64,000 nucleotides of DNA, from the NCBI GenBank assembly GCA_963783375.1, contig CAWANH010000029.1, positions 864,001 to 928,000 on the forward strand, in the 5' to 3' direction. The notes beneath the pieces were generated by a model. That model had not been told where the DNA came from. It made no database searches and saw only the letters and a list, made by a program, of their open reading frames with translations. Below, in pieces: positions 1 to 64,000 of this stretch. Numbering within the stretch: position 1 is the stretch's first letter; every line of letters begins with the position of its first letter. Position numbers and translations under genes: made by a program. The stretch comes from Candidatus Eiseniibacteriota bacterium. GTDB lineage: Bacteria > Eisenbacteria > RBG-16-71-46 > JABDJR01.

Positions 1-138
1 GCCCACCAGCAGATGCCCTCCCCGGCCGATCCAGACGCACAGTTCCCGGCCCGCGCGCTCCGGCAGCCACGAAAGGAGCCCGGGCAGAACCCGGGCCATG
101 CCGAACCGCCCCCTCCTTCGCAACTCCTTGGTATTCAT
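1..138 (-). CDS. 5' part of a probable lipid A late acyltransferase (LpxL/HtrB-like), runs off the window edge
   Basis: Hand translation MNTKELRRRGRFGMARVLPGLLSWLPERAGRELCVWIGRGGHLLVG resembles LpxL-type N-termini; lies downstream of the kds cluster. Alternative ATG at 99 has AGGAGG upstream. Confidence 0.45.
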   Translation of the reverse strand, partial: MNTKELRRRGRFGMARVLPGLLSWLPERAGRELCVWIGRGGHLLVG

Positions 139-162
139 ATCGGTAACTACCGTCAAGGCTTG

Positions 163-191
163 AGGCTAACAGAGGTTCGGAGGCCGGTCAA
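163..191 (-). promoter_or_regulatory. sigma70-type promoter TTGACC-17-TAGCCT with extended TG
   Basis: -35 at 186-191, -10 at 163-168, exact 17-nt spacer, upstream of ATG 138. Confidence 0.6.
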
Positions 192-207
192 GCAACCCTT
201 GTGCCAA
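191..207 (-). promoter_or_regulatory. sigma54 -24/-12 element TTGGCAC-AAGGG-TTGCT
   Basis: Perfect match to TGGCAC-N5-TTGCW on the minus strand. Confidence 0.65.
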
Positions 208-279
208 AAAGTTTGGCACGGTGGCTCAGAGCGTGCCAAACCGGGATCGCGGGCTGAAAAGCCGGCGGCCGGGTCGGGC

Positions 280-1308
280 TCAGGGCTCGCTTCGCGCGGC
301 TTCGGCCCGGAGACAATCGTGGAGGTGGATGATCCCCACCGGCCGGCCGCCCTCCACCACCACGAGGTTGGTGACCGCGCCGGGGCGGCGGGCCTCCATC
401 TCGCGGACCGCGGCCGCCACCAGCGCGTCGGGCGCGATGGCGCGGGGCGCGCGGGACATGAACCGGGCCACCGGCTCGCCGAGGAGGTCGCCCTTCACCG
501 GCCCGAGCAGCACGCGCTTCAGGTCGCCGTCGGTGAGCACCCCGGCCAACCCGCCCGCGCCGTCCACCAGGACCACCACGCCCAGGCCCTTGTCCACGAT
601 CTCCACCAGCGCCTCGCGAAGGGTGACGGAGTCGGGAGCGGTGGGGAGCGCGGCGCCGCCGTGCATGAGTTCCCGCACCCGCCGCGCCACCTGGCGTCCG
701 ATGAGCCCGCCGGGATGGACGTAGGCGAAGTCCTCGCGGGTGAGCCCACGCCGGCGGAGAAGCACCACCGCCAGGGCGTCCCCCACCGCCATGGTCGCGG
801 TGCTGCTGGAGGTGGGGACGAGATCGAGCGAGCACGCCTCCTCGATCCGGCCGAGGGCGACGGCCACGGTGGCGCCTCGACCCAGGGGGCTTTCGGCCGA
901 CTCCACCAGCGCGATCACCGGGGTCCCGAGCCGTTCGAAGTACGGAAGGAGGTGCAACAGCTCCGCACTCCGCCCGCTCTTGGAGAGCGCCAGCACCACG
1001 TCCTTGGACCCCACGATCCCCAGGTCTCCGTGCAGGGCCTCGGTGGGATGGAGAAAGAACGCCGGGGTTCCGGTGGAGGTGAACGTGGCGGCGATCTTGG
1101 TCCCCACCAGCCCGCTCTTCCCCACCCCGGTCACGATCACCCGGCCCGAGGCGGCTTCCAGTATCTCCACCGCGCGGCGAAAGCTCTGATCAAGCCCTTC
1201 GGCCACCCCGGCGAGGGCCCCGGCCTCGCGGCCCAGGACCTCGCGGGCGATCTCCAGGGGATCGAGCCCGGTCCCGGCGTTCATGGACGACCCGCTCTCC
1301 GCGCTCAT
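280..1308 (-). CDS. kdsD: Arabinose-5-phosphate isomerase, KpsF/GutQ family (SIS plus two CBS domains)
   Basis: GVGKSG, HPTEALHGDLG, SKSG, HPGG motifs; ATG overlaps kdsC stop (ATGA). Confidence 0.95.
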   Translation of the reverse strand: MSAESGSSMNAGTGLDPLEIAREVLGREAGALAGVAEGLDQSFRRAVEILEAASGRVIVTGVGKSGLVGTKIAATFTSTGTPAFFLHPTEALHGDLGIVGSKDVVLALSKSGRSAELLHLLPYFERLGTPVIALVESAESPLGRGATVAVALGRIEEACSLDLVPTSSSTATMAVGDALAVVLLRRRGLTREDFAYVHPGGLIGRQVARRVRELMHGGAALPTAPDSVTLREALVEIVDKGLGVVVLVDGAGGLAGVLTDGDLKRVLLGPVKGDLLGEPVARFMSRAPRAIAPDALVAAAVREMEARRPGAVTNLVVVEGGRPVGIIHLHDCLRAEAARSEP

Positions 1309-1879
1309 CGGGGGGCGCCGCCTTCGGCTTCCGGGCCGCCGCCGGTCTCCTCGCGCCCCACCGAGAACCCCTCGTCGCGGTTCGCGAACCCTTCGACGAT
1401 CGTCTCGCGGATCCCCGCCCGGTCGAGGAGCCACTCCACCGCGTCCCGTACCGCTCCCGCCCCTCCCGGCACCGAGGTCACGTAGCGGGCGGCCGCGCGC
1501 ACCTCGCGGCAGGCGTCGGCCACCGCGACCGGCCAGCCCACCCGGCGGAGGCACCGGAGATCGGGAAGATCGTCCCCCACGTAGGCGGCGTCGCTCCAGT
1601 CGATCCCCGCCTCCTCCAGCCAGCGGTCGAGGAACCGGTCCTTCCGTCCCACCCCGATCGCCCACTCCGCCCCCATCTCGGTGGCCCGCTGCCGGGCGGA
1701 CAGCGACCCCCGCGCGGTGAGAAAGAGCACCCGCCACCCCGCGGCCAGGGCCAGCTTCACCCCCACCCCGTCCCGGGCGTGGAAGCGTTTGGCGTCGCGT
1801 CCCCGGTCGTCGAGGATGATGCCGCCGTCGGTGAGCACACCGTCCACGTCGAGCACCAGAGCCCGGATCGTTCCCGCCA

Positions 1880-1880
<1 letters not shown>
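1305..1880 (-). CDS. kdsC: KDO 8-phosphate phosphatase (HAD family)
   Basis: LDVDGVLTDG, GDDLPD, GGAGAVR; start overlaps kdsA stop. Confidence 0.95.
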
Positions 1881-4371
<2,491 letters not shown>

Positions 4372-4490
4372 CTACCGATCTCGTCGCCTACGATTCTACC
4401 AGCCCCGCCGGTACGGGGATTCCCGCCGTCCATCGATCCAACCGGGCCCCGCGCAGGTTCCGGTCCGCCCCGGCTCTCCGCGCACCCGGA

Positions 4491-5243
4491 TCAGCCCGCA
4501 CCCCCGGCGCGCCCGGCAAGAATTCGGCCGACCGGTTCCGCGTCGTCCGGGGTGTCCACCCCACGGGAGGGCCAGGTCCCCACCTCCACCACGATCCGGG
4601 CGCCCGCCTCCAGCGCCCGGAGCTGCTCCAGACCTTCCGAGCGCTCCAGGGCGCTCGGGGAAAGACCCACGAACCGTTCCAGGTACGCGGTCCGGAAGAC
4701 GTAGATGCCGATGTGCTTGAGCGGCCCCACCCCGTCCCCGCTCCGCCGATACGGGATCGGGGCCCGCGAGAAGTAAAGGGCGAAGCCGTCCGTTCCCAGC
4801 ACCACCTTCACCACGTTGGGGTCGGCGAATTCTCCGGCCGCGGCGGGAACGGCCAGGGTGCCGAGGTCGGCGCCACCTTCCCGCTCCATCCGCCCCACCA
4901 ACCGGTCCACCGCCTCCCCGGGGAGCAGAGGCTCGTCCCCCTGGAAGTTCACCACCAGATTGAAGACGTCCCCCTGGCCTTTCAGTTCCCGCACCAGATG
5001 TGCCGCCCGGTCGGAGCCCGAAGGGAGGTCGGTCGGGGTGAGTCGCGCCTCCACCCCGCATTCCCGCGCCGCCCCGGCGATCCCCTCGTGGTCGGTGGCC
5101 ACCACCAGCCGATCGATCCTCCCGGCTTCCCGGGCCCGGTCGATGACGTGAGCGATCAGGGGCTTCCCGGCGATGACCGCCAGCGGTTTCCCGGGAAACC
5201 GCGTGGATCCGTACCTGGCCGGAATCACCCCGAGCACGCGCAC
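4491..5243 (-). CDS. kdsB: CMP-KDO synthetase
   Basis: IPARYGSTRFPGKPL, QGDEP, HIGIY, LEQLRALE, VDTPDD; alternative ATG at 5270. Confidence 0.96.
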   Translation of the reverse strand: MRVLGVIPARYGSTRFPGKPLAVIAGKPLIAHVIDRAREAGRIDRLVVATDHEGIAGAARECGVEARLTPTDLPSGSDRAAHLVRELKGQGDVFNLVVNFQGDEPLLPGEAVDRLVGRMEREGGADLGTLAVPAAAGEFADPNVVKVVLGTDGFALYFSRAPIPYRRSGDGVGPLKHIGIYVFRTAYLERFVGLSPSALERSEGLEQLRALEAGARIVVEVGTWPSRGVDTPDDAEPVGRILAGRAGGAG

Positions 5244-5495
5244 GTCGCTACCCCACTCGTCCCGGGCCATGGCACGCCCCGGGACGACGGACGATTCGTT
5301 GGAAACAGCCGACGGGGGGATCTCCCCTGGGACCGGCGCCGGATGACGGGGCCGGATTCTCGAGCGGGCAACCGCGCTGCAGGGCAAGCCGGGTTGCTAA
5401 AGCGGTGGCCCTGGTCACTCTATCCGAACCGGTCCCCTTTGCAAGCCGCTTTTTTCCCGAACTCACGAATTGGTCGGGAGTTGGCCCCTTTTCCC

Positions 5496-5524
5496 TTGTC
5501 GAAGCGGGTCCGATGGGATAATCT
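5496..5524 (+). promoter_or_regulatory. sigma70-type promoter TTGTCG-17-TAATCT for the regulator-ahcY operon
   Basis: -35 at 5496-5501, -10 at 5519-5524. Confidence 0.55.
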
Positions 5525-5542
5525 ATCGGTCGATTCGGATAT
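5523..5542. promoter_or_regulatory. Candidate SahR operator, CTATC-N10-GATAT imperfect palindrome
   Basis: 20-bp dyad overlapping the -10 and start site of the ArsR-methyltransferase gene. Confidence 0.5.
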
Positions 5543-5546
5543 AACG

Positions 5547-6518
5547 ATGAAACAACCACCCACGATCACCCGGCTCAAGGCCCTGGCCGACCCGGTTCGG
5601 CTCCGGATCCTCGCTCTCCTGGAGGACGAGGAGCTCACGGTGGGCGAGCTCACCGGGATCCTCGGCATGACCCAGAGCCGGGTCTCCGGGCACCTGGGGG
5701 TGCTCCGGGAAGCGGACCTGGTGCGGGACCGCCGCCAGGGGACCTCCGCCTTCTACTCCGCGCTTTCCGAAGGCGAGGCGGCCGAGACCTGGAAGGCGCT
5801 CCGCTCCACCGTCCCCGAGCTGACCGAGAGCGCCGCCGACCGCCGCCGCCTGGGCGAGACCCTCGCCCGGCGGCGGGAGAAGAGCCGGGAGTTCTTCGAC
5901 CGGGTCGCGGGGGCGTGGGACGACGGGCGAAGCGAATCCCTGGGGTATCACGCGGGGGCGTTCACGGTGGCCGGGCTCCTCCCCCGGGGATTCACGGTGC
6001 TGGATCTGGGAACCGGGACCGGTGGGCTCCTGCCGCTCCTCGAGCGGTACGCGGACCGGGTGGTGGCGGTGGACATGAGCCGGGGGATGCTCTCCCGGGC
6101 CCGGGGGAAGACGGGGGCGCGGGACGGGGCGCGGATGCTCCGCGCGGACGTGGAGCGGCTCCCCCTCGACGAGGCCTCGGTGGACGGGGTGGTGGCCAAC
6201 ATGATCCTCCACCATCTCCCCCACCCCGAAACCGCGCTCCGGGAAACCGCCCGCGTGCTTCGGCCCGAGGGCCGGGGGGTGATCGTGGATTTCGAGCCCC
6301 ACGACGAAACGTGGCTCTTGGAGGAGGAAGGGCATCGCTGGGCCGGGTTCGATCCCGCCCAGATCGCCGGGTGGTGTGTGGACGCCGGGCTCACCGTGCC
6401 CGAGTTCGAGCGGGTGCCCACCCCGGAAACCGGCCGCTGGCACCGGCTGGACGTGTTCGTGGCCCGGTTCGGCGCCGCCCCCCGGGCGGGGCGAAGACCG
6501 GGCGCCATCAAGCGTTGA
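5547..6518 (+). CDS. ArsR-family HTH fused to SAM-binding methyltransferase domain (SahR-like methionine-cycle repressor)
   Basis: LKALADPVRLRIL, QSRVSGHL, EFFDRVAGAWD, VLDLGTGTG, NMILHH; directly upstream of ahcY. Confidence 0.88.
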   Translation: MKQPPTITRLKALADPVRLRILALLEDEELTVGELTGILGMTQSRVSGHLGVLREADLVRDRRQGTSAFYSALSEGEAAETWKALRSTVPELTESAADRRRLGETLARRREKSREFFDRVAGAWDDGRSESLGYHAGAFTVAGLLPRGFTVLDLGTGTGGLLPLLERYADRVVAVDMSRGMLSRARGKTGARDGARMLRADVERLPLDEASVDGVVANMILHHLPHPETALRETARVLRPEGRGVIVDFEPHDETWLLEEEGHRWAGFDPAQIAGWCVDAGLTVPEFERVPTPETGRWHRLDVFVARFGAAPRAGRRPGAIKR

Positions 6519-6616
6519 TTCGAGGCCCCGGCGCCGTGATCGTCACGGCCCCGCCGGGCGACGATTTCCATGGAGCCGCCGACCGGCGGCATGACGACCC
6601 ACGAAGAGGAGAGACC

Positions 6617-7921
6617 ATGTCCAAGAAGAACGGGAACGCGAAGAAGCAGGAAGGCTTCGACACCGGCGATGGCTTCAAGGTCCGCGACCTGGAGCTGGCC
6701 CCGCAGGGACGGAAGCGCATCGAGTGGGCGGAGAGCCGGATGCCGGTCCTCATGGCCCTCCGCGAGAAGTACAAGAAGACCAAGCCGATGAAGGGGATGC
6801 GGATCGCGGGGTGCATCCACGTGACCAAGGAGACCGCGGTGCTGGTGGAGACGCTTCGGGCCGCCGGCGCCCAGGTCTCGTGGTCGGGGTGCAATCCCCT
6901 CTCCACCCAGGACGACGTGGCCGCCGCGCTCGCCGCAAAGGGAACGTCCATTCACGCCTGGCACGGGATGAACGTGAAGGACTTCTACTGGTGCATCGAG
7001 CAGAGCCTGGCCTTCAACCCGACCCTGACCCTGGACGACGGCGCCGACCTGATCATGACCGTGCACACCAAGCGGCCGGACAAGGCGGCGGGGATCCTGG
7101 GCGGGACCGAGGAGACCACCACCGGCGTCCACCGGCTCCGCGCCCTGGCTGCGGACGGGAAGCTCATGTACCCGATCGTGGCGGTGAACGACGCCGAGAC
7201 CAAGTGGGACTTCGACAACATCTACGGGACCGGACAGTCGTCCCTGGACGGCATCCTCCGCGCCACCAGCGTCCTCCTGGCCGGAAAGAACTTCGTGGTG
7301 GCGGGCTACGGCCACTGCGGCCGCGGGGTGGCCATGCGGGCCAAGGGCATGGGGGCCAATGTGATCGTGACCGAGGTCAAGGCCACCGCGGCCTTGAAGG
7401 CCACCCTCGAGGGCTTCCGGGTCATGAAGATGGACCAGGCGGCCAAGCTCGGCGACATCTTCATCACCGCCACCGGGATGAAGGACGTGATCGTGGAGCG
7501 CCACTTCGCCCGCATGAAGGAGGGGGCGGTGATCTGCAACACCGGCCACTATGACTGCGAGCTGAACCTCGACGACCTGGAGAAGATCTCCAAGTCCAAG
7601 CGCGAGGTCCGGGCCAACAACGAGGAGTACACCCTCAAGAACGGTCGGAAGATCTTCGTCCTGGCCAAGGGACGGCTGGTGAACCTGGCCGCCGCCGAGG
7701 GCCACCCCTCCGAGGTGATGGACATGTCCTTCGCCAACCAGTTCCTCTCCTTGCTCCGGCTCTCGCGCGAGGGGAAGAAGATGGAGAAGAAGGTCTACGA
7801 CATCCCGCTGGAGCAGGACCAGGACATCGCGGGGCTGAAGCTCAAGACCATGGGCTACGCGATCGACACCCTGACCAAGGAGCAGATCGTCTACGCCACC
7901 GACTACACCGCCGGGACGTAG
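6617..7921 (+). CDS. ahcY: Adenosylhomocysteinase
   Basis: SGCNPLSTQD, EETTTG, FDNIYGTGQS, GRLVNLAAAEGHP; GAGGAG RBS. Confidence 0.98.
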   Translation: MSKKNGNAKKQEGFDTGDGFKVRDLELAPQGRKRIEWAESRMPVLMALREKYKKTKPMKGMRIAGCIHVTKETAVLVETLRAAGAQVSWSGCNPLSTQDDVAAALAAKGTSIHAWHGMNVKDFYWCIEQSLAFNPTLTLDDGADLIMTVHTKRPDKAAGILGGTEETTTGVHRLRALAADGKLMYPIVAVNDAETKWDFDNIYGTGQSSLDGILRATSVLLAGKNFVVAGYGHCGRGVAMRAKGMGANVIVTEVKATAALKATLEGFRVMKMDQAAKLGDIFITATGMKDVIVERHFARMKEGAVICNTGHYDCELNLDDLEKISKSKREVRANNEEYTLKNGRKIFVLAKGRLVNLAAAEGHPSEVMDMSFANQFLSLLRLSREGKKMEKKVYDIPLEQDQDIAGLKLKTMGYAIDTLTKEQIVYATDYTAGT

Positions 7922-7981
7922 GCGGGATTTCGTATCCCGGCCGGGCGGCTCTTGCCCGGTTCGCCGAAGTTGAGCGCACAT

Positions 7982-8013
7982 GGGAAGCCGGGGCCGCTGG
8001 GCCCCGGCTTCCC
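7982..8013. terminator. Perfect 14-bp hairpin between convergent genes
   Basis: GGGAAGCCGGGGCC-GCTG-GGCCCCGGCTTCCC; no strong U tract. Confidence 0.6.
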
Positions 8014-8028
8014 TCTGCCGGCCGGAAT

Positions 8029-9021
8029 CTAGCCCCCCGACCGCGCGTCCCAGGCCGCGAGGAGCTTCGCCTCGCGATCCGCGGTGAGGCCGGACTTGAG
8101 GGTGGTGCCGGGCGGGCGGCTCATGTCCCAGGCCAGGGTCTCGCGCACGACCTGAACCGTGGAGCGGAAGGCGAGGCCGTCCCCGAGCGCCCGGTCGATG
8201 TTGACGGCCAGGATTCCCCCCTCCTCGGGCGGCGGCACCAGGGGAATCTCGCTCCAGAGCTCCGCCTTCTGATCGACCAGGAACTCCACCGGCACCCACT
8301 CCGGCTCGGCGTTGCTCCCGCTCACCTCGCGGCAGATCCGGAACAGGTCCCCCATGGCCACCGGCTCCCGGGGCCCGGTCACGTTGAACACCCCGGTCCG
8401 CCGGCCTTCGGCCATGCGGAGGAGCCAGGCGGCCTGGTCGGAGGCGTGGATGACCTGGACCGGAGCGTCCTGCGGGGCGGGCGCGAGGTACCGTCCCCCC
8501 GTCGCGATCCGCCGCACCCAGTAGGTGAACCGGTCGGTGGGATCGTAGGGGCCGACGATCAGCCCGGAGCGGGCGATGAGCACCCGGCCCGGCATGGCGC
8601 GCTCGGCCGCGGTCTCGCAGAGGGCCTTCAGGGCGCCGTAGGTCTCGCCGGTGATCTCCTCGGTGGCCGGGTCGTCCAGGGTCGCGACCTCGGCGCTCTC
8701 GTCCATGTCGGGGGTGAACTTCCGGTACACCGAGATGCTGGAGACGAAGGTGTAGTGCTCCACCTTCTCGGCCAGGTACTCGGCCGAGGCGCGGACCAGC
8801 CGGGGCAGGTAGCCGCAGGTGTCGATCGCCGCGTCCCAGCGGCGGCCGTTCAATTTCTCCAGCCCGCCGTCCCGATCCCCGAGCACGTGCTCGGCGCCGG
8901 GGAAGAGATCCGCCCCGGTCTTCCCGCGATGGAAGAGGGTCAACTCGTGACCTTCGGCGAGGGCGATCTCCGCCAGGTGCCGTCCCAGGAAACGGGTCCC
9001 ACCGATCACCAGGAGCTTCAT
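8029..9021 (-). CDS. NAD-dependent epimerase/dehydratase family (atypical SDR)
   Basis: GGTRFLG, SSISVY, YGALKALCE, GLIVGPYDPTDRF. Confidence 0.9.
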   Translation of the reverse strand: MKLLVIGGTRFLGRHLAEIALAEGHELTLFHRGKTGADLFPGAEHVLGDRDGGLEKLNGRRWDAAIDTCGYLPRLVRASAEYLAEKVEHYTFVSSISVYRKFTPDMDESAEVATLDDPATEEITGETYGALKALCETAAERAMPGRVLIARSGLIVGPYDPTDRFTYWVRRIATGGRYLAPAPQDAPVQVIHASDQAAWLLRMAEGRRTGVFNVTGPREPVAMGDLFRICREVSGSNAEPEWVPVEFLVDQKAELWSEIPLVPPPEEGGILAVNIDRALGDGLAFRSTVQVVRETLAWDMSRPPGTTLKSGLTADREAKLLAAWDARSGG

Positions 9022-9092
9022 GCGTGGTCTCCTCCGGCCGTCACCGGCGGCCGCTCATGGGTTCGAGCACGGGACACCGGAGCCCGCGCCGA

Positions 9093-11216
9093 TCATTGGT
9101 TCGCCGGCAATGCGCCCGCTTCCGCGCCGGCGGGCACCGGCCCCCGGTCGCAGTAGATGCCACCCCGGCGCTCGCCGAAGCCTCGGGGCGGAGCGTACCG
9201 CCCTTCCGCCAGCTTTCGCGCCAGGTCCGAGAGCCGGTCCCCCGACCCGAAGGTTCCCGAGAGGTCCACGAAGATCGCCACCCCCGGGGCGCGGCGGCGC
9301 CAAAGGTTTCCGCCGCGGCTGTCCACGAACCCGATCGAACGGTTGAGTTCATTCTCTTCGTAGAGTCCGAAGCCGTTCTCCCCGGCCAGATCCACGAACC
9401 AACCCGCTCCCTGGCGGAGGCTCACGCCCAGGGACGACCCTCGGCCGGGGTTGTACGTGTCCGCCCCCTCGGCGTCCAGGAATATGCCCAGACCCAGATC
9501 GTCGCCGAATCCCAGGCCCCAGTTGGCCAGGTAATAGTCCGCCCCGGTAAGGTTCACGAGGATCCCCGCCCCCATCCTCTCCCCGCACCCCATCCCGCGC
9601 CCGGCGGCGATAGAGCTATCTCGCCCGGCGAGGTCCACCAGCGCCCCCAGGCCGAAGTCGCGCCCGAAACCCTGCACACCGTACCCGGCCTCGTAGGTGT
9701 CGTCGCCGGCCGCGTCCACCAGGAACCCCAGCCCCCCGGCGGGAAAGGGCCCGATCGCCGCCGCCGCCCCCTGGACCGCCATTTCGGTTGTGTCGCCCCG
9801 GGTGCTCCAGGGGAACTCCTTCAACCTCCCAACCCAGTAGCGGTCTCTCCCCCCCAGGTCCAACAGCAACCCCAGCCCCCGCCATCCGCCGAACCCCTGG
9901 CCCATGCCGAATCCGTTGACCGGCTCGTCTCCGGTGATCTCGAAGCGGTCGTTCCCGGCCCGGTCCAGGAGGATCCCCATGCCGTAGACCGCCGCCCCCT
10001 GGGAGAGCCACTGGCCGCGATACAAATCATCCCCCCCGTCGTCCTCGATCCAGCCCACCCCGCCGAAGCCGAATCCCGAGCCCCAGGCCGTGGCCTCGTA
10101 GACGTCGTCGCCGGCCCCGAGGTCCACCACCGCCGCGTACCCCAGGATCGCGCCTCCCGGGCCCGCCCGCCCCGAGTCCGCGGCGGCGTAGCGGTCGTTT
10201 CCGCCGAGGTCCACCACCACCGACGCCGGTTCGTCCCCCGAAGCGGACCCCGGACCCTCGTAGACATCGTCACCGCCGAGGTCCAGCACCAGGAGGTAGC
10301 TTCCGTGGTAGCGGTTGGCGCCCGCTCCCCCCACCGCGACCCGCCCGAGGGGCGAGGCCCAGTCGAACTGGAACTCGCTCTCCGCCGCGGGGAGCGCGGC
10401 CAGGGCGGCCGACGCGGTGTCCACCTCCCCCGCCAATCGCACCGCCCCGCGAGTGAGCGCGCGAAGATCCAGGCTCGAAAGCTCCCGCTCGAGTTCCCGG
10501 GTGTCATCCTCCGCGGTCTCATCCCCCTGGACCACCACCCCCCGGAGCGCCGCCGCGGTCCGTTTCCCCTTCGCCCCGAAGATCCCGCCCCGCTCCAGCT
10601 CCGAGCGGTCCACCTCGCGGTTCCGCCGCACCGCGGCCGCCCGGGAGGCCAGGATCAGCGCAGCCAGCTCCCGCGCGGTCGCCGGAGCCAGGGTCGCCTC
10701 CTCGCGGGTCACCGTCTCGCGGTCCTTTCCCTGGAACCGTTTCCCGGTCCCGGTGAAGAGCGCCTCCATGGCGGTGGTGACCGGGGTGGATGACGACTGC
10801 ACCGCCCGCTCCTCGGCCGCGAGCACGGTGTCGGGGAGCGGAGCCACCGAGACCTCGGGCTCCCCCAGGTCGGCGAGGAGCGCCATCACCCCACCCACCG
10901 ACGACGCCCGCGCCAGCTCCCGGGCCGCCCCCTCCAGGGTGGCCGGGGCCCGGCCGGGCTCGTCCATCACGTACTTCTGGAAACGGAGCCGCCCCGCCGG
11001 CTCCCCCATCAGCGCCAGCGCGGCGGGGTCGACGCGGAACGCTTCGGGCGTCGTGCCGTCCAGCGCGGCCAGCGTGTCGAGCACCGCCCGAAGGCGCGGG
11101 GAGTCGCATACCAGCGTGTCGGCCGCGGTCCCCGGGGGGGAAGCCTCGGGGGCGCGGACGGCGGAGCCGAAGGCCAGCACGAGCCCCAGGAAGACCGAAG
11201 CCGCTCCGCGACTCAA
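9093..11216 (-). CDS. Secreted hypothetical protein with about 11 DxxGxDxY-type glycine-rich repeats
   Basis: Signal-peptide-like N-terminus; TTG start overlaps the stop of the upstream acyltransferase; repeats DLGGDDVY, DLGGNDRY, DAAGDDTY etc. Confidence 0.75.
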   Translation of the reverse strand: MSRGAASVFLGLVLAFGSAVRAPEASPPGTAADTLVCDSPRLRAVLDTLAALDGTTPEAFRVDPAALALMGEPAGRLRFQKYVMDEPGRAPATLEGAARELARASSVGGVMALLADLGEPEVSVAPLPDTVLAAEERAVQSSSTPVTTAMEALFTGTGKRFQGKDRETVTREEATLAPATARELAALILASRAAAVRRNREVDRSELERGGIFGAKGKRTAAALRGVVVQGDETAEDDTRELERELSSLDLRALTRGAVRLAGEVDTASAALAALPAAESEFQFDWASPLGRVAVGGAGANRYHGSYLLVLDLGGDDVYEGPGSASGDEPASVVVDLGGNDRYAAADSGRAGPGGAILGYAAVVDLGAGDDVYEATAWGSGFGFGGVGWIEDDGGDDLYRGQWLSQGAAVYGMGILLDRAGNDRFEITGDEPVNGFGMGQGFGGWRGLGLLLDLGGRDRYWVGRLKEFPWSTRGDTTEMAVQGAAAAIGPFPAGGLGFLVDAAGDDTYEAGYGVQGFGRDFGLGALVDLAGRDSSIAAGRGMGCGERMGAGILVNLTGADYYLANWGLGFGDDLGLGIFLDAEGADTYNPGRGSSLGVSLRQGAGWFVDLAGENGFGLYEENELNRSIGFVDSRGGNLWRRRAPGVAIFVDLSGTFGSGDRLSDLARKLAEGRYAPPRGFGERRGGIYCDRGPVPAGAEAGALPANQ

Positions 11217-11959
11217 GACACCGGCTCCCGCGCCTGCGCTTCGGGAAGGCCGGAGAGGATCGCCTCGCGCACCCGGGCAGAGAGCGCGGGAATGTCCGCC
11301 CGGGTGAGCCCGGCGGTGGGAATGGGCGGGTGGATGATCACGGTGATCCGGCCCGTCCGCGGGAGAAGCTTCCGCTTCCCGAGGATCCGCCCGGTGTTCC
11401 GGATGGAGATCGGGAGGATGGGATAGCCGGTATCCACCGCCACGTAGAAGCCGCCCTTCTTGAACGGCAGGAGTCGCTGATCGGGCGAGCGGGTTCCCTC
11501 GGGGAAGACGGCCAGGGCGATCCCCTTCCGCATGCGGCTCACCGCCTGGCGAAGCGCGGTCACCGCCTGCTCGCGGTTTCCCCGGTCCACCTTGATGTGG
11601 TGGGAGGCCCCCAGGGCCCAGCCCAGGAACGGCGCGCGCACCAGCTCCCGCTTGGCCACGAAACGGACGGAGAGGCCCTTCAGGGCCACCACCGTGGCCG
11701 GGATGTCCAGGTAGCTTCGATGGTCGGCCATCATCACGCAGGCCTGGCCGAGGGGGAGGTGCTCCCGGCCCTCGGTCCGAACCGGGGCCAGGAAGCAGGC
11801 GAGCATGGTCCGGCTGTAGAGTTGCTGGGAGAACTCCATCCAAACCGCGTGGGGATCGAAGGGGGCGCCCACGAGATACAGGAGCCCGATGAGCATGCTC
11901 CAGATCGCCGCCCAGAAATAGGCCCACACCGCGAAGATCACCCGAGCCGCCACGTTCAT
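11213..11959 (-). CDS. plsC: 1-acyl-sn-glycerol-3-phosphate acyltransferase
   Basis: HRSYLD (HX4D), FVAKREL, FPEGTRS, FKKGGF. Confidence 0.9.
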   Translation of the reverse strand: MNVAARVIFAVWAYFWAAIWSMLIGLLYLVGAPFDPHAVWMEFSQQLYSRTMLACFLAPVRTEGREHLPLGQACVMMADHRSYLDIPATVVALKGLSVRFVAKRELVRAPFLGWALGASHHIKVDRGNREQAVTALRQAVSRMRKGIALAVFPEGTRSPDQRLLPFKKGGFYVAVDTGYPILPISIRNTGRILGKRKLLPRTGRITVIIHPPIPTAGLTRADIPALSARVREAILSGLPEAQAREPVS

Positions 11960-12016
11960 GGTCGAAGACTTTCGGGGGAACCGCCGGAGCGGTCAAGGGA
12001 GGAACGGATCAAGCGA

Positions 12017-12044
12017 GGGGGCGGAGATGGAAATCTCCGCCCCC
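12017..12044 (-). terminator. Perfect 12-bp hairpin downstream of mdh
   Basis: GGGGGCGGAGAT-GGAA-ATCTCCGCCCCC. Confidence 0.55.
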
Positions 12045-12126
12045 AGCGCGAGGGACCGGCGGAGAGAGGCCGGGCCTCCCCCCGCGTCGGAACCCGGACT
12101 TCCGCGGATCGCAGGCGCCCGCGGGC

Positions 12127-13053
12127 TCAGTACCCCAGCTCGCGGATGCTCGAGAGCACCTCGGCCGCCGACTTCCGGAGGGCGTCACCCTCGGCGTCGG
12201 TGAGCGGGAGCTCCAGGATCCTCTCCACCCCGCCCGCGCCCAGGATCACCGGCACGCCGACGTAGGTGCCCTCCACCCCGTACTGCCCGGTGCAATAGGC
12301 GGCGGCGGGCAGTAGGCGCTTGTTGTCGAGCAGGATGGCCTCGACCATCTGGGCCGCGCTGGCCCCGGGGGCGTAGAAGGCGCTTCCCGTCTTGAGCAAC
12401 GCCACGATCTCGCCCCCCCCCTTCCGGGTGCGCTCGACCAGGCGGTCGATGGTGGCCTGGTCCATGAGGTCCATGATGGTGACCCCGCTCACCGTGGAGT
12501 AGCGCGGGAGCGGTACCATGGAGTCGCCGTGCCCGCCCATCACCATGGCCTGCACGTCGACCGGAGCCACGTTCAGCTCGGCGGCGATGAAGGCGCGGAA
12601 GCGCGCGGAATCCAGCACCCCGGCCATCCCCATCACCCGGTTGGGCGGGAAGCCGGTGGTCTTCATCATGTGGTAGGTCATGATGTCGAGCGGGTTGGAG
12701 ACCACCACCACGAAGGCGTCGGGGGCGTTCTTCTTGATCTCGGCCCCGATGCTCCCCACGATCTCCGCGTTCTTGGTGAGGAGGTCGGTCCGGCTCATGC
12801 CGGGTTTCCGGGGGAAGCCCGCGGTCACCAGGACCACATCCGAACCCTTCAGGTCCTTGAAGTCGTTGCTGCCGGAGACCTTGGAGTTGTAGCCCCGCAC
12901 CGGGCCGGCCTCGAGCAGATCGAGCCCCTTCCCCTGGGGCACGCCGTCGACGATATCCACCAGAAGGACGTCGCAGAGCCCGCGATCGGCCAGGTACAGC
13001 CCCGCCGAGGCCCCCACGTTTCCGCCACCGCCGATCACGCTCACCTTCTTCAT
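12127..13053 (-). CDS. mdh: Malate dehydrogenase (LDH-like)
   Basis: PRKPGMSR, VSNPLD, GVLDSARF, GGHGD, GSAFYAP. Confidence 0.96.
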   Translation of the reverse strand: MKKVSVIGGGGNVGASAGLYLADRGLCDVLLVDIVDGVPQGKGLDLLEAGPVRGYNSKVSGSNDFKDLKGSDVVLVTAGFPRKPGMSRTDLLTKNAEIVGSIGAEIKKNAPDAFVVVVSNPLDIMTYHMMKTTGFPPNRVMGMAGVLDSARFRAFIAAELNVAPVDVQAMVMGGHGDSMVPLPRYSTVSGVTIMDLMDQATIDRLVERTRKGGGEIVALLKTGSAFYAPGASAAQMVEAILLDNKRLLPAAAYCTGQYGVEGTYVGVPVILGAGGVERILELPLTDAEGDALRKSAAEVLSSIRELGY

Positions 13054-13159
13054 GATTCCTCCCCTCCCTTTCGAGGCTGGATGGTTGTCGTTCCCGCCGT
13101 TGAACCGGCGGGGACGTTCAAACTGTGCTCACCGATCTGACCCGTGTCTTCCGCCCCCA

Positions 13160-13206
13160 AACGAAAAGACCATGGCCCGCGGCGTCGGCCGGGCGGGGCA
13201 TGGTCT
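13160..13206 (-). terminator. Intrinsic terminator of rplU-rpmA
   Basis: Stem AGACCATG...CATGGTCT followed by TTTCGTTT on the minus strand. Confidence 0.6.
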
Positions 13207-13261
13207 CATTCGACGTTTCGGACGGCGTGCGGCGACTCCCGCCGGGGAGGTCGCCGGTGGC

Positions 13262-13519
13262 TTACTCGGAGGCCTCTATCGAGACTTCCTTCCGATCCTT
13301 GCCCTTGCGCGCAAATGTCACCCGCCCGTCCACCAGGGCGAACAGCGTGTCGTCCTTGCCCCGCCCCACATTGACCCCGGGAAGGATCCGGGTGCCGCGC
13401 TGGCGCACGATGATGCTGCCCGCGGTGACCCGCTCTCCGCCGAAGGCCTTCACGCCGAGCCGTTGACTGTTGGAATCCCGGCCGTTCCGGCTCGATCCTA
13501 CACCTTTTTTGTGTGCCAT
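13262..13519 (-). CDS. rpmA: 50S ribosomal protein L27
   Basis: [24 protein letters not shown]. Confidence 0.99.
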
Positions 13520-13559
13520 GAGTCAGCTCCTGAACGCTTCAAAGGGTTCTGTCGGGCGG

Positions 13560-13871
13560 TCAGCCCTCGATGCCGTCGATACGAATCTCGGTGTAGTCCT
13601 GGCGATGCCCCCACCGGCGGCGATACTTCCGGCGGCGCTTGAACTTGCCCGCCACGAGCTTGGGGGTGCGGGCATGCTCCACGACCTGGGCGGAGACCGA
13701 GGCCCCCTCCACCGTCGGGGTACCCACCTTGACCGAGGTCCCGTCCTGGACCAGGAGGACCTCGTCGAGGGTCAGGGTGGCCCCTTCCTCGGCCTCGAGG
13801 AGGGGAACCCGGAGCACCTGGTCCTTTTCCACCCGGTACTGGAAACCGGCGACCTTGATGACTGCGAACAT
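13560..13871 (-). CDS. rplU: 50S ribosomal protein L21
   Basis: MFAVIKVAGFQYRV, GHRQDYT; GAGGAGG RBS; upstream of rpmA. Confidence 0.98.
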   Translation of the reverse strand: MFAVIKVAGFQYRVEKDQVLRVPLLEAEEGATLTLDEVLLVQDGTSVKVGTPTVEGASVSAQVVEHARTPKLVAGKFKRRRKYRRRWGHRQDYTEIRIDGIEG

Positions 13872-13947
13872 GAAACAAGCCTCCTCAAACCCGGGTCGAC
13901 CCGGGCCGATGGGCGAGACGCCCTGGGGTAAGGACAAAGCGGGGGGG

Positions 13948-13976
13948 ATGATACCAGCCCCCCCGGGCCGGGTCAA
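13948..13976 (-). promoter_or_regulatory. sigma70 promoter TTGACC-17-TATCAT for rplU-rpmA
   Basis: Near-consensus boxes, extended TG, GC-rich discriminator. Confidence 0.75.
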
Positions 13977-14088
13977 CGATTTGGTCCGGACCGGTTCCGG
14001 CCGGGCTCCGGATCCCCGGTCCCGGTCGTAACCGACCGCCCGGCACCAGGGTCCGGCCCCCCGCCGGAACCCCACCCACGCCTCCGGC

Positions 14089-15675
14089 TCAGGGCCGGAA
14101 GCGCTCGGTCACGTCCTCGTTGGTCCGGGGGAAGATGACCTTGACCTCCCCCCGCTTCAGCCGGGGGTCGTCCCGGACGTCGATCTGGAACTTGAACTTC
14201 TGCTCCAGCCGGGCCAGCCGGTCCGCGCTTTCCGCGAACAGGTGCTGGGCCATCTCCGGCGATACCCGAAGCTCGATCATCTTCTCCTGGGTGTTGACCC
14301 CGATCCGGTTCAGCAGGCGCTCGACCTTGAGCGCCACCGACTCCAGGCTCAGGACCTTGCCCAGCCCGGCGCAGCAGATGCAGTCGTTGGAGTAGTAGTG
14401 GAGAAGGCTCGGGCGTTCCCGCTGACGGGTCATCTCCACCAGCCCCAGATCCGACACCGCGAAGGTCTTGGTGCGGCTCCGGTCCCGCTTGAGGTTCTTC
14501 CGGAGCTCCTCCAGGACCGCCTTCTTGTTGGCCTCGGACTCCATGTCGATGAAGTCGAGGACGATGATCCCGCCGATGTCCCGGAGACGGAGCTGGCGGC
14601 CGATCTCCCGCGCCGCCTCGATGTTGGTCTTGAGGATGGTCTCTTCCTGGTTCTTCTTCCCCACGAACCGGCCGGTGTTGACGTCGATGGCCACCAGGGC
14701 CTCGGCCTGATCGATCACGATGTAGCCGCCCCGCTTGAGCCACACCTTCCGCTCGAAGAGCTTGTCGATCTCGGATTCGATGCGGAAGGCGTCGAAGATC
14801 GGGAGCTTCCCCCGGTACTGACGGACCCGGCTCACCAGGTCCGGAGAGACCGACTGGAGGTAGTCCCGCACCTCCTGGTAGACATCCGGCGAGTCCACCG
14901 CCACGTCGTCCACGTCCTCGGTGAGGATGTCGCGAATGAGCCCGGTGGCCAGGGAGAGTTCGCGGTGAATGAGGGCGGGAGACGGCGCCGCCGCGCACCG
15001 CCGCTCGATCTTCTTCCACTGCTTGACCAGGTACCCCACGTCCTCCCGGAACTCCTCCCGGGAGCGCCCCTCCCCCGCCGTCCGCACGATGAGGCCCGCG
15101 TTCTTGGGGCGGATGTCCTTCAGGATCTTCTTCAGGCGGTACCGCTCGTCCCGGCTGGGGATCTTGCGGGAAACCCCGATGTGGTCGGCGCCGGGCATGA
15201 ACACCACGTAGCGGCCGGGGAGGCTCACCTGCTGGCTCACCCGGGGGCCCTTGGTGGAGATGGGCTCCTTGGTGACCTGGACCACGACCTCCTGGGATTT
15301 CTGGAGATGGTCCTCGATCTTGGGGGCGCTTTCGCGCCGGGGCTTTCGACGGGGGGATCGTCCCCCGCGGCCGCCGCGGGCCGGCGCTCCTCCTCCGCTC
15401 TCCGGCTCGTCGTCGTCGTCGAGGAGATCCACGTCGCCCCCCACCAGGGAGGCGGCGAGGTCGGAGGCGTGGAGAAACGCGGTCTTGGCCAGGCCGATCT
15501 CCACGAAGGCGGCCTGCATGCCGGGAAGGACGGCGTTCACCTTCCCCTTGTAGATGTCCCCCACGATGCGGCGGTCATCGGGCCGCTCCACCAGGAGCTC
15601 CACGAGCTGCTTGTCTTCCAGGATCGCCACCCGGGTTTCCTTCGGGTCGGCGTTGATAATGATCGACTTCTGCAT
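14089..15675 (-). CDS. rng: Ribonuclease E/G family (RNase G length)
   Basis: GDIYKGKV, PGMQAAFV, AIDVNTG, RQLRLRDIGGIIVLDFIDM. Confidence 0.93.
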   Translation of the reverse strand: MQKSIIINADPKETRVAILEDKQLVELLVERPDDRRIVGDIYKGKVNAVLPGMQAAFVEIGLAKTAFLHASDLAASLVGGDVDLLDDDDEPESGGGAPARGGRGGRSPRRKPRRESAPKIEDHLQKSQEVVVQVTKEPISTKGPRVSQQVSLPGRYVVFMPGADHIGVSRKIPSRDERYRLKKILKDIRPKNAGLIVRTAGEGRSREEFREDVGYLVKQWKKIERRCAAAPSPALIHRELSLATGLIRDILTEDVDDVAVDSPDVYQEVRDYLQSVSPDLVSRVRQYRGKLPIFDAFRIESEIDKLFERKVWLKRGGYIVIDQAEALVAIDVNTGRFVGKKNQEETILKTNIEAAREIGRQLRLRDIGGIIVLDFIDMESEANKKAVLEELRKNLKRDRSRTKTFAVSDLGLVEMTRQRERPSLLHYYSNDCICCAGLGKVLSLESVALKVERLLNRIGVNTQEKMIELRVSPEMAQHLFAESADRLARLEQKFKFQIDVRDDPRLKRGEVKVIFPRTNEDVTERFRP

Positions 15676-15682
15676 CGAATCC

Positions 15683-18289
15683 TCATGAGACCGCGCCCCC
15701 CTTTCGGGCCGTTTGCTGCCACCACGCGAAACCGGACGCAACGACGGCGAGCGGGTCGAGAACCTGGTTCCGACCGGGAATCATGAGACCGCTCCGGTGA
15801 ACCCGCAGCAGCCGCTCGTCGAAGTCCGCCCAATTGCAGAGGACGGTGGTGAGAAGTTCGGGGCGCACGCTGTCGGGGCGGTTCAGGGCGAGGGTCAGAC
15901 CCAACCGGGGGCCCCCTTCCTCTCCGCGCTCGACCACGGCCCGAATCAGGGACGGTCTGGCATTGAATGTCCGTGAATCCTCGCCCCGCACCTTGGTCAC
16001 CTCGATGACCTTCGCGGCCAGTGCCCGGTCCACGCTCTCGCGCAGCCGGGTCTCCAGCTCCCCGGGGGACATGCCCCCGAATTGGTCCCGGACCAGGGTG
16101 GCGGGGAACGAAACTTCGTAAACTGCTATCTGGATCGCGCTGTTCAGCGAATCCGGCTCGGTGCGAATGGGGGCCTGTGCCGTCACCTGGAGCCCGGCGG
16201 GAAGCGCCTGATTGAAAAGGGTGACAAAGGACTCCGGCACATCCCGGGCGAAGGCGACGTCGAAGTATTCCGCGTCGCTGGTCATGCCGAGGGGTAGGGG
16301 GGGACCGAAGGAGAGCTTCGGCCTCCGTCCCTTGCCCTGGGACACGGCCAGCGGAAGCTGGGTCCGCCTAAACGCACGCTCAAGAGAGCGGGTCACATCC
16401 AGATGGGCGGTGAACCGCGCGGGTTCGCCTTTGGAGAAGCGCAGGCGGTATCTCTCCGCCTGACGGGCTTCCCGCCCTCTGCCCGCCCGCCGGGGACGCC
16501 GGCCCGCCGTCCAGGCGGGCGCGTCGAACCCCGGGGTGGACGCGCCGGCGCCGGTGGACCCGGCCCGGGCGTCCGTCCGCTTCGAGGATTCCCCTCCCCC
16601 GTTACCGAGGGGCGGGGACTCGAGCACGACGTGAGACCAGGGAGTAGGTTGGAGGTCGTCGGGAGGAAAGCCGGCGACCCCGAGGGCGGTCATCGCCTCT
16701 TCCCACCGCGACGCCGAGAACGCGTCGGGATCGGACTGGCGGCGCGCCCCCTGGCGCGACACCTGATCCAACACCGCGGCCGCCCGTTCGTCGCTCCGGA
16801 GGAGCAACGCCTCCACCCGGGCCGCCCGGGGGGAGCGAACGGAGACCTTGACCTTCCGCCGCGCCAGGCGGCGGCGCCATCCTTCGACGACGGCCAGGCA
16901 TGCGTCCTCGTCGGTGGAAGCCTCCAACTCCCACCGGGTGTGCGGGCGGGGAACGAAGGGAACGACCTCCACGCTCAGCCGCGGGGCGCCGCCCTGCGGC
17001 GTCCGAATGGACTGAATCGCTTCCATCGTCTCCAACCATTCCTCGCGATCGTCCTCGGTCTCCCCGGGAAGGCCCAGGAGGACCTGGAGTCGGATGGCCG
17101 ACCACCCGCCCCGCCACGCGGTCTGGACGGCCTCGAACAGCCGCTCCTTGGTGAGCGGCCGGCCGATCATCTCGCGGAGACGGGCGGAGGGAGCCATGGG
17201 CTCGAACGTGAACCGGGCGCGGCGCCCCTTGCGAAGCTCGCGGGCCAGGGCGGGAGCCACCCGGGTCGGGTCCACGTCTTCCAGCCGGAACTGGACGCCG
17301 TACGGTCCAAACCTCTGGTTCATCGCTTCGAGGAGCGGCACGATCTCGGGATGGCGGCTCCCCGCCGCCGAGGCCAGAACCACCGCTCCGTGCCCGCTCG
17401 CCGCCAGCGCGGCCTCGGTTTCGCGAAGCACGCGTTCCAACGAGCGCACGCGGAGCAAGGCGGGCGCCGAGGCCGGATCGTCCACCCCCCGGTGGCGGGC
17501 GATCTCCACCACCAGTCCCTCCGCTTCGGTTTCCGCGAAGGGGACGATGGGGGCATCGGAAATCGGGGGAAGGTGGGCGAGCCAGCGGGCGCGCACCGGG
17601 GCTCCGTCCCCGTTTCCGTTCCGGTGTTCGGCCGCCGAGGCCCCGGTCTTGATCTCCGGGACCAGGATCCCGTCCCGGCCCTCGAAGAGCGCCCGGAGTT
17701 CGCTCCGGGTGCGATCGCCGCGGCGGCGGAGTTCCCGCCCCACCTCGAGCAGATCCGCGGCGAAGGCCTCGGGATCCCCGACCAGGAAGGCATCCACCCA
17801 GGGCGCGGCGGGCCGGGGGGTGAGCGAGAGTTCCCCCGCCATCACCACGAGGGGATCCCCGGCGGACCGGAGAGCCGAACGGAGCTCCACCCCCGCCAGA
17901 TCCAGCATGGCCGCCAGGTCGGGAAGGTCCAGCACGCCGTCGGGAAGGGCGATCAGAAGATCGTAGTCCGCCAGCGGGCGCCGGGCTCCCAATCCGAAGA
18001 GCGGCACCCCCTGGCGCCGGAGCTCCGCTTCGAAGTCCGGGGCGGGGGCGAACGCGAGGTCCACCAGCACCTGGTCGGGCTCTCCCGCACCCCGCAGCGC
18101 ATCGAGCAAACCGGGCACGCGCGCCCGGCCCAGGCCGGACTCGAGGGGACCGGGATAGACCAGACAGACCCGCACGCCGGCTCGATCGAAGTCGGGAAGG
18201 CGGCCGTGGGCGAAAGGGTTTTGGTACCGGTTCGGCTTGGAGACCAGGGGGAGGACACATTCCTCCAACCGGTCCGTTACGAGTTCCAT
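15683..18289 (-). CDS. TIGR03960-like radical SAM-fold protein fused to DUF2344 (TIGR03936), lacking the CxxxCxxC motif
   Basis: SKPNRY, GLPGETEDD, FVPRPHT; C-terminal FSKGEPARFTAHLD...KLSFGPPLPLG; usual position upstream of rng. Confidence 0.82.
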   Translation of the reverse strand: MELVTDRLEECVLPLVSKPNRYQNPFAHGRLPDFDRAGVRVCLVYPGPLESGLGRARVPGLLDALRGAGEPDQVLVDLAFAPAPDFEAELRRQGVPLFGLGARRPLADYDLLIALPDGVLDLPDLAAMLDLAGVELRSALRSAGDPLVVMAGELSLTPRPAAPWVDAFLVGDPEAFAADLLEVGRELRRRGDRTRSELRALFEGRDGILVPEIKTGASAAEHRNGNGDGAPVRARWLAHLPPISDAPIVPFAETEAEGLVVEIARHRGVDDPASAPALLRVRSLERVLRETEAALAASGHGAVVLASAAGSRHPEIVPLLEAMNQRFGPYGVQFRLEDVDPTRVAPALARELRKGRRARFTFEPMAPSARLREMIGRPLTKERLFEAVQTAWRGGWSAIRLQVLLGLPGETEDDREEWLETMEAIQSIRTPQGGAPRLSVEVVPFVPRPHTRWELEASTDEDACLAVVEGWRRRLARRKVKVSVRSPRAARVEALLLRSDERAAAVLDQVSRQGARRQSDPDAFSASRWEEAMTALGVAGFPPDDLQPTPWSHVVLESPPLGNGGGESSKRTDARAGSTGAGASTPGFDAPAWTAGRRPRRAGRGREARQAERYRLRFSKGEPARFTAHLDVTRSLERAFRRTQLPLAVSQGKGRRPKLSFGPPLPLGMTSDAEYFDVAFARDVPESFVTLFNQALPAGLQVTAQAPIRTEPDSLNSAIQIAVYEVSFPATLVRDQFGGMSPGELETRLRESVDRALAAKVIEVTKVRGEDSRTFNARPSLIRAVVERGEEGGPRLGLTLALNRPDSVRPELLTTVLCNWADFDERLLRVHRSGLMIPGRNQVLDPLAVVASGFAWWQQTARKGGAVS

Positions 18290-18410
18290 ATGTCTTTATG
18301 ATCCAACAGGATAAGGCCGTTCGAGACCCGGGGTGCACACGGCCGCTGGTCCCGTGACGGGACCCTGCCGACGGGAACCCTCGAAGAGGGCCGATTTGCC
18401 GCAGTCGTGC

Positions 18411-18440
18411 AAACTATCATGAGGGTTGTAATTCCCTCAA
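18411..18440 (-). promoter_or_regulatory. sigma70-type promoter TTGAGG-18-TAGTTT overlapped by palindrome TGAGGG-N8-CCCTCA
   Basis: Extended TG; dyad at 18420-18439. Confidence 0.45.
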
Positions 18441-18581
18441 CGGCTTTCCCGCCGGGAACCCGTGGAAACACGGGACGCGGTCCGAACGGGGTTCGCGACC
18501 GGCCCGCCGGGGGGGGCGATCTTCCCACGAACGGACGCGGATGTCACCACGGGATATGAAGTTGGAGAATTTTCTCCCGCC

Positions 18582-19328
18582 TCAGGCCAGGGCCAGGGCC
18601 ACCGGAACCACCCGCGTCGCCCCCGCCGCCTCCAGGGCCCGGGCCGCGGCAAGCAGGGTGGAGCCGGTAGTGGCCACGTCGTCCACCAGGACCCAGCTTC
18701 GCCCGGTGATCCAGGCCCCTTCCCGACTCGCGAAGGCGCCGGCCACGTTCCCCGCACGGCTCGATTCGGGGAGGCGGGCCTGGGCCCGGGTGGCCCGGGC
18801 GCGGCGGAGCGCTTCCGGGACCGGCGGGCACGCCCATCGAGGCGCCGCCGCCCCGGCCAGGAGCCCGGCCTGGTTGTACCCCCGGGCCCGAAGCCGGGTG
18901 CGATGAAGCGGCACCGCGGTGAGGCAGGCCCCGGCGAGGCCCGGGTCCACCCGACCGGCCAGGATCCGTCCCAGGGGCCGGGCGAGATCCCGCCGGCCGT
19001 GATACTTGAGGCCGTGCACCAGGGCGTCGAGGGGCGGCTCCATCCAGTAGGCGGCCCGGCCCCGCAGGCGGTCGTGCCCGGGACGCCGGCACGCGTACCC
19101 GGCCTCCCGGTCTCCCCCGGGACGCTCCTCGCTCCGGCAGGCGAAGCAGATCCAGCCCGGCGGCGCGGGCCGGAGGGCGCGCCGGCACCGCCCGCAGATC
19201 CAGCGCCGCGGGCCGATCTCCTCGCCGCAGCCCGGACAGAGGGGGGGAAGCAGGGTGTCGAGGAGGAGGCGCGCGGCGGCGCGGGCGGAACCGGGAAGGC
19301 GGCGTCCGGCTCGTTGCAGTGGATTCAC
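18582..19328 (-). CDS. comF: ComF family protein (double zinc ribbon plus PRTase domain)
   Basis: CPGC, CGRC, VPLH, RGYNQA, LVDDVATTGST. Confidence 0.9.
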   Translation of the reverse strand: MNPLQRAGRRLPGSARAAARLLLDTLLPPLCPGCGEEIGPRRWICGRCRRALRPAPPGWICFACRSEERPGGDREAGYACRRPGHDRLRGRAAYWMEPPLDALVHGLKYHGRRDLARPLGRILAGRVDPGLAGACLTAVPLHRTRLRARGYNQAGLLAGAAAPRWACPPVPEALRRARATRAQARLPESSRAGNVAGAFASREGAWITGRSWVLVDDVATTGSTLLAAARALEAAGATRVVPVALALA

Positions 19329-19440
19329 GATGACCGCTCGATCCGGCGGGGTATTCGGCGGGGTGTTCAGTGTAGCGCACCCCGGCGGGGGCGGCGGGGT
19401 GTCCCCATGCGAGCCCCATCTGCTCCCTCTCCGGCCGCGA

Positions 19441-21060
19441 TCATTCCTTCCGGAGGAACACCACCACGTGGAAGTTCCGTTCCCTCCCCGCCACAAGCTC
19501 CATCAGCCGCTCGTAGTGCGGGTCGTTCCGGAGCAGGGTGTCGGGCACGTCTCCCCAGAGCCGCGGCCCGTAGTGGTTCTCCCACAGCACCACGCTCCCC
19601 GGCCGGGCCCCGGCCAGATTCGCCCGGGTGAGCTTCGGGGTCCGGGTGGCATCGTAGCGGTCGCGACCGGAGAAGAAGGCGAACCAGGGATGGTTGGTGT
19701 AGACCACGGCGTTCCCCAGGCCGAGCCGGTCGATCTGCTCGGTGGCCGCCTTCACCGCCGCGCGCTCGGGATCGAGGCCGATGGGGCGGACGGTGAGAAG
19801 CGCCAGCGCCGCCGCTCCCACCCCCGCGGCTATTGCCACCCGGCGCGGGGGAACGAGCCGCGGCCGGAACAGCACGAGCACCCCGCCCGCGGCGAGGAGC
19901 GCGGTCACCACCCAGCGCCATTCCACCCGTCCCGGCCCGATGAAGGACTCCCCCACCAGGACGTGCGAGCCGAAGAGCGCCACCACCGCGGTCCAGGCCA
20001 GCGCGAAACCGATTCGTAGTCCCAGGGGGCGCGGCCGAAGCCCGGACCAGTCCCCGGCCCCACGGGCGGCCACCAGCGCCACCGCCGGGGCTACCACCGC
20101 GATGTGACGGAGAAACCCGACGCTCCGCCCGAAGGGAAGCTTGTCCCAGGCCAGGAGGCTCAGGAGAACCACGTCCACCACCACCAGGACCACGGCCAGG
20201 ACCGGAAGGCGCGCCGGAGCCTCGGACGAGGCGGGCGCCCGGTTCCCGGAGCGAAGCGCCGCCGCCAGGGCCCACAGGAAGAAGAAGAGGACCACCGCCC
20301 CGATCACCACCACCCCGTTCCGAACGTACTGGAGCGGCCCCAGGCTCACCAGCGGACGCTCGTTCCCCGCCCCCAGCACATAGAGCGGCGACCCGTGGAG
20401 CGCCCAGCCCGCCACCGCCCAGACGGCGCCCGGGAAGAAGGCCCCCAGCCGCGCCTTCCATCCCACCCGGGGCCACGCCGCGGCCAGGACCACCAGGGTG
20501 AGCACGCCGGCCTCGATCCGGGCCAGGGGAAGGAGCCCGGCCAGAAGCACCGCCCGGTCGCGCCGCCCCGCGTACCACGCCCAGAGAAGGGCCGCCATCA
20601 CCAGCGCGGCCATCGGCTCCGCCAATCCCCCGTAGGAGGTTTCGAGGACCAGCGGCTGGAAGAAGAAGAACGGCACCGCGAGCCAGGGGAAGGCCACCCC
20701 CGCCGCCTCGGCGGCCAGGCCGGCCAGGGCCGCCGCCCCCGCCACCGCCACCGCGGTGGTCGCCTCCACCCCCGCATAGCCGAAGAGGCGGGCGGGAAGC
20801 GCGAACAGCGCCAGGGGGACCGGCATCCCCCAGTCGTCGGCGAGGAGCGAGGGGTCCTTCCAGACCTGGCGGGCCATGTAGTAGCGATCGATGTCGTCGT
20901 CCTGGTAGGTGCCGGGGGAACGGGCGGCGTAGACCAGGGCCACGGCCAGGCAGAGAAGGGCGAGGGCGAGGATCGCGCGCCGGGACCGCCCGGAGCCGGC
21001 CTTCCGGCGCGTTCCGCTCCCGGACCGCGGCGCGCGCCGCCCGAGGCCCCGGTTCCCCAT
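19441..21060 (-). CDS. Polytopic membrane protein, GT-C-like glycosyltransferase
   Basis: N-terminal TM followed by YQDDDIDRY acidic motif, many TM segments, soluble C-terminal domain. Confidence 0.6.
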   Translation of the reverse strand: MGNRGLGRRAPRSGSGTRRKAGSGRSRRAILALALLCLAVALVYAARSPGTYQDDDIDRYYMARQVWKDPSLLADDWGMPVPLALFALPARLFGYAGVEATTAVAVAGAAALAGLAAEAAGVAFPWLAVPFFFFQPLVLETSYGGLAEPMAALVMAALLWAWYAGRRDRAVLLAGLLPLARIEAGVLTLVVLAAAWPRVGWKARLGAFFPGAVWAVAGWALHGSPLYVLGAGNERPLVSLGPLQYVRNGVVVIGAVVLFFFLWALAAALRSGNRAPASSEAPARLPVLAVVLVVVDVVLLSLLAWDKLPFGRSVGFLRHIAVVAPAVALVAARGAGDWSGLRPRPLGLRIGFALAWTAVVALFGSHVLVGESFIGPGRVEWRWVVTALLAAGGVLVLFRPRLVPPRRVAIAAGVGAAALALLTVRPIGLDPERAAVKAATEQIDRLGLGNAVVYTNHPWFAFFSGRDRYDATRTPKLTRANLAGARPGSVVLWENHYGPRLWGDVPDTLLRNDPHYERLMELVAGRERNFHVVVFLRKE

Positions 21061-21063
21061 CTC

Positions 21064-22287
21064 CTACACCTCGTTCCGGCGCAGGGAGACGTTCAAGATG
21101 AACCCCATGAGGGCGAGGGTGGTGACCAGGAAGGTGCCTCCGTAGGAGAGAAAGGGCAGGGGAAGGCCGGTCACCGGGGCCAGACCCAGGGTCATGCTCA
21201 CGTTCACCGCCACGTGGAAGACCAGCATGCCGCAGATCCCCACCACCAGGGTGCTCCCGAACCGGCTTCGCGCCTTGAGCGCGATCCCCAGTCCCCGGTG
21301 GACCAGCACCCCGAACAGGAGGAGCACCACCCCGCAGCCGACAAATCCCCATTCCTCGCCAAGAACGGAAAAAATAAAGTCGGTATGGTTTTGAGGAAGG
21401 AAGCCCAGGCCCTTCTGGGTCCCCTTCAGGTATCCCTGCCCGGTCACCCCTCCCGATCCGATGGCGATCTTGGACTGGATGACCTGGTAGCCCGACTGGG
21501 CCCGGTCCTGCTCGGGGTTCAGGAAGGTCACCACCCGCTGGCGCTGGTAGGGCTTGAGCGAGTTCCACAGGATCGGGGTGGCCGCGGCCACCGCCATGTT
21601 GATGGCCAGCACCGCCACCACCAGGTTCCGCCGGGCCCGGGAGAGGAGGAGGATCACCCCCACCACCAGGAGGTACAGGAGCCAGGCCCAGAGATTCAGG
21701 GAGAGGATCGCGCTCAGGAGCGGCGATCCCAATACCAGGATCACCCCGATGGGGAGCCCGGCCCAGAACAGCATGGGGACCACCGCGGCGGGGATGCTGA
21801 GCGAGGTCCCGAGATCGGGCTCGATGAGGATGAGCACGAAGGGAACGGCGGCGGCGGCGAGAACCGGCGCCATGTGGGTGAGCCGGCGGAGGTCGAAGCG
21901 GGGCCGGCTCAGCATGCGGGCCACGAGGAGAATGGTGGCCAGCTTGGCCAGCTCCGAGGGCTGGAACTGGAATCCCGCGAGGGAGAGCCAGCGGCGCGCC
22001 CCCAGGCTCGTCACCCCCACGACCGGCACCGCCAGAAGCAACACCAGGGACACCGCGTAGAAGAAGTGGCTGTATTCCTCCCAGAACCGGAACGGGATGG
22101 CGGTGACGACAAACAGGACGAGGAGCCCCATACCGAGCCAGGTGATCTGATGGCCGAAGAGCGCCGACTTGGCCGGGCTCATCGGCACCTGGCTGGCCGA
22201 ATACACCAGGACCAGCCCGATGACCAGGAGGGTGGCCATGGTGATGACGAAGCCCCAGTCCATCTGGCGAACCGCGCGGCGGTTCAT
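21064..22287 (-). CDS. rodA: Rod shape-determining SEDS glycosyltransferase RodA
   Basis: FQPSELAK, EPDLGT, HTDFIFSVLGEEWG, TGLPLPFLSYGGT; downstream of mrdA. Confidence 0.96.
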   Translation of the reverse strand: MNRRAVRQMDWGFVITMATLLVIGLVLVYSASQVPMSPAKSALFGHQITWLGMGLLVLFVVTAIPFRFWEEYSHFFYAVSLVLLLAVPVVGVTSLGARRWLSLAGFQFQPSELAKLATILLVARMLSRPRFDLRRLTHMAPVLAAAAVPFVLILIEPDLGTSLSIPAAVVPMLFWAGLPIGVILVLGSPLLSAILSLNLWAWLLYLLVVGVILLLSRARRNLVVAVLAINMAVAAATPILWNSLKPYQRQRVVTFLNPEQDRAQSGYQVIQSKIAIGSGGVTGQGYLKGTQKGLGFLPQNHTDFIFSVLGEEWGFVGCGVVLLLFGVLVHRGLGIALKARSRFGSTLVVGICGMLVFHVAVNVSMTLGLAPVTGLPLPFLSYGGTFLVTTLALMGFILNVSLRRNEV

Positions 22288-22339
22288 CTCCGCCTCCCGC
22301 GCGCCGCCCGACCGGGGACGGCATCGAATCCGTGTCGCA

Positions 22340-24202
22340 TCAGTCGGTCTCCTGAACCCGCACCACCAGCGAGTCGTCCACTCCGAAGTAGGCGGAAAGA
22401 ATGCGCTGGGCCACCGGCGCGGCCACCGAACCTCCGTGGCCCCGGTTCTCCAGGACCACCGCCACCGCCACCTGGGGATCGTCGGCGGGAGCATAGGCGA
22501 GGAAGAGGGCATGGTCGAAACCGGGGTTCTGGGCCGTCCCCGTCTTCCCGGCCACGGTCTCCCCGGGAACGGCGGCGCTTCGCGCGGTTCCCCCCTCCAC
22601 CGCCGCCCTCATCCCCTTGTGGACCTCGGCCACCGCGGCGGGGTCGAGCGGGATCTCGATGTAGCTGGGCGCCAGCGCCGGCGCGGGATAGCGGCGATCG
22701 CGGCGGTCCTCGCCCAGGGCCTTCACCAGGCGCGGCCGGGGGCGCCGCCCCCCGGTGGCCATGACCGCGATGTACTCGGCCAGCTCTATCGGCGTGGCCA
22801 GGACCTCCCCCTGCCCGATGATCAGGTTCAGGGCCACCCCGTGACTCCAGCCGCGCGTCCCGTAACGCCGGTCGAAATACCGCGTGTCCGGGATCAGACC
22901 GGTGCGTTCGCCGGGGAGGTCGACTCCGGTGAGGTCGGCAAAGTGGAAGAGCTCCCCGTAGCGGGCGATCCCGTTCACCCCCAGACTCACCGCGAGCTGG
23001 TAGAAGTACACGTCGCAGGACTGGGCCATGGCCTCGACGTCGGTCAGGGCCCCGTGCCCCGCCCGCTTCCAGCACCGGAAGGTCCGGTTCCCGAAGCGGA
23101 ACCCCCCGAAGCAGGGGCTCAGTTTCTGCCCCGGTTGGATGATCCCCTCGGCCAGGGCCGCGTACAGGGACAGGGGTTTGAACACCGAGCCCGGCGGGTA
23201 CACCGACTGGACGGCGCGATTCAGGAGCGGGGCGCTGGGACGATTCAGGGCGTCCCAGGTCTCCTGGCTCAACGCTCCGGAAAACGTGTTGGGGTCGAAC
23301 CCCGGGCGACTGGCCATGACCAGGACGTCCCCGTTCCGGACGTCCATGAGGACCGCCGCCCCCCGGACCTCGGGGGGATCGCCCCTCCCGTCGTAGCCCG
23401 CCCGATCCAGCGCGTTCTCGGCCACCCGCTGAATCTTGGAGTCCAGGGCGAGGGTCACGTCCCGACCGGGCTTGGGGGGGATGGGCTGGGTGCTCAGGAA
23501 CGCATCGCTCCGGCGCCCGGAGGCGTTCACCTCCACGTAGCGAATCCCGTCCTCGCCCCGGAGCTGGCTCTCGTACTCCTTCTCGATGCCGGTCTGCCCG
23601 ATCAACGAGCCCGGCCGGTATTCCTGCCCCTGAAGGGTCTCCAGCTGCTTGTCCCCCACCTCGCCGGTGTATCCCAGAACGTGGGCGGCCAGGGAGTCGG
23701 CGGGGTAGTACCGGATCGCCTCCACCTCCACCGAGACCCCGGGAAGTTCAGCCCGGTGCTCCTCGACCCGTGCCACCTGGGTCGTGTCGGCGCTTCGCAC
23801 CAGCCGGACCGGGTTGTAGCTCGATACTCGCTCCCGCTTCACCACCTGCCGGTAGTGATCCGGGTCTTCCCCCACCAGATCGGCCAGGCGGACCAGGGTG
23901 GAGTCGAGGCGGCCGGCATGATGGACGAACCCCTTGAAGTGGGGGTCGAAGGTGATGATGAACGAGGGGATCATGTCGGCCAGGACGACCCCGTTCCGAT
24001 CGAGAATACGCCCTCTCGGGCCCGGCACGAACTCAGGCCGCCGCCAGTTCCGGAGCGAGAGGTCCCGGCTCTCCTGGGATGAGAGCACCTGGAGCGAGGC
24101 GAGCCGGGCCAACAGCACCAGCATCACGGCCAGACCCACCAGGCGCAGGACCAGGGCCCGCTCCCGGCGGTCAGCCCCGCCTGACGAGTATCTTCCTCTC
24201 AT
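22340..24202 (-). CDS. mrdA: Penicillin-binding protein 2
   Basis: PPGSVFK (SxxK), SCD, KTGT; in mre operon. Confidence 0.96.
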   Translation of the reverse strand: MRGRYSSGGADRRERALVLRLVGLAVMLVLLARLASLQVLSSQESRDLSLRNWRRPEFVPGPRGRILDRNGVVLADMIPSFIITFDPHFKGFVHHAGRLDSTLVRLADLVGEDPDHYRQVVKRERVSSYNPVRLVRSADTTQVARVEEHRAELPGVSVEVEAIRYYPADSLAAHVLGYTGEVGDKQLETLQGQEYRPGSLIGQTGIEKEYESQLRGEDGIRYVEVNASGRRSDAFLSTQPIPPKPGRDVTLALDSKIQRVAENALDRAGYDGRGDPPEVRGAAVLMDVRNGDVLVMASRPGFDPNTFSGALSQETWDALNRPSAPLLNRAVQSVYPPGSVFKPLSLYAALAEGIIQPGQKLSPCFGGFRFGNRTFRCWKRAGHGALTDVEAMAQSCDVYFYQLAVSLGVNGIARYGELFHFADLTGVDLPGERTGLIPDTRYFDRRYGTRGWSHGVALNLIIGQGEVLATPIELAEYIAVMATGGRRPRPRLVKALGEDRRDRRYPAPALAPSYIEIPLDPAAVAEVHKGMRAAVEGGTARSAAVPGETVAGKTGTAQNPGFDHALFLAYAPADDPQVAVAVVLENRGHGGSVAAPVAQRILSAYFGVDDSLVVRVQETD

Positions 24203-24677
24203 GAAATTTCAATTGCCGGTGGGAAAACCGCTGCACCTCATGGAGCGCGGCGGGCACGAGCGCCGCGGTGAGCATCGAGGAGGGCAGGGTCACACGCGCC
24301 ATGTAGGAGATCAGCCCGTCGATATCGCCTCCCCTCAGAAGAAGGTACACCAAAAGCCCCTGGCCGAGTCCAGCTACCAGGATCGCCAGGCCCTGGGTGA
24401 GTCCCGACTCGCGGTAGACGCTCCGTCCCAGGGAACCGACCGCCCATCCCACCAGGGCCAGGGAGAGCGCGCTCACCCCGATCGGCGTCCCGTAGACCAG
24501 GTCGCGGAACGCGCCGAGAAGAAAGCCGGCGACCGCCCCCACCGGCGGGCGCCGGGCCAGGGCCAGGATGACCGTCATCCCGAGGAGAAAGTCGGGTTGG
24601 ATGGTGAAGCGGCCGAAGAGCGCCAGCCGGAGCCCCTCCAGCGCCAGGGCCAGGGCGAGGACCACCAGGAAGGTCAA
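24171..24677 (-). CDS. mreD: Rod shape-determining protein MreD
   Basis: Hydrophobic, QPDFLL, GAFRDL; between mreC and mrdA. Confidence 0.85.
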   Translation of the reverse strand: MTFLVVLALALALEGLRLALFGRFTIQPDFLLGMTVILALARRPPVGAVAGFLLGAFRDLVYGTPIGVSALSLALVGWAVGSLGRSVYRESGLTQGLAILVAGLGQGLLVYLLLRGGDIDGLISYMARVTLPSSMLTAALVPAALHEVQRFSHRQLKFHERKILVRRG

Positions 24678-25567
24678 CCTCCGACCTCCGCCGAGTCCAT
24701 CGGGGCCTCGCCGGGGAATTCCCCGGGCAGGAAGGGAGTCCCGGTCCCGGGTTGGGGGATGAGCACGAAGGTCTCCTCCAGGCGAAAGAACGACGCGAAG
24801 GGATCGAGCCGGATGTCCTTCAGGAGCCGCTCCGGCGAGTCCCGGACCTCGGCCACCCTTCCCACCGGAAGGCCGGCGGGGAACACCCCCCCCAGGCCGC
24901 TCGAGATTAGGGTGTCCCCCACCGCCACGTCGGACTGAAGGGGGGCCTTGGAGACGCGCAGCCTACCCTCCCCGGGGTCCCACTCCACGATTCCCAGGAC
25001 CCGGCTCCGGGTGTCGCGGACCGAGACCGGGCTGTTCTCGTTCCGGAGGAGACGGATACGGGAGGTCCGGGACGACACCCTTTCGACCACCCCCACCAGT
25101 CCCTCCACCGACACCACCGCCTCGCCGGGAGCGACTCCCTGACGCGAGCCCACGTTGATCCAGGCCATCCCCCGGATCGGATCGCGGTCGAGACCCACCA
25201 CGCGGGCGGGAACCGTCCGATACCGGATGGGGGGCTCGTAGCCGAGCATGGCCCGGAGCCGGGTGTTCTCGCGCTCCGCCTCGCGGAGGCGGGCCAGTTC
25301 GAGCTCCAGCTCCATGACCCGCTTGGATGGACCGCGCGACCGGGTGAACAGGCGGCCGATCTTCAGCGGCTGGGACACCACGGTCAGGATGCCGCCGGCG
25401 ACCGCGTCCACCATCGGCACCAGGACCGGGGGACGCCGAAGCACGGAGACCGAGGTTCCGGCGACCAGGAGCGCCGCGGCCACCAGCACCACCACCAGGG
25501 CGCGGCGGCGGTCGAAGAAGGCCACCACCCGCTGGACCGCCTCGAAGATGATGCTCAGGAAAGGCAT
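24674..25567 (-). CDS. mreC: Rod shape-determining protein MreC
   Basis: ENTRLRAML coiled coil, GLVG, SSGLGGVFPAGLPVG. Confidence 0.94.
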   Translation of the reverse strand: MPFLSIIFEAVQRVVAFFDRRRALVVVLVAAALLVAGTSVSVLRRPPVLVPMVDAVAGGILTVVSQPLKIGRLFTRSRGPSKRVMELELELARLREAERENTRLRAMLGYEPPIRYRTVPARVVGLDRDPIRGMAWINVGSRQGVAPGEAVVSVEGLVGVVERVSSRTSRIRLLRNENSPVSVRDTRSRVLGIVEWDPGEGRLRVSKAPLQSDVAVGDTLISSGLGGVFPAGLPVGRVAEVRDSPERLLKDIRLDPFASFFRLEETFVLIPQPGTGTPFLPGEFPGEAPMDSAEVGG

Positions 25568-25591
25568 GGCGGGGGTCCGGGCTCGGGGGTC

Positions 25592-26626
25592 CTAATCACG
25601 GAACGACTTCATCAAGACCTTTTCGTAGAGTTCCAGGTTCTCCAGCACCTTACCGGTGCCCAGGACCACGCAGAGGAGGGCTTCATCGGCCACCGTGATC
25701 GGCAGGTTGGTGGCTTCGCGCAGGAGGACGTCGAGGCCCCGGAGGAGGCTGCCGCCCCCGGTCATGAGGATCCCCCGGTCCACGATATCCGCGGCCAGCT
25801 CCGGCGGCGTCTGCTCCAGGGACGTGCGGAGCGCCTCCACGATCTGGCTGATCGGCTCCTGGAGGGCCTCCCGGATCTCGGTGGAAGTGACCTTGATCGT
25901 CTTGGGGATGCCTCCGATCAGATCCCGCCCCTTGATCTCCATCTCCTCCTCCTGCTCCAGGGGGAAGGCGGATCCGATGCGGATCTTGATCTGCTCCGCG
26001 GTCTGGTCGCCGATCAGGAGGTTATAGGCGCGCTTGACGTACTGGACGATGGCCTCGTCCATCTTGTCCCCGCCCACCCGGACCGACGTGTCGTGGACGA
26101 TGCCGTTCAGGGTCATCACCGCGATCTCGGTGGTTCCCCCCCCGATGTCGATGACCATGTTCCCGCAGGGCTTGTCCACCGGCAGACCGACCCCGATGGC
26201 CGCGGCGATGGGCTCGGCCACCAGGAGGACTTCCCGGGCCCCCGCGGCCTCGGCCGAGTCGCGCACCGCGCGCTTCTCCACCTCGGTGATGCCGGAAGGG
26301 ACGGCCACGATCACCCGCGGCCGGACCAGGAATTTCCGCTTCTGCACCCGCTGGATGAACTCCCGGATCATGTCCTCGGTCTTTTCGAAGTCGCTGATCA
26401 CTCCGTTCTGGAGCGGGCGCACCGCGATGATCTCCTCGGGGGTGCGACCGAGCATGTCCTTGGCATCCTTGCCCACGGCCAGCACCTTGCCGGTGCCCCG
26501 GTCCACCGCCACCACCGAGGGCTCGTTCAGCACGATTCCCTTGCCCTTGACGTACACCAGGGTGTTGGCCGTGCCCAAATCGATGGCCACATCGGTGGTG
26601 AAGAGGCTCATCACCCGATCGAACAT
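25592..26626 (-). CDS. mreB: Rod shape-determining actin homolog MreB
   Basis: IDLGTANT, EPSVVA, DIGGGTTE, TGGGSLLRG. Confidence 0.98.
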   Translation of the reverse strand: MFDRVMSLFTTDVAIDLGTANTLVYVKGKGIVLNEPSVVAVDRGTGKVLAVGKDAKDMLGRTPEEIIAVRPLQNGVISDFEKTEDMIREFIQRVQKRKFLVRPRVIVAVPSGITEVEKRAVRDSAEAAGAREVLLVAEPIAAAIGVGLPVDKPCGNMVIDIGGGTTEIAVMTLNGIVHDTSVRVGGDKMDEAIVQYVKRAYNLLIGDQTAEQIKIRIGSAFPLEQEEEMEIKGRDLIGGIPKTIKVTSTEIREALQEPISQIVEALRTSLEQTPPELAADIVDRGILMTGGGSLLRGLDVLLREATNLPITVADEALLCVVLGTGKVLENLELYEKVLMKSFRD

Positions 26627-26922
26627 GCCGTGTCGTGTCCTTTCAAATGACCTGGAAGGAGGGAGCCGGAGGCCTGTGGGGTGCCCTCCCCGCCTCCGGT
26701 GGCCCCCCGCGTGGAGCCGCAGGGACGCTAGCAAAGGGCTCGCCAAAGCCACAAGGGGGAAAGCGTTCCGGCGCCCGATCGGCGGAGCGAGTGAGGCCGG
26801 CGCCGCCCCCCCACCGGCGCCGGAGCCCCGGTGGGATATGAGAACGGGGGCCGCGCCTTCCGGCCCGGCCCCCGGTTCGAGGCGCCCGGGGCGGGGGATC
26901 TCCCCCCGCCTCCGGAACGGGA

Positions 26923-28110
26923 TCAGAAGTAGTAGGTCCCGGTGATCGAGGTGAGGGGATAGGCGCTCTTCCCGCTGAAGAGGTAGCCGCCGGTGAACAC
27001 CGCGTCCGGGTTCACGGTGGCGTCCACGTCGAAGTGCTCGAAATGGAGTCCCATCCCGAACCCGAAGAAGTATCGGGAGGACAGGGTGTCCCGGTCCGGA
27101 ACGTTGTCGCCGGGAGCGTTCACCTTGGAGATGTCCACCGTCTTGGTGGCCCCGACCCGGCCGGTCAGCCAGGGATAGACGTCGAACTCCAGGGCGATGA
27201 ACATGGCCGGGAGGTCCCAGCGGGAGAACTCCGCGCTCATCTCGGCCCCGGTGTAGGTCTTCCGCTTCAGGTAGTTGGCCGCCAACCCCATGATGAGGAG
27301 ATCGTTGCCGTTCACCTCGTGCTGGAGGGCGGCGCCCACGTTCAGACGGTTGCTGTAGGTGTCGTCCGCGTCCCCCTGGGCGGTGGCGTCGAGATGCTGG
27401 TAGATCACCACCGGGACCAGCATGTTCCCCTTGCTCATCTGGTTCATCATGCGGGCGCTCAGGCGGTAGGACAGGTTCCCCGCGTCCTCGGTGATGACGT
27501 CTCCGGCGGAGTTGGTCAGCATCCAGGTGATGGAGGTCAGGTCCACGGCCAGTTCGACGTTGTCGGTGGTGCCCACGTCGAACTTGAGCCCTCCGGTCAC
27601 GGAGAGGGAGTTCGTTCCGCCCCCGGTGATCCCGCGGGTGAGCGGTTTCGACTCCGCATCGCCCTGCTTCACCGAGCTGTCCGTCCAACGCAGGGAGAGT
27701 CCGGTGGTCACCTTGCTGAAGTTCTTGGCCCAGGTGAGGTCGATGTCGCTCATCTCCGAGGGGATGGCGTTGTCCTGCTCGTCCCGGACGAAGAACCGGT
27801 CGTAGGTGGCGGCCTGGTTCAGGTAGACCGCAAAGACCCCGTAGGAGGTGTTGTCCCCGGCCCCGATCACCCCGACCGAGTGGTTCCCGAAGGTCTGTCC
27901 GCTGTTGGCGTCCGCGCTACCGAGCGATGCGGTCACCAGGTTCTGGTACCGTGCCGCCACCGTGGGGAAGACGCGGAAGTTGAAGTAGTCCTCCACGTAC
28001 TCGCGCTGGATTCCCAGGGCGTCGAGACGGGCGTCGGACGCGAAGGAAACGCCGGCGGGGAGGACGAAGGCGAGAATCAGAAACGGCATGAGCCAACGGA
28101 ACGATCTCAT
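26923..28110 (-). CDS. Putative outer-membrane beta-barrel protein
   Basis: Signal peptide, alternating amphipathic strands, C-terminal SITGTYYF. Confidence 0.72.
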   Translation of the reverse strand: MRSFRWLMPFLILAFVLPAGVSFASDARLDALGIQREYVEDYFNFRVFPTVAARYQNLVTASLGSADANSGQTFGNHSVGVIGAGDNTSYGVFAVYLNQAATYDRFFVRDEQDNAIPSEMSDIDLTWAKNFSKVTTGLSLRWTDSSVKQGDAESKPLTRGITGGGTNSLSVTGGLKFDVGTTDNVELAVDLTSITWMLTNSAGDVITEDAGNLSYRLSARMMNQMSKGNMLVPVVIYQHLDATAQGDADDTYSNRLNVGAALQHEVNGNDLLIMGLAANYLKRKTYTGAEMSAEFSRWDLPAMFIALEFDVYPWLTGRVGATKTVDISKVNAPGDNVPDRDTLSSRYFFGFGMGLHFEHFDVDATVNPDAVFTGGYLFSGKSAYPLTSITGTYYF

Positions 28111-28232
28111 GTGTGCCCCCTTGTCAGATCCGTGACTTGCGCGGCCGTGCCGGCGGGTCGCGCGTTCCGCCGCTTCCCGAGGGAACCGGGTCTCACTGCG
28201 CTCGTGGATCACCGGGGCCGCTGATCCGGGGC

Positions 28233-28261
28233 AAATTACGACAGGCCAATGGGTTTGTCAA
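28233..28261 (-). promoter_or_regulatory. sigma70 promoter TTGACA-17-TAATTT for the beta-barrel gene
   Basis: Consensus -35 at 28256-28261, -10 at 28233-28238. Confidence 0.7.
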
Positions 28262-28270
28262 TCCGCGGGA

Positions 28271-29116
28271 TCACTGGAGAAGCACCGGTCCGGCCCCCCG
28301 GAACTGGACGAACAGCGCCCGGTCGAAGTCGGGTTCCTCGGACCGGAGCGAGTTCACCCGGACCCGCCCCCGCGCGTGGATGAACCGCCCGTCCGGCAGA
28401 CCGATCCCCACATGGGAGACCTTGGGGTCCGACTCGCCGAAGAACACGAGATGGCCGAGCTGGATCTCGCGCGGATCCCGGTAGATGTAGGTCTCTCGCT
28501 TGAGCCAACGGAACTGGTCCCGGGCATCGCGGGGGAGCTGAACCCCGTGAAGTCCGAAGACGGTCTGCACGAAGCCGGAGCAATCCAGCCCCTTGGCGGT
28601 GACTCCCCCCCACTGGTACGGCACTCCCAGGAACCGGTGGGCGGTCTTCACCAGGGAGGGAATGTCCCGGGGACGCTGGCGGGGACGAAGGGTGGTCCGG
28701 TCGAGGAGAAGGTCGTTGGCGTGGAGATAGCCCTCGGTCTCGTCGGGAAGAAGAACCCGGATCCATTTCCCGGATCGGCCCAGACGCCGCATCCGGGCTC
28801 CCAACGGGGCTTCGCGGAGCGCCAGGCTCCGCCGGGTCGCTTGCTCCCGCACCCGGGCGATCATCGAATCGACTTCCACCAGGGGACCGTTCCGATACGC
28901 GGCGAGTTCCTCCCGGCTCACCGGCTGGGCCGACCAGGATCGCATCCATCCCCGGTAGCCGTCCGGAGTCATCACCTTCAGCCAGAGCCCCCCGTTCCGG
29001 CGGGCCACGACCTCGAGCGGGGTGCCCAGAACCGCCTGGGAGATCTGCTCGGAGGCATGGTCGGGCGTGCGGCGCATCTCCCCCAACCCCTCGTTCACGA
29101 TGACGTAGCCTTTCAT
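28271..29116 (-). CDS. NlpC/P60 (C40) peptidase with two SH3b domains, YkfC-like
   Basis: PYQWGG, DCSG, LPRDA, HVGI, FIHA; no signal peptide. Confidence 0.9.
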   Translation of the reverse strand: MKGYVIVNEGLGEMRRTPDHASEQISQAVLGTPLEVVARRNGGLWLKVMTPDGYRGWMRSWSAQPVSREELAAYRNGPLVEVDSMIARVREQATRRSLALREAPLGARMRRLGRSGKWIRVLLPDETEGYLHANDLLLDRTTLRPRQRPRDIPSLVKTAHRFLGVPYQWGGVTAKGLDCSGFVQTVFGLHGVQLPRDARDQFRWLKRETYIYRDPREIQLGHLVFFGESDPKVSHVGIGLPDGRFIHARGRVRVNSLRSEEPDFDRALFVQFRGAGPVLLQ

Positions 29117-29129
29117 CGAAGCTCCTCGC

Positions 29130-30403
29130 TCAGTTCCGGCCCGATCCCACCATCCGGTATCGGCCGAACCCGTCCGGGTCCTGGAAGACGTAGGTGGCGC
29201 TCCGTGAGTAGTAATACCAGATTTCAGTCGGCGGCCCCGATATTCCGTTGACCGTGCGCTCGATCCGATCGGGGGCCCCGAACCTGATGTAGGTCCGGCC
29301 CATGTCGGAGCGCCACCCCGGCTCCAGGACCCCGAAGTGCTGTTCGGCGTACTCCACCCGGTTCATGAACTTCACCAGGGCCTCGTTCGCGGCAGTCCGG
29401 GGGGCGGGATCGCGCCGGTTCCAGAACCGGGTCCAGAGCACGGCCAGCGAGTCATCGGGGGCGTCCTCCAACTCGCGAAGCTCGGCGTTGGTGGCCACGT
29501 AGCCGAGGACGGTGCGGAGCATTCGGGGGTCCTCGAGAGCGATCCGGGTCTCGTCCACCTGGAACGTGCCCTCGGAGCGGGCGCGCTCCCCCCCAGGCTC
29601 GCCTCGACCTCGAGCCGGTAGCTTCCCCGGTCGAGTCCGGCCAGGGACGGCTCCACCAGGATGAACCCGCGTCCGTTCCGCCGCGGGGCGGAACCGGTCG
29701 AGTCGGCGCGCGTCCGCCCCATCCCGTCCCGGACCGACCAGCGGACGGCGTAGGCGCTGTCGGCCACGCCGGGAATCCCGTCCCGGACCCAGGCCCCTAC
29801 ACAGAGGCCGGCGGTGTCGTCCCCATAGCGGGCGAACGGTCGCGGGAGAACCGGCCCCACCGAGCCCGCCCGGCGGCCGCCGCCGGTGTCGCCGGCGCAC
29901 TCGCCGAAGATCAGATCGGAGACGGCAAGCGGCGTCCCCCGGTAGTCCGGAACGCGGATGGGGAGATCGGCTTCCCCCCGGCGGTCGCTTCCCGGTTGAT
30001 CCACCTCGACATGAAGATCGGCCCGCCCCGGCGGAAGCCTCAACTCCAGATGATCCAGGTAGGCGCCGCCCCCACCGGCCGCCCGCACCGCGGCGTCGCG
30101 AGCGTAGCTCCTCGTCCACTTCCGGGTGATCGTGCTTCCCCCCTCAGCGGCGGTGGCGATGACCAGGACGTGGAGAGTGGACGAATCGGCCTCCACGGAA
30201 CCGGAGGTCGACGCCAGCCCGGCGAGGGGAAAGGCAAGCTCGAGGCGGGTCACCGGGCTCCCCGCGGAGTCGGGATAGGAAATCGTCCGGGTGAGGAAAG
30301 GGAGATTTCCCCGGACCTTGGCTTCGGCGGCGGGAGCGGTCGAAGCCCAACCCAGGATCCCGAGCAGGATCATCGAGGCTCCGGCCGCCGGGATCCGACT
30401 CAT
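29130..30403 (-). pseudogene. GWxTD domain protein split by a frameshift at a G7 run (29588-29594)
   Basis: Signal peptide and N-domain in one frame; FWNRRDP...GWRSDMGRTYIRFGAPD in another; one added G joins them. Confidence 0.75.
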
Positions 30404-31422
30404 CCCCCGATGCGGTACATGCCGCGGCCATCGACCGGGCCGACCGCGCTCCCCTCCCGGATCTGGCCATGGTAGGGGTGCTCTTCCGGTTTCTCGCGCA
30501 CCGCCCGCCGGAACATGGCGGCCAGGTCGGCATCGTCGGCCCCCGCCCGCAGGGCTTCGCGGAAGTCCATCTCGTTCTCGTTCAGGAGACACCCGCGGAG
30601 CTTGCCTTCGGAAGTGAGCCGCACCCGATTGCACCGGGCGCAGAAGTCGCGGTCGGAGATCGGGGAGATGAAGGAGATCCGTCCCCGCCAACCGTCCCCG
30701 GTGAAGGTGCGGGCCGGCCCGCCGTTCGGTGGGGGATCCAGCCCGACGAGCGGATAGCGCGCCTCGATTCGTCCCTTGAGCTCCGCGGTGGGGAGCACCC
30801 GGTCGAGGCTCCACCCGTTCTCCGCGAAGGGCATGAACTCGATGAACCGGATGTCCACCTCCCGGGTCCGGGCCATCTCCACGAAGTCGAAGGCCTCGTC
30901 CTCGGTGGATCCCTTGATGAGGACGGTGTTGATCTTGACCGGGCGGAGGCCGGCCTCGATCGCCGCTTCGATCCCCTCCCGCACCTGAACCAGCCGGTCG
31001 TAGCCGGTGATCGCGGTGAAGCGCTCGCGGACCAGGGTGTCGAGGCTCACGTTCACCCGGTCGAGCCCGGCCGCGGCCAGGTCGCGGGCGTGCCGGGCGA
31101 GGAGGACGGCATTGGTGGTCATGACCAGCTCGTGAAGCCTCGGGCCGCCGTTGTCGACCCGCTTCCGCCGACCCAGGAGCGTAACCAGATCGAGGAGATC
31201 CTTCCGCACCATGGGCTCCCCGCCGGTGAGCCGCACCTTCCGCCAACCCAGGGAGACCGCCGCTCCCACCAGCCGGTCGATCTCCTCGAAGCTCAACACG
31301 TCCTCCCGCTCCACGTGGACGGGGTGTTCGGGCATGCAGTAGGAGCACTTGAGATTGCACCGGTCGGTGACCGAGATGCGGAGATACGTGATCTCCCGAC
31401 CGAAGGGGTCAACCAGGGGCAT
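30400..31422 (-). CDS. moaA: GTP 3',8-cyclase MoaA
   Basis: YLRISVTDRCNLKCSYC, TGGEP, FCARCNRVR...GCL, C-terminal IGG. Confidence 0.97.
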   Translation of the reverse strand: MPLVDPFGREITYLRISVTDRCNLKCSYCMPEHPVHVEREDVLSFEEIDRLVGAAVSLGWRKVRLTGGEPMVRKDLLDLVTLLGRRKRVDNGGPRLHELVMTTNAVLLARHARDLAAAGLDRVNVSLDTLVRERFTAITGYDRLVQVREGIEAAIEAGLRPVKINTVLIKGSTEDEAFDFVEMARTREVDIRFIEFMPFAENGWSLDRVLPTAELKGRIEARYPLVGLDPPPNGGPARTFTGDGWRGRISFISPISDRDFCARCNRVRLTSEGKLRGCLLNENEMDFREALRAGADDADLAAMFRRAVREKPEEHPYHGQIREGSAVGPVDGRGMYRIGG

Positions 31423-31486
31423 CGCACTCTCCTTGCGCCCCGCAGGGCACCCGGCGGGCAAAGAAGGCGGGCGTTTCAGGAAGAGC

Positions 31487-32227
31487 TTACCGGCTCCGGG
31501 TCCGGAGGAGCAACACAAGCCCGATCGCCACCACCCCGACCGATATCCACTGGGCCATGGTGAGACCGAGGGCCACCGGCACGTTCGTCCGCAGGTACTC
31601 CACCCCGAACCGCTCGGTCCCGGCCAGGAGCAGGTAGACCGCCATGGTGAAGCCGGGGCGGTCCTGCCACGCCTTGCGCCGGGACCACAGGAAGAAGAAG
31701 AACCCCAGAGAGAGGACCGCCTCGTAGACCTGGGTGGGATGGACCGGAATCGTGGTGGGCGGGGTGCCCTTGGGAAAGGTCATGCCCCAGGGAAGGTCGG
31801 TGGCGTGGCCGTAGTCGTCTCCGTTCAGGAAGCAGCCGATCCGACCCACCCCGTAGCCCAGGGCGATCAGGGGGGCGCCCATGTCGGCCAGGGTGATGAG
31901 GGGAACCCCGTAGCGGCGGGCCACCAGGATGACCCCCAGCGCCCCGCCGGCGAGGCCGCCGTAGTAGGTGAGCCCCGCCCCCGAGAAGATCGATCCCAGG
32001 GGATCGGCCATGGTGGCCGAGAAGTGATCCACCAGGTAGTAGATCTTCGCTCCCGCCACCCCTCCGATCATCGCGGCCAGGACCGCGGAACCGGCGGCGT
32101 CCGGAGAGAACCCGCGGCGGGTGAACTCCTTGGTGGCCAGCCAGGCGATCAGGAGGAACGCCACCGCCAGCATGAAGCCGAAGGAATGGATGGTGACCGG
32201 CCCGATTCGGAAGAGTTGCGGCAACAT
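31487..32227 (-). CDS. lgt: Prolipoprotein diacylglyceryl transferase
   Basis: YYGGL, GRIGCFLNG, HPTQVYE. Confidence 0.93.
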   Translation of the reverse strand: MLPQLFRIGPVTIHSFGFMLAVAFLLIAWLATKEFTRRGFSPDAAGSAVLAAMIGGVAGAKIYYLVDHFSATMADPLGSIFSGAGLTYYGGLAGGALGVILVARRYGVPLITLADMGAPLIALGYGVGRIGCFLNGDDYGHATDLPWGMTFPKGTPPTTIPVHPTQVYEAVLSLGFFFFLWSRRKAWQDRPGFTMAVYLLLAGTERFGVEYLRTNVPVALGLTMAQWISVGVVAIGLVLLLRTRSR

Positions 32228-32234
32228 GCGAAAG

Positions 32235-32263
32235 ACGGTAGGCGGGGACGGGGGGAGTGTCAA
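32235..32263 (-). promoter_or_regulatory. sigma70 promoter TTGACA-17-TACCGT, 7 nt before the lgt ATG (leaderless)
   Basis: Consensus -35, exact spacer, no SD. Confidence 0.7.
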
Positions 32264-32300
32264 TCAGGAACCGCACTGCGGCGCGCGGGCTCCTCTCGCT

Positions 32301-32309
32301 TGGTACAAT
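32301..32309 (+). promoter_or_regulatory. Extended -10 TGgTACAAT, 6 nt before ATG 32316 (leaderless)
   Basis: Motif position relative to start; no SD. Confidence 0.6.
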
Positions 32310-32315
32310 CGAGCC

Positions 32316-33686
32316 ATGAGGCCCCAACCCCTCCTCATCGTGGCCGCCCTCCTACTCGCCCCGGCACCGGGGACGGCGGCGGTGGTCCGGGTGGAGTCCG
32401 ACGGGAGCGGCGATTTCACCGCCATCCAGGCCGCCGTCGACGCCGCGGTCTCCGGAGACACCGTGATGGTGGGGCCGGGCACCTGGTCCGAACACGTCGC
32501 GGTCGAGGGGAAGTGGTTCATCCTGATCGGGCGGGAAGGGGCCGAGTCCACGGTGCTGGAGGGGGGCTACGCGGGCCGTCCGTTGACCATCGTCGATTCC
32601 GGCCTCCGCTGCACGATCACCGGGTTCACCTTCACCCACGGCATCAAGAACGGTCTCTTCCCGGACAATTCCGGAGGCGCCCTGGCCGCCTTCCACGCCA
32701 ACCTCACCGTGAAGGAATGCGTGTTTCGGGAGAACGTGACCTCGGCGGGGGGGACGGGGGGCGCGATCTACGCCACCGCCCGCGTGGTGCCCGGGGTCTC
32801 CCACACCGGTCCCCAACCCGCTCTCTCCCCCGAGATCCAGATCGCCGATTGCCTCTTCGAGGACAACTGGGCCAGCGACGAGGGGGCGGGAACCTTCATC
32901 GACGACTCGGAGGCGGTGATCACCGGCTCCACCTTCCGCCGGGGGCAGGCCGTCCAGGGCGGGGCGATCTCCCAGGTCGGCCGCCCCCTCACCGTCATCG
33001 ACTGCCGCTTCGAGGGGAACCATTCCCGGAAGGACGGGGGGGCGTTGATCCACACCGCGACCCTCATCACTCCGGTGACCCTCGAGGGATGCGTGTTCCT
33101 CGACAACCGCTCGACCGACATGGGGGAGGGAGGCGCGGTGAAGGTGAAGGGGCGGGAGAACCTGGTCATCCAGGATTGCGCCTTCCTGCGGGGATCGGCC
33201 TGGCAGGGAGCTGGAGCCCACCTCCAGACCGCCTCGCTCCTCATTCGCCGCACCCTATGGCTCGACAACCATGCCGACGACCGGGGCGGAGCGCTCTACC
33301 TGCTCTCCCCCGCCGGCGCGGTGATGGAGCGAACCACCTGGTTCGCCAACGGCGCCGCCGTCGCGGCCTCGATCTACGCCAACGGGGGTTCGTTCGAAGT
33401 GCGAGCCTCCATCATCGCCGACCCGGGCCCGAACACGGTCCTCTGCCACGTGTCGGAGGGGACCGGGTCGTGCCTGGTGGGAGGACCGGCCACCGGGGGC
33501 TGCCTCCCCTTCGAGCAGATCCAGGCGGTGGCGGTCTGCCCCTCGGACTCCCTGAGCCTCTGCTCGGCGCCGGCGCTCCCCGGTTGCGGGCCGGTGGGCC
33601 ACGTGGATGCGCCGTGCCCCGACGGCGCCTGCGACACCCCGGTCCGGGCGGTGAGCTGGGGCGTCCTGAAGCGGCGCTATCGCTAA
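32316..33686 (+). CDS. Secreted right-handed parallel beta-helix protein with Cys-rich tail and SWGxxKxxYR end
   Basis: Signal peptide, DGSGDFTAIQAAV, repeated CxFxxN...GGA units, ends TPVRAVSWGVLKRRYR. Confidence 0.85.
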   Translation: MRPQPLLIVAALLLAPAPGTAAVVRVESDGSGDFTAIQAAVDAAVSGDTVMVGPGTWSEHVAVEGKWFILIGREGAESTVLEGGYAGRPLTIVDSGLRCTITGFTFTHGIKNGLFPDNSGGALAAFHANLTVKECVFRENVTSAGGTGGAIYATARVVPGVSHTGPQPALSPEIQIADCLFEDNWASDEGAGTFIDDSEAVITGSTFRRGQAVQGGAISQVGRPLTVIDCRFEGNHSRKDGGALIHTATLITPVTLEGCVFLDNRSTDMGEGGAVKVKGRENLVIQDCAFLRGSAWQGAGAHLQTASLLIRRTLWLDNHADDRGGALYLLSPAGAVMERTTWFANGAAVAASIYANGGSFEVRASIIADPGPNTVLCHVSEGTGSCLVGGPATGGCLPFEQIQAVAVCPSDSLSLCSAPALPGCGPVGHVDAPCPDGACDTPVRAVSWGVLKRRYR

Positions 33687-34978
33687 CCCGAGGGGATCAT
33701 GCGGTCGTCGGCCGGCGGGGAGGCCTCGGGGGCGCCGGGGCCGGGGAAGGGCTCGGCGGCGACGGCGATCCACAGGAGCGGCTCCACCGGGAAGAAATAG
33801 CGGGCCCCGCCGAGGAACGGCAGGTGGCCCAGGGTCCAGGCCCCGATCCCCGCCGCGCCCACGCGGGCCGCAGCGGTTTGTTCGGGATCGAGCCGCCGGC
33901 GCTTCCACCGGCGCCACCCCGCCCGAAGGGCCAGGAGCCAGGCCGCGACCTGCGCCGCCTGGGCGAGCGCCAGAACCATGAGCGCGGGGAGCCTCCCCCA
34001 CTTGCTCGCGAGCTCGGACCGGTAGGTGGCGGCGGGGGCGGGAAGCAGGAGGCGCGCGGCCTTGACCGGCATCAGCGCCACGAAGCGGGCCGGATGGTCT
34101 CCGATGTAGTCGAGGGCCCGGTGGAGCGCCAACCGCTGGTTCTCGATTTCATTTCCGGTCGCCGGAATTCCATCGGGGGGATCGGCGCGGCCGCCGCGGG
34201 CGTTGGGGTTGTTCCCCAGGAGAAGATTCAGGGATCCGTTGGTGGCGATGAGGACCGGGCTCCCCAGAACACGCTGGTTTCGCGCTCCCCAGAGACTCAC
34301 CCCGGCGAGATCGAAAACCAGGAGGACGGCGAGAACCGCGGCCAGTCGGCGGCCGCCGAACCGCCGCCACCCCCAGAGCGCGGCCACCGCCGCGGGAACC
34401 ACCAGGAACGCGTGCCCGCGGGTCATTCCCGCCGCGACCCCGGCCGCGCCCGCCCCCATGAGCCAGAGAGCGCCTCCCCGGCGAGCGAAGCGGACCACGG
34501 CGGCCAGAGCCAGGAGGAGCGCGGCCCCGCACACCACCTCGGACATGAGAAACGCCGGCATCACGATCTGGCTGGGGTCCAGGGCCAGGAACAGCGCCGC
34601 GCGCTTCGCGGCCCGGCGACCGGCCAGCTCCGCGGCCAGCCAGGCTCCGGCGGCGGCCAGCGCCAGCGAGGCGATCACGTTCATCGCCTGGCCGGCGCGG
34701 GGGGAGGCCCCGGCGATCCGATAGGCGACGGAGAGCGCCAGGGGGTATCCGGGCGGATAGAGAGCGGTCGGCGCGCCCTGATAGCTGAAACCGTTCCCGG
34801 CGGCCAGGGCGGCGGCGGTTTCATGGTAGAAGTGGCTGTCCCAGGTATTGGCCACGGTGGGAAAGACCGGGGTGGCCAGAACCGCGGCGAGCCGGAGCGC
34901 GACCCCCAGTCCAACCGCCCAGAACCACCCGCGCGGGACATCGCGCGGCGACCGGGCGGCGAGGGGTTTCGGCGACAT
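33683..34978 (-). CDS. Glycosyltransferase family 39 / ArnT-like membrane protein
   Basis: WDSHFYH, YPPGYPLAL, MSE, NLLLGNNP, ARYFFP; many TM segments. Confidence 0.7.
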   Translation of the reverse strand: MSPKPLAARSPRDVPRGWFWAVGLGVALRLAAVLATPVFPTVANTWDSHFYHETAAALAAGNGFSYQGAPTALYPPGYPLALSVAYRIAGASPRAGQAMNVIASLALAAAGAWLAAELAGRRAAKRAALFLALDPSQIVMPAFLMSEVVCGAALLLALAAVVRFARRGGALWLMGAGAAGVAAGMTRGHAFLVVPAAVAALWGWRRFGGRRLAAVLAVLLVFDLAGVSLWGARNQRVLGSPVLIATNGSLNLLLGNNPNARGGRADPPDGIPATGNEIENQRLALHRALDYIGDHPARFVALMPVKAARLLLPAPAATYRSELASKWGRLPALMVLALAQAAQVAAWLLALRAGWRRWKRRRLDPEQTAAARVGAAGIGAWTLGHLPFLGGARYFFPVEPLLWIAVAAEPFPGPGAPEASPPADDRMIPSG

Positions 34979-35143
34979 GGGCCCGATCATACCCAAAGCC
35001 GGATTCCATGGCAGGATTGAAAACCGCGGCCGGGCAGGCGTGGGAAAGCGCCGCACCCCGCCTGTCTCATGTCCGCGTTGCGGAACATGTCCCCCGTCCA
35101 CCTCATGGCCGTCCTGCGCCCGCTCCGACGCCTCCTCCCCCGC

Positions 35144-35650
35144 TCAGTCCCGGGGCTCCCCCCGGGCCAGCGCGGCGAGAACCTCACCGTCGGTGGGGAA
35201 CGCCAGGGGCTCGGGGGGGCGGGCCGGATCGAACCACCCGGTCTCCGAGGCGTCCCCGCCGGGACGCTCGCTCCCTCCCGCGATCCGCCCCAGGAACCAG
35301 ATCCCCACCGAGTGCGCCTCGGGATCGTGGAAGTTGGAGAGCACGGTGAAGACCGGACCCAGCTCGACCCGGTAGCCGGTCTCCTCCTCCATCTCGCGGC
35401 GGGCCGCGGTCCGCACGTCCTCGTCCCACTCGATGTTCCCGCAGGGGATGCACCAGGCCCCCGCCGGCGGGCTGGTGCGCCGAACCAGGAGCACCCGCCC
35501 GATGCCGTCGCGGAGGATGACCGCCACCGCCGCCTTGGGATTCCGCCACAGGACCCGGCCGCACCGGGGACAGGCGTCGCGTTCCCGCCCACCGCGCATG
35601 ACGGTCGTGAGTTCCGAACCGCAGGCGGGGCAATACCGGTCGCGGGCCAC
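35144..35650 (-). CDS. NUDIX hydrolase with N-terminal zinc ribbon
   Basis: CPACG...CPRCG, GNIEWDEDVRTAARREMEEETG. Confidence 0.92.
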   Translation of the reverse strand: MARDRYCPACGSELTTVMRGGRERDACPRCGRVLWRNPKAAVAVILRDGIGRVLLVRRTSPPAGAWCIPCGNIEWDEDVRTAARREMEEETGYRVELGPVFTVLSNFHDPEAHSVGIWFLGRIAGGSERPGGDASETGWFDPARPPEPLAFPTDGEVLAALARGEPRD

Positions 35651-35657
35651 GGCCGGT

Positions 35658-36311
35658 TCAGGGCGCGGCGGGGGCTTCGGAGGGAAGCCGGGTCGAGGCG
35701 AACGCGGGAAGCCCGAATCCGCCGCCGCCCGGGAGGTCCGCCGTCGCCTCGGACGGGGAGTCGAGAAGCCGGTCCAGGGTCCGGCCGCTGGCCCGGCAGG
35801 CATCGACGAACCGCCAGGCCTCGCTCAAGGTGGTGACCGGAGCGCGCCCCACCCGTAGTCCCGGGGGAATCCCCTCGCCGCGGGGGCAGGGAACCGCGAT
35901 CAGGTTCGGGCGCTGGATCGGTTCCCCGACCCGTGGAGGCCGGGTGACGTGGGCCGTCCGGCCGGGGAGGAACGGCACCAGATTCTCGTCGCCTCCCAGC
36001 AGCAGCCCCGAGGTTCCGCGAAGGGCGCAGAAGGAACCCAACCAGGCCACCGCGTCGCCCGCTTCCCGGCCTCCCGTGGTGTCGGCCAGGCTCACCACGT
36101 GCGTGGGGCACCCCCGGCTCCGGTTCCATCCGTCAAGCGCGCGGAAGGCGGGGCTCAGGTTCTCGGTGGTGATGATGAGGAAGGTGGATGCCCGGGGAAC
36201 CGGGGCCGAAGTGGGAACGACGGGGCGGGTCATGAGCCCGAGCACCGCCGCGGCCACTCCGAAAAACGGAATGGTCACCCCGAGACGACGAAGAACCGGG
36301 CCCACTTGCAT
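35658..36311 (-). CDS. Membrane-anchored protein resembling only the N-terminal subdomain of peptidase C25 (gingipain)
   Basis: FLIITTENL...W...G, LLLGGDENLVP, VGRAPV; ends before catalytic His/Cys region. Confidence 0.55.
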   Translation of the reverse strand: MQVGPVLRRLGVTIPFFGVAAAVLGLMTRPVVPTSAPVPRASTFLIITTENLSPAFRALDGWNRSRGCPTHVVSLADTTGGREAGDAVAWLGSFCALRGTSGLLLGGDENLVPFLPGRTAHVTRPPRVGEPIQRPNLIAVPCPRGEGIPPGLRVGRAPVTTLSEAWRFVDACRASGRTLDRLLDSPSEATADLPGGGGFGLPAFASTRLPSEAPAAP

Positions 36312-36374
36312 CGAAAGGACACCCTCCAGGTCCATGCGACGGTGGCTTCATGGGAAGCGTTTGATCGATGCCGG

Positions 36375-36404
36375 ATGGTAGGATCGGGCTTTTCCGGGTG
36401 TCAA
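36375..36404 (-). promoter_or_regulatory. sigma70 promoter TTGACA-18-TACCAT for the C25-like and NUDIX genes
   Basis: Consensus -35 at 36399-36404, -10 at 36375-36380. Confidence 0.6.
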
Positions 36405-36470
36405 TAGGCTGCCGAGAGCGTCGGCCGGGGAGCGGAGATCGTGAATCGTTTCGGCCTGAATCCCAAGGCG

Positions 36471-37126
36471 ATGAGCCCCGAGGTCCCGATCACCTTCTCC
36501 GGACCGGCGGGGACGCTGGAAGGCCTCTGGCGGCCGCCGCGCCCGGGCGCCGCGCTCCGGGGCCTGGTGGTGGTGGCCCACCCGCATCCTGCCTTCGGCG
36601 GCACCATGATGAACAAGGTGGTGTTCCACACCGCCCGGGTCCTGAATCACGACCTCGATCTGGCCGCCCTCCGGTTCAACTTCCGCGGGGTGGGAAAGAG
36701 CGCGGGGCGCTACGACGAGGGGCGGGGGGAGGTCGATGACGTTCTCGCCGCGTGGGCCGAGGCCCGGCGACGGGAACCGGGCAGCCTGCCGCTGGTCGCG
36801 GCGGGGTTCTCCTTCGGGTCGGGGATGACCCTGGCCGCCACCGCTCGTCCGGCCGAGGCCGGCGCCCCCCAGCCCGCCGTCCTGGTCCTCATCGGGCTCC
36901 CGGTGCGGCTCTTCTCCCCCCCGAACGCATCCCCGCCTCGATCCCGGTGGCCGCGGTTCACGGGGAACTCGACCAGTACACCCCGCCGGAAGCGGTGGGC
37001 GAATACCTGGAGGGATGGCCGGGTCCCCACGCCTTCCACGTCATCCCCGGGGCGGACCACTTCCTGGAGGGACACCTTCCCGAGGCCACGACATTCCTGA
37101 GCCGGAGCTTGAAGGAGTGGCTCTAA
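36471..37126 (+). pseudogene. Alpha/beta hydrolase (COG2945-like) split by a frameshift at a C7 run (36916-36922)
   Basis: HPHPAFGGTM, RFNFRGVG, GFSFG in one frame; HGELD, GADHF in another; one added C joins them. Confidence 0.75.
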
Positions 37127-37132
37127 CCCCTT

Positions 37133-38038
37133 CTATATCTTGCCGTTCAGCATGTTCCGCATGATGTGGCCCGCCACCTGCGGATTCTCCTTCAGGCGCC
37201 GGAGCGAATACGCGTACCAGTGGCTGCCGAAGGGGACGTACACCCGGAGCCGGTGGCCTCGGGCCAGCACCCGCCCCCGCAGGTTCTCGGTCACCCCCAG
37301 GAGCATCTGGAACTCGTAGCGGTCCGGGGAGAGATCCAGATCCCCGATGATGCCGTAGGCCGCCTCCACCAGATCCTCATCATGGGTGGCGATCCCGACG
37401 TAGCACCCCCCGGCCAGAAGCTCCCGCAGGAGAAGCGCGTAGTTCCGGTTGATGGCGTCGTGTCCCTTGTAGGCGATCTCCGCCGGCTCGATGTAGATGC
37501 CCTTGCAGAGACGGACGTTGGCCCCCACGGAGATCAACGAGCGGACGTCGTCGAGGCTTCGTTTGAGGTAGGCCTGGATCGCGCAGCCGACGTGGCCGGG
37601 AAACTCCCGCCGCAGCCGCTCGTACACCGCCAGGGTGGCGTCGGTGCAGTTCGAGTCCTCCATGTCGATGCGCACGAAGTTGCTGAGCCGGATCGCCTCC
37701 TCCACCACCCCGCGGCACACTTCGTAGCAGAGTTCGGGGTCGATGGTGAGACCCATCTGGGTGAGCTTCAGGGAGACGTTGCCGTCGACCTTCCGTTCGT
37801 CGATGGCCCGCAGCACCCGGAGGTACTGCTCACCCGCCCGCCGCGCCTCCTCGGCCGAGGACACGAACTCCCCCAGGACGTCCTGGGTGGTCATCATCCC
37901 CTCCCGGTTCAGCCGGGCCACGGTGTCGAGCGCTTCGTCGAGGGTTTCCCCGGCGATGTATCGCGAGCTCACCCGCCTCACGATCGGCTTGGGGACCACG
38001 GGCAGGGTGCGGGCGACCACCTTGTTGAACCAGCTCAT
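37133..38038 (-). CDS. Monofunctional proline dehydrogenase
   Basis: SLKLTQMG, RIDMED, QAYL, RLCKG, ATHD, YVPFG, RRLKENP; GAGGAGG RBS. Confidence 0.94.
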   Translation of the reverse strand: MSWFNKVVARTLPVVPKPIVRRVSSRYIAGETLDEALDTVARLNREGMMTTQDVLGEFVSSAEEARRAGEQYLRVLRAIDERKVDGNVSLKLTQMGLTIDPELCYEVCRGVVEEAIRLSNFVRIDMEDSNCTDATLAVYERLRREFPGHVGCAIQAYLKRSLDDVRSLISVGANVRLCKGIYIEPAEIAYKGHDAINRNYALLLRELLAGGCYVGIATHDEDLVEAAYGIIGDLDLSPDRYEFQMLLGVTENLRGRVLARGHRLRVYVPFGSHWYAYSLRRLKENPQVAGHIMRNMLNGKI

Positions 38039-38159
38039 CCTCCTCGTCCTCCTCCAGTGGCGACTCGTACGCCGGCCCGAGGGTCCGCGGCGGCCGGCGG
38101 CGCGGGTGAGTGTAGCATGCACTCCGACGCCCCGGAGACGTCGCTCGACACCTCCGGAG

Positions 38160-39428
38160 CTACAGAAAGTAGATGATGGGGAGAGTGGCCAGCCCGCTCA
38201 CAAACACGATCCCCAGCGCGGTGAGGAGCGGCCGGCGGATCTTGCGGTGGCCGACGGTGATGCCGATCAGGGCCTTGCTGGCGGTGTTCGAGAGGGCGGC
38301 GATGAGGATCGCCCCCACCGCCAGGTTCGCCGGAAGCGATGGACCGGTGAGCTTGGCCACGCTCAGGGTGATGGCGTCCACCTGGGTGAGGCCGGAGATC
38401 GCCGCCACCATGGGGGTTCCGGTGACCGGGAGGAACCGCCCGGCGGCCTTGACCAGGAAGAGGACCAGGGCGAAGGCCACTCCGAATCCGATCACCGTGG
38501 TGAGGCGGAACGGGTTCTGGATCTCGAGCCCCCCCTCGATCGCGGTGTCGTGCCGGGACCCGCGCCAGAGCCAGTACGAGGTGGCGACTCCCGAAACCCC
38601 CAGGGCGGCCAGGGGGATCCACAGGAAACGGAAGAGCGCGGGTTGGACCACCGCCACCAGCACCGCGATCCGCGCCACCATCACCGTGGAGGCCATGGTG
38701 ATGGCCATGGCGCAGCTCTTGGCCAGGGCGGGATTCTCCTTGCTCCGGCGGCCGAAGGACATGGACACCGCGGTGGAGGACGCGAGCCCGCCCAGGATCC
38801 CGGAGAGCGCGATCCCCCGCTCCGGACCGTAGAGCTTGAAAGCCACGTAGCCCAGGAAGGAAACCCCGGAGATGAGCACCACCATGATCCAGACTTCATG
38901 AGGGTTGAAGGCCGCGAGGGGACCGTAGTGGCGGTTGGGGAGGATGGGGAGCACCACGAAGGTGATGACCGCGAACTTCAGGGTGGTGTAGATGTCCTCG
39001 GTGGTGATGCGCTCCACCCAGCGAAGGAGCGCTGGCTTGACCGAGAGCAGCACGGCCACGATCACCCCGCAGGCCACCGCGGCCTCGGTCCGACCGGCGG
39101 CCACCAGGGCGCCGAGCAGGAAGGTGACGAGCGCGGCCACCTCGGTGGTCATCCCCCGGTCCGTCCACTCCATCATGGAGCCCCGGAGATAGGTGACCCC
39201 GACCAGGATCGCCAGCGCGGCGAAGGCCAGGGGCAGCATGGGGGGGCTCAGGGTCTTGGTGAGCCAGGCCGAGAGGTTTCCGAGAAGGGCGTAGAACATG
39301 AAGGTGCGCAGCCCGGCGAACCCCTTCTCCCCCTTGAGCTGGTGGGTGTACTCGCGTTCCAGGCCGATCAAGGCGCCGATCAGGGTGGCCACCCCCATCG
39401 AGCGCAGGATCTCGATCTGATCGGTCAT
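38160..39428 (-). CDS. MgtC/SapB family membrane protein with DUF4010
   Basis: IGLERE, AGLRTF, GMTTEVA, GGLASSTAV. Confidence 0.9.
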   Translation of the reverse strand: MTDQIEILRSMGVATLIGALIGLEREYTHQLKGEKGFAGLRTFMFYALLGNLSAWLTKTLSPPMLPLAFAALAILVGVTYLRGSMMEWTDRGMTTEVAALVTFLLGALVAAGRTEAAVACGVIVAVLLSVKPALLRWVERITTEDIYTTLKFAVITFVVLPILPNRHYGPLAAFNPHEVWIMVVLISGVSFLGYVAFKLYGPERGIALSGILGGLASSTAVSMSFGRRSKENPALAKSCAMAITMASTVMVARIAVLVAVVQPALFRFLWIPLAALGVSGVATSYWLWRGSRHDTAIEGGLEIQNPFRLTTVIGFGVAFALVLFLVKAAGRFLPVTGTPMVAAISGLTQVDAITLSVAKLTGPSLPANLAVGAILIAALSNTASKALIGITVGHRKIRRPLLTALGIVFVSGLATLPIIYFL

Positions 39429-40600
39429 GCGCGGGTCCCCGCATAGGTCGCCGTGAGCCGCCGGCAGGCCTCGGACAGGTCGTCATCGGTCTTGGCGAAA
39501 CAGAAGCGCACCAGGTGTTCTCCCCCGCCGTCGCGGTAGAAGGCGGATCCGGGGATGGTGGCCACCCCCGCGTCCCGGAGGATCGCGTCCGAGGCCTCGC
39601 GGGCGGTGCGCGCACCCACGCCCGCCGGCTCGGCCATCAGGTAGTAGGCTCCCGCCGGGACCCGCGGTCTCCATCCCAGCCGCTCGCAGGTTCCGGCCAG
39701 GAGATCGCGCTTCCGCTGGTAGTCGCGGGCGAGGTCCCGATAATAGCTCGGGGGGACGGCGGCCAGGGCGTGGGCGACCGCGTGCTGGAGCGGGGTCGGC
39801 GCGCAGACGTAATAGAGGTCGTTCAGGACCCCCAGGGCGCCGGCCAGTTCCCGGGGCGCGGCGGCGAACCCGATCCGCCAGCCGGTGATGGAGAAGGTCT
39901 TGGAGAAGCCGCTCACCGTCACCGCGCGTTCGCGCCCGCCCGGACGGGCGGCCAGGCTCAGATGTTCGCGGCCGTCGTAGAGGATGTCCTCGTAGATCTC
40001 GTCGGTGATCCCCCAGAGGTCATGGCGGTGGAGGAGGGCGACCAGGCCGTCCAGCTCCGGCGCGGTCCAGACCTTTCCGGTGGGGTTGGCCGGCGAACAG
40101 ACCACCACCGCGCGGGTGCGCCCGGTCACCGCGCGCTCCAGGGCCTCGAGGTCCACCGCGAAATCGGGCTCGGCCAGGGGCACCGGCCGCGGCACGCCTC
40201 CCGCGGCCAGCACGGTGTTCCAGTGATATCCGTAGAAGGGTTCGGGGAGGATCACCTCGTCCCCGGGATCGAGAAGCGCGGTCATGGCCACGGCGAACGC
40301 GCCGGTGGAGCCCACGGTGACCACGATCTCGCCGTCCGGATCGTAGGTCGCGCGGTTCTTGGCCGCCAGCCTCGCGGCGATCGCCTCTCGAAGTTCGGCC
40401 ACCCCGTCGTAGCGGCTGTAGGTGGAACGGTTCGCCTCCACCGCGGCGGCCAGCCCCTCCTTGAGTTCCACGATGGTGGGGAGATCGCAGATGCCCTGGC
40501 CGAGGTTGATCCCACCGACCCGCGCGCACTCCAGGGTCATGCGGCGGATGTCGGACTGGCTCAGGTCGCGCATGCGGGACGATAGGTGGATGGAATTCAT
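39425..40600 (-). CDS. PLP-dependent aminotransferase class I/II
   Basis: INLGQG, PANPTG, DEIYE, GFSKTFSITGWRIG. Confidence 0.93.
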   Translation of the reverse strand: MNSIHLSSRMRDLSQSDIRRMTLECARVGGINLGQGICDLPTIVELKEGLAAAVEANRSTYSRYDGVAELREAIAARLAAKNRATYDPDGEIVVTVGSTGAFAVAMTALLDPGDEVILPEPFYGYHWNTVLAAGGVPRPVPLAEPDFAVDLEALERAVTGRTRAVVVCSPANPTGKVWTAPELDGLVALLHRHDLWGITDEIYEDILYDGREHLSLAARPGGRERAVTVSGFSKTFSITGWRIGFAAAPRELAGALGVLNDLYYVCAPTPLQHAVAHALAAVPPSYYRDLARDYQRKRDLLAGTCERLGWRPRVPAGAYYLMAEPAGVGARTAREASDAILRDAGVATIPGSAFYRDGGGEHLVRFCFAKTDDDLSEACRRLTATYAGTRA

Positions 40601-40670
40601 GGACGGCATCATACGCATTCCGCCCCGGGCGCGCGAGGCCTCACCCCCCGGACTCCGGCGCCCGGAGGGA

Positions 40671-42638
40671 TCAGGGGAGCCGGACGACCTTGAACGCCGC
40701 CTGCGCCCCGCCCCCGACCGCGCGGACGAAGTAGAGTCCGGCCGGGGCCGGAGACCCGTCCCCGTCGCGTCCGTCCCACCGCAGATCCACCGTCTCACCT
40801 TCCGCCTCTCCGTCGTAGAGCCGTCGCACCTCCCGTCCCCGCGCGTCCCATACCGTGACCCGGGCCGGACCGGCGGGCAGGGTCACCCGGAAGCTCAGCG
40901 CCTCGCGGAAGGGGTTCCGCTCGGGAAGCCCCAGGGTCAGGCGCGGAATGGAACCGGCGACCGACGCGCGGGCCAGCACCGTCGTCCTGCCCCCACGGTC
41001 CAGGCCCACCAGCCGGTACTCCGCCCGTCCCGCCGATGGTCCGGCGTCCAGGATCTTCCCACTCGCCGGAGGGAGCCATCCCTCGTTGACCGCGGCCGTC
41101 AGCCCATCGCGCTCCCGCTCCACGCGCACCCCGGACAGCTCGTCGCTCTCCGCCAGTTCCCAGCCGATCTCCACCCCGCCCGCCGCCTCGGTGGCGGTGA
41201 AGCTCACCACCCGGACCGGAACGTAGGTCGCGGCATCGACAATGAAGTCGACGTAGCCCGACGCCACCCCCAGGGCGGCGTTCCCTTCGGGGGCCCCGGC
41301 CAATAGCTCCGCCCGGGCGTCGAGGTCCGAGGCGCGGCCGTTGAAGGACCCGGCGAAGCGCACCGAAGCCCCGAAGCGATCGAACGCCTCGAAGCTCGGC
41401 ACCGGCGGCGCCGGCCCGAGCCGGAGATCGGCGGAGATGTTGGGACTCGACCCACCGTAGTAGATCCGCACCTGGCCGGCGCGGGAACCGGGGTCGTCCA
41501 CCCCCGGGGCTCCGGCCGCGAAGTCGGGAACACCGTCCCCGTTCATGTCGAAGCCGCCGTCCACCGCCACCCCCAGGCTGTCCCCCCCCGTGGTCCCGTT
41601 GGCCCACCAGGTGGAGAGGCTGTTCACGGTGAAGCCGCCGCGGAACAGGTAGATCGTCCCGGAGCCGAGGCCGGCGCTGTCCCGTCCCGGCGCCCCCACC
41701 AGGACGTCGTCGTAGCCGTCGCCGTTCTGGTCGCCGGCCCCGCTCACGTCCGCGCCGAAGCGGTCGGCTCCGGTTTGACCGGTGAGGGTCACCCGGGTCG
41801 GGGCGACAACGGTCGAGGCCTGGCCGAGCCAGATCACCGCGTGGCCGGGGTTCAGGTCCTCGAGCTGCGGCGCGCCGGCGATGAGGTCGTCGTAGCCGTC
41901 CTTGTTGACGTCGCCCGCGGGGTCCAGGGAGTATCCGAGGTCCCATTTGGCCTGATCCCCGTAGAAGGTAAAGCTGGAAACCAGGCCGGAGACGTTCCCC
42001 TTCCCGAGGAAGACCTTCACCTGGCCGGCCCGGAGCCCCGCGCCGTCCGGCCGGGTGTCGGTGATGGTGGGCGCGCCCACCGCGAAGTCGGCGTACCCGT
42101 CCTTGTTGAAGTTGAAGCCGCCGGCCAGCGAAGCCCCGAAGCGCGCCCCGGGCAGGTCGCCGGTCCAGGACTTGTCCGGTCCCGAGGGAAGGGAACTCGC
42201 CCCGAAGAAGAGATACACCTTCCCCGCCCCGACCCCGGCCTGATCGTTCCCCGGCGCTCCCACCAGAAAATCGTCGTAGCCGTCGCCGTCGACGTCTCCC
42301 GCGGTGGACACCGCGAACCCGAACTCGTCGCCGCTCACCGCGCCGTAGTAGACCGCGTCCGGCGTTTCCGGGAAGACACCGTAGCGACCGAGGAAGAGCT
42401 GGACCAAGCCGGCGTGGCCGGCGGGACCGTTGGCGTCGGGCGCTCCCACCAGAAAATCGTCGTAGCCGTCGTGGTTCACGTCCCCCGCCCAGGCCACCGC
42501 CCGGCCGTAGCGGTCCCCGTCCTGGTCCCCGCTCAGGACCTGGGCCCCGGCCGGAACCCAGCTCCCAAGAAGCAGCCCCAGGACCCCCAGGACGGCCCAG
42601 CGGACGCACGACCTCGCGGAGCTATTCATCTGGAACAT
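40671..42638 (-). CDS. Secreted FG-GAP (integrin-alpha-like) seven-repeat protein with C-terminal FlgD Ig-like domain
   Basis: Seven GDxNxDGYDDxxxGAP-type repeats; NPF...WDGRD...AGLYFVR tail. Confidence 0.9.
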   Translation of the reverse strand: MFQMNSSARSCVRWAVLGVLGLLLGSWVPAGAQVLSGDQDGDRYGRAVAWAGDVNHDGYDDFLVGAPDANGPAGHAGLVQLFLGRYGVFPETPDAVYYGAVSGDEFGFAVSTAGDVDGDGYDDFLVGAPGNDQAGVGAGKVYLFFGASSLPSGPDKSWTGDLPGARFGASLAGGFNFNKDGYADFAVGAPTITDTRPDGAGLRAGQVKVFLGKGNVSGLVSSFTFYGDQAKWDLGYSLDPAGDVNKDGYDDLIAGAPQLEDLNPGHAVIWLGQASTVVAPTRVTLTGQTGADRFGADVSGAGDQNGDGYDDVLVGAPGRDSAGLGSGTIYLFRGGFTVNSLSTWWANGTTGGDSLGVAVDGGFDMNGDGVPDFAAGAPGVDDPGSRAGQVRIYYGGSSPNISADLRLGPAPPVPSFEAFDRFGASVRFAGSFNGRASDLDARAELLAGAPEGNAALGVASGYVDFIVDAATYVPVRVVSFTATEAAGGVEIGWELAESDELSGVRVERERDGLTAAVNEGWLPPASGKILDAGPSAGRAEYRLVGLDRGGRTTVLARASVAGSIPRLTLGLPERNPFREALSFRVTLPAGPARVTVWDARGREVRRLYDGEAEGETVDLRWDGRDGDGSPAPAGLYFVRAVGGGAQAAFKVVRLP

Positions 42639-42736
42639 GAGATCCTCTCCATAATCCTTTACGGGTGTGTTGACTATGCCGAATGTGAATCCGGGAGTCC
42701 CACACGCCCTCTCCTCGGGTGGACGCCACCCGTTGG

Positions 42737-44842
42737 TTATCGGTCCCCGGGCCCGGGGTCTGAGCCCCCGGGCTCACCGGCTTCCGGCCCGGTCTCCTTT
42801 TCCCCCAGGCTCCCGGCGAGGGCCTCCAGGCTCTCGAGCGGCCGTCCACAGGCCCGCTCGCGGCAGACGTAGGCCCGCGCTCCGCGCTCCGGCGGGGTCA
42901 TCTCCGCCGTGAAGGGGAGGAGCGCGACCAGGGGATCCCGGCCCGGCCGGCGACGGGCGGAGACCACCCGGGGAAGATAGCGCCGGGCCAGGTGCTCGAC
43001 CATGTCCCGGGTCACCGGATCCTCGTCCGCCCCCGCCACCACGACCTCGTGCGGGGCGCCGAGCAGGAAGTCCAGGGCGGCCAGGGACTCGGGGTAGGCG
43101 GTGGGCATGGCGCGAAGCGCCCCTCCGAAGGCGGTGAGCGCGCGCTCCCCCGCCCGCCGGAGTTCCCCGTCTCCGGCCAGGTTCCCGAGCCTGAGGCACA
43201 CCCCCGCGGCCACCCCGTTTCCGGAGGGATGGGCGCCGTCGTAGAGGGGCTTGTCCCGGGTGAGGAGCGCCTCGTGCTCCGGCGAGGTGAAGAAGAACCC
43301 GCCGCGCTCGCCGTCCTCGAACCGGCGCACCATCTCCCGGGCGATCTCCAGGGCGGCCCGGAGGCGCGCCGGATCGAACCCGGCCTGATACAGGTCGAAG
43401 AGGCCCCGGGCCAGGAACGCGTAATCGTCCAGGAAGCCGGGGATGTCGGCCGAGCCGTCGCGATAGCGGTGAAGGAGCCCGCGCTCGTCCCGGAGCGCGG
43501 TGAGGGCGAAGTCCGAGGCCTCGGAGGCGGCGCGAAGGAGGTCGGGAGCGTCGAGGACGCGAGCCCCCCGAGCGAGGGCCGAGATCATGAGGCCGTTCCA
43601 GTCGGTGAGCACCTTGTCGTCCAGCCCGGGGCGCACCCGATCGGCCCGCGCGCGGAAGAGCCGCTCCCGGGCCGCGGCGAGCCGCATCGCCACCGCGCCC
43701 GCGTCCGCGGAGAACCGCGCGGCCAGCGCGTCGTCCCCGGCCACCCGGGAGAGCACGGTGGCCCCGCCCTCGAAGTTCCCCCGCAGGGTGACCCCGTAGG
43801 CCGCGGAGAAGAGCGCGGCCTCCTCCGCCCCCAGCGTGTCCAGGATCTGGTCCGGAGTCCAGACGTAGAACCGTCCCTCCTCCCCCTCGCTGTCCGCATC
43901 CTCGGCGGAGTGGAACCCGCCCCGCGGGTCCCGGAGGTCCCGGAGCGCATAGTCGAAGATCTCCCGGGCCACCCCGGCGTGGCGCTCATGCCCGGTGGCC
44001 TGGTAGGCCTCCAGATAGGCCCCGGCCAGAAGGGCCTGGTCGTAGAGCATCTTCTCGAAATGGGGAACCAGCCAGGTGCGGTCGGTGGAGTAGCGCGCGA
44101 ACCCGCCCCCCAGGTGGTCGCGAATTCCCCCCGAGGCCATCGCGTCCAGGGTGCCCTCGACCATCTCCAGGAGGTCGCGCTCCCCGGTCCGGTCGGAGCG
44201 GCGAAGCAGGAACGTCAAAACGTGGGGGCGCGGGAACTTGGGGGCGGCGCCGAATCCTCCTTCGAGGGAATCGTACTCCCGCCGGTAGCCGTCGGCGGCG
44301 GCCCGGAGCGCCTCCTCCCCCGGCTCCGCGGGCTCCCCCTCCCGGCGCTCGCGGACGAAGGCGGCCACCGTTTCCGCCGAGGCGTCCACCTGGTCCCGGG
44401 CGGTGGTCCAGGCTTGGTGGAGCTGTTCGAGGAGCCGCGCGAGCCCCGGCCGCCCGAAGCGATCCTCGGGGGGGAAGTAGGTCCCCCCGAAGAACGGCTT
44501 TCCCTCCGGGGTGAGGATCGCGGTCAGGGGCCATCCCCCGCTTCCGGTGAGCCCCTGCACCGCGGTCATGTACTGGGCGTCGACGTCGGGGCGCTCCTCG
44601 CGGTCCACCTTGACCGGCACGAAGTGGGCGTTCAGGTACGCCGCGATGGCCTTGTTCTCGAAGGACTCGTGGGCCATGACGTGGCACCAGTGACAGGTGC
44701 TGTAGCCGATGGAGAGAAACACCGGCTTCCCCTCGCGGCGGGCCGTCTCGAAGGCCTCCGGGCCCCAGGGACGCCAGTCCACCGGGTTCTCCGCGTGCTG
44801 GAGGAGATAGGGGCTCTTCTCGCCGGCCAGATGGTTGGGCAT
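42737..44842 (-). CDS. YyaL/SPATA20 family thioredoxin-domain protein (DUF255)
   Basis: [38 protein letters not shown]. Confidence 0.95.
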
Positions 44843-44958
44843 GGGATCTCCTTCTGCGGACGTTCGCGGGCACGCGGAATCGAGGGTACAGGATGGCGCG
44901 AAGCGCGACGAGGTCCCCGGCTGGCCGGGGGGCGCGCGGTGGGGTACTGTTTCGGGCC

Positions 44959-45702
44959 GTGATCCATCTCGACCCGGTTCGCTTCGTGCTCGTCCGCCCC
45001 GAGGAAGCCGGCAACGTCGGCGCGGCGGCGCGGGTGCTCAAGAACTTCGGTCTCGGCCACCTGGTCCTGGTCTCCCCGCGCCTGGCCCGCCGGGCCGAGG
45101 CGGTGAAGTGGGCGCGCGGGGCGGAGGACGTGCTGGAGGGGGCGGACGTGGTGGACGATCTCGCCCAGGCGATCGAGCCCTGCGTTCGGGCCTGGGCGAC
45201 CACCCGCCGGCGCGGAAGGCTCCGCGGCAGCTACCTGGGGGCGCGTGACGCGGCGGGGGAAGCGGCGGCCCTGGCCCGCTCGGCCCAGCCGTCGGCCTGG
45301 GTCTTCGGTCCGGAATCCCGAGGCCTCACCACCGGCGAAGTGGCCCTCTGCTCGGGGCGGGTCACCATCCCCACCTCCCCCGCCCAGCCTTCGCTCAACC
45401 TGGCCCAGGCGGTGGCGGTCTGCGCCTACGAGACCTGGATGGCCGCGCGCGAGGACGCTCCGGCGGCGCCTCGACGGGAGGTCCCCCTGGCCGATCGGGA
45501 GGCGCTCTACCGGCACCTGGAATCCGCGCTTCTTTCGGTGGGCTTTCTCCAACCTCACACCGCGGCCAGTCGGATGGCCGTGCTCCGCCGGCTCCTGGAA
45601 CGGGCATCGCTCGCCCCCGCCGAGGTTCGATTCCTCCGGGGACTGGCGCGACAGGTCGGCTGGGCCGGAGCGCGCGCAGGCGAGGACCCGGAGGGGCGCT
45701 GA
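44959..45702 (+). CDS. trmJ: SPOUT tRNA methyltransferase, TrmJ family
   Basis: [31 protein letters not shown]. Confidence 0.85.
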
Positions 45703-45722
45703 TCGGGGCGGCGAGGCCTCGA

Positions 45723-46592
45723 TCAGGCGGCGCGGCGGGAGTCGTCGGCGGGCGACGGGGGCGCCGAGCGCAGGCGCCGCCGGATCCGCCCCACCAGGCG
45801 CAGGACCCGTTCCCCATCCCGTGCCTTGGCGGCCACGATGCCGGCGTGCTCCGCGAAGAGGCACAGCACCCGGAGTTCGTCTTCGACGAAGGTCACCGCG
45901 GGGTTTCCGGTGCTGACGCTCAGAACCCCGACCACCCGCTCCCGCACGACCACCGGAGCCACCATGGACGAGTGGATGCGGCGGCGCTTGGGCTGGAAGG
46001 CGGGGAATCTCCGGGTATCCACCTCATCCCCGAGGATGAGCGGGGTGCGGTTCATGGCCACCGTACCGGCCACGCTCTCTCCCAGGCGCACCCGGGCGTT
46101 CCGGATCAGGGCCACGTCCTGGTGTCCCGAGAACGCGGTCACCACCAGTTCGCCGCTGGCCCGGTCCAGCATCATGAGGCTGGCCTCTTCGCAGTCGAAA
46201 CAGTCGAGGCAGGAATCGACGATCACCTGCCCCAGTTCGGCAACCGAGGTCTTGGAACTCACGGCCCGGGTCACGTTGAGGAGCGAGACCAGGTAATCCA
46301 GCGGGGGGCGGACCGGACGCTCGACCAACCCGGGGCGTCGATGAGGGCCTTCCGCCCGGCGACGACGCCAGACGAGGAGCTCCAGCCCCTTGAGCCCCAG
46401 AGCGGCCGATCCCACTCCCAGAACCCAGGACCCGGACCCCACGCCCCAGGTGAGCATGCCCAGGAGAACGACCAGGGAGAGTCCGGACCCCCATTCAAGG
46501 GCCATCAGGCTCCGATCCCCCGAGCGGGAGTACCGCCGGGAGACGGCTTCTGGGTTGGCGGGCTTTGTTGCGGCCATGGTGTCTGGTCCCAT
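45723..46592 (-). CDS. Two-TM protein with a single GAF domain
   Basis: Two hydrophobic segments; ASLMMLD, LGESVAGTVA, SMVAPV, VVGVL, F...E...L. Confidence 0.75.
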   Translation of the reverse strand: MGPDTMAATKPANPEAVSRRYSRSGDRSLMALEWGSGLSLVVLLGMLTWGVGSGSWVLGVGSAALGLKGLELLVWRRRRAEGPHRRPGLVERPVRPPLDYLVSLLNVTRAVSSKTSVAELGQVIVDSCLDCFDCEEASLMMLDRASGELVVTAFSGHQDVALIRNARVRLGESVAGTVAMNRTPLILGDEVDTRRFPAFQPKRRRIHSSMVAPVVVRERVVGVLSVSTGNPAVTFVEDELRVLCLFAEHAGIVAAKARDGERVLRLVGRIRRRLRSAPPSPADDSRRAA

Positions 46593-46752
46593 TTATCGGC
46601 TCCGGGGGCCCCGGATTGAGCCCATTCCCCCTCGATCACGCCTTTTGCCCCCCACGCGAACCATGTATCATCTCGCGGCCCAATTTCGCGGAGGGATGCC
46701 GGCTCCGCCGCCCGGCGTCCGGCCCCTCCACCCAGGAAGGAGTCCTCCGCCC

Positions 46753-47529
46753 GTGCCCATCCGCGCCCTCGATTCCCGGTCCCGCCGGTTCATGGCCGAG
46801 GTCCAGGAGTTCGCGCGGCTCCTGGGCGCGGGATGGGTCGGGAGCCGGGACGCCTGGCACTATCGCCGGCAGATCATGGAATCCATCATGGCCTTCGGGG
46901 TGTCGGCGATTCCCCTGGTGGTCCTGGCCGCGCTCTTCATCGGGTTGGTGCTGGCCCTGGAGTGGGGCACCAAGCTCGAGCCCTTCGGGGCCAAGTTCCT
47001 GATGGGCCGCATCGTTTCGGTGGGAGTGATCCGGGAGATCGGCCCGGTGGTGACCGGGCTCATGGTGGCGGGACGGACCGGGGCCAAGATGGCCGCGGAG
47101 ATCGGCTCCATGCAGGTCACCGAGCAGATCAACGCGCTCCGCGCCCTGGGGGTGGAGCCGGTGCCCCGGCTGGTCATGCCCCGCCAGATCGCCAGCATGA
47201 TCACCATGCTCCCCCTCACCATGATCGGCGACGTGGTGGCGATCCTGGGGGGGTACTACGTGGCCGTGACCTGGCTCAACATCTCGGCGCATTCCTTCTG
47301 GGAGGGGGCGCTCAAGAGCCTGACCTTCAAGGATCTCGCGGTGGGATTCCTGAAGCCGGTCTTCTTCGGGTACATCATCGCCTCCGTCAGCGCCTACTAC
47401 GGGATGGCCACCCGGGGCGGGGCGAGCGGGGTGGGCGAAAACGCCACCCGCGCGGTGATGTACAGTTCCCTGAGCGTACTGGTCACCGACTTCATCCTGG
47501 GCAAGCTCATTCTGGCCATCTTCGGGTAG
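46753..47529 (+). CDS. mlaE: ABC transporter permease MlaE
   Basis: REIGPVVTGLMVAGRTG, AEIGSMQVTEQINAL; AAGGAG RBS before GTG. Confidence 0.93.
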   Translation: MPIRALDSRSRRFMAEVQEFARLLGAGWVGSRDAWHYRRQIMESIMAFGVSAIPLVVLAALFIGLVLALEWGTKLEPFGAKFLMGRIVSVGVIREIGPVVTGLMVAGRTGAKMAAEIGSMQVTEQINALRALGVEPVPRLVMPRQIASMITMLPLTMIGDVVAILGGYYVAVTWLNISAHSFWEGALKSLTFKDLAVGFLKPVFFGYIIASVSAYYGMATRGGASGVGENATRAVMYSSLSVLVTDFILGKLILAIFG

Positions 47530-47534
47530 GAAAC

Positions 47535-48326
47535 ATGCACGTGCGGACGGAAGGACAATGCGAGGCGCCGAAATCGACCGGGGCGCCCCCCCAGGTGATT
47601 CTGGAACTGGACGGCGTCAGCCTGCAGTTCGACGACGAGCCGGTGCTGACGGATTTGAGCCTCCGCATCCGTCGCGGGGAGACCCGGGTGATCCTGGGCC
47701 CGAGCGGGGCCGGTAAGAGCACGATCCTGAAGTTGGCCCTGGGCCTCATCCGCCCCGACCAGGGCCGGGTACGGGCGTTCGGCACCGACATCACCGACCT
47801 CCCCGACCGCGATCTCCGGACCCTGCGCCACCGCATGGGTATGGTCTTCCAGGGAGGCGCGCTCTTCGACTCCCTGAGCGTGGCCGAGAACGTCGGGTTC
47901 TGCATGATGGAGAACCACAACCTGTCCCTGGAAGAGACCGCGCCGGTGGTCCGGGAGCGGCTCGCCTACGTGGGGCTGGAGGACGCCTTCGATCTCATGC
48001 CGTCCGAGCTCTCGGGAGGAATGACCAAGCGGGTGGCGGTGGCACGCGCCACGGTCTGCCACCCGGAGCTCATGCTCTACGACGAGCCGACCTCGGGCCT
48101 GGACCCGATCTCCACCCGGCGGCTCAACAACCTCATCAATCGTCTCCGCGACGATCTTCACGTGACGTCGGTGGTCGTGACCCATATCCTGAGGGACGCC
48201 CGGGCGGTGGGCGACAGCATCACCATGATCCACGAGGGGCGGGTCATCTTCGACGGCGGCGTCGACGAGATCGACCGGTGCCCCGATCCCCTCGTCCAGG
48301 ACTTCATTTCCGAGAGAGGACTCTGA
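47535..48326 (+). CDS. mlaF: ABC transporter ATP-binding protein MlaF
   Basis: GPSGAGKS, FQGGALFDS, LSGGM, YDEPTSGLDP. Confidence 0.92.
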   Translation: MHVRTEGQCEAPKSTGAPPQVILELDGVSLQFDDEPVLTDLSLRIRRGETRVILGPSGAGKSTILKLALGLIRPDQGRVRAFGTDITDLPDRDLRTLRHRMGMVFQGGALFDSLSVAENVGFCMMENHNLSLEETAPVVRERLAYVGLEDAFDLMPSELSGGMTKRVAVARATVCHPELMLYDEPTSGLDPISTRRLNNLINRLRDDLHVTSVVVTHILRDARAVGDSITMIHEGRVIFDGGVDEIDRCPDPLVQDFISERGL

Positions 48327-48332
48327 CCGGCC

Positions 48333-49295
48333 ATGAACCAACGCCAGCCGCCGGGGTGGCGCACCCTCCGGGTGGGGATCTTCTTCCTTCTCTCCACCGT
48401 CATCCTCCTCGGGTTTCTCTTCGTGGTGGGCACCAACCAGCACCTGTTCACCCGGCATTACGATCTGGTGCTCGAGCTCAGCAACACCCAGGGCCTGGCC
48501 AAGGGGGCCCGGGTGGCGCTGTCCGGCCTGGAGGTGGGGCGGGTCAGCGACATCCGTTTCGTGGACCTCGACACCACGAGGGCGCTCCAGGTGACCATGG
48601 CCATCGAACGCTCCCAGCGGAATCGCATCAACGCCACCTCGGTGGCCACCATCCGCACGGTGGGGATCCTGGGGGACAAGTTCATCGACATCAGCCTGGG
48701 GGACCCGGACTTGCCGCCGCTCCCCGATGGCTCGCCCCTGCCCGTGCGGGGCGAAATCGACTGGACCGAGACCTTCACGCGGGCCACCGACGCCATCGAC
48801 GACTTCACCGCCTTCCTCCGGAAAGCCGGCACCGCCCTGGACTCGGTGAACGCGGGCCGGGGGAGCCTGGGGCTGCTCGTGAACGACCAGCCCACCGCCG
48901 AACGGTTGCGTCAGGCCACCGCCGATCTCGCCGCGGTGACCCGCTCCCTGCGATCCGGGGACGGCACCGCGGCCCACCTCCTCGCCGATCCCGGAACCTT
49001 CCGGAAGCTCGACGGGATCCTCACCCGGCTGGATCGGCTCACCGCCGAGGCCGACTCCGGGAACGGGGCCCTGGCCCGCGTCCTCTCCGATGAGGACCTC
49101 GGAGACCGGCTGGCCGGCCTGATTGCCGGCTCGGACAGCCTGATCACCGCCATCCGCAGCCGGGGGACGACGGGACGGCTGATCGAGGACGCCGAGCTCT
49201 ATGAGGAGATGACCGGGACCCTGACCGAGCTTCGGACCCTTCTCGAAGACATGAAGAAGAACCCCCGGAAGTACCTCAAAGTCTCTGTATTCTAA
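48333..49295 (+). CDS. mlaD: MCE/MlaD family protein with long helical extension
   Basis: N-terminal TM, GLAKGARV..SGLEVG, GILGDKFIDI, NPRKY. Confidence 0.88.
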   Translation: MNQRQPPGWRTLRVGIFFLLSTVILLGFLFVVGTNQHLFTRHYDLVLELSNTQGLAKGARVALSGLEVGRVSDIRFVDLDTTRALQVTMAIERSQRNRINATSVATIRTVGILGDKFIDISLGDPDLPPLPDGSPLPVRGEIDWTETFTRATDAIDDFTAFLRKAGTALDSVNAGRGSLGLLVNDQPTAERLRQATADLAAVTRSLRSGDGTAAHLLADPGTFRKLDGILTRLDRLTAEADSGNGALARVLSDEDLGDRLAGLIAGSDSLITAIRSRGTTGRLIEDAELYEEMTGTLTELRTLLEDMKKNPRKYLKVSVF

Positions 49296-49439
49296 TCAGT
49301 TCCAGCCTGCACTTCGCCTCGATCCTCAATAGCTTTTCGTTCGGCCTGCCCGGTTCCGTCTCAAGGCGGCTCCACGCCTCATCGATAACAGGGCAACCGG
49401 CGGGACTCCCTCGCCGGCGGGAGCACCGAAAGGAAGGCC

Positions 49440-49862
49440 ATGCAGAACCGAGCCCGCCGCCGCCAGGCCGCCGTCCAGTCTCCCGGATCCGGGACGGCCT
49501 GGACCGTGCTCGGTCCGGGCTGCCTGATCCAGGGGGACCTCATCCTCTCCGGGGACGTGATCATCCACGGGCGGGTGGAAGGCGCCGTCTTCACCGACGG
49601 CGAGGTGCGGGTCGCCGCCCTCGGTTCGGTGGAGGGCGGGGTACACGCTCCCCGGGTGGTGGTCGAAGGAACCTGCCGCGGTCGGGTGGAGGGAAGCGAG
49701 GAGGTGATCCTTGCCGCCGGCTCCATGGTCCACGCGGACGTCGAGGCGGCGGTTCTCACCATCGAGGAGGGGGCCCGGTTCTTCGGACTCCATCGGGTAG
49801 GGGGTCCCCCGGAGGGGCCCCGGATCCTTCCCTACGAGAACCGCGACCCCGGCCACGCCTGA
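49440..49862 (+). CDS. Bactofilin (polymer-forming cytoskeletal protein)
   Basis: IQGDL..SGDVIIHGRVEG, IEEGARFFG. Confidence 0.9.
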   Translation: MQNRARRRQAAVQSPGSGTAWTVLGPGCLIQGDLILSGDVIIHGRVEGAVFTDGEVRVAALGSVEGGVHAPRVVVEGTCRGRVEGSEEVILAAGSMVHADVEAAVLTIEEGARFFGLHRVGGPPEGPRILPYENRDPGHA

Positions 49863-49991
49863 TCCCCCCGCGATAACCTCAATCCGTTTCAGTGCGCTTG
49901 GAGAACCCGGTGGTTCCCTGTATCCTCTGCGCGGCCGTCGCCGGTGGAAAACCGTTCCTCCGGAGGGAGGCGGCCCACCCGGAGGAAAGCG

Positions 49992-50327
49992 GTGGCATTG
50001 AAGCGCGTTCCCATCCCCACGGGGCTCGATATCGACGACGACGGCGCGACGGTGGCCGTGATCTGGCCGGGCAACCGCATCGACCGGCTGGCCGCCTTCG
50101 AACTCCGCGCGGTCTGCCCCTGCGCCCGATGTGTGGACGAGATCACCGGAAAGCGGACGCTCAAATTGGTGGACGTCGATCCCGACGTCCGGGCGGTGGC
50201 GGTGGGGCGGGTCGGTCGTTACGCCCTGCAGATCCGCTGGAGCGATGGGCACGACACCGGGATCTACACCTACGAGGACCTCTTCGAGGGGAAGCTCCGC
50301 CGGGACGAGGCGGGGAGCGACGGGTAG
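49992..50327 (+). CDS. DUF971 family protein
   Basis: LRAVCPCARC, GRYAL..WSDGHDTGIYTY; GGAGG RBS. Confidence 0.88.
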   Translation: MALKRVPIPTGLDIDDDGATVAVIWPGNRIDRLAAFELRAVCPCARCVDEITGKRTLKLVDVDPDVRAVAVGRVGRYALQIRWSDGHDTGIYTYEDLFEGKLRRDEAGSDG

Positions 50328-50418
50328 GCCATCCGCCGGACGGATCCGGCGCGCGGACGGCGGCGGACCGCCGGTGCGGGAACACTTCTGAGGCTTGGGA
50401 AAGGACGTGGAGGGGACC

Positions 50419-51027
50419 ATGACGGGAATCGCTTCACCGAAGACTGAGATGCGGGAAGGCGCTTCGGGAACCGGGGAGCATCCGGACTGGAGCGGCCGGG
50501 CAGCGGCGACGTGGCTCAGCGAACTGGCGAACGGCGGGGTACTCCCCGGCGGCCGGGCGCTGGTGCCGTCGGCGGAGATGATCGATGAGGCGGTGGCCCT
50601 GGCCCGTGCCGGCTACCGGGTCCAGATGGTCGATCCCTCCGGTGACGCCCTGAGCCGGGCCAAGCAGACGGCCCGGGCCGCGAAGGTCGGCATCGACACC
50701 ATCCAGGGGAATTTCTTCCGGGTCAGCACGCCGCTCTACGGCACCGTGAACCTGGTGGCCGACCGCACGCTCTTCCCCACCCTGGGGCCGATCAGCCGCC
50801 CGGACTGGGTCTTCCTCCTGGCTCGCCTCCTTCCCCGGGACGGGAAGCTCGCCGCGCTTTTCCGCGTGGCCCAGGGAGGGCCGGGTCCGGCTTCTCCCTA
50901 CCTCATCACCGAGAAGGAGATCCGAGGGCTTCTGGAGCGCAATTTCTTCGTCGAGCAGCTCCAGCCGTCCGGGCCCTCGGCTCCGGGAGCGGTGCAGATC
51001 TGGCGGGGCATCTTCCGCCGGAAGTAG
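50419..51027 (+). CDS. Thiopurine/halide methyltransferase-like protein with degenerate SAM-binding motif I
   Basis: GRALVP, LARAGYRV, QGNFF, DRTLF..L.P..R..W, SPY. Confidence 0.6.
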   Translation: MTGIASPKTEMREGASGTGEHPDWSGRAAATWLSELANGGVLPGGRALVPSAEMIDEAVALARAGYRVQMVDPSGDALSRAKQTARAAKVGIDTIQGNFFRVSTPLYGTVNLVADRTLFPTLGPISRPDWVFLLARLLPRDGKLAALFRVAQGGPGPASPYLITEKEIRGLLERNFFVEQLQPSGPSAPGAVQIWRGIFRRK

Positions 51028-51094
51028 CTCCGCGCGGCCGTCACGCGCCCGGTCGCCTCGATTCCCCCCGGACGGGGCGGATTCGGCCCATCCC

Positions 51095-52249
51095 CTACTC
51101 CAGCCAGGAGGTGGGATAAGCGGGATCGTCCACCGCCATCACCGCCTTGGACACGGTGAGGGGGCGGAAGGTGTCCATCATCACCGCGATCTCGTTGGTC
51201 TCCTTGGCCCCGATCGAGGCCTCGGCCTTTCCGGGCTGGGGACCGTGGGGCAACCCGTCGGGGTGGTACGTTGCCGAGGCGAACTCCATCCCCTTCCGGC
51301 TCATGAACTCCCCTCCCGCGTAGAACAGGACCTCCTCGCTCTGCACGTTGGAGTGGTTGTAGGGGGCGGGAACGGCATCGGGGTCGAAATCGAAGGGCCG
51401 GGGGACGAAGGAACACACCACGAACCCGGTGCCCTCGAAGGTCTGATGGACCGGGGGCGGCTGGTGGATCCGGCCCACGATCGGCTCGAAGTCGCGGATG
51501 TTGAAGGCGAAGGGAAAATAGGTGCCGTCCCACCCCACCACGTCGAAGGGATGGGCACGCACCACGTGGCGGGTCACCGTATCCCGTTGCTTGGTGAGGA
51601 TGGAGTACTCCCCGGTCTCGTCCACGGTGCGGAGCCGGCCGGGGACCCGGATGTCGCGCTCGGTGAAGGGCGCCCCCTCCTTCATCTGGCCGTTCTCGTT
51701 CCGATAGCGGGCGGGAATCCGGATCGGGGTGGCGGACTCGATCACCAGGAACCGGTGCCCGCCCCCCTCCAGTTCATAGCGGTGAACGACCCCGCGCGGA
51801 ACCTGAAGATAGTCCCCCTCGCCGAAGGGGAGGTCTCCGAAGGGGGACTCAAGCACCCCGCGGCCCTCGACCACGTAGAGGAGTTCGTCCGCCTGGCCGT
51901 TCCGGTAGAAGCCGTCGTGGGCGCCGGTGGGCCGGACGAAGAGCAAGGCCACGTCGCGGTTGTAGACCACCGGAGTCCGGTCCAGGAAAATGTCCCCGCT
52001 CGGGGGGAGTTGGCCGAGGCGGAAGTGGTAGGGGCGGAGTGCGCGCTCCGCCGCCGGTTCCCAGCGAAGGTCCTTCACGACCTCGTAACGCAGGAGCTGG
52101 GTGGGCCGGTGGATGCGGTAGAGGAGGGACGAGGCCCCGGCGAAGCCCTTGTTTCCCATCAACTCCTCGTAGTAGATCCCCTCCCCGGGCTTCCGAAACG
52201 CGGTGTGGCGCTTGGGAGGGATCGTTCCCCGCTGCTGGTAGATGGGCAT
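51095..52249 (-). CDS. hmgA: Homogentisate 1,2-dioxygenase (short type)
   Basis: HPFDVVGWDG, HQPPPVHQTF, PYNHSN, HGPQPG; start overlaps hppD stop. Confidence 0.92.
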   Translation of the reverse strand: MPIYQQRGTIPPKRHTAFRKPGEGIYYEELMGNKGFAGASSLLYRIHRPTQLLRYEVVKDLRWEPAAERALRPYHFRLGQLPPSGDIFLDRTPVVYNRDVALLFVRPTGAHDGFYRNGQADELLYVVEGRGVLESPFGDLPFGEGDYLQVPRGVVHRYELEGGGHRFLVIESATPIRIPARYRNENGQMKEGAPFTERDIRVPGRLRTVDETGEYSILTKQRDTVTRHVVRAHPFDVVGWDGTYFPFAFNIRDFEPIVGRIHQPPPVHQTFEGTGFVVCSFVPRPFDFDPDAVPAPYNHSNVQSEEVLFYAGGEFMSRKGMEFASATYHPDGLPHGPQPGKAEASIGAKETNEIAVMMDTFRPLTVSKAVMAVDDPAYPTSWLE

Positions 52250-53343
52250 TACAGGTTTCCCCGGCGGGCCTGCTCCCGTTCGATAGCCTCGAACAGCGCC
52301 TTGAAATTCCCCTTCCCGAACCCCTGACAACCCCGGCGCTGGATGATCTCGTAGAACAGGGTGGGCCGGTCCTCCACCGGCTTGGAAAAGAGCTGGAGAA
52401 GGTACCCCTCGTCGTCCCGGTCGATCAGGATGCCCAAATCCTGGACCGCCTTCCGCGACTCCTTGATCTCCCCCACCCGATCCCAGATCAGTCGGTAGTA
52501 GCTGTCGGGGACGGTGAGGAACTCCACCCCCCGCTCACGGAGCCGGGACACGGTTTGGATGATATCTCCGGTCAGAAGCGCCACGTGCTGCACCCCGGGT
52601 CCCAGGTAGAAATCGAGGTACTCATCGATCTGGCTCTTCTTCCGGCCGGGGGCGGGCTCGTTCAAAGGGAACTTGATCCGCCCGCTCCCGTTCGACATCA
52701 CCTTGGACATGAGCGCCGAGTACTCGGTCGAGATGTCCTTGTCGTCGAAGCTCATGAACCGGCGGAAGCCGAAGACCTCCTCGTAGTAGCCGGCCCAGAC
52801 GTCCATCTTCCCCAGCTCCACGTTCCCCACCATGTGATCGATGGCCAGGAGCCCCACGTCGGCGCTCGGAACCTCGTCGGCCGCGTATCCGGGGAGAAAC
52901 GGCCCGTCGTAGTCGTTCAATTGGATGAGGCTGTGGATGGTGTCGCCGTAGGTGGCGATCCCCGCCCGCTCGACCGAGCCGTGCTCGTCGCTGTCGGTGC
53001 GCGGTTTGTAGTCGGCCTTCCCTCCCCGAGCCACCGAGGCGCGGAAGCTCTGCCCCACGTCCTCCACCTCGAAGGCGATGTCCTTCACCCCGTCCCCGTG
53101 AAGCTTCAGGTGTTCCACCATCGGCCCCTCGGGCTGGAGCGGCGTGGTGAAGACGAAGACGATCTTCCCCTGGCGGAGCGCGTAGGAGGCGCGGTCCCGG
53201 ACTCCGGTCTCGGGACCCGCGTAGGCGAAGCGGCTGAATCCGAAGGCGTTCCGGTAGTAGTACTCGGCCTGTTTGGCGTTTCCCACCCAGAACTCCACGT
53301 GATGAATCGACTTGAGAGGCAGTTCGTCGTCATGCTTGGGCAT
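52249..53343 (-). CDS. hppD: 4-hydroxyphenylpyruvate dioxygenase
   Basis: [40 protein letters not shown]. Confidence 0.97.
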
Positions 53344-53384
53344 GGGTCGCGATTCCTTTTCTGTAGACGTCCCGGACCCGCCGG

Positions 53385-56300
53385 TCAGACCTCGGCCATC
53401 GCCTCGCGCACCGAAAAGTACCGGGCGTCGGGATGGTGGAGGACGAGGGCGGAGACCGAAGCCTCGGGCTCCATCATGTACCCGTCGGTGAGTTCGACCC
53501 CGATCCTTCGCTGGGGCTCGAGGAGACGCCAGAGCGCCGCCTGGTCCTCGAGGTCGGGGCAGGCCGGATAGCCGAAGGAGACCCGAAGGCCGCGGTAACG
53601 GGCCTGAAAAATGTCCTTGGGGGAAAGCTCCGGCGGATCCGGGAAGCCCCACATCGCGCGGATCTTCCGGTGGAGGAACTCCGCGAACCCTTCCGCGCTC
53701 TCGATGGCCAGGGCCTGGAGCGCGTAGGATTTCAGGTACTCCCCCGCCTCCTTCCAGGCCTCGGCGCGGTCCCTCACCCCGCTCCCGCAGGTCACCACGA
53801 AAGCGGCGAGATAGTCGGTGCGCCCGGAGGACTTCGGCGCGAACCAGTCGGCCAGGCACAGACGATCCCGGTCGCTCTGGCGGGGGAAATCGAAGCGGGC
53901 GATCTCGGGACCGCCGGGACGCTCGACCAGGACCACGCTGTCCCCGTCCGCCTGCGCCGCGTAGAACCGGTAGACCGCCCGGGGGGTCATGAGCCCGAGG
54001 CTCAGCACCTCGTCCTTGAGCGCCTCCACCGCCTCCTCGAGCTTGGCCGTCTTGACGTCGCCCTGCTCGCGGAGCCGCTCGATCGACCCTCGGAGCCCCA
54101 GGTGCTTCACGTAGAGCATCTGGGGGTTCACGAAGGGGAAGATCTCCTCGAGCCCGACGTTCTCCACCACGTGGAGCTTCAGGTCCGGCGGCTCGGGGAT
54201 CTCCACCTCGCGCCACCCCGCCACCGGCGCCGCCGGGGCGGTCGCGCTTTCCGGAACCGCCACCGGAGCGGCCTCGCGCCGACCCGCCCGCTCGGCGAAG
54301 AGCGCGTCCCGGCGGGACGGGTCCACCAACCGTTGGGCCACGCCGAGCCCGTCCATGGCGTCCCGGCAGTAGATCACCGGCCCCGGGTACCCGGCGGCGA
54401 TCCGGGTCTCGGTGAACTTCCGGGTGAGCGCCGCCCCCCCCACGAGAATCGGGGCGGACACGCCGGCCTCGGCCAGATCCTGGGCGGTCACCACCATCTG
54501 TTGGGCGGACTTCACCAGGAGCCCGGAGAGGCCGATCATGTCCGGCCGGTGCTTCTTGGCCGCATCGATCAGGTCCTGGGGCGGGACCTTGATGCCCAGA
54601 TTCACCACCTCGAATCCGTTGTTGGCGAGCACGATCTCCACCAGGTTCTTCCCGATGTCGTGCACGTCGCCCTTCACCGTGGCCAGCATCACCTTGCCCC
54701 GGCTCCGGCTGTCCGCCTTCTCCATGTAGGGCTCGAGGTGCGACACCGCCGCCTTCATGGCTTCGGCGCTCTGGAGCACTTCGGCCACGATGAGCTCGTT
54801 CCGGTTGAAGAGGCGCCCCACCTCGTCCATCCCCTTCATGAGCGGACCGTTGATGATCTGGAGCGGCGGAGTCCCGGCCCGCGCCCGCTCCAGGTCCTCG
54901 ATCAGCCCGTCCCGGGATCCCTCGATGATGTAGTCGGCGAGCCGCTCCTCGAGGCTCCGGTTCTCCTTCTTCGGCTTCGTGCGGGTGGCGGAACGGTTCC
55001 GGTAGAACGCGGCGAACGCGGCGATCGGGTCCTCTCCCCGGTCCATGAGCAGGTCCTCGGCCAGGCGCCGCTCCTCCTCGGGAATGGACGCGTAGCGCTC
55101 CAGCTTCTCGCTGTTCACGATGGCCAGATCCAGTCCGGCCTCGATGCAGTGGTGGAGGAAGACCGAGTTCAGGACCTCGCGTCCCGCAGGGGGAAGGCCG
55201 AAGGAGACGTTGGAGATCCCCAGGATGGTCTTCGATCGCGGAAACGCCTCCTTGATGAGGCGGACCCCCTCGATGGTCTCCACCGCACTCCCCACGTAGG
55301 CCCGGTCCCCGGTGGCGCAGGGAAAGACCAGGGGGTCGAAGATCAGGTCCTCCTCGGGAACGCCGTAGTCGCGGGTAAGGAGTTCGTGGGAGCGCCGGGC
55401 GATCTCGAGCTTCCGCGCCCGGGTCACCGCCATCCCCTGCTGGGGATCCTCGTCGATGGTGCCGACCACCAGGGCCGCGCCGAACTTCCGGGCCAGGGGG
55501 ACCACGGCCCGGAACCGTTCCTCCCCGTCCTCCAGGTTCACCGAGTTGATGATCGACTTCCCCTGGCAGCGCCGGAGCGAGCGATCGATCACCGCGGCGT
55601 CGGTGCTGTCGATCATGAGGGGGAGTTTCACCTTGCGGGCCACGCGCTCCAGAAACCGGTCCATGTCCGCCGTCTCGTCCCGGTCGGGGTCGGCCAGGCA
55701 GACGTCCAGCACGTGCGCCCCTCCCCGCATCTGCCGGCGTCCGATCTCCGCGGCCTCCTCGAACTGCCCGGCCTGGATCAGGGACTTGAACTTGCGGCTC
55801 CCGATGACGTTGGTGCGCTCTCCCACGATGATCGGGCGGTTTTCTTCCTCGAGGGAGAGAAAGTCGATGCCGGATACCCGCGAGAAGCGACCGTGGACCG
55901 GGGTCCGAGGCGCCTTCCCCGACACGGCGGCGGCGATGGCCCGGATGTACTCCGGCGTGGTGCCGCAGCAGCCTCCCACCAGGTTCACCCACCCGTGCTC
56001 GGCGAAGCGCCCGAGCACCGAGGCCAGCTTCTCCGGGGACTCGTTGTAGCGCCCGTCCTCGTCGGGGAGCCCGGCGTTGGGAACGCAGGAAACCGCGCAC
56101 TCGGCGATCGCGGCCAGGGAGCGCACGTGGTCGGTCATGAAGGAGGGGCCGGTGGCGCAGTTGAGCCCGATGGCCAGGAGGTCCAGGTGCTCCAGGCTGG
56201 CATAGAGCGCCTCCACTCCCTGTCCGGCCAGCATGGCGCCCATCGGCTCGATGGTCCCGGAGATCGCCATCGGCACCCGGCGCCCGACGATCTCCGCGGC

Positions 56301-56846
56301 CTCGGCAATCCCCAGGGTGGCCGCCTTCACGTTCAGGGTATCCTGGGAGGTCTCCACCATCAGGAAATCGGCTCCCCCCTCGATCAGACCCGCCGCCTGC
56401 TCGCGGTAGTGGGCAACCATTTCGTCGAAGGTGACCCCCCCGGTGACCGAGATGGTCTTGGTGGTCGGGCCCATGCTGCCGGCCACGAAACGGGGCTTGT
56501 CGGGGGTCGCGAACTCCGCCGCCGCTCGAACGGCGATCTCCGCCGCGGCGCGGTTCAGTTCCCGGGCCCGTTCGGCCAGACCGTACTCGGCCAGGACCAG
56601 GGGCGTCCCCCCGAAGGTGTCGGTCTCGATGATGTCGGCGCCGGCGGCGAGGAAGCTCCGATGGATGTCGAGGATCGCCCCGGGATTCACCACGCTCAGG
56701 TACTCGTTGCACCCGTCGAACTCCGCCCCCCCGAACGCCTCCGGATCCAGGTCGAGGTTCTGGATGGAGGTCCCCATCGCCCCGTCCAGGACGAGGATGC
56801 GGCGGGTCATGAGGTCCTTGAGCAGGACGATTCGGTCATCGGGCAC
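53385..56846 (-). CDS. metH: Cobalamin-dependent methionine synthase
   Basis: [42 protein letters not shown]. Confidence 0.97.
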
Positions 56847-56959
56847 GTCGGTGTCCTCGGGTCGGAGAAGGAAGCGGGCGGCGGGGCGCGGGCGGGCCCG
56901 CCGGCCGGATATACGCCGGCCGCGGAGCGCGCTCGTCGCCCTCCCACGGTCGAACATGC

Positions 56960-56968
56960 ATTGTAGCA
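56960..56968 (-). promoter_or_regulatory. Extended -10 TGcTACAAT for metH
   Basis: About 115 nt upstream of the GTG start. Confidence 0.55.
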
Positions 56969-57146
56969 AACACGGTTACGGGGTCGAGGGGCGGGGACGG
57001 TCCCTCCCTCCCGGGGACCGGTCCGAGGCCTCGGCGGGCGCGCGCCGGGGCCCTTGGGCACGAAGAGAGCCGGGGATCGGTGCCGATCCCCGGCTCGTGA
57101 CGGTCATGACGGTTGCGGGCGGGCGGCCGCCCTTCCCACCGGGCGG

Positions 57147-57413
57147 CTAGGGGCGCCTCCCGCCGGGCTGTTCCCGGGCGAGGTCCACCCGGATGGCCCG
57201 TCCGTCGAGCATCTGTCCGTCCATCTCCTTGGCCGCCGCTTCCGCCGACTCCTCGGAGGTGAAGGTTACGAACCCGAATCCCCGGGAACGACCGGTGTCC
57301 CGGTCCTGAACGACCCGCGCCTCCATGATCTCTCCGAAGGCGGAGAACGCCTCCTGCAGGCTGGTGTCATCCGTCTTCCACGCCAAACCACCGATAAAGA
57401 GCTTCTTGGCCAT
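57147..57413 (-). CDS. RRM-domain RNA-binding protein
   Basis: RNP2 LFIGGL, RNP1 RGFGFVTF. Confidence 0.96.
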
Positions 57414-57638
57414 ATCGCGACTCGCACTCCACTTGGTGCGCGCCGTCGGGATCGAGGTTCCCTCGGGACGCGCGTCTACAGGCATCCGCGGAAACGTGTG
57501 GAGAAGGACCGGTAGGAACCGAAGCCGGGTTAGCGCTTGGAGGCCCCGAGGTCTTCTTGCAGCATCGTAAGCGCGGCGATCTCGATCCGGCCGCCGGGGC
57601 CGGCGTTCCGGCCGAGACGAGACAACCGGAACGATCCT

Positions 57639-57667
57639 AAACTATGTCGCCCGGTTGCCAGAATCAA
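57639..57667 (-). promoter_or_regulatory. sigma70-type promoter TTGATT-17-TAGTTT for the RRM gene
   Basis: Exact spacer; implies a leader of about 220 nt. Confidence 0.5.
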
Positions 57668-57894
57668 GCGAAAAGCTTCTAACCTGTCTCGATCCAGCAG
57701 TTTCCGGACGTACGCCCGCGAGAGACGCCCGACGCGGCGGGCGCGCGGGGATCCGGGGGGCGACCCGGCTCGCCGACACCCGGTTAACCTTTTTAGTATT
57801 AAGTGATTACATCTGTTGTTTCAAGAAACTTCTCTGGACCCGGAACCCGGCCGGTCCGCCCTGTGAACCGGGGCGTGGAGCTCCGCCGATCGGC

Positions 57895-59151
57895 TCAGGG
57901 CTCCGGCGGAAAGAGGTATTCGAGGATGGTGCCCAGACGCGCGGACCACGCCGCCTCGTTGTGGAGCGCGCCGGGATACTCGGCGTAGACCAGATCCCCG
58001 CCCAGGGTCCAACCCCGGGCCATGAGCGCGTCCCGGAGTCGCCGGGCGCCGGCCACGGTCTGCGCCGCGTCCTGGGCGTTGGCGCCCTCGGCGGTCCCGG
58101 TGTCGAGCCAGATGCGGGTGTCGGTCTTGGGGGCGGCGCTCACCCGGCTCACGATGTCCTCGTCCGCCCACCACACCGACGGCGACACCACCCCGATCCG
58201 CGAGTACACCTCGGGATGGCGGAGCGCGAGGTACATGGAGACCAGACCCCCCAGGGACGAACCGGCCACCCCGGTGTGCCCGCGATCCGGCAACGTGCGG
58301 TAGGCGGCGTCGATCGTCGGCTTCAGCTCCTCCACCAGGAAGCGACCGTAGTTCTCGGCGTCGCCCCCCCGCTGCTGCGCGTCGACCGCCGGAGTGTACT
58401 CGGCGATCCGGTCGGAGGTGTTGTAGACCCCCACCACGATGAGCGGGGCGATCCTGCCCTCGCCGATCAGCCGTTCCGCGGTCTCGTCCACGTTCCATTC
58501 CTGGCCCAGGAACCCGGTGGCGCGGTCGAAGAGATTCTGTCCGTCGTGCATGTAGAGGACCGGATAGCGACGGGAAGGATGGTCGTCGTAACCGGGAGGA
58601 AGGTAGACCGCCACGTCCCGGGCCGGCTCGAGGAAGCGGCTGGTCACGTTCCGGAGATAGCGAACGTCGCCGGTCACGGTGTGGGGAACCGCGCCTTCGA
58701 CCCAGTCCCGCCAGGTGGCCACCTCCACCCGGACGGTATCGTCCGCCACCACGAGGTGCCGGCGGTTGGGCAGCTCGGAGCCGTCGGCCGCTTTCTCCAC
58801 CGAATCCCATCCTCCCCGCGTCACCTTGAACTCGAGGGAGGTGCTCTCGGGAAAGGACGCCGTGGCCTCGTAGAGGCGGTCGCCCACGCGCCGGGCGGCC
58901 AGTCCCGTCCCACTCCAGTTTCCGAGGGACCCCTGGTTCCCCGAGATCCAGAGGACGGAGTCTTCGGGGGTCTTCTCGGGCACGGTGATCCGGAAAACGA
59001 CGATGGGGTCGCCGGGCGGGCCGGCCTCGGGCGCGGCCGGACTCGAGGCGCTCCCGCTGCATCCCAACGCCATGGCCAACCCCCACATCAAGAAGCCCCG
59101 TCGGAGCGCAAGGGCCCCGATTCCTCGCCGCCTTGCGTGTGTTCCCGACAC
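57895..59151 (-). CDS. Lipoprotein with CBM20-like domain and alpha/beta esterase domain
   Basis: Lipobox ALGC, ISGN..SLGNW, EFKVTRG.W, YMHDGQNLF, GSSLGG, HNEAAW. Confidence 0.85.
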   Translation of the reverse strand: MSGTHARRRGIGALALRRGFLMWGLAMALGCSGSASSPAAPEAGPPGDPIVVFRITVPEKTPEDSVLWISGNQGSLGNWSGTGLAARRVGDRLYEATASFPESTSLEFKVTRGGWDSVEKAADGSELPNRRHLVVADDTVRVEVATWRDWVEGAVPHTVTGDVRYLRNVTSRFLEPARDVAVYLPPGYDDHPSRRYPVLYMHDGQNLFDRATGFLGQEWNVDETAERLIGEGRIAPLIVVGVYNTSDRIAEYTPAVDAQQRGGDAENYGRFLVEELKPTIDAAYRTLPDRGHTGVAGSSLGGLVSMYLALRHPEVYSRIGVVSPSVWWADEDIVSRVSAAPKTDTRIWLDTGTAEGANAQDAAQTVAGARRLRDALMARGWTLGGDLVYAEYPGALHNEAAWSARLGTILEYLFPPEP

Positions 59152-59293
59152 CGATCCTCCCTTCCCGGCCGCGATTCCCGCTCCGCGGCGAGACCGGAGA
59201 GTCTACACCATGGAAAAGCAGTGGACTCGGGGGCGATTTTCCGGTAGCTCTATACGATTGGTAGGTTACCGCCGGGGCCTTACAGGGGGGGCC

Positions 59294-60319
59294 ATGCTCG
59301 ATCGTAGGCAGGAAGAGAGCGATGCCGCCCGGCGGGCCTACTGCCGGGACATCCTTCCCCATGTCTCCCGTACCTTTGCTCTCTCCATCCCGGTCCTGGA
59401 GGAACCCCTGCGCTTCCAGGTGGGAATCTCATACCTCCTCTGCCGGATCGTGGATACGGTGGAGGACCGCGACGACCTGGCTCCGGAGACCCGCCGCGCA
59501 CTCTTCGAGGAACTGACCCGCCTGGTCCGGGCTCCAGGCGACCAGGCGGCCCGGCGCCGCTTCCAGGAACTCCTCCCTCCCTACGGGGACGTTCACCACG
59601 AGAGCCTCCTCCGTCACGCCGGAGACGTATTCGACTGCTACGCGGCGATCGAACCCGGCGCGCGCCGGGATGTGAGCGAGTGCTTGGACGAGATGATCGG
59701 CGGCATGGCTTCCTACCCCGGCCCCGCGCGGGGGCCGGCTCCGGTGGAGGCCTGCCGGAACCTGGACGAGCTGGAGCGCTACTGTCACGTGGTGGCAGGG
59801 ACGGTGGGCATCCTCCTCTCCCGGTTCTTCGGGCGGGCGTTGGGCGATGCGGGCTGGCTCACTCCGGGGCGCGCCGAGTCGGGGCGGCGATTCGGGCTCG
59901 GACTCCAGCTCACCAACGTCATCAAGGATCACGATCGCGACGGACGGCGCGGGATCACCTACCTTCCCCGGGGGTGGTTCCAGCAGCTCGACGGCCGCAC
60001 GCTCCTCCGGCCGGAGGCCGCGCGCCGGGTGATCGTCCGCGCGCTGGAACACATGGACGCCGCCGAGGACTACATCCTCTCCCTCCCGCCGCGCCGGACG
60101 GACATGCGCCGCTTCTGCCTGTATGCCGCCCACCTGGCCCTGGCCACCCTGTACCTGGCCGCGCGACCCGATCCCCCTGGCGCGCCGGCCAAGGTGAGCC
60201 GCGAGGACGTGGCGGTGATCCTGGGACGCGTCGACCGCCACGCCGACGACGACGACGGTCTGCATTCGCTCTACCAGGGCTATCGCGACGCGGTGGCGGC
60301 GGCGGTCGACACGCTCTGA
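59294..60319 (+). CDS. Squalene/phytoene synthase family, squalene synthase-like
   Basis: VSRTFAL, YLLCRIVDTVED, CHVVAGTVG, GLQLTNVIKD. Confidence 0.88.
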   Translation: MLDRRQEESDAARRAYCRDILPHVSRTFALSIPVLEEPLRFQVGISYLLCRIVDTVEDRDDLAPETRRALFEELTRLVRAPGDQAARRRFQELLPPYGDVHHESLLRHAGDVFDCYAAIEPGARRDVSECLDEMIGGMASYPGPARGPAPVEACRNLDELERYCHVVAGTVGILLSRFFGRALGDAGWLTPGRAESGRRFGLGLQLTNVIKDHDRDGRRGITYLPRGWFQQLDGRTLLRPEAARRVIVRALEHMDAAEDYILSLPPRRTDMRRFCLYAAHLALATLYLAARPDPPGAPAKVSREDVAVILGRVDRHADDDDGLHSLYQGYRDAVAAAVDTL

Positions 60320-60448
60320 TTCCGCTCCGGCGCTCCCGTCCGTCCCGGGGCGCAACCCGAACGGCCGCGACGCCCGCGGAACGTCCCCGGCTGGCCCGGA
60401 CCAAGCAGAACCGGGGGCCCCGCTCGGGACCCCCGGTGCAATCGAATC

Positions 60449-60467
60449 GGAAACGCTCCGCGCTTCC
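60449..60467 (-). promoter_or_regulatory. Candidate bacterial SECIS hairpin GGAAGCGC-GGA-GCGTTTCC
   Basis: Loop begins with G, 36 nt after the in-frame TGA; could instead be a terminator. Confidence 0.35.
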
Positions 60468-60474
60468 CGGCCGG

Positions 60475-60684
60475 CTAGCCGCATCCCCCCGTGCCTCAGG
60501 TGGGCACGAAACGGGTCGGCGCGCCACCGCCACCGCCCCCGATGTGGGGGGCGCTGACCCTTCGGCTCGCCCCATCGTGGCCGCAGTCGGGGCAGGCCAC
60601 GTCGTCCCGGTCGCGCTCGGCGATCAGGAGATTCTCTTCGAACACCCGCCCGCAGGCCGGGCACTGGAAATCGTAGTTCGGCAT
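60475..60684 (-). CDS. FmdB-family zinc-ribbon protein; ends at TGA 60496 or reads through as Sec to TAG 60475
   Basis: MPNYDFQCPACG...CPDCG; tail PT(TGA)GTGGCG(TAG); GAGG RBS. Confidence 0.85.
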
Positions 60685-60837
60685 GATCGCTTCCTCGTTC
60701 GCTGCGGCCGCCCACGGCCTCCCATCCCTCTCGGCGCTACACACACCGGGTCCACCGGGTCGGACGCGATTCCCGCCGATCGGTCACACCCGAAACGGGG
60801 ACATCGCCGGGTGGCGATGCCTCGCCTCGGGTTCCGG

Positions 60838-62130
60838 TCAGATCCCCGAGGCCGCGGCGGTCCCGGCCACGAATCCGCTCGCCCAGGCCCACTGGAAGTT
60901 GTACCCCCCGATCCGTCCATCCACATCCAGGATCTCCCCGCAGAGGTGGAGCCCGGGGGCGAGCCGGGACTCCAGGGTCTCGAGCCGGAGTTCGGCCAGG
61001 GGCACGCCGCCGGCCGTCACCTCGGCGAAATTGTAGCCGCGGTGGCCGGTGACCGGGAGCGGATAGTCGATCACCGAGGCCACCAACGCGCGCCGTTCTT
61101 CCCGGGTGAGGGCGTGTCCGGGCCGGCCGGGATCCACCCCCGCGGCCTCGCAGAGGGCGCGGCCCAGGCGTTCGGGGAGCCGGTCCCCCAGGTATCGCCC
61201 CACGGTCCGCGCCCGAAGCCCCCGGAGCGCGGCATCCAGACTCGCGCCGGTCTCCTCGGGAAGCCAGTTCACCGCCAGGTGGGCACCGGGCTCGGCGGCC
61301 ACCGCGCTCAGGTAGTAGCGGCTCATGTCCATCACGTTGGGCCCCGAGACACCGAAGTGCGTGCAGAGGATCGATCCGGTGAGGCGCTCCTGACGCCTTC
61401 CGGTGGCGCCTCGAAGCTCGAGGGTGGCTTGGGCGGAAACCCCGGAGAGCGCGCGGAGCGGGTGGCCGTCGGGGAGAGTGAGCGGCACCAGCCCCGGCAG
61501 GATCCGCGGGGTGAGGGTGTGCCCGAGGAACCGCGCCAGCGCGTACCCGTGTCCGTCCGATCCCGAGCGGGGAAGGCTCCGGCCGCCGGTGGCCAGGATC
61601 ACGCGCCGGGCGTGGAGGCGCGCGGGGTTCGCCCCCGCACCGGTGTCCGCCCCCTCCGAGGCCTCGGCGCGCGCGAGCACGAACCCGTCCTCGGAGCGGC
61701 GCACCGACTCGACCCGCCAGGGATTACGAACCTCCACATCGGCTTCCCGGACCGCCCCCAGGAGGGCGTCGAGCACGCTGCGGGCGCGGTCGCTCACCGG
61801 GAAGAGCTTTCCCGTTTCCTCCCGCTTGAGTTCGACCCCGAGTTCGGCAAAGAAGGCCACGGTGCGGGGAACGTCGTAGCGGAGGAGCACCTTCCGGATC
61901 GCCCGGCGCGAGGAACCGGCGAAGGCGGACTCGTCCACGCGATCGTGGGTGACGTTGCAGCGCCCGCCGCCGGACACCAGGATCTTGGCCCCGAGCTTCT
62001 TCGCCCGGTCCAGGACGACGATGCGGAGCGCCCCCGGGCCGCGGGCTCTGCCGGCCTGAACCGCGGCCATGAGACCGGCGGCTCCCGCCCCCACCACCGC
62101 GATGTCCACCCGCTCCTCGGTCGACGACAA
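60838..62130 (-). CDS. HI0933/YhiN/BaiN family NAD(P)/FAD-dependent oxidoreductase
   Basis: GAGAAG, KILVSGGGRCNVT, THFGVSGP, VTAGGV, GGYNFQWAWASG. Confidence 0.93.
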   Translation of the reverse strand: MSSTEERVDIAVVGAGAAGLMAAVQAGRARGPGALRIVVLDRAKKLGAKILVSGGGRCNVTHDRVDESAFAGSSRRAIRKVLLRYDVPRTVAFFAELGVELKREETGKLFPVSDRARSVLDALLGAVREADVEVRNPWRVESVRRSEDGFVLARAEASEGADTGAGANPARLHARRVILATGGRSLPRSGSDGHGYALARFLGHTLTPRILPGLVPLTLPDGHPLRALSGVSAQATLELRGATGRRQERLTGSILCTHFGVSGPNVMDMSRYYLSAVAAEPGAHLAVNWLPEETGASLDAALRGLRARTVGRYLGDRLPERLGRALCEAAGVDPGRPGHALTREERRALVASVIDYPLPVTGHRGYNFAEVTAGGVPLAELRLETLESRLAPGLHLCGEILDVDGRIGGYNFQWAWASGFVAGTAAASGI

Positions 62131-62178
62131 CGTCTCGCTCTCCCCTCGCCCGACCCCGTGCGGTCCTCCGGCGGGACG

Positions 62179-64000
62179 CTAGTCGAGCACGATCTCCGAG
62201 GCCGGCTCCCGCAGATTGTAGCGGGAACTCATGACCGCGCCGTAGGCCCCGGCGTTCTCGATCAGGAGAACGTCGCCGGGTTCCGGATCGGGGAGCGATC
62301 GGTCGCGGCCGAGGACGTCCCCCGATTCGCAGATCGGACCCACGATCTGCCAGTAGCGCCGGCACGGCTCGTCCAGCCGGCTCAGGTTGTGAATGGTGTG
62401 CCAGGCGCCGTAGAGGGCGGGGCGAAGGAGGGAGTTCATCCCGGTGGTGAGCCCCGCGTAGTGGACGCCTTCCTTGGTCCGGACCTGGGTGACCGGGGCG
62501 ATCAGCACCCCCCCTTCGCTGACCAGGAACCGGCCCGGCTCCAGGCGAAGATCGAGCCCGGGAACCCGCGCGCGAAGCTCGGCCAGACGCGCTTCGAGCA
62601 GGGCGAGGTCGAGGGGAGCCTGCCCTGGGCGCTCGGGGACCCCCAACCCGCCGCCCAGATCGAGCCAGCGCGCCTCGGGAAATAGCTCGCGGATCCCGGC
62701 CAGGGCTTCCCCGGTTCTGAGCCAGACGTCGGGATCGAAGATCCCGCTCCCGACGTGGGCGTGAAGGCCGGTGACCCTCGCCCCCGCCCGCGACGCGGCC
62801 TCGACCAGCGCGTCCAGATCCCCGAGGGGCTGCCCGAACTTGGCCCGCGCGCCCGCGGTCCGCACCGTGGGATGGTGGCCGAAGCCGCGACCCGGATCGA
62901 GCCGGACCGCCACATCGCGGCCACGGAAGAGCTCGGGGTTGGCTTCGAATGCACCGGGACCGTCCACCGTGATCTCGGCGCCGACGGCCGCCGCCGCCGT
63001 GTACTCCTCCGGGGGGCAGAAATTCGGAGTGAAGAGCACCGGACACCCGGATCCCGCGACGGCCCGCGCCCGCTCCACCTCGGCCGCGGACACGCACTCC
63101 AGCCCGTAGCCCGCCCCGGCGAGAACGGCGAGAACGTCGGGGTGGGAGTTGGCCTTCATCGCATAGTAGAACCGGTTGATCGAGGGGAGGTCGCGCCGGA
63201 GCGCTTCGGCTCGGGCCCGGATCGCGCCGAGGTCGTAGACGTAGTGCGCGCGGCCGTCCGCCGCAATCTTCAGGAGTTCCTCCCGCCGGCCCCGCCACCA
63301 CGCCGGGGCGACCTGCTCGCCCGGGCGGCCGCCCCGGAGCATCTCCCAGCTGGGACCGAGACGCGGATCCTCGTCGTGGGCGGAAAAGAGGCGCGCGTGG
63401 AGCCGGGCGACCAGGGGCTGGGCGTCCGCCTCGTCCACCACGAAAGAGACGTTCAGATCCTCGGCGGAGACGCTCACCAGGTGCACCGGGTGCTCCTGGA
63501 ATGCCTCGAAGGCGGGGCCGAGCTCGTGGAGGACGGCGCGAATCCGCCGGCCGACGATCGACACCACCGCCGCGGGATGGACGATCCGGACCGTCCCCAG
63601 CTCCTCGAGGCGCCGCACCAGCTCCCGGAACGCCCGTCCCTCCATCCCCCCCGGAACCGTGTCCAGGGTGACGCTCACCGCGAACTCCGAGGTGGTCACG
63701 AGGTCGACCGAGATCCCCAGATCCCGGAACGGCTCGAAGACCCGCGCCAGATAGCCGGGGGTTCCCCACATGGCCAGGGCGGAGAGATTCACCAGGGTCA
63801 CCGAGGTGCGGCAGGTCACCGCGGTCACCGCAGGATGGGCGCCGTCGTCGGCCTCGATCCGGGTGCCTTCGATCTCCGGAGACTGGACCCGGGCCACCCG
63901 CACCGGGATCCGGTGGCGCGCCGCCGGAACCAGGCAGCGGGGATGAAGGACCTTCGCCCCCAGGCTGGCCAGTTCCTGGGCTTCCCGGTAGCCGATCCGG
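62179..64000 (-). CDS. Bifunctional aspartate kinase / diaminopimelate decarboxylase, 5' end outside window
   Basis: EAQELASLGAKVLHP and ACT domains, then YAMKAN, HAHVGSG, EPGRFLV, GPICESGD, GAYG. Confidence 0.93.
   Translation of the reverse strand, partial: RIGYREAQELASLGAKVLHPRCLVPAARHRIPVRVARVQSPEIEGTRIEADDGAHPAVTAVTCRTSVTLVNLSALAMWGTPGYLARVFEPFRDLGISVDLVTTSEFAVSVTLDTVPGGMEGRAFRELVRRLEELGTVRIVHPAAVVSIVGRRIRAVLHELGPAFEAFQEHPVHLVSVSAEDLNVSFVVDEADAQPLVARLHARLFSAHDEDPRLGPSWEMLRGGRPGEQVAPAWWRGRREELLKIAADGRAHYVYDLGAIRARAEALRRDLPSINRFYYAMKANSHPDVLAVLAGAGYGLECVSAAEVERARAVAGSGCPVLFTPNFCPPEEYTAAAAVGAEITVDGPGAFEANPELFRGRDVAVRLDPGRGFGHHPTVRTAGARAKFGQPLGDLDALVEAASRAGARVTGLHAHVGSGIFDPDVWLRTGEALAGIRELFPEARWLDLGGGLGVPERPGQAPLDLALLEARLAELRARVPGLDLRLEPGRFLVSEGGVLIAPVTQVRTKEGVHYAGLTTGMNSLLRPALYGAWHTIHNLSRLDEPCRRYWQIVGPICESGDVLGRDRSLPDPEPGDVLLIENAGAYGAVMSSRYNLREPASEIVLD

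Follow-up and report, generated by a model that had tools for sequence, protein, structure and literature searches.

The locus and the missing iron-sulfur motif

The window, that is, the whole stretch of 64,000 nucleotides that was analysed, carries on its reverse strand an uninterrupted ORF of 868 amino acids (protein P0001) that fuses a radical SAM part (TIGR03960) to DUF2344 (TIGR03936) and lacks the CxxxCxxC motif. The ORF is followed by rng, rplU and rpmA, the position upstream of rng that an earlier note on this DNA had described. The features of the locus are as follows.

13262..13519 (-), rpmA (L27), labelled from the sequence rather than by a family scan
13560..13871 (-), rplU (L21), presumed on the same basis
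14089..15675 (-), rng (RNase G/E family), beginning 7 nt past the P0001 stop
15683..18289 (-), P0001, cluster-less TIGR03960/TIGR03936 fusion (ORF and Pfam/NCBIfam)
15719..15730 (-), C-terminal FxWW motif, aa 854-857
15755..16459 (-), DUF2344/TIGR03936 domain, aa 611-845, predicted full pseudouridine-synthase (TruA/Pus10-like) fold
16286-16306 (-), PPLPLG with Pro666 at the likely catalytic-Asp position
16460..16624 (-), disordered linker (pLDDT < 50)
16487-16504 (-), Arg-rich GRRPRR within the linker
16625..17569 (-), radical-SAM barrel (aa 241-555) with a predicted intact fold
17054..17083 (-), kept strand VLLGLPGETE, aa 403-412, which we take to be GxIxGxxE-like
17441..17509 (-), loop bearing CxxxCxxC in the family, here Cys-free, aa 261-283
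17570..18289 (-), N-terminal Radical_SAM_N2 (cobalamin-binding-like) region, aa 1-240
18582..19295 (-), conserved comF-like neighbour immediately upstream of P0001 (start approximate)

The sequence TGAGG spans the P0001 stop codon in all six same-family relatives aligned to the rng start. A promoter scan returned one sigma-70-like site, upstream of rplU, and no site upstream of the P0001 gene. At least 20 sequencing runs were recorded; in seven, from soil, salt marsh and wetland, the share was 0.25-0.50, and one RNA run had 0.05.

Pfam analysis placed Radical_SAM_N2 at residues 72-211, Radical_SAM at residues 279-420 and DUF2344 at residues 613-809, the last with 122 bits. The Radical_SAM match covers profile positions 25-164, and the motif-bearing start of the profile is thus left unmatched. 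Homology to TIGR03960 extends over model positions 3-542 (E 9e-57), with a score of 192.8 bits that lies below the curated cut-off of 462.3. TIGR03936 scored 133.7 bits against a cut-off of 71.9 and was covered at positions 1-208 of 209; the domain is fused to a TIGR03960-type region near rng, the fusion or linkage by which TIGR03936 is recognised. The earlier note, which had proposed these alignments, had described an uninterrupted ORF with an intact DUF2344.

At the position of the motif, P0001 reads VEIARHRGVDDPASAPALLRVRS (residues 261-283, nt 17441-17509), and CxxxCxxC is absent from all six frames across the gene (15683-18289), which confirms the motif loss claimed from the letters alone. 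The four scattered cysteines counted at that time were also found, at residues 11, 42, 464 and 818, and the protein has no three-Cys [4Fe-4S] motif of the kind that marks active radical SAM enzymes. The second Cys cluster, which is of the CRxxCxxCG type in most intact members, is deleted from the linker, and most consensus residues of the SAM and cobalamin sites are gone. In the N-terminal region (aa 1-240), IALPDGVL stands in place of the family consensus GFSLQYEL, and P0001 has lost 13 of the 52 positions that intact members conserve; in the barrel (aa 241-555), the loss amounts to 33 of 61. The Arg-rich motif of the linker is missing in four intact rng-adjacent copies (family f12).

Structure prediction gives an intact barrel fold (pLDDT 84, pTM 0.86), from a folding alignment that included intact homologs. 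The model matches MgmA, TsrM and MiaB (E 3e-11 to 4e-8), as is expected of a partial TIM barrel, and the barrel and the tail domain are packed as one body in the predicted structure. A PDB sequence search with P0001 gave weak RimO matches only, and none for DUF2344.

Occurrence, ancestry and selection

Each of the ten genomes of the order carries P0001 or an ortholog (31-95% identity) that is motif-less, unbroken and placed immediately upstream of rng, so the loss is shared by relatives, a point raised for checking in the earlier note. Assembly error, frameshift or chance was rejected because the motif is absent in the orthologs of the nine other genomes; error or chance is also countered by 13 full-length representatives of 50%-identity clusters in the same clade, all motif-less. 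The alignment showed no Cys column common to these 13 proteins, and one of the motif-less representatives, P0020 (848 aa), contains only one Cys. An alternative or noncanonical Cys cluster was rejected on the lack of a common column. No family match was found upstream of rng in any of 16 genomes from five other families of the class, which retain only a copy away from rng; other parts of the class can do without the gene. The phylum appears to comprise one class. A metagenome scan returned 71 loci, which a crude rule divided into 59 with the motif, two full-length without it and 10 fragments.

The gene is maintained by purifying selection rather than decaying as a pseudogene. Over aa 1-560, dN/dS was 0.18 against G002 (bootstrap 0.11-0.27; 65 synonymous and 34 non-synonymous differences) and 0.39-0.49 against three more distant genomes. 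A recent pseudogene was rejected on the basis of this selection on the radical-SAM part, and the neutral decay beside intact relatives that would have spoken against a retained protein was not observed. The suggested calculation of dN/dS for each domain was informative for the radical-SAM part against G002 but not for DUF2344, where the value of 0.45 (0.16-1.33) covers an uninformative range; against three more distant genomes, DUF2344 (aa 611-720) gave 0.12-0.31. The barrel is clearly relaxed (0.21 versus 0.076 in the core of the paralog), and its branches in the tree are long.

Conservation differed between the domains. Of the positions that 32 intact members conserve, the 13 dead proteins retain all 12 in DUF2344 and 20 of 61 in the barrel. 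Among seven same-family genomes (21 pairs, which are not independent), mean identities of the N region and barrel were 43 and 45% for the dead copy versus 75 and 85% for the paralog, whereas those of the two DUF2344 halves were 71 and 62% versus 66 and 48%. The DUF2344 of the dead copy is therefore better conserved than that of the paralog, and the radical-SAM part shows the opposite. The length of the 13 full-length representatives is nearly constant, at 794-888 aa.

The search for an intact paralog was positive: one of separate ancestry is encoded elsewhere in this genome, and the same holds for all ten genomes of the order. In this genome it lies at G000:C28, L035 8285-11173. It scores 682.8 bits with TIGR03960 and also keeps the DUF2344 invariants. 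The paralogs of the two families share only about 35-37% identity, and their grouping as a single clade, named after earlier trees had been seen, was rejected (p-AU 0.022). The Atlas clusters closest to the intact paralog occur most often in Myxococcota, which is a lead only and no claim of a donor.

On the DUF2344 tree, all 27 rng-adjacent rows form one side (support 95*), and P0001 groups with the rng-adjacent intact copies. Judged from this tree, P0001 descends from these intact copies of the class and is a native fusion of the lineage. A single clade of 23 motif-less rows was rejected (p-AU 8e-6), and the motif state changes at least six times on a tree of 148 rows; loss of the motif recurred independently in other lineages. 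P0125, one residue off the motif, was left out of the 10 further motif-less proteins. A second lineage lies directly upstream of rsmB, the gene of the 16S m5C967 methyltransferase, and includes motif-less (L141, L161 and L163) and intact (L146, L147 and L164) copies. In G025, a form of 637 aa has a partly deleted barrel and a whole DUF2344. No second copy was detected beside the degenerate copies in G018, G025, G063 and G121 (genomes 78-95% complete). The class holds a graded series, from intact through motif kept with an eroded site, motif lost and barrel partly deleted to gene lost, which shows a route from a radical SAM enzyme to a pseudoenzyme.

The predicted DUF2344 fold and the proposed role of the protein

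The DUF2344 model (pLDDT 93.6) matched Pus10 at Z 13.9 and TruA (1vs3) at Z 13.8 (rmsd 3.3, 206 residues aligned), and Foldseek matched it to a TruA-type fold at E 5e-8. The TruA/Pus10 matches span the whole domain (Z 13.7-13.9, about 205 residues, 9-16% identity). TruA-like chains of trypanosome mt-SSU assembly intermediates matched as well (9hny_FB at Z 13.3). DUF2344 has been mentioned as part of the domain of the pseudouridine-synthase clan, CL0649 (PMC7955657). No RTD-like motif, which would hold the catalytic Asp of motif II, was found in DUF2344. Two positions before the aligned Gly, 34 of 38 rows have Pro and none has Asp, in a register taken from weak profile alignments (hhalign probability 4%, E 0.0097). 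No alignment of DUF2344 to TruA came out of hhalign in global mode, and hmmsearch with the DUF2344 profile left all of 11 TruA sequences below threshold. Weak TIGR03936 matches in G058 and G039 were rejected as truA, and the genome of P0001 encodes a separate TruA with the RTD motif. DUF2344 thus likely lacks a catalytic Asp of its own, with Pro666 in its place, and both halves of P0001 look dead.

Our leading interpretation, held at about even confidence, is that P0001 is a native fusion that lost its radical-chemistry residues, is kept by purifying selection, and serves as a non-catalytic RNA-binding protein in the maturation of rRNA, probably 16S, through DUF2344 and the Arg-rich linker. 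All ten genomes keep the gene unbroken next to rng, and selection on it is purifying, so that its product is likely a non-catalytic RNA-binding helper of rRNA maturation. An RNA-binding assembly factor is the likely working class, RNA binding being suggested by the fold and the gene neighbours. TruA-type folds mostly bind tRNA; the gene neighbours point to rRNA as the probable target. In the ancestral enzyme, DUF2344 would have gripped the RNA that the radical half modified. P0001 would keep the gripping only, as a chaperone or assembly factor like RPUSD3 or mt-LAF3, DUF2344 would retain the dead barrel as its structural partner, and the intact paralog, where present, would supply the chemistry. 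RPUSD3, which has no catalytic Asp, functions in the maturation of rRNA (PMC12710931), and mt-LAF3 with the D211A substitution is functional (bioRxiv 10.1101/2023.02.23.529727). Counting against this interpretation are the genomes of the class that do without the gene, the relaxed barrel, the f12 copies that have no Arg-rich motif, and an intact paralog that has the DUF2344 invariants too and yet does not replace the dead copy. The pseudoenzyme proposed in the earlier note is supported by the motif-less relatives, the purifying selection and the lack of a substitute Cys cluster; its suggestion of a DUF2344 function separate from the radical chemistry gains from the domain-wise conservation and the repeated independent loss.

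A role as an adaptor or regulator of RNase G, with the FxWW tail or DUF2344 binding the co-translated enzyme and either feeding it or shielding a substrate, is rather unlikely. The 7-nt spacing and the shared TGAGG would fit it, and FxWW, which is invariant in the order's cluster-less clade, occurs in 20 of the 150 best-ranked representatives (13 full-length motif-less and seven fragments) and in none of the 119 motif-bearing ones; its low confidence in the monomer model is common for linear motifs. However, the motif-less copies of the other lineage adjoin rsmB rather than rng and have no FxWW, and rng does without a P0001-type neighbour in all 16 genomes of the five other families.

It is also unlikely that DUF2344 has a catalysis of its own, other than Asp-based pseudouridylation, that made the radical half redundant. 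Candidate residues are His629 and Glu674, present in every one of 38 rows, and the Asp or Glu that all 38 have at position 631; the three survive in every dead copy. Position 631, however, tolerates the exchange of Asp and Glu, and the same positions align to TruA residues that are conserved but non-catalytic (E674 to the Gln of GQV). No activity was described in the literature searched.

Equally hard to favour is P0001 as a partner or decoy of the intact paralog, either in a heterodimer or as a competitor for its RNA site that tunes modification. Both copies co-occur in all ten genomes of the order, TruA-family proteins are dimers (PMC12710931), and inactive RlmN variants behave as dominant negatives (PMC5062987). 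The separate paralogs of the two families, however, mean that the partner would have been swapped, and the degenerate copies in the four genomes named above stand beside no detected second copy.

Slow decay, in which a gene without a function is held in frame only by leading the rng-rplU-rpmA transcript, is quite improbable. The long barrel branches, the low identity within the family (43-45%) and the disappearance of the gene from the rng position in five other families agree with it, but frame-keeping would not yield a dN/dS of 0.18 over 560 codons, and it is largely refuted by the near-constant length, by a DUF2344 that varies less than its counterpart in the working paralog and by clade-specific invariants such as FxWW. 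A non-canonical radical enzyme with a cluster bound by other ligands is very improbable: the barrel is predicted intact and the GxIxGxxE-like strand is kept, but the dead proteins share no Cys column, P0020 has its single Cys, and the loop at the former motif varies freely among members.

The RNA-binding assembly factor can be extended, tentatively and at less than even confidence, to the proposal that TIGR03960-DUF2344 has a separable non-catalytic job in ribosome biogenesis that radical loss isolated several times. P0001 would then be a doubly dead 16S-maturation factor, the prokaryotic counterpart of the mitoribosomal dead pseudouridine synthases.

Comparison with known systems

P0001 is a cluster-less variant of the known, uncharacterised TIGR03960-DUF2344 family. 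In the control panel, Synechococcus elongatus and Thermotoga maritima gave matches to both TIGR03960 and TIGR03936. In the literature searched, neither TIGR03960/TIGR03936 nor the combination of DUF2344 with radical SAM was the subject of a paper, and no cluster-less member of the TIGR03960 family was found. Selected, lineage-wide radical SAM pseudoenzymes are rarely described, and none was found there. P0001 represents a natural separation-of-function allele of a widespread family for which no substrate is known; without a cluster, the protein should tolerate air and be simple to express, and hence be a ready bait for the RNA of the family. Annotation based on TIGR03936 or Radical_SAM overcalls activity in these phyla.

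P0001 shares domain order, fold and the rng-rplU-rpmA position with the B12-binding radical SAM family TIGR03960 (rSAM_fuse_unch) and TIGR03936/PF10105. It differs from intact members in lacking CxxxCxxC, the second Cys cluster and the cobalamin-region consensus (193 bits versus 462), in its FxWW tail and in coexisting with an intact paralog. The best fold matches of the two N-terminal domains are the cobalamin-dependent radical SAM methylases MgmA/QCMT, TsrM and TokK, and MiaB/RimO. These radical SAM enzymes require the three-Cys cluster (PMC9401015), which P0001 lacks. RlmX acts on 23S rRNA, so the class is able to modify rRNA (PMC13602947). Unlike P0001, none of MgmA/QCMT, TsrM, TokK, RlmX and MiaB/RimO has a pseudouridine-synthase-like tail. 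With TruA/Pus10 (CL0649), P0001 has the whole-domain fold in common at 9-16% identity, but DUF2344 is fused behind a radical-SAM barrel and has Pro at the likely catalytic-Asp position. Human RPUSD3 and trypanosome mt-LAF3 use a pseudouridine-synthase fold non-catalytically in rRNA maturation, as is proposed here for P0001; both are eukaryotic, of the RluA type and without a radical-SAM domain, and their likeness to P0001 is one of fold only.

A motif-less copy at rng and an intact paralog

The gene under study, P0001, is a stop-free ORF whose product retains all three domains of the fusion. The features of the window considered here are as follows:

15683–18289, minus strand: P0001, 868 aa
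P0001 aa 72–211: Radical_SAM_N2 (Pfam)
P0001 aa 279–420: Radical_SAM (Pfam)
P0001 aa 613–809: DUF2344 (Pfam)
13948–13976, minus strand, between rng and rplU: sigma-70-like site TTGACC-17-TATCAT, 10/12, extended TG (chance expectation 0.2)
19441–21060, minus strand: 539-aa predicted membrane protein, no Pfam or NCBIfam match
53388–56969, minus strand: B12-dependent methionine synthase

Against NCBIfam, P0001 scored 192.8 bits with TIGR03960, below the cut-off of 462.3, and 133.7 bits with TIGR03936, above the cut-off of 71.9. Where the family reads EIxRGCxxxCxFC, residues 261–283 (nt 17441–17509) read VEIARHRGVDDPASAPALLRVRS. The earlier note had claimed that no other frame restores CxxxCxxC and that four scattered cysteines remain; both claims held, with the motif in 0 of 6 frames over the gene and cysteines at 11, 42, 464, and 818.

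The gene order is mreB-mreC-mreD-pbp2-rodA-membrane protein-comF-P0001-rng-rplU-rpmA-mdh, where the labels, apart from rng, comF, and plsC, reflect our own reading of the sequences. The membrane protein is kept between rodA and comF in all eight genomes of P0001's family, and a distant homolog lies near the intact paralog of genome G008.

The intact paralog that the earlier note proposed to look for was found on contig C28 of the source genome (locus L035, 8285–11173, plus strand, 962 aa). It carries RGCTEGCRFC, scores about 683–684 bits with TIGR03960, has a DUF2344 of its own, and lies among unrelated genes (RDD, EamA, GGDEF). The Atlas clusters closest to it are most frequent in Myxococcota. 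A second copy above the TIGR03960 cut-off and with the motif occurs in all 10 genomes of the order, and rng was found beside it in none of them within the fetched flanks (one contig only 4 kb). Relatives also share the loss: a motif-less copy, 95% down to 31% identical to P0001, lies directly upstream of rng in 10 of 10 genomes, counting a G007 gene split over two contigs and a G009 rng cut by a contig end. Separately, truA of G004 (L140, G004:C2:329374–329574) matched only model positions 5–73 and is possibly frameshifted.

Conservation and selection across the domains

Positions conserved in at least 90% of intact members were scored in 13 motif-less, 32 intact, and 7 divergent rows. Motif-less proteins keep 22 of 52 such positions in the N region (aa 1–240) and lose 13, including GFSLQYEL; in the barrel (aa 241–555) they keep 20 of 61 and lose 33, including the three motif cysteines, SLSTxD, the Glu of FAPEAG, KLYFM, and PFQW. 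The three cysteines are cluster ligands in the cobalamin-type radical SAM class, according to PMC9401015. The methionine synthase indicates that the organism uses cobalamin, so a missing cofactor does not explain the loss of the cobalamin-region consensus in P0001. The second Cys cluster of the linker is deleted, and no Cys column is common to the 13 motif-less rows. By contrast with these losses, DUF2344 keeps 12 of 12 conserved positions.

Across seven genomes of the family, identity in the radical-SAM part (N region/barrel) is 43/45% for the motif-less copy versus 75/85% for the paralog, and in the two halves of DUF2344 it is 71/62% versus 66/48%, the motif-less copy exceeding the paralog in 17 and in all 21 of 21 non-independent pairs, respectively. 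GRRPRR precedes DUF2344 in the motif-less clade and most rng-adjacent copies of the class, and is absent from non-rng copies and family f12. A C-terminal FxWW is invariant in the motif-less clade.

Selection was estimated by the Nei–Gojobori method. Residues 1–560 compared with G002 gave dS 0.155, dN 0.029, and omega 0.18 (bootstrap 0.11–0.27), inside the range of six neighbor genes (0.055–0.26). The barrel omega of 0.21, against 0.076 for the paralog core, indicates relaxation. Comparisons with G001, G003, and G004 gave 0.39–0.49 (aa 1–560) and 0.12–0.31 (aa 611–720); against G001, comF gave 0.49 and rng 0.18. The DUF2344 of P0001 has 9 synonymous differences from G002, too few for an informative omega. 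At a GC3 close to 0.9 this method is prone to underestimating dS, so the reported omegas are probably too high. P0001 is very probably a pseudoenzyme kept by selection.

Distribution and history of motif-less forms

In the DUF2344 tree (four near-duplicates dropped first, one row without the domain left out), the 27 rows adjacent to rng, whether or not they keep the motif, all fall on one side (support 95) versus 21 non-rng rows. This makes the motif-less gene the native ortholog, with a working copy derived from another lineage. The order's motif-less copies form one group on the radical-SAM tree with motif columns removed (support 95, although long branches may attract) and on a further DUF2344 tree (support 80). 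A single clade uniting the paralogs from both families of the order, a grouping chosen once earlier trees had been seen, was rejected (p-AU 0.022, LG+G4), which points to two separate acquisitions; motif loss may thus predate the present working copies.

Outside the order, 11 examined loci of the class have an intact copy at rng. Four genomes (G014, G021, G033, G038) keep the motif in an rng-adjacent copy with an eroded site and have a second copy elsewhere; in G063 and G121, where the rng-adjacent copy is eroded, a second was not found. The rng-adjacent copies at loci L055, L059, L062, L086 (f13, f7), L088, and L112 (f18) keep CxxxCxxC. Their second Cys cluster is gone, as is the consensus at SLSTxD and GFSLQYEL, making them possible intermediates toward the motif-less form; no second family copy was found in f18 (L088, L112). 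The rng-adjacent form of G025 (L114, 527–2437, minus strand) has 637 aa, no motif, much of the barrel deleted, and DUF2344 whole, and no second copy was found in this 78% complete genome. The G018 form, split over contigs, resembles it. All 16 genomes fetched from five further families have no family match upstream of rng and keep a non-rng copy. Such outright loss in several sister families implies that P0001's job is not universal, or can be done by the other copy.

A profile of 14 motif-less proteins was searched against 1.84 billion representatives, and the best 150 matches comprised 119 motif-bearing proteins, 24 motif-less proteins, and 7 fragments. FxWW occurred in 13 of the 24 and in all 7 fragments, all of the order's clade, and in 0 of the 119. 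Ten other motif-less full-length fusions were among these 150; one more, a single residue off the motif, was set aside. The cluster of one of the ten, P0136, includes a protein labeled candidate division Zixibacteria by NCBI. A 148-row tree requires at least six changes of motif state, and a single clade of 23 motif-less rows was rejected (p-AU 8e-6).

In a second lineage (six loci annotated of 71 fetched), the gene immediately precedes rsmB in three motif-less loci (L141, L161, and L163, a 5' fragment whose loop region is motif-less by the same test) and three intact loci (L146, L147, L164). These loci and P0136 share one clade (support 98). The neighbor is labeled RsmB by NCBIfam and acts on 16S rRNA. 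RNase G acts on 16S rRNA as well, so two different neighbors share this substrate. With motif-less relatives of this second lineage at rsmB, we consider a role of P0001 as an RNase G adaptor unlikely, if the foremost alternative.

Predicted structure and candidate functions

The full-length P0001 model, built from 35 sequences including intact homologs, reached pLDDT 84 and pTM 0.86, with disorder at 213–228, 559–610, and 856–868. Its first two domains match MgmA, TsrM, MiaB, and TokK, and the third matches TruA/PUS1/PUS3. A DUF2344-only model (pLDDT 93.6) matched Pus10 (Z 13.9) and TruA (Z 13.8; 206 residues aligned at rmsd 3.3). Further pseudouridine synthases likewise outscored all unrelated folds (Z ≤ 6.7). 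In PMC7955657, DUF2344 is named as belonging to the Pfam clan's pseudouridine-synthase domain.

The LGMTSxAEY of DUF2344 aligns on TruA AGVHAxGQV in a weak profile alignment (probability 4%; same register in one further row), which would place the catalytic-Asp position at residue 666; there, 34 of 38 rows have Pro and none has Asp. With neither cluster motif nor Asp, both halves look non-catalytic. A catalytic activity of DUF2344's own, other than Asp-based pseudouridylation, is rather doubtful. A role as partner or decoy of the intact paralog, present in every genome of the order, has a precedent in inactive RlmN variants acting as dominant negatives (PMC5062987); with no second copy found beside the motif-less G025 form, it too seems improbable. 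The paralog also keeps the DUF2344 invariants, so these do not explain two DUF2344 domains per genome. Slow decay would suit the relaxed barrel, but survival as a mere transcript leader is weakened by the sigma-70-like site, which may give rplU-rpmA their own promoter, and this reading is quite improbable. A non-canonical cluster, lacking any shared Cys column, can practically be dismissed.

Members of the intact family resemble radical SAM enzymes of the cobalamin type that would grip RNA by a dead TruA-like module; enzymes of this type can modify rRNA, as RlmX does (PMC13602947). The parent family TIGR03960-DUF2344 is already catalogued and functionally uncharacterized: the openly accessible main texts searched gave no functional paper on it, and among the matches listed there was no cluster-less member. 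For the pseudoenzyme P0001, the chances of an RNA-binding role in maturation appear about even. In the order's motif-less copy, the chemistry would be gone, with the RNA-gripping half, basic linker, and new aromatic tail still under selection and the empty barrel retained, probably through packing on DUF2344. Serving as an RNA chaperone or assembly factor would be the simplest task for a protein of this kind. There are two precedents: RPUSD3, lacking the catalytic Asp, takes part in rRNA maturation (PMC12710931), and mt-LAF3 remains functional when its Asp is absent (bioRxiv 10.1101/2023.02.23.529727; also cited in PMC13759221).

Follow-up and report, generated by a model that had tools for sequence, protein, structure and literature searches.

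The gene analysed here lies on the minus strand of a 64,000-nucleotide stretch of DNA from a Candidatus Eiseniibacteriota bacterium, referred to below as the window. Its ATG, at 60684, is preceded at 7 nt by a GAGGA element resembling a Shine-Dalgarno sequence (60692..60696, minus strand, assigned from the sequence), and 62 codons are read ahead of an in-frame TGA at 60498-60496. Past this TGA the frame goes on as GGC ACG GGG GGA TGC GGC and is closed by a TAG at 60477-60475. If the TGA (60496..60498, minus strand) encodes selenocysteine (Sec), the predicted Sec63, then the full gene (60475..60684, minus strand) specifies a read-through product of 69 residues with FVPT-U-GTGGCG as its C-terminus. 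The read-through tail GTGGCG (60478..60495, minus strand), which would give the protein a U-x4-C-G end, is missed by gene callers.

Residues 1-42 (60559..60684, minus strand) form an FmdB-family zinc ribbon with knuckles C8/C11 and C31/C34, matched by TIGR02605 (52.8 bits, cut-off 31.3) and by PF09723 (45.8 bits, cut-off 34.4). The four cysteines were unchanged across 22 aligned rows, and C8 and C11 are both encoded by TGC in the window gene. From the anatomy of the domain, these residues are assumed to bind a metal, taken to be zinc. The ribbon is followed by a Gly-rich, low-complexity linker with a Pro-Thr end (60499..60558, minus strand), predicted to be flexible; P61 and T62 are constant in 7/7 orthologs. 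AlphaFold2 modelled the ribbon with confidence (pLDDT 81-87 over residues 1-40) and gave an unstructured linker and tail (pLDDT 54-63, without secondary structure). Foldseek and PDB sequence searches returned generic zinc ribbons or zinc fingers and no solved FmdB-family structure; RNAP P/Rpb12-type ribbons and rubredoxins came up by fold with weak scores, none reaching E <= 0.001.

The gene is flanked by a squalene/phytoene synthase-like gene (58985-60319, plus strand), scoring below all NCBIfam equivalog cut-offs, and by a gene for an HI0933 flavoprotein (60838-62130, minus strand). This pair surrounds the members of family f1, to which the window genome belongs, and neighbours elsewhere are unrelated. 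Since the pair is not kept in G033, a genome of another family that carries the same tail, this is probably plain synteny. The other listed neighbours in the window are ordinary genes, all on the minus strand: a putative esterase with a weak CBM20 match (57895-59151), a single-RRM RNA-binding protein (57147-57485), a B12-dependent methionine synthase (53385-56969), a glyoxalase-superfamily protein which we take to be HPPD-like (52249-53325), and a fusion of an ACT domain with a PLP decarboxylase (62179-63903). Among 34 flanking ORFs, collected within 1.5 kb of 28 loci, there was no redox or metal partner gene, nor any gene for metal transport, Fe-S, YcaO, radical SAM, peptidase-transporter or similar maturase functions. 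In two homologs with all-Cys tails (L040:1757-2011 of f10 and L046:1192-1446 of f12) the next gene downstream is of the HU/IHF kind (PF00216), an arrangement that was not seen for the Sec-tail members examined.

The machinery for selenocysteine insertion was found in the genome (97% complete, 69% GC), with matches to selA (551 bits), selB (327 bits), selD (390 bits) and tRNA-Sec (68.5 bits); selD itself contains one in-frame TGA. The sole tRNA with a TCA anticodon found by ARAGORN ends in G-CCA and scores as tRNA-Sec. TGA is at the same time the stop of 2030 of the 3109 predicted genes (65%), and 10% of TGA gene ends are followed by a second stop at most 8 codons further on. In the sample of relatives, selA was found in 59 of 61 genomes, and in 6 of the 7 carriers of the PT-TGA tail. 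The remaining carrier, G033 (81% complete), gave no selA match, but selB, tRNA-Sec and a TGA-containing selD were recovered from it. G033 and G326, with a TGA and a hairpin and no selA, were considered as counter-examples and rejected, as both have selB and tRNA-Sec.

A crude scan of the window genome (G000) returned 12 other internal-TGA candidates. About 7 of these, C28, C29 and C3 included, combine a hairpin with a recognisable selenoprotein motif: thioredoxin UxxC, SelW CxxU, MsrA, peroxiredoxin TxxU, UshA CxU and two HST-U/SHT-U redoxins, all labels that were given from motifs and not from HMMs. The other 5 resemble ordinary stops or are ambiguous. The peroxiredoxin-like TxxU candidate, again named from its motif, has the same GGA loop as the window gene.

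This loop (60459-60457) belongs to a bacterial SECIS-type hairpin with an 8-bp stem at 60449..60467 on the minus strand. The hairpin is wholly 3' of the TAG, so that its stem is under no coding constraint. Its loop has 3 nt with a G first, is closed by a C-G pair and lies 36 nt past the TGA; the predicted energy is -10.1 kcal/mol, and the pair probability 0.91-0.92 in a 140-nt context. Compared with shuffled sequences the fold is not unusually stable (z-scores of -0.07 over 63 nt and -0.62 over 36 nt). This spacing is close to the upper limit of 16-37 nt set by the model; in most relatives with Sec as the second member of the tail pair (U-last) it is 16-22 nt. A stronger, GC-rich and terminator-like hairpin (60411..60436, minus strand, z -2.06) is found between the convergent genes; the promoter and terminator scan returned 0 promoters and 0 terminators, and thus left it uncalled. 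An Rfam scan of 60300-60800 produced no SECIS family, with a single chance match to P33 (E 8).

The earlier note, made from the letters alone, had described the ...FVPT-x-GTGGCG frame and an 8-bp stem with a GGA loop 36 nt past the TGA, and both readings are correct. As to the SECIS search that it proposed, the window hairpin and those of the other orthologs (7/7 in all) fit the bSECIS constraints as coded in our own detector, and the Rfam SECIS models do not match the window hairpin. Its statement that FmdB tails are Gly/Cys-rich holds for one paralog type, while tails of the GSGFY type are rich in Lys and Ser.

A second hairpin, made of the tail codons and the stop, is predicted between the UGA and the SECIS element in family f1, about 7-28 nt past the TGA (60468-60495 in the window). 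Its stem has 8 bp in L024 and L025 and 6 bp in L026, and is weak in the window gene. Such a structure could cut the effective distance from UGA to loop. In L028, where the SECIS element overlaps the stop at 22 nt, no such spacer hairpin is predicted.

The detector, used in place of bSECISearch, was built from the bSECIS constraints given in the Fig. 2 legend of PMC13188914 and tightened to a perfect stem of at least 6 pairs, a loop of 3-5 nt with G[G/U], a spacing of 16-37 and an energy <= -7.5; it was tuned after examples had been seen. In the window genome it finds a hairpin past 86 of 2028 TGA, 44 of 927 TAG and 6 of 149 TAA gene ends. Within the same phylum, a hairpin was found in 37 of 71 tail-type genes ending in TGA and in 0 of 13 ending in TAA/TAG, and in none of the GSGFY-type (0/30) or short-type (0/8) paralogs; these counts cover 95 of 121 matches plus further loci, the orthologs among them, 5 of 60 regions being unparsed and 8 metagenome loci left out. 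In Desulfobacterota (58 loci of 261 matches) the proportions were 20/40 for TGA tails and 0/12 for TAA/TAG tails. This phylum is unusable as a negative control because selA is present in 125 of its 131 genomes; the single hairpin case without selA is G326, where selB and tRNA-Sec are present. For Planctomycetota (42 loci of 64 matches, 2 unparsed), TGA tails had a hairpin in 4 of 12 cases where selA is present and in 0 of 6 where it is not; three of these selA-negative genomes also lack selB and tRNA-Sec matches. The difference is in the expected direction but not significant in so small a sample (p 0.25). When the three phyla were pooled, 61 of 129 tail-type genes ending in TGA had a hairpin, versus 0 of 39 ending in TAA/TAG. 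In a set of 43 TGA tails with a read-through of 1-8 residues, 34 had a hairpin. At each of the stem pairs 1-5, two to four kinds of Watson-Crick or GU pair occur, with compensatory changes among the orthologs, while the loop keeps G[G/U]; this covariation is partly built in because the detector selects perfect stems.

We then have the evidence of the orthologs. The window protein matches 37 of the 61 genomes, and the best seven matches each contain one TGA. These seven carriers, six genomes of family f1 (the window genome included) and G033, fall into 2 families. All seven read PT-TGA-G-x-G-G-C-x-stop, and all have TGA as the first stop, while the second stop varies between TAG, TAA and TGA. 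Over the five codons past the TGA, the third position varies in 4/5 and the first and second in 1/5, and pairwise differences amount to 34 synonymous and 9 non-synonymous (six orthologs, the near-copy L023 being left out). Past the real stop, variation extends to 20 of 21 columns. In the two nearest database clusters every member (9/9) ends at PT, and a word-index protein search gave 3 matches. Reads from four DNA sequencing runs did not reach the TGA codon. A metagenome scan with the protein yielded 8 loci, all of other paralog types or cut off, and no member with Sec first in the tail pair (U-first). Taken alone, neither the TGA nor the hairpin of the window sequence is beyond chance. The comparative signal in these sequences is: TGA, GxGGC and hairpin occur together in 7/7 orthologs, against a hairpin background of 4.2%, with the reservation that the 7 carriers are kin and hence not independent observations, so that p-values calculated from them are overstated.

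The state of the TGA column was followed further in relatives. A GTDB-wide scan for a ribbon followed by P-[ST]-[C/U]-G-x-small-G-C recovered 15 loci, 6 with TGA and 9, from other phyla, with TGC/TGT. The six TGA loci are relatives already in the ortholog set, each with a hairpin, and bring no new evidence. One of the nine Cys loci, L174, has a TGA of its own four codons upstream, with a hairpin; at the other eight P[ST]-C-GxGG-C loci, which place Cys at the Sec63 column, no hairpin was found. A search for selA found it in 5 of the 6 genomes with the TGA form and in 2 of the 8 that have Cys only. The alignment of Cys with the TGA column rests on a short low-complexity motif, and an exact PT-C-GxGG-C ortholog was not found within the phylum. 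Among the top 150 library representatives of a profile search, the motif P[TS]C-x4-C is seen in 8, and 7 others stop at PT. A further 50 of the 150 (among P0017-P0161) end in GFS, GFT or GFG, an ending that precedes a TGA and a hairpin in genomes with readable DNA.

In the window gene Sec would be the first member of the tail pair (U-x4-C), whereas in many other Eisenbacteria and Desulfobacterota it is predicted second in the same pair (C-x4..7-U). U-last tails of Eisenbacteria, for example PS-C-SSGG-U, amount to 27 cases with a hairpin, with a spacing mostly of 4-7; among relatives at large, the Cys-to-Sec spacing ranges from 2 to 7 residues. Three states of one tail pair thus exist, as predicted from the genes: C-x4-C, C-x4-U and U-x4-C. 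An unrooted tree of 50 columns has one starred clade in which the 7 U-first rows are joined by 2 U-last rows on long branches; this clade sits inside a weakly supported U-last group. This is compatible with a switch from U-last to U-first, the order of which is not fixed by 50 columns.

Other arrangements were also met. In L174, L242, L252, L264 and L225, from Planctomycetota and Desulfobacterota that have selA, the TGA comes earlier in the tail: it stands after a Gly, the 10-12 residues beyond it include one or two Cys, and a SECIS-type hairpin is present in each case. L232 and L254, from Planctomycetota, end in PT-TGA-SxCN, with weak GGA-loop hairpins just under threshold; PT-U thus occurs outside Eisenbacteria, with another spacing.

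We conclude that the TGA of the window gene is very likely read as Sec, judging from the genes and genomes compared. This is what the earlier note had proposed, and machinery, orthologs, hairpin and Cys homologs all speak for it. The ortholog alignment that the note suggested showed TGA and GxGGC kept in 7/7 and Cys at the column in other phyla; the selA, selB, selD and tRNA-Sec genes that it advised looking for are all in the 97%-complete genome; the truncation by ORF callers is borne out by the 9/9 cluster members stopping at PT; and Sec use in this lineage, for the note an implication, is almost universal. The recoding mechanism is the ordinary SelB/SECIS one: as in the known bacterial pathway, SelB-GTP-Sec-tRNA would bind the G-containing loop and outcompete RF2 at the UGA. 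The best explanation for the locus as a whole, in which we have high confidence, is an FmdB ribbon whose TGA is very likely decoded as Sec by the genome's own SelA, SelB, SelD and tRNA-Sec together with the hairpin; the tail of the predicted product likely serves as a flexible selenol/thiol redox arm.

What the tail does, given recoding, is a matter of more balanced judgement. By analogy, the chances that Sec63/Cys68 would be a redox arm are about even; that the two residues would be a pair of metal ligands is only slightly less likely, and any other role for the tail is improbable. As a redox arm, the tethered pair would cycle between selenenylsulfide and selenolate-thiol; it may otherwise bind a soft metal. 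From the anatomy of the protein, either form could report to, or act on, a partner of the ribbon. The strongest competing account of the locus is that Sec is inserted in a pair of soft-metal or Fe-S ligands (for example for Cu(I), Hg, Zn or a cluster) and not in a redox couple, which we regard as possible without being probable. The tails of all-Cys relatives hold 3-4 Cys (CxxCxxxxCxxC, CxxxxCxC), which makes them look like metal sites rather than redox pairs; in L041 and L263 a TGA takes the place of one Cys of a four-Cys motif; and the Cys-Sec spacing of 2 to 7 is unlike that of fixed catalytic motifs. However, the window protein and most U-last relatives have just two chalcogens in the tail, the 34 flanking ORFs lack metal transport and Fe-S genes, and Cys535/Cys540 of P. 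falciparum thioredoxin reductase (TrxR) are a known example of a catalytic disulfide with C-x4-C spacing (PMC8395237).

Far less likely, in our opinion, is that the TGA is a true stop and that GxGGC and the hairpin make up a structure conserved in the 3' untranslated region, such as a terminator or a barrier to RNase, or what is left of a former Cys tail. TGA is indeed the commonest stop of this genome, 10% of TGA ends have a second stop close behind, and post-gene hairpins are common, the one in the window being of ordinary stability. Yet a true stop accounts poorly for variation concentrated at third codon positions after the TGA, for a TGA always first while the second stop changes, for a loop that keeps G[G/U] while the stem changes, and for the lack of hairpins after tail genes ending in TAA/TAG (0/39). 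The hairpin has no U-run, moreover, and a separate, stronger one lies downstream.

A precursor of the RiPP or selenobacteriocin kind, in which the ribbon would serve for recognition and the tail would be the core peptide, is just as unlikely. FmdB tails do resemble bacteriocin precursors, according to the notes of the TIGR02605 model. The C-terminal peptide is rich in Gly, Cys and Thr, and PMC13188914 lists a 'selenobacteriocin' whose motif is SGUG. Nevertheless, no maturase gene was found among the 34 flanking ORFs, and no NCBIfam selenobacteriocin model matched. A reading of the TGA as Cys, Trp or Gly, through a suppressor tRNA or a changed code, is hardly credible: UGA-reading tRNA-Cys types exist and the column aligns with Cys, but TGA stops 65% of genes, the lone TCA-anticodon tRNA scores as tRNA-Sec, and selA, selB and selD are present.

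Returning to decoding as Sec, a broader scenario can be drawn, which we put forward as doubtful. Sec-tail FmdB ribbons would form a large, multi-phylum, uncatalogued group in which Sec moved within the tail pair (C-x4-C, C-x4-U, U-x4-C) and the SECIS element shifted past the stop. In the U-first form, a stop at the UGA loses both chalcogens, so that the ratio of 62-aa to 69-aa products could act as a selenium-dependent on/off switch of a small regulator. If recoding holds more generally, a common family of small proteins hides many selenoproteins missed by pipelines, because the 1-12 residues past the UGA give homology filters nothing to align. Genes with TGA and hairpin number 37 in Eisenbacteria, 20 in Desulfobacterota and 4 in Planctomycetota in our samples, 3 of the 37 being probably chance matches with complete Cys tails; the selenoproteomes of these three phyla would then be undercounted. 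Comparing the Cys/Cys, Cys/Sec and Sec/Cys states would be a natural experiment on the contribution of selenium and its dependence on position, and a SECIS element wholly in the 3' UTR, free of coding constraint, would be a clean tool for the spacing rules of SelB.

Sec-containing members of the FmdB family had been predicted before, as the earlier note stated; in those members Sec is placed in a knuckle of the zinc ribbon and not in the tail. Table 4 and Dataset S2 of PMC2398784 report two single GOS marine reads as selenoproteins under 'Putative regulatory protein, FmdB family', and the entries for these reads in PMC13188914 and PMC9312934 give TIGR02605 as UxxU or U/CxxU, only that form. 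They share with the window gene the TIGR02605 zinc-ribbon family and UGA recoding with a bacterial SECIS. In these reads Sec is in the first CxxC knuckle of the G-x-G-W-Y paralog type, whereas the window gene keeps all four ribbon Cys, has its predicted Sec in the C-terminal tail, belongs to another paralog type and is found in many genomes. The published FmdB Sec being in the knuckle, it is no precedent for the tail site, and a different Sec position is treated as a distinct subfamily in PMC13188914. NCBIfam 20.0 has no selenoprotein model for a GxGGC tail. Term searches in the main texts of deep-Sep (PMC12013277), BSepDB (PMC13326102), SelCysML (PMC13745706) and the preprint by Haft and Gwadz found none of the words FmdB, zinc and ribbon; Table S2 of BSepDB and the supplements of the preprint could bear on the matter. 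A literature search found nothing joining Eisenbacteria with selenocysteine, or the FmdB family with zinc ribbon; publications on selenoprotein and zinc ribbon were unrelated by title, and PMC11227280 deals with an unrelated formylmethanofuran dehydrogenase subunit. The predicted tail Sec site, with its probable switch of position, is thus absent for this family from the catalogues checked.

Thioredoxin reductases offer the nearest parallel for the tail itself. In the mammalian enzyme, a flexible C-terminal arm ends in a Cys-Sec pair. The C-terminal arm of the high-Mr enzyme of P. falciparum (Cys535/Cys540, PMC8395237) has, like the window protein, a chalcogen pair near the C-terminus with four residues between. 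This is an analogy only, the window protein having no homology to these enzymes, no flavin domain and no known electron donor. With respect to the bSECIS model (PMC13188914, Fig. 2A legend), the window hairpin agrees in its G-first 3-nt loop, C-G closing pair, 8-bp stem and allowed spacing, and differs in being wholly in the 3' UTR, at the far end of that spacing, and without an Rfam match. Finally, KCU-star and SaoC (bioRxiv 10.1101/2022.07.06.499078), small selenoproteins that came to light through their truncation in databases, have other folds and CU motifs; they resemble the window protein in having Sec near the C-terminus, hidden from view since database members end at one aligned residue.
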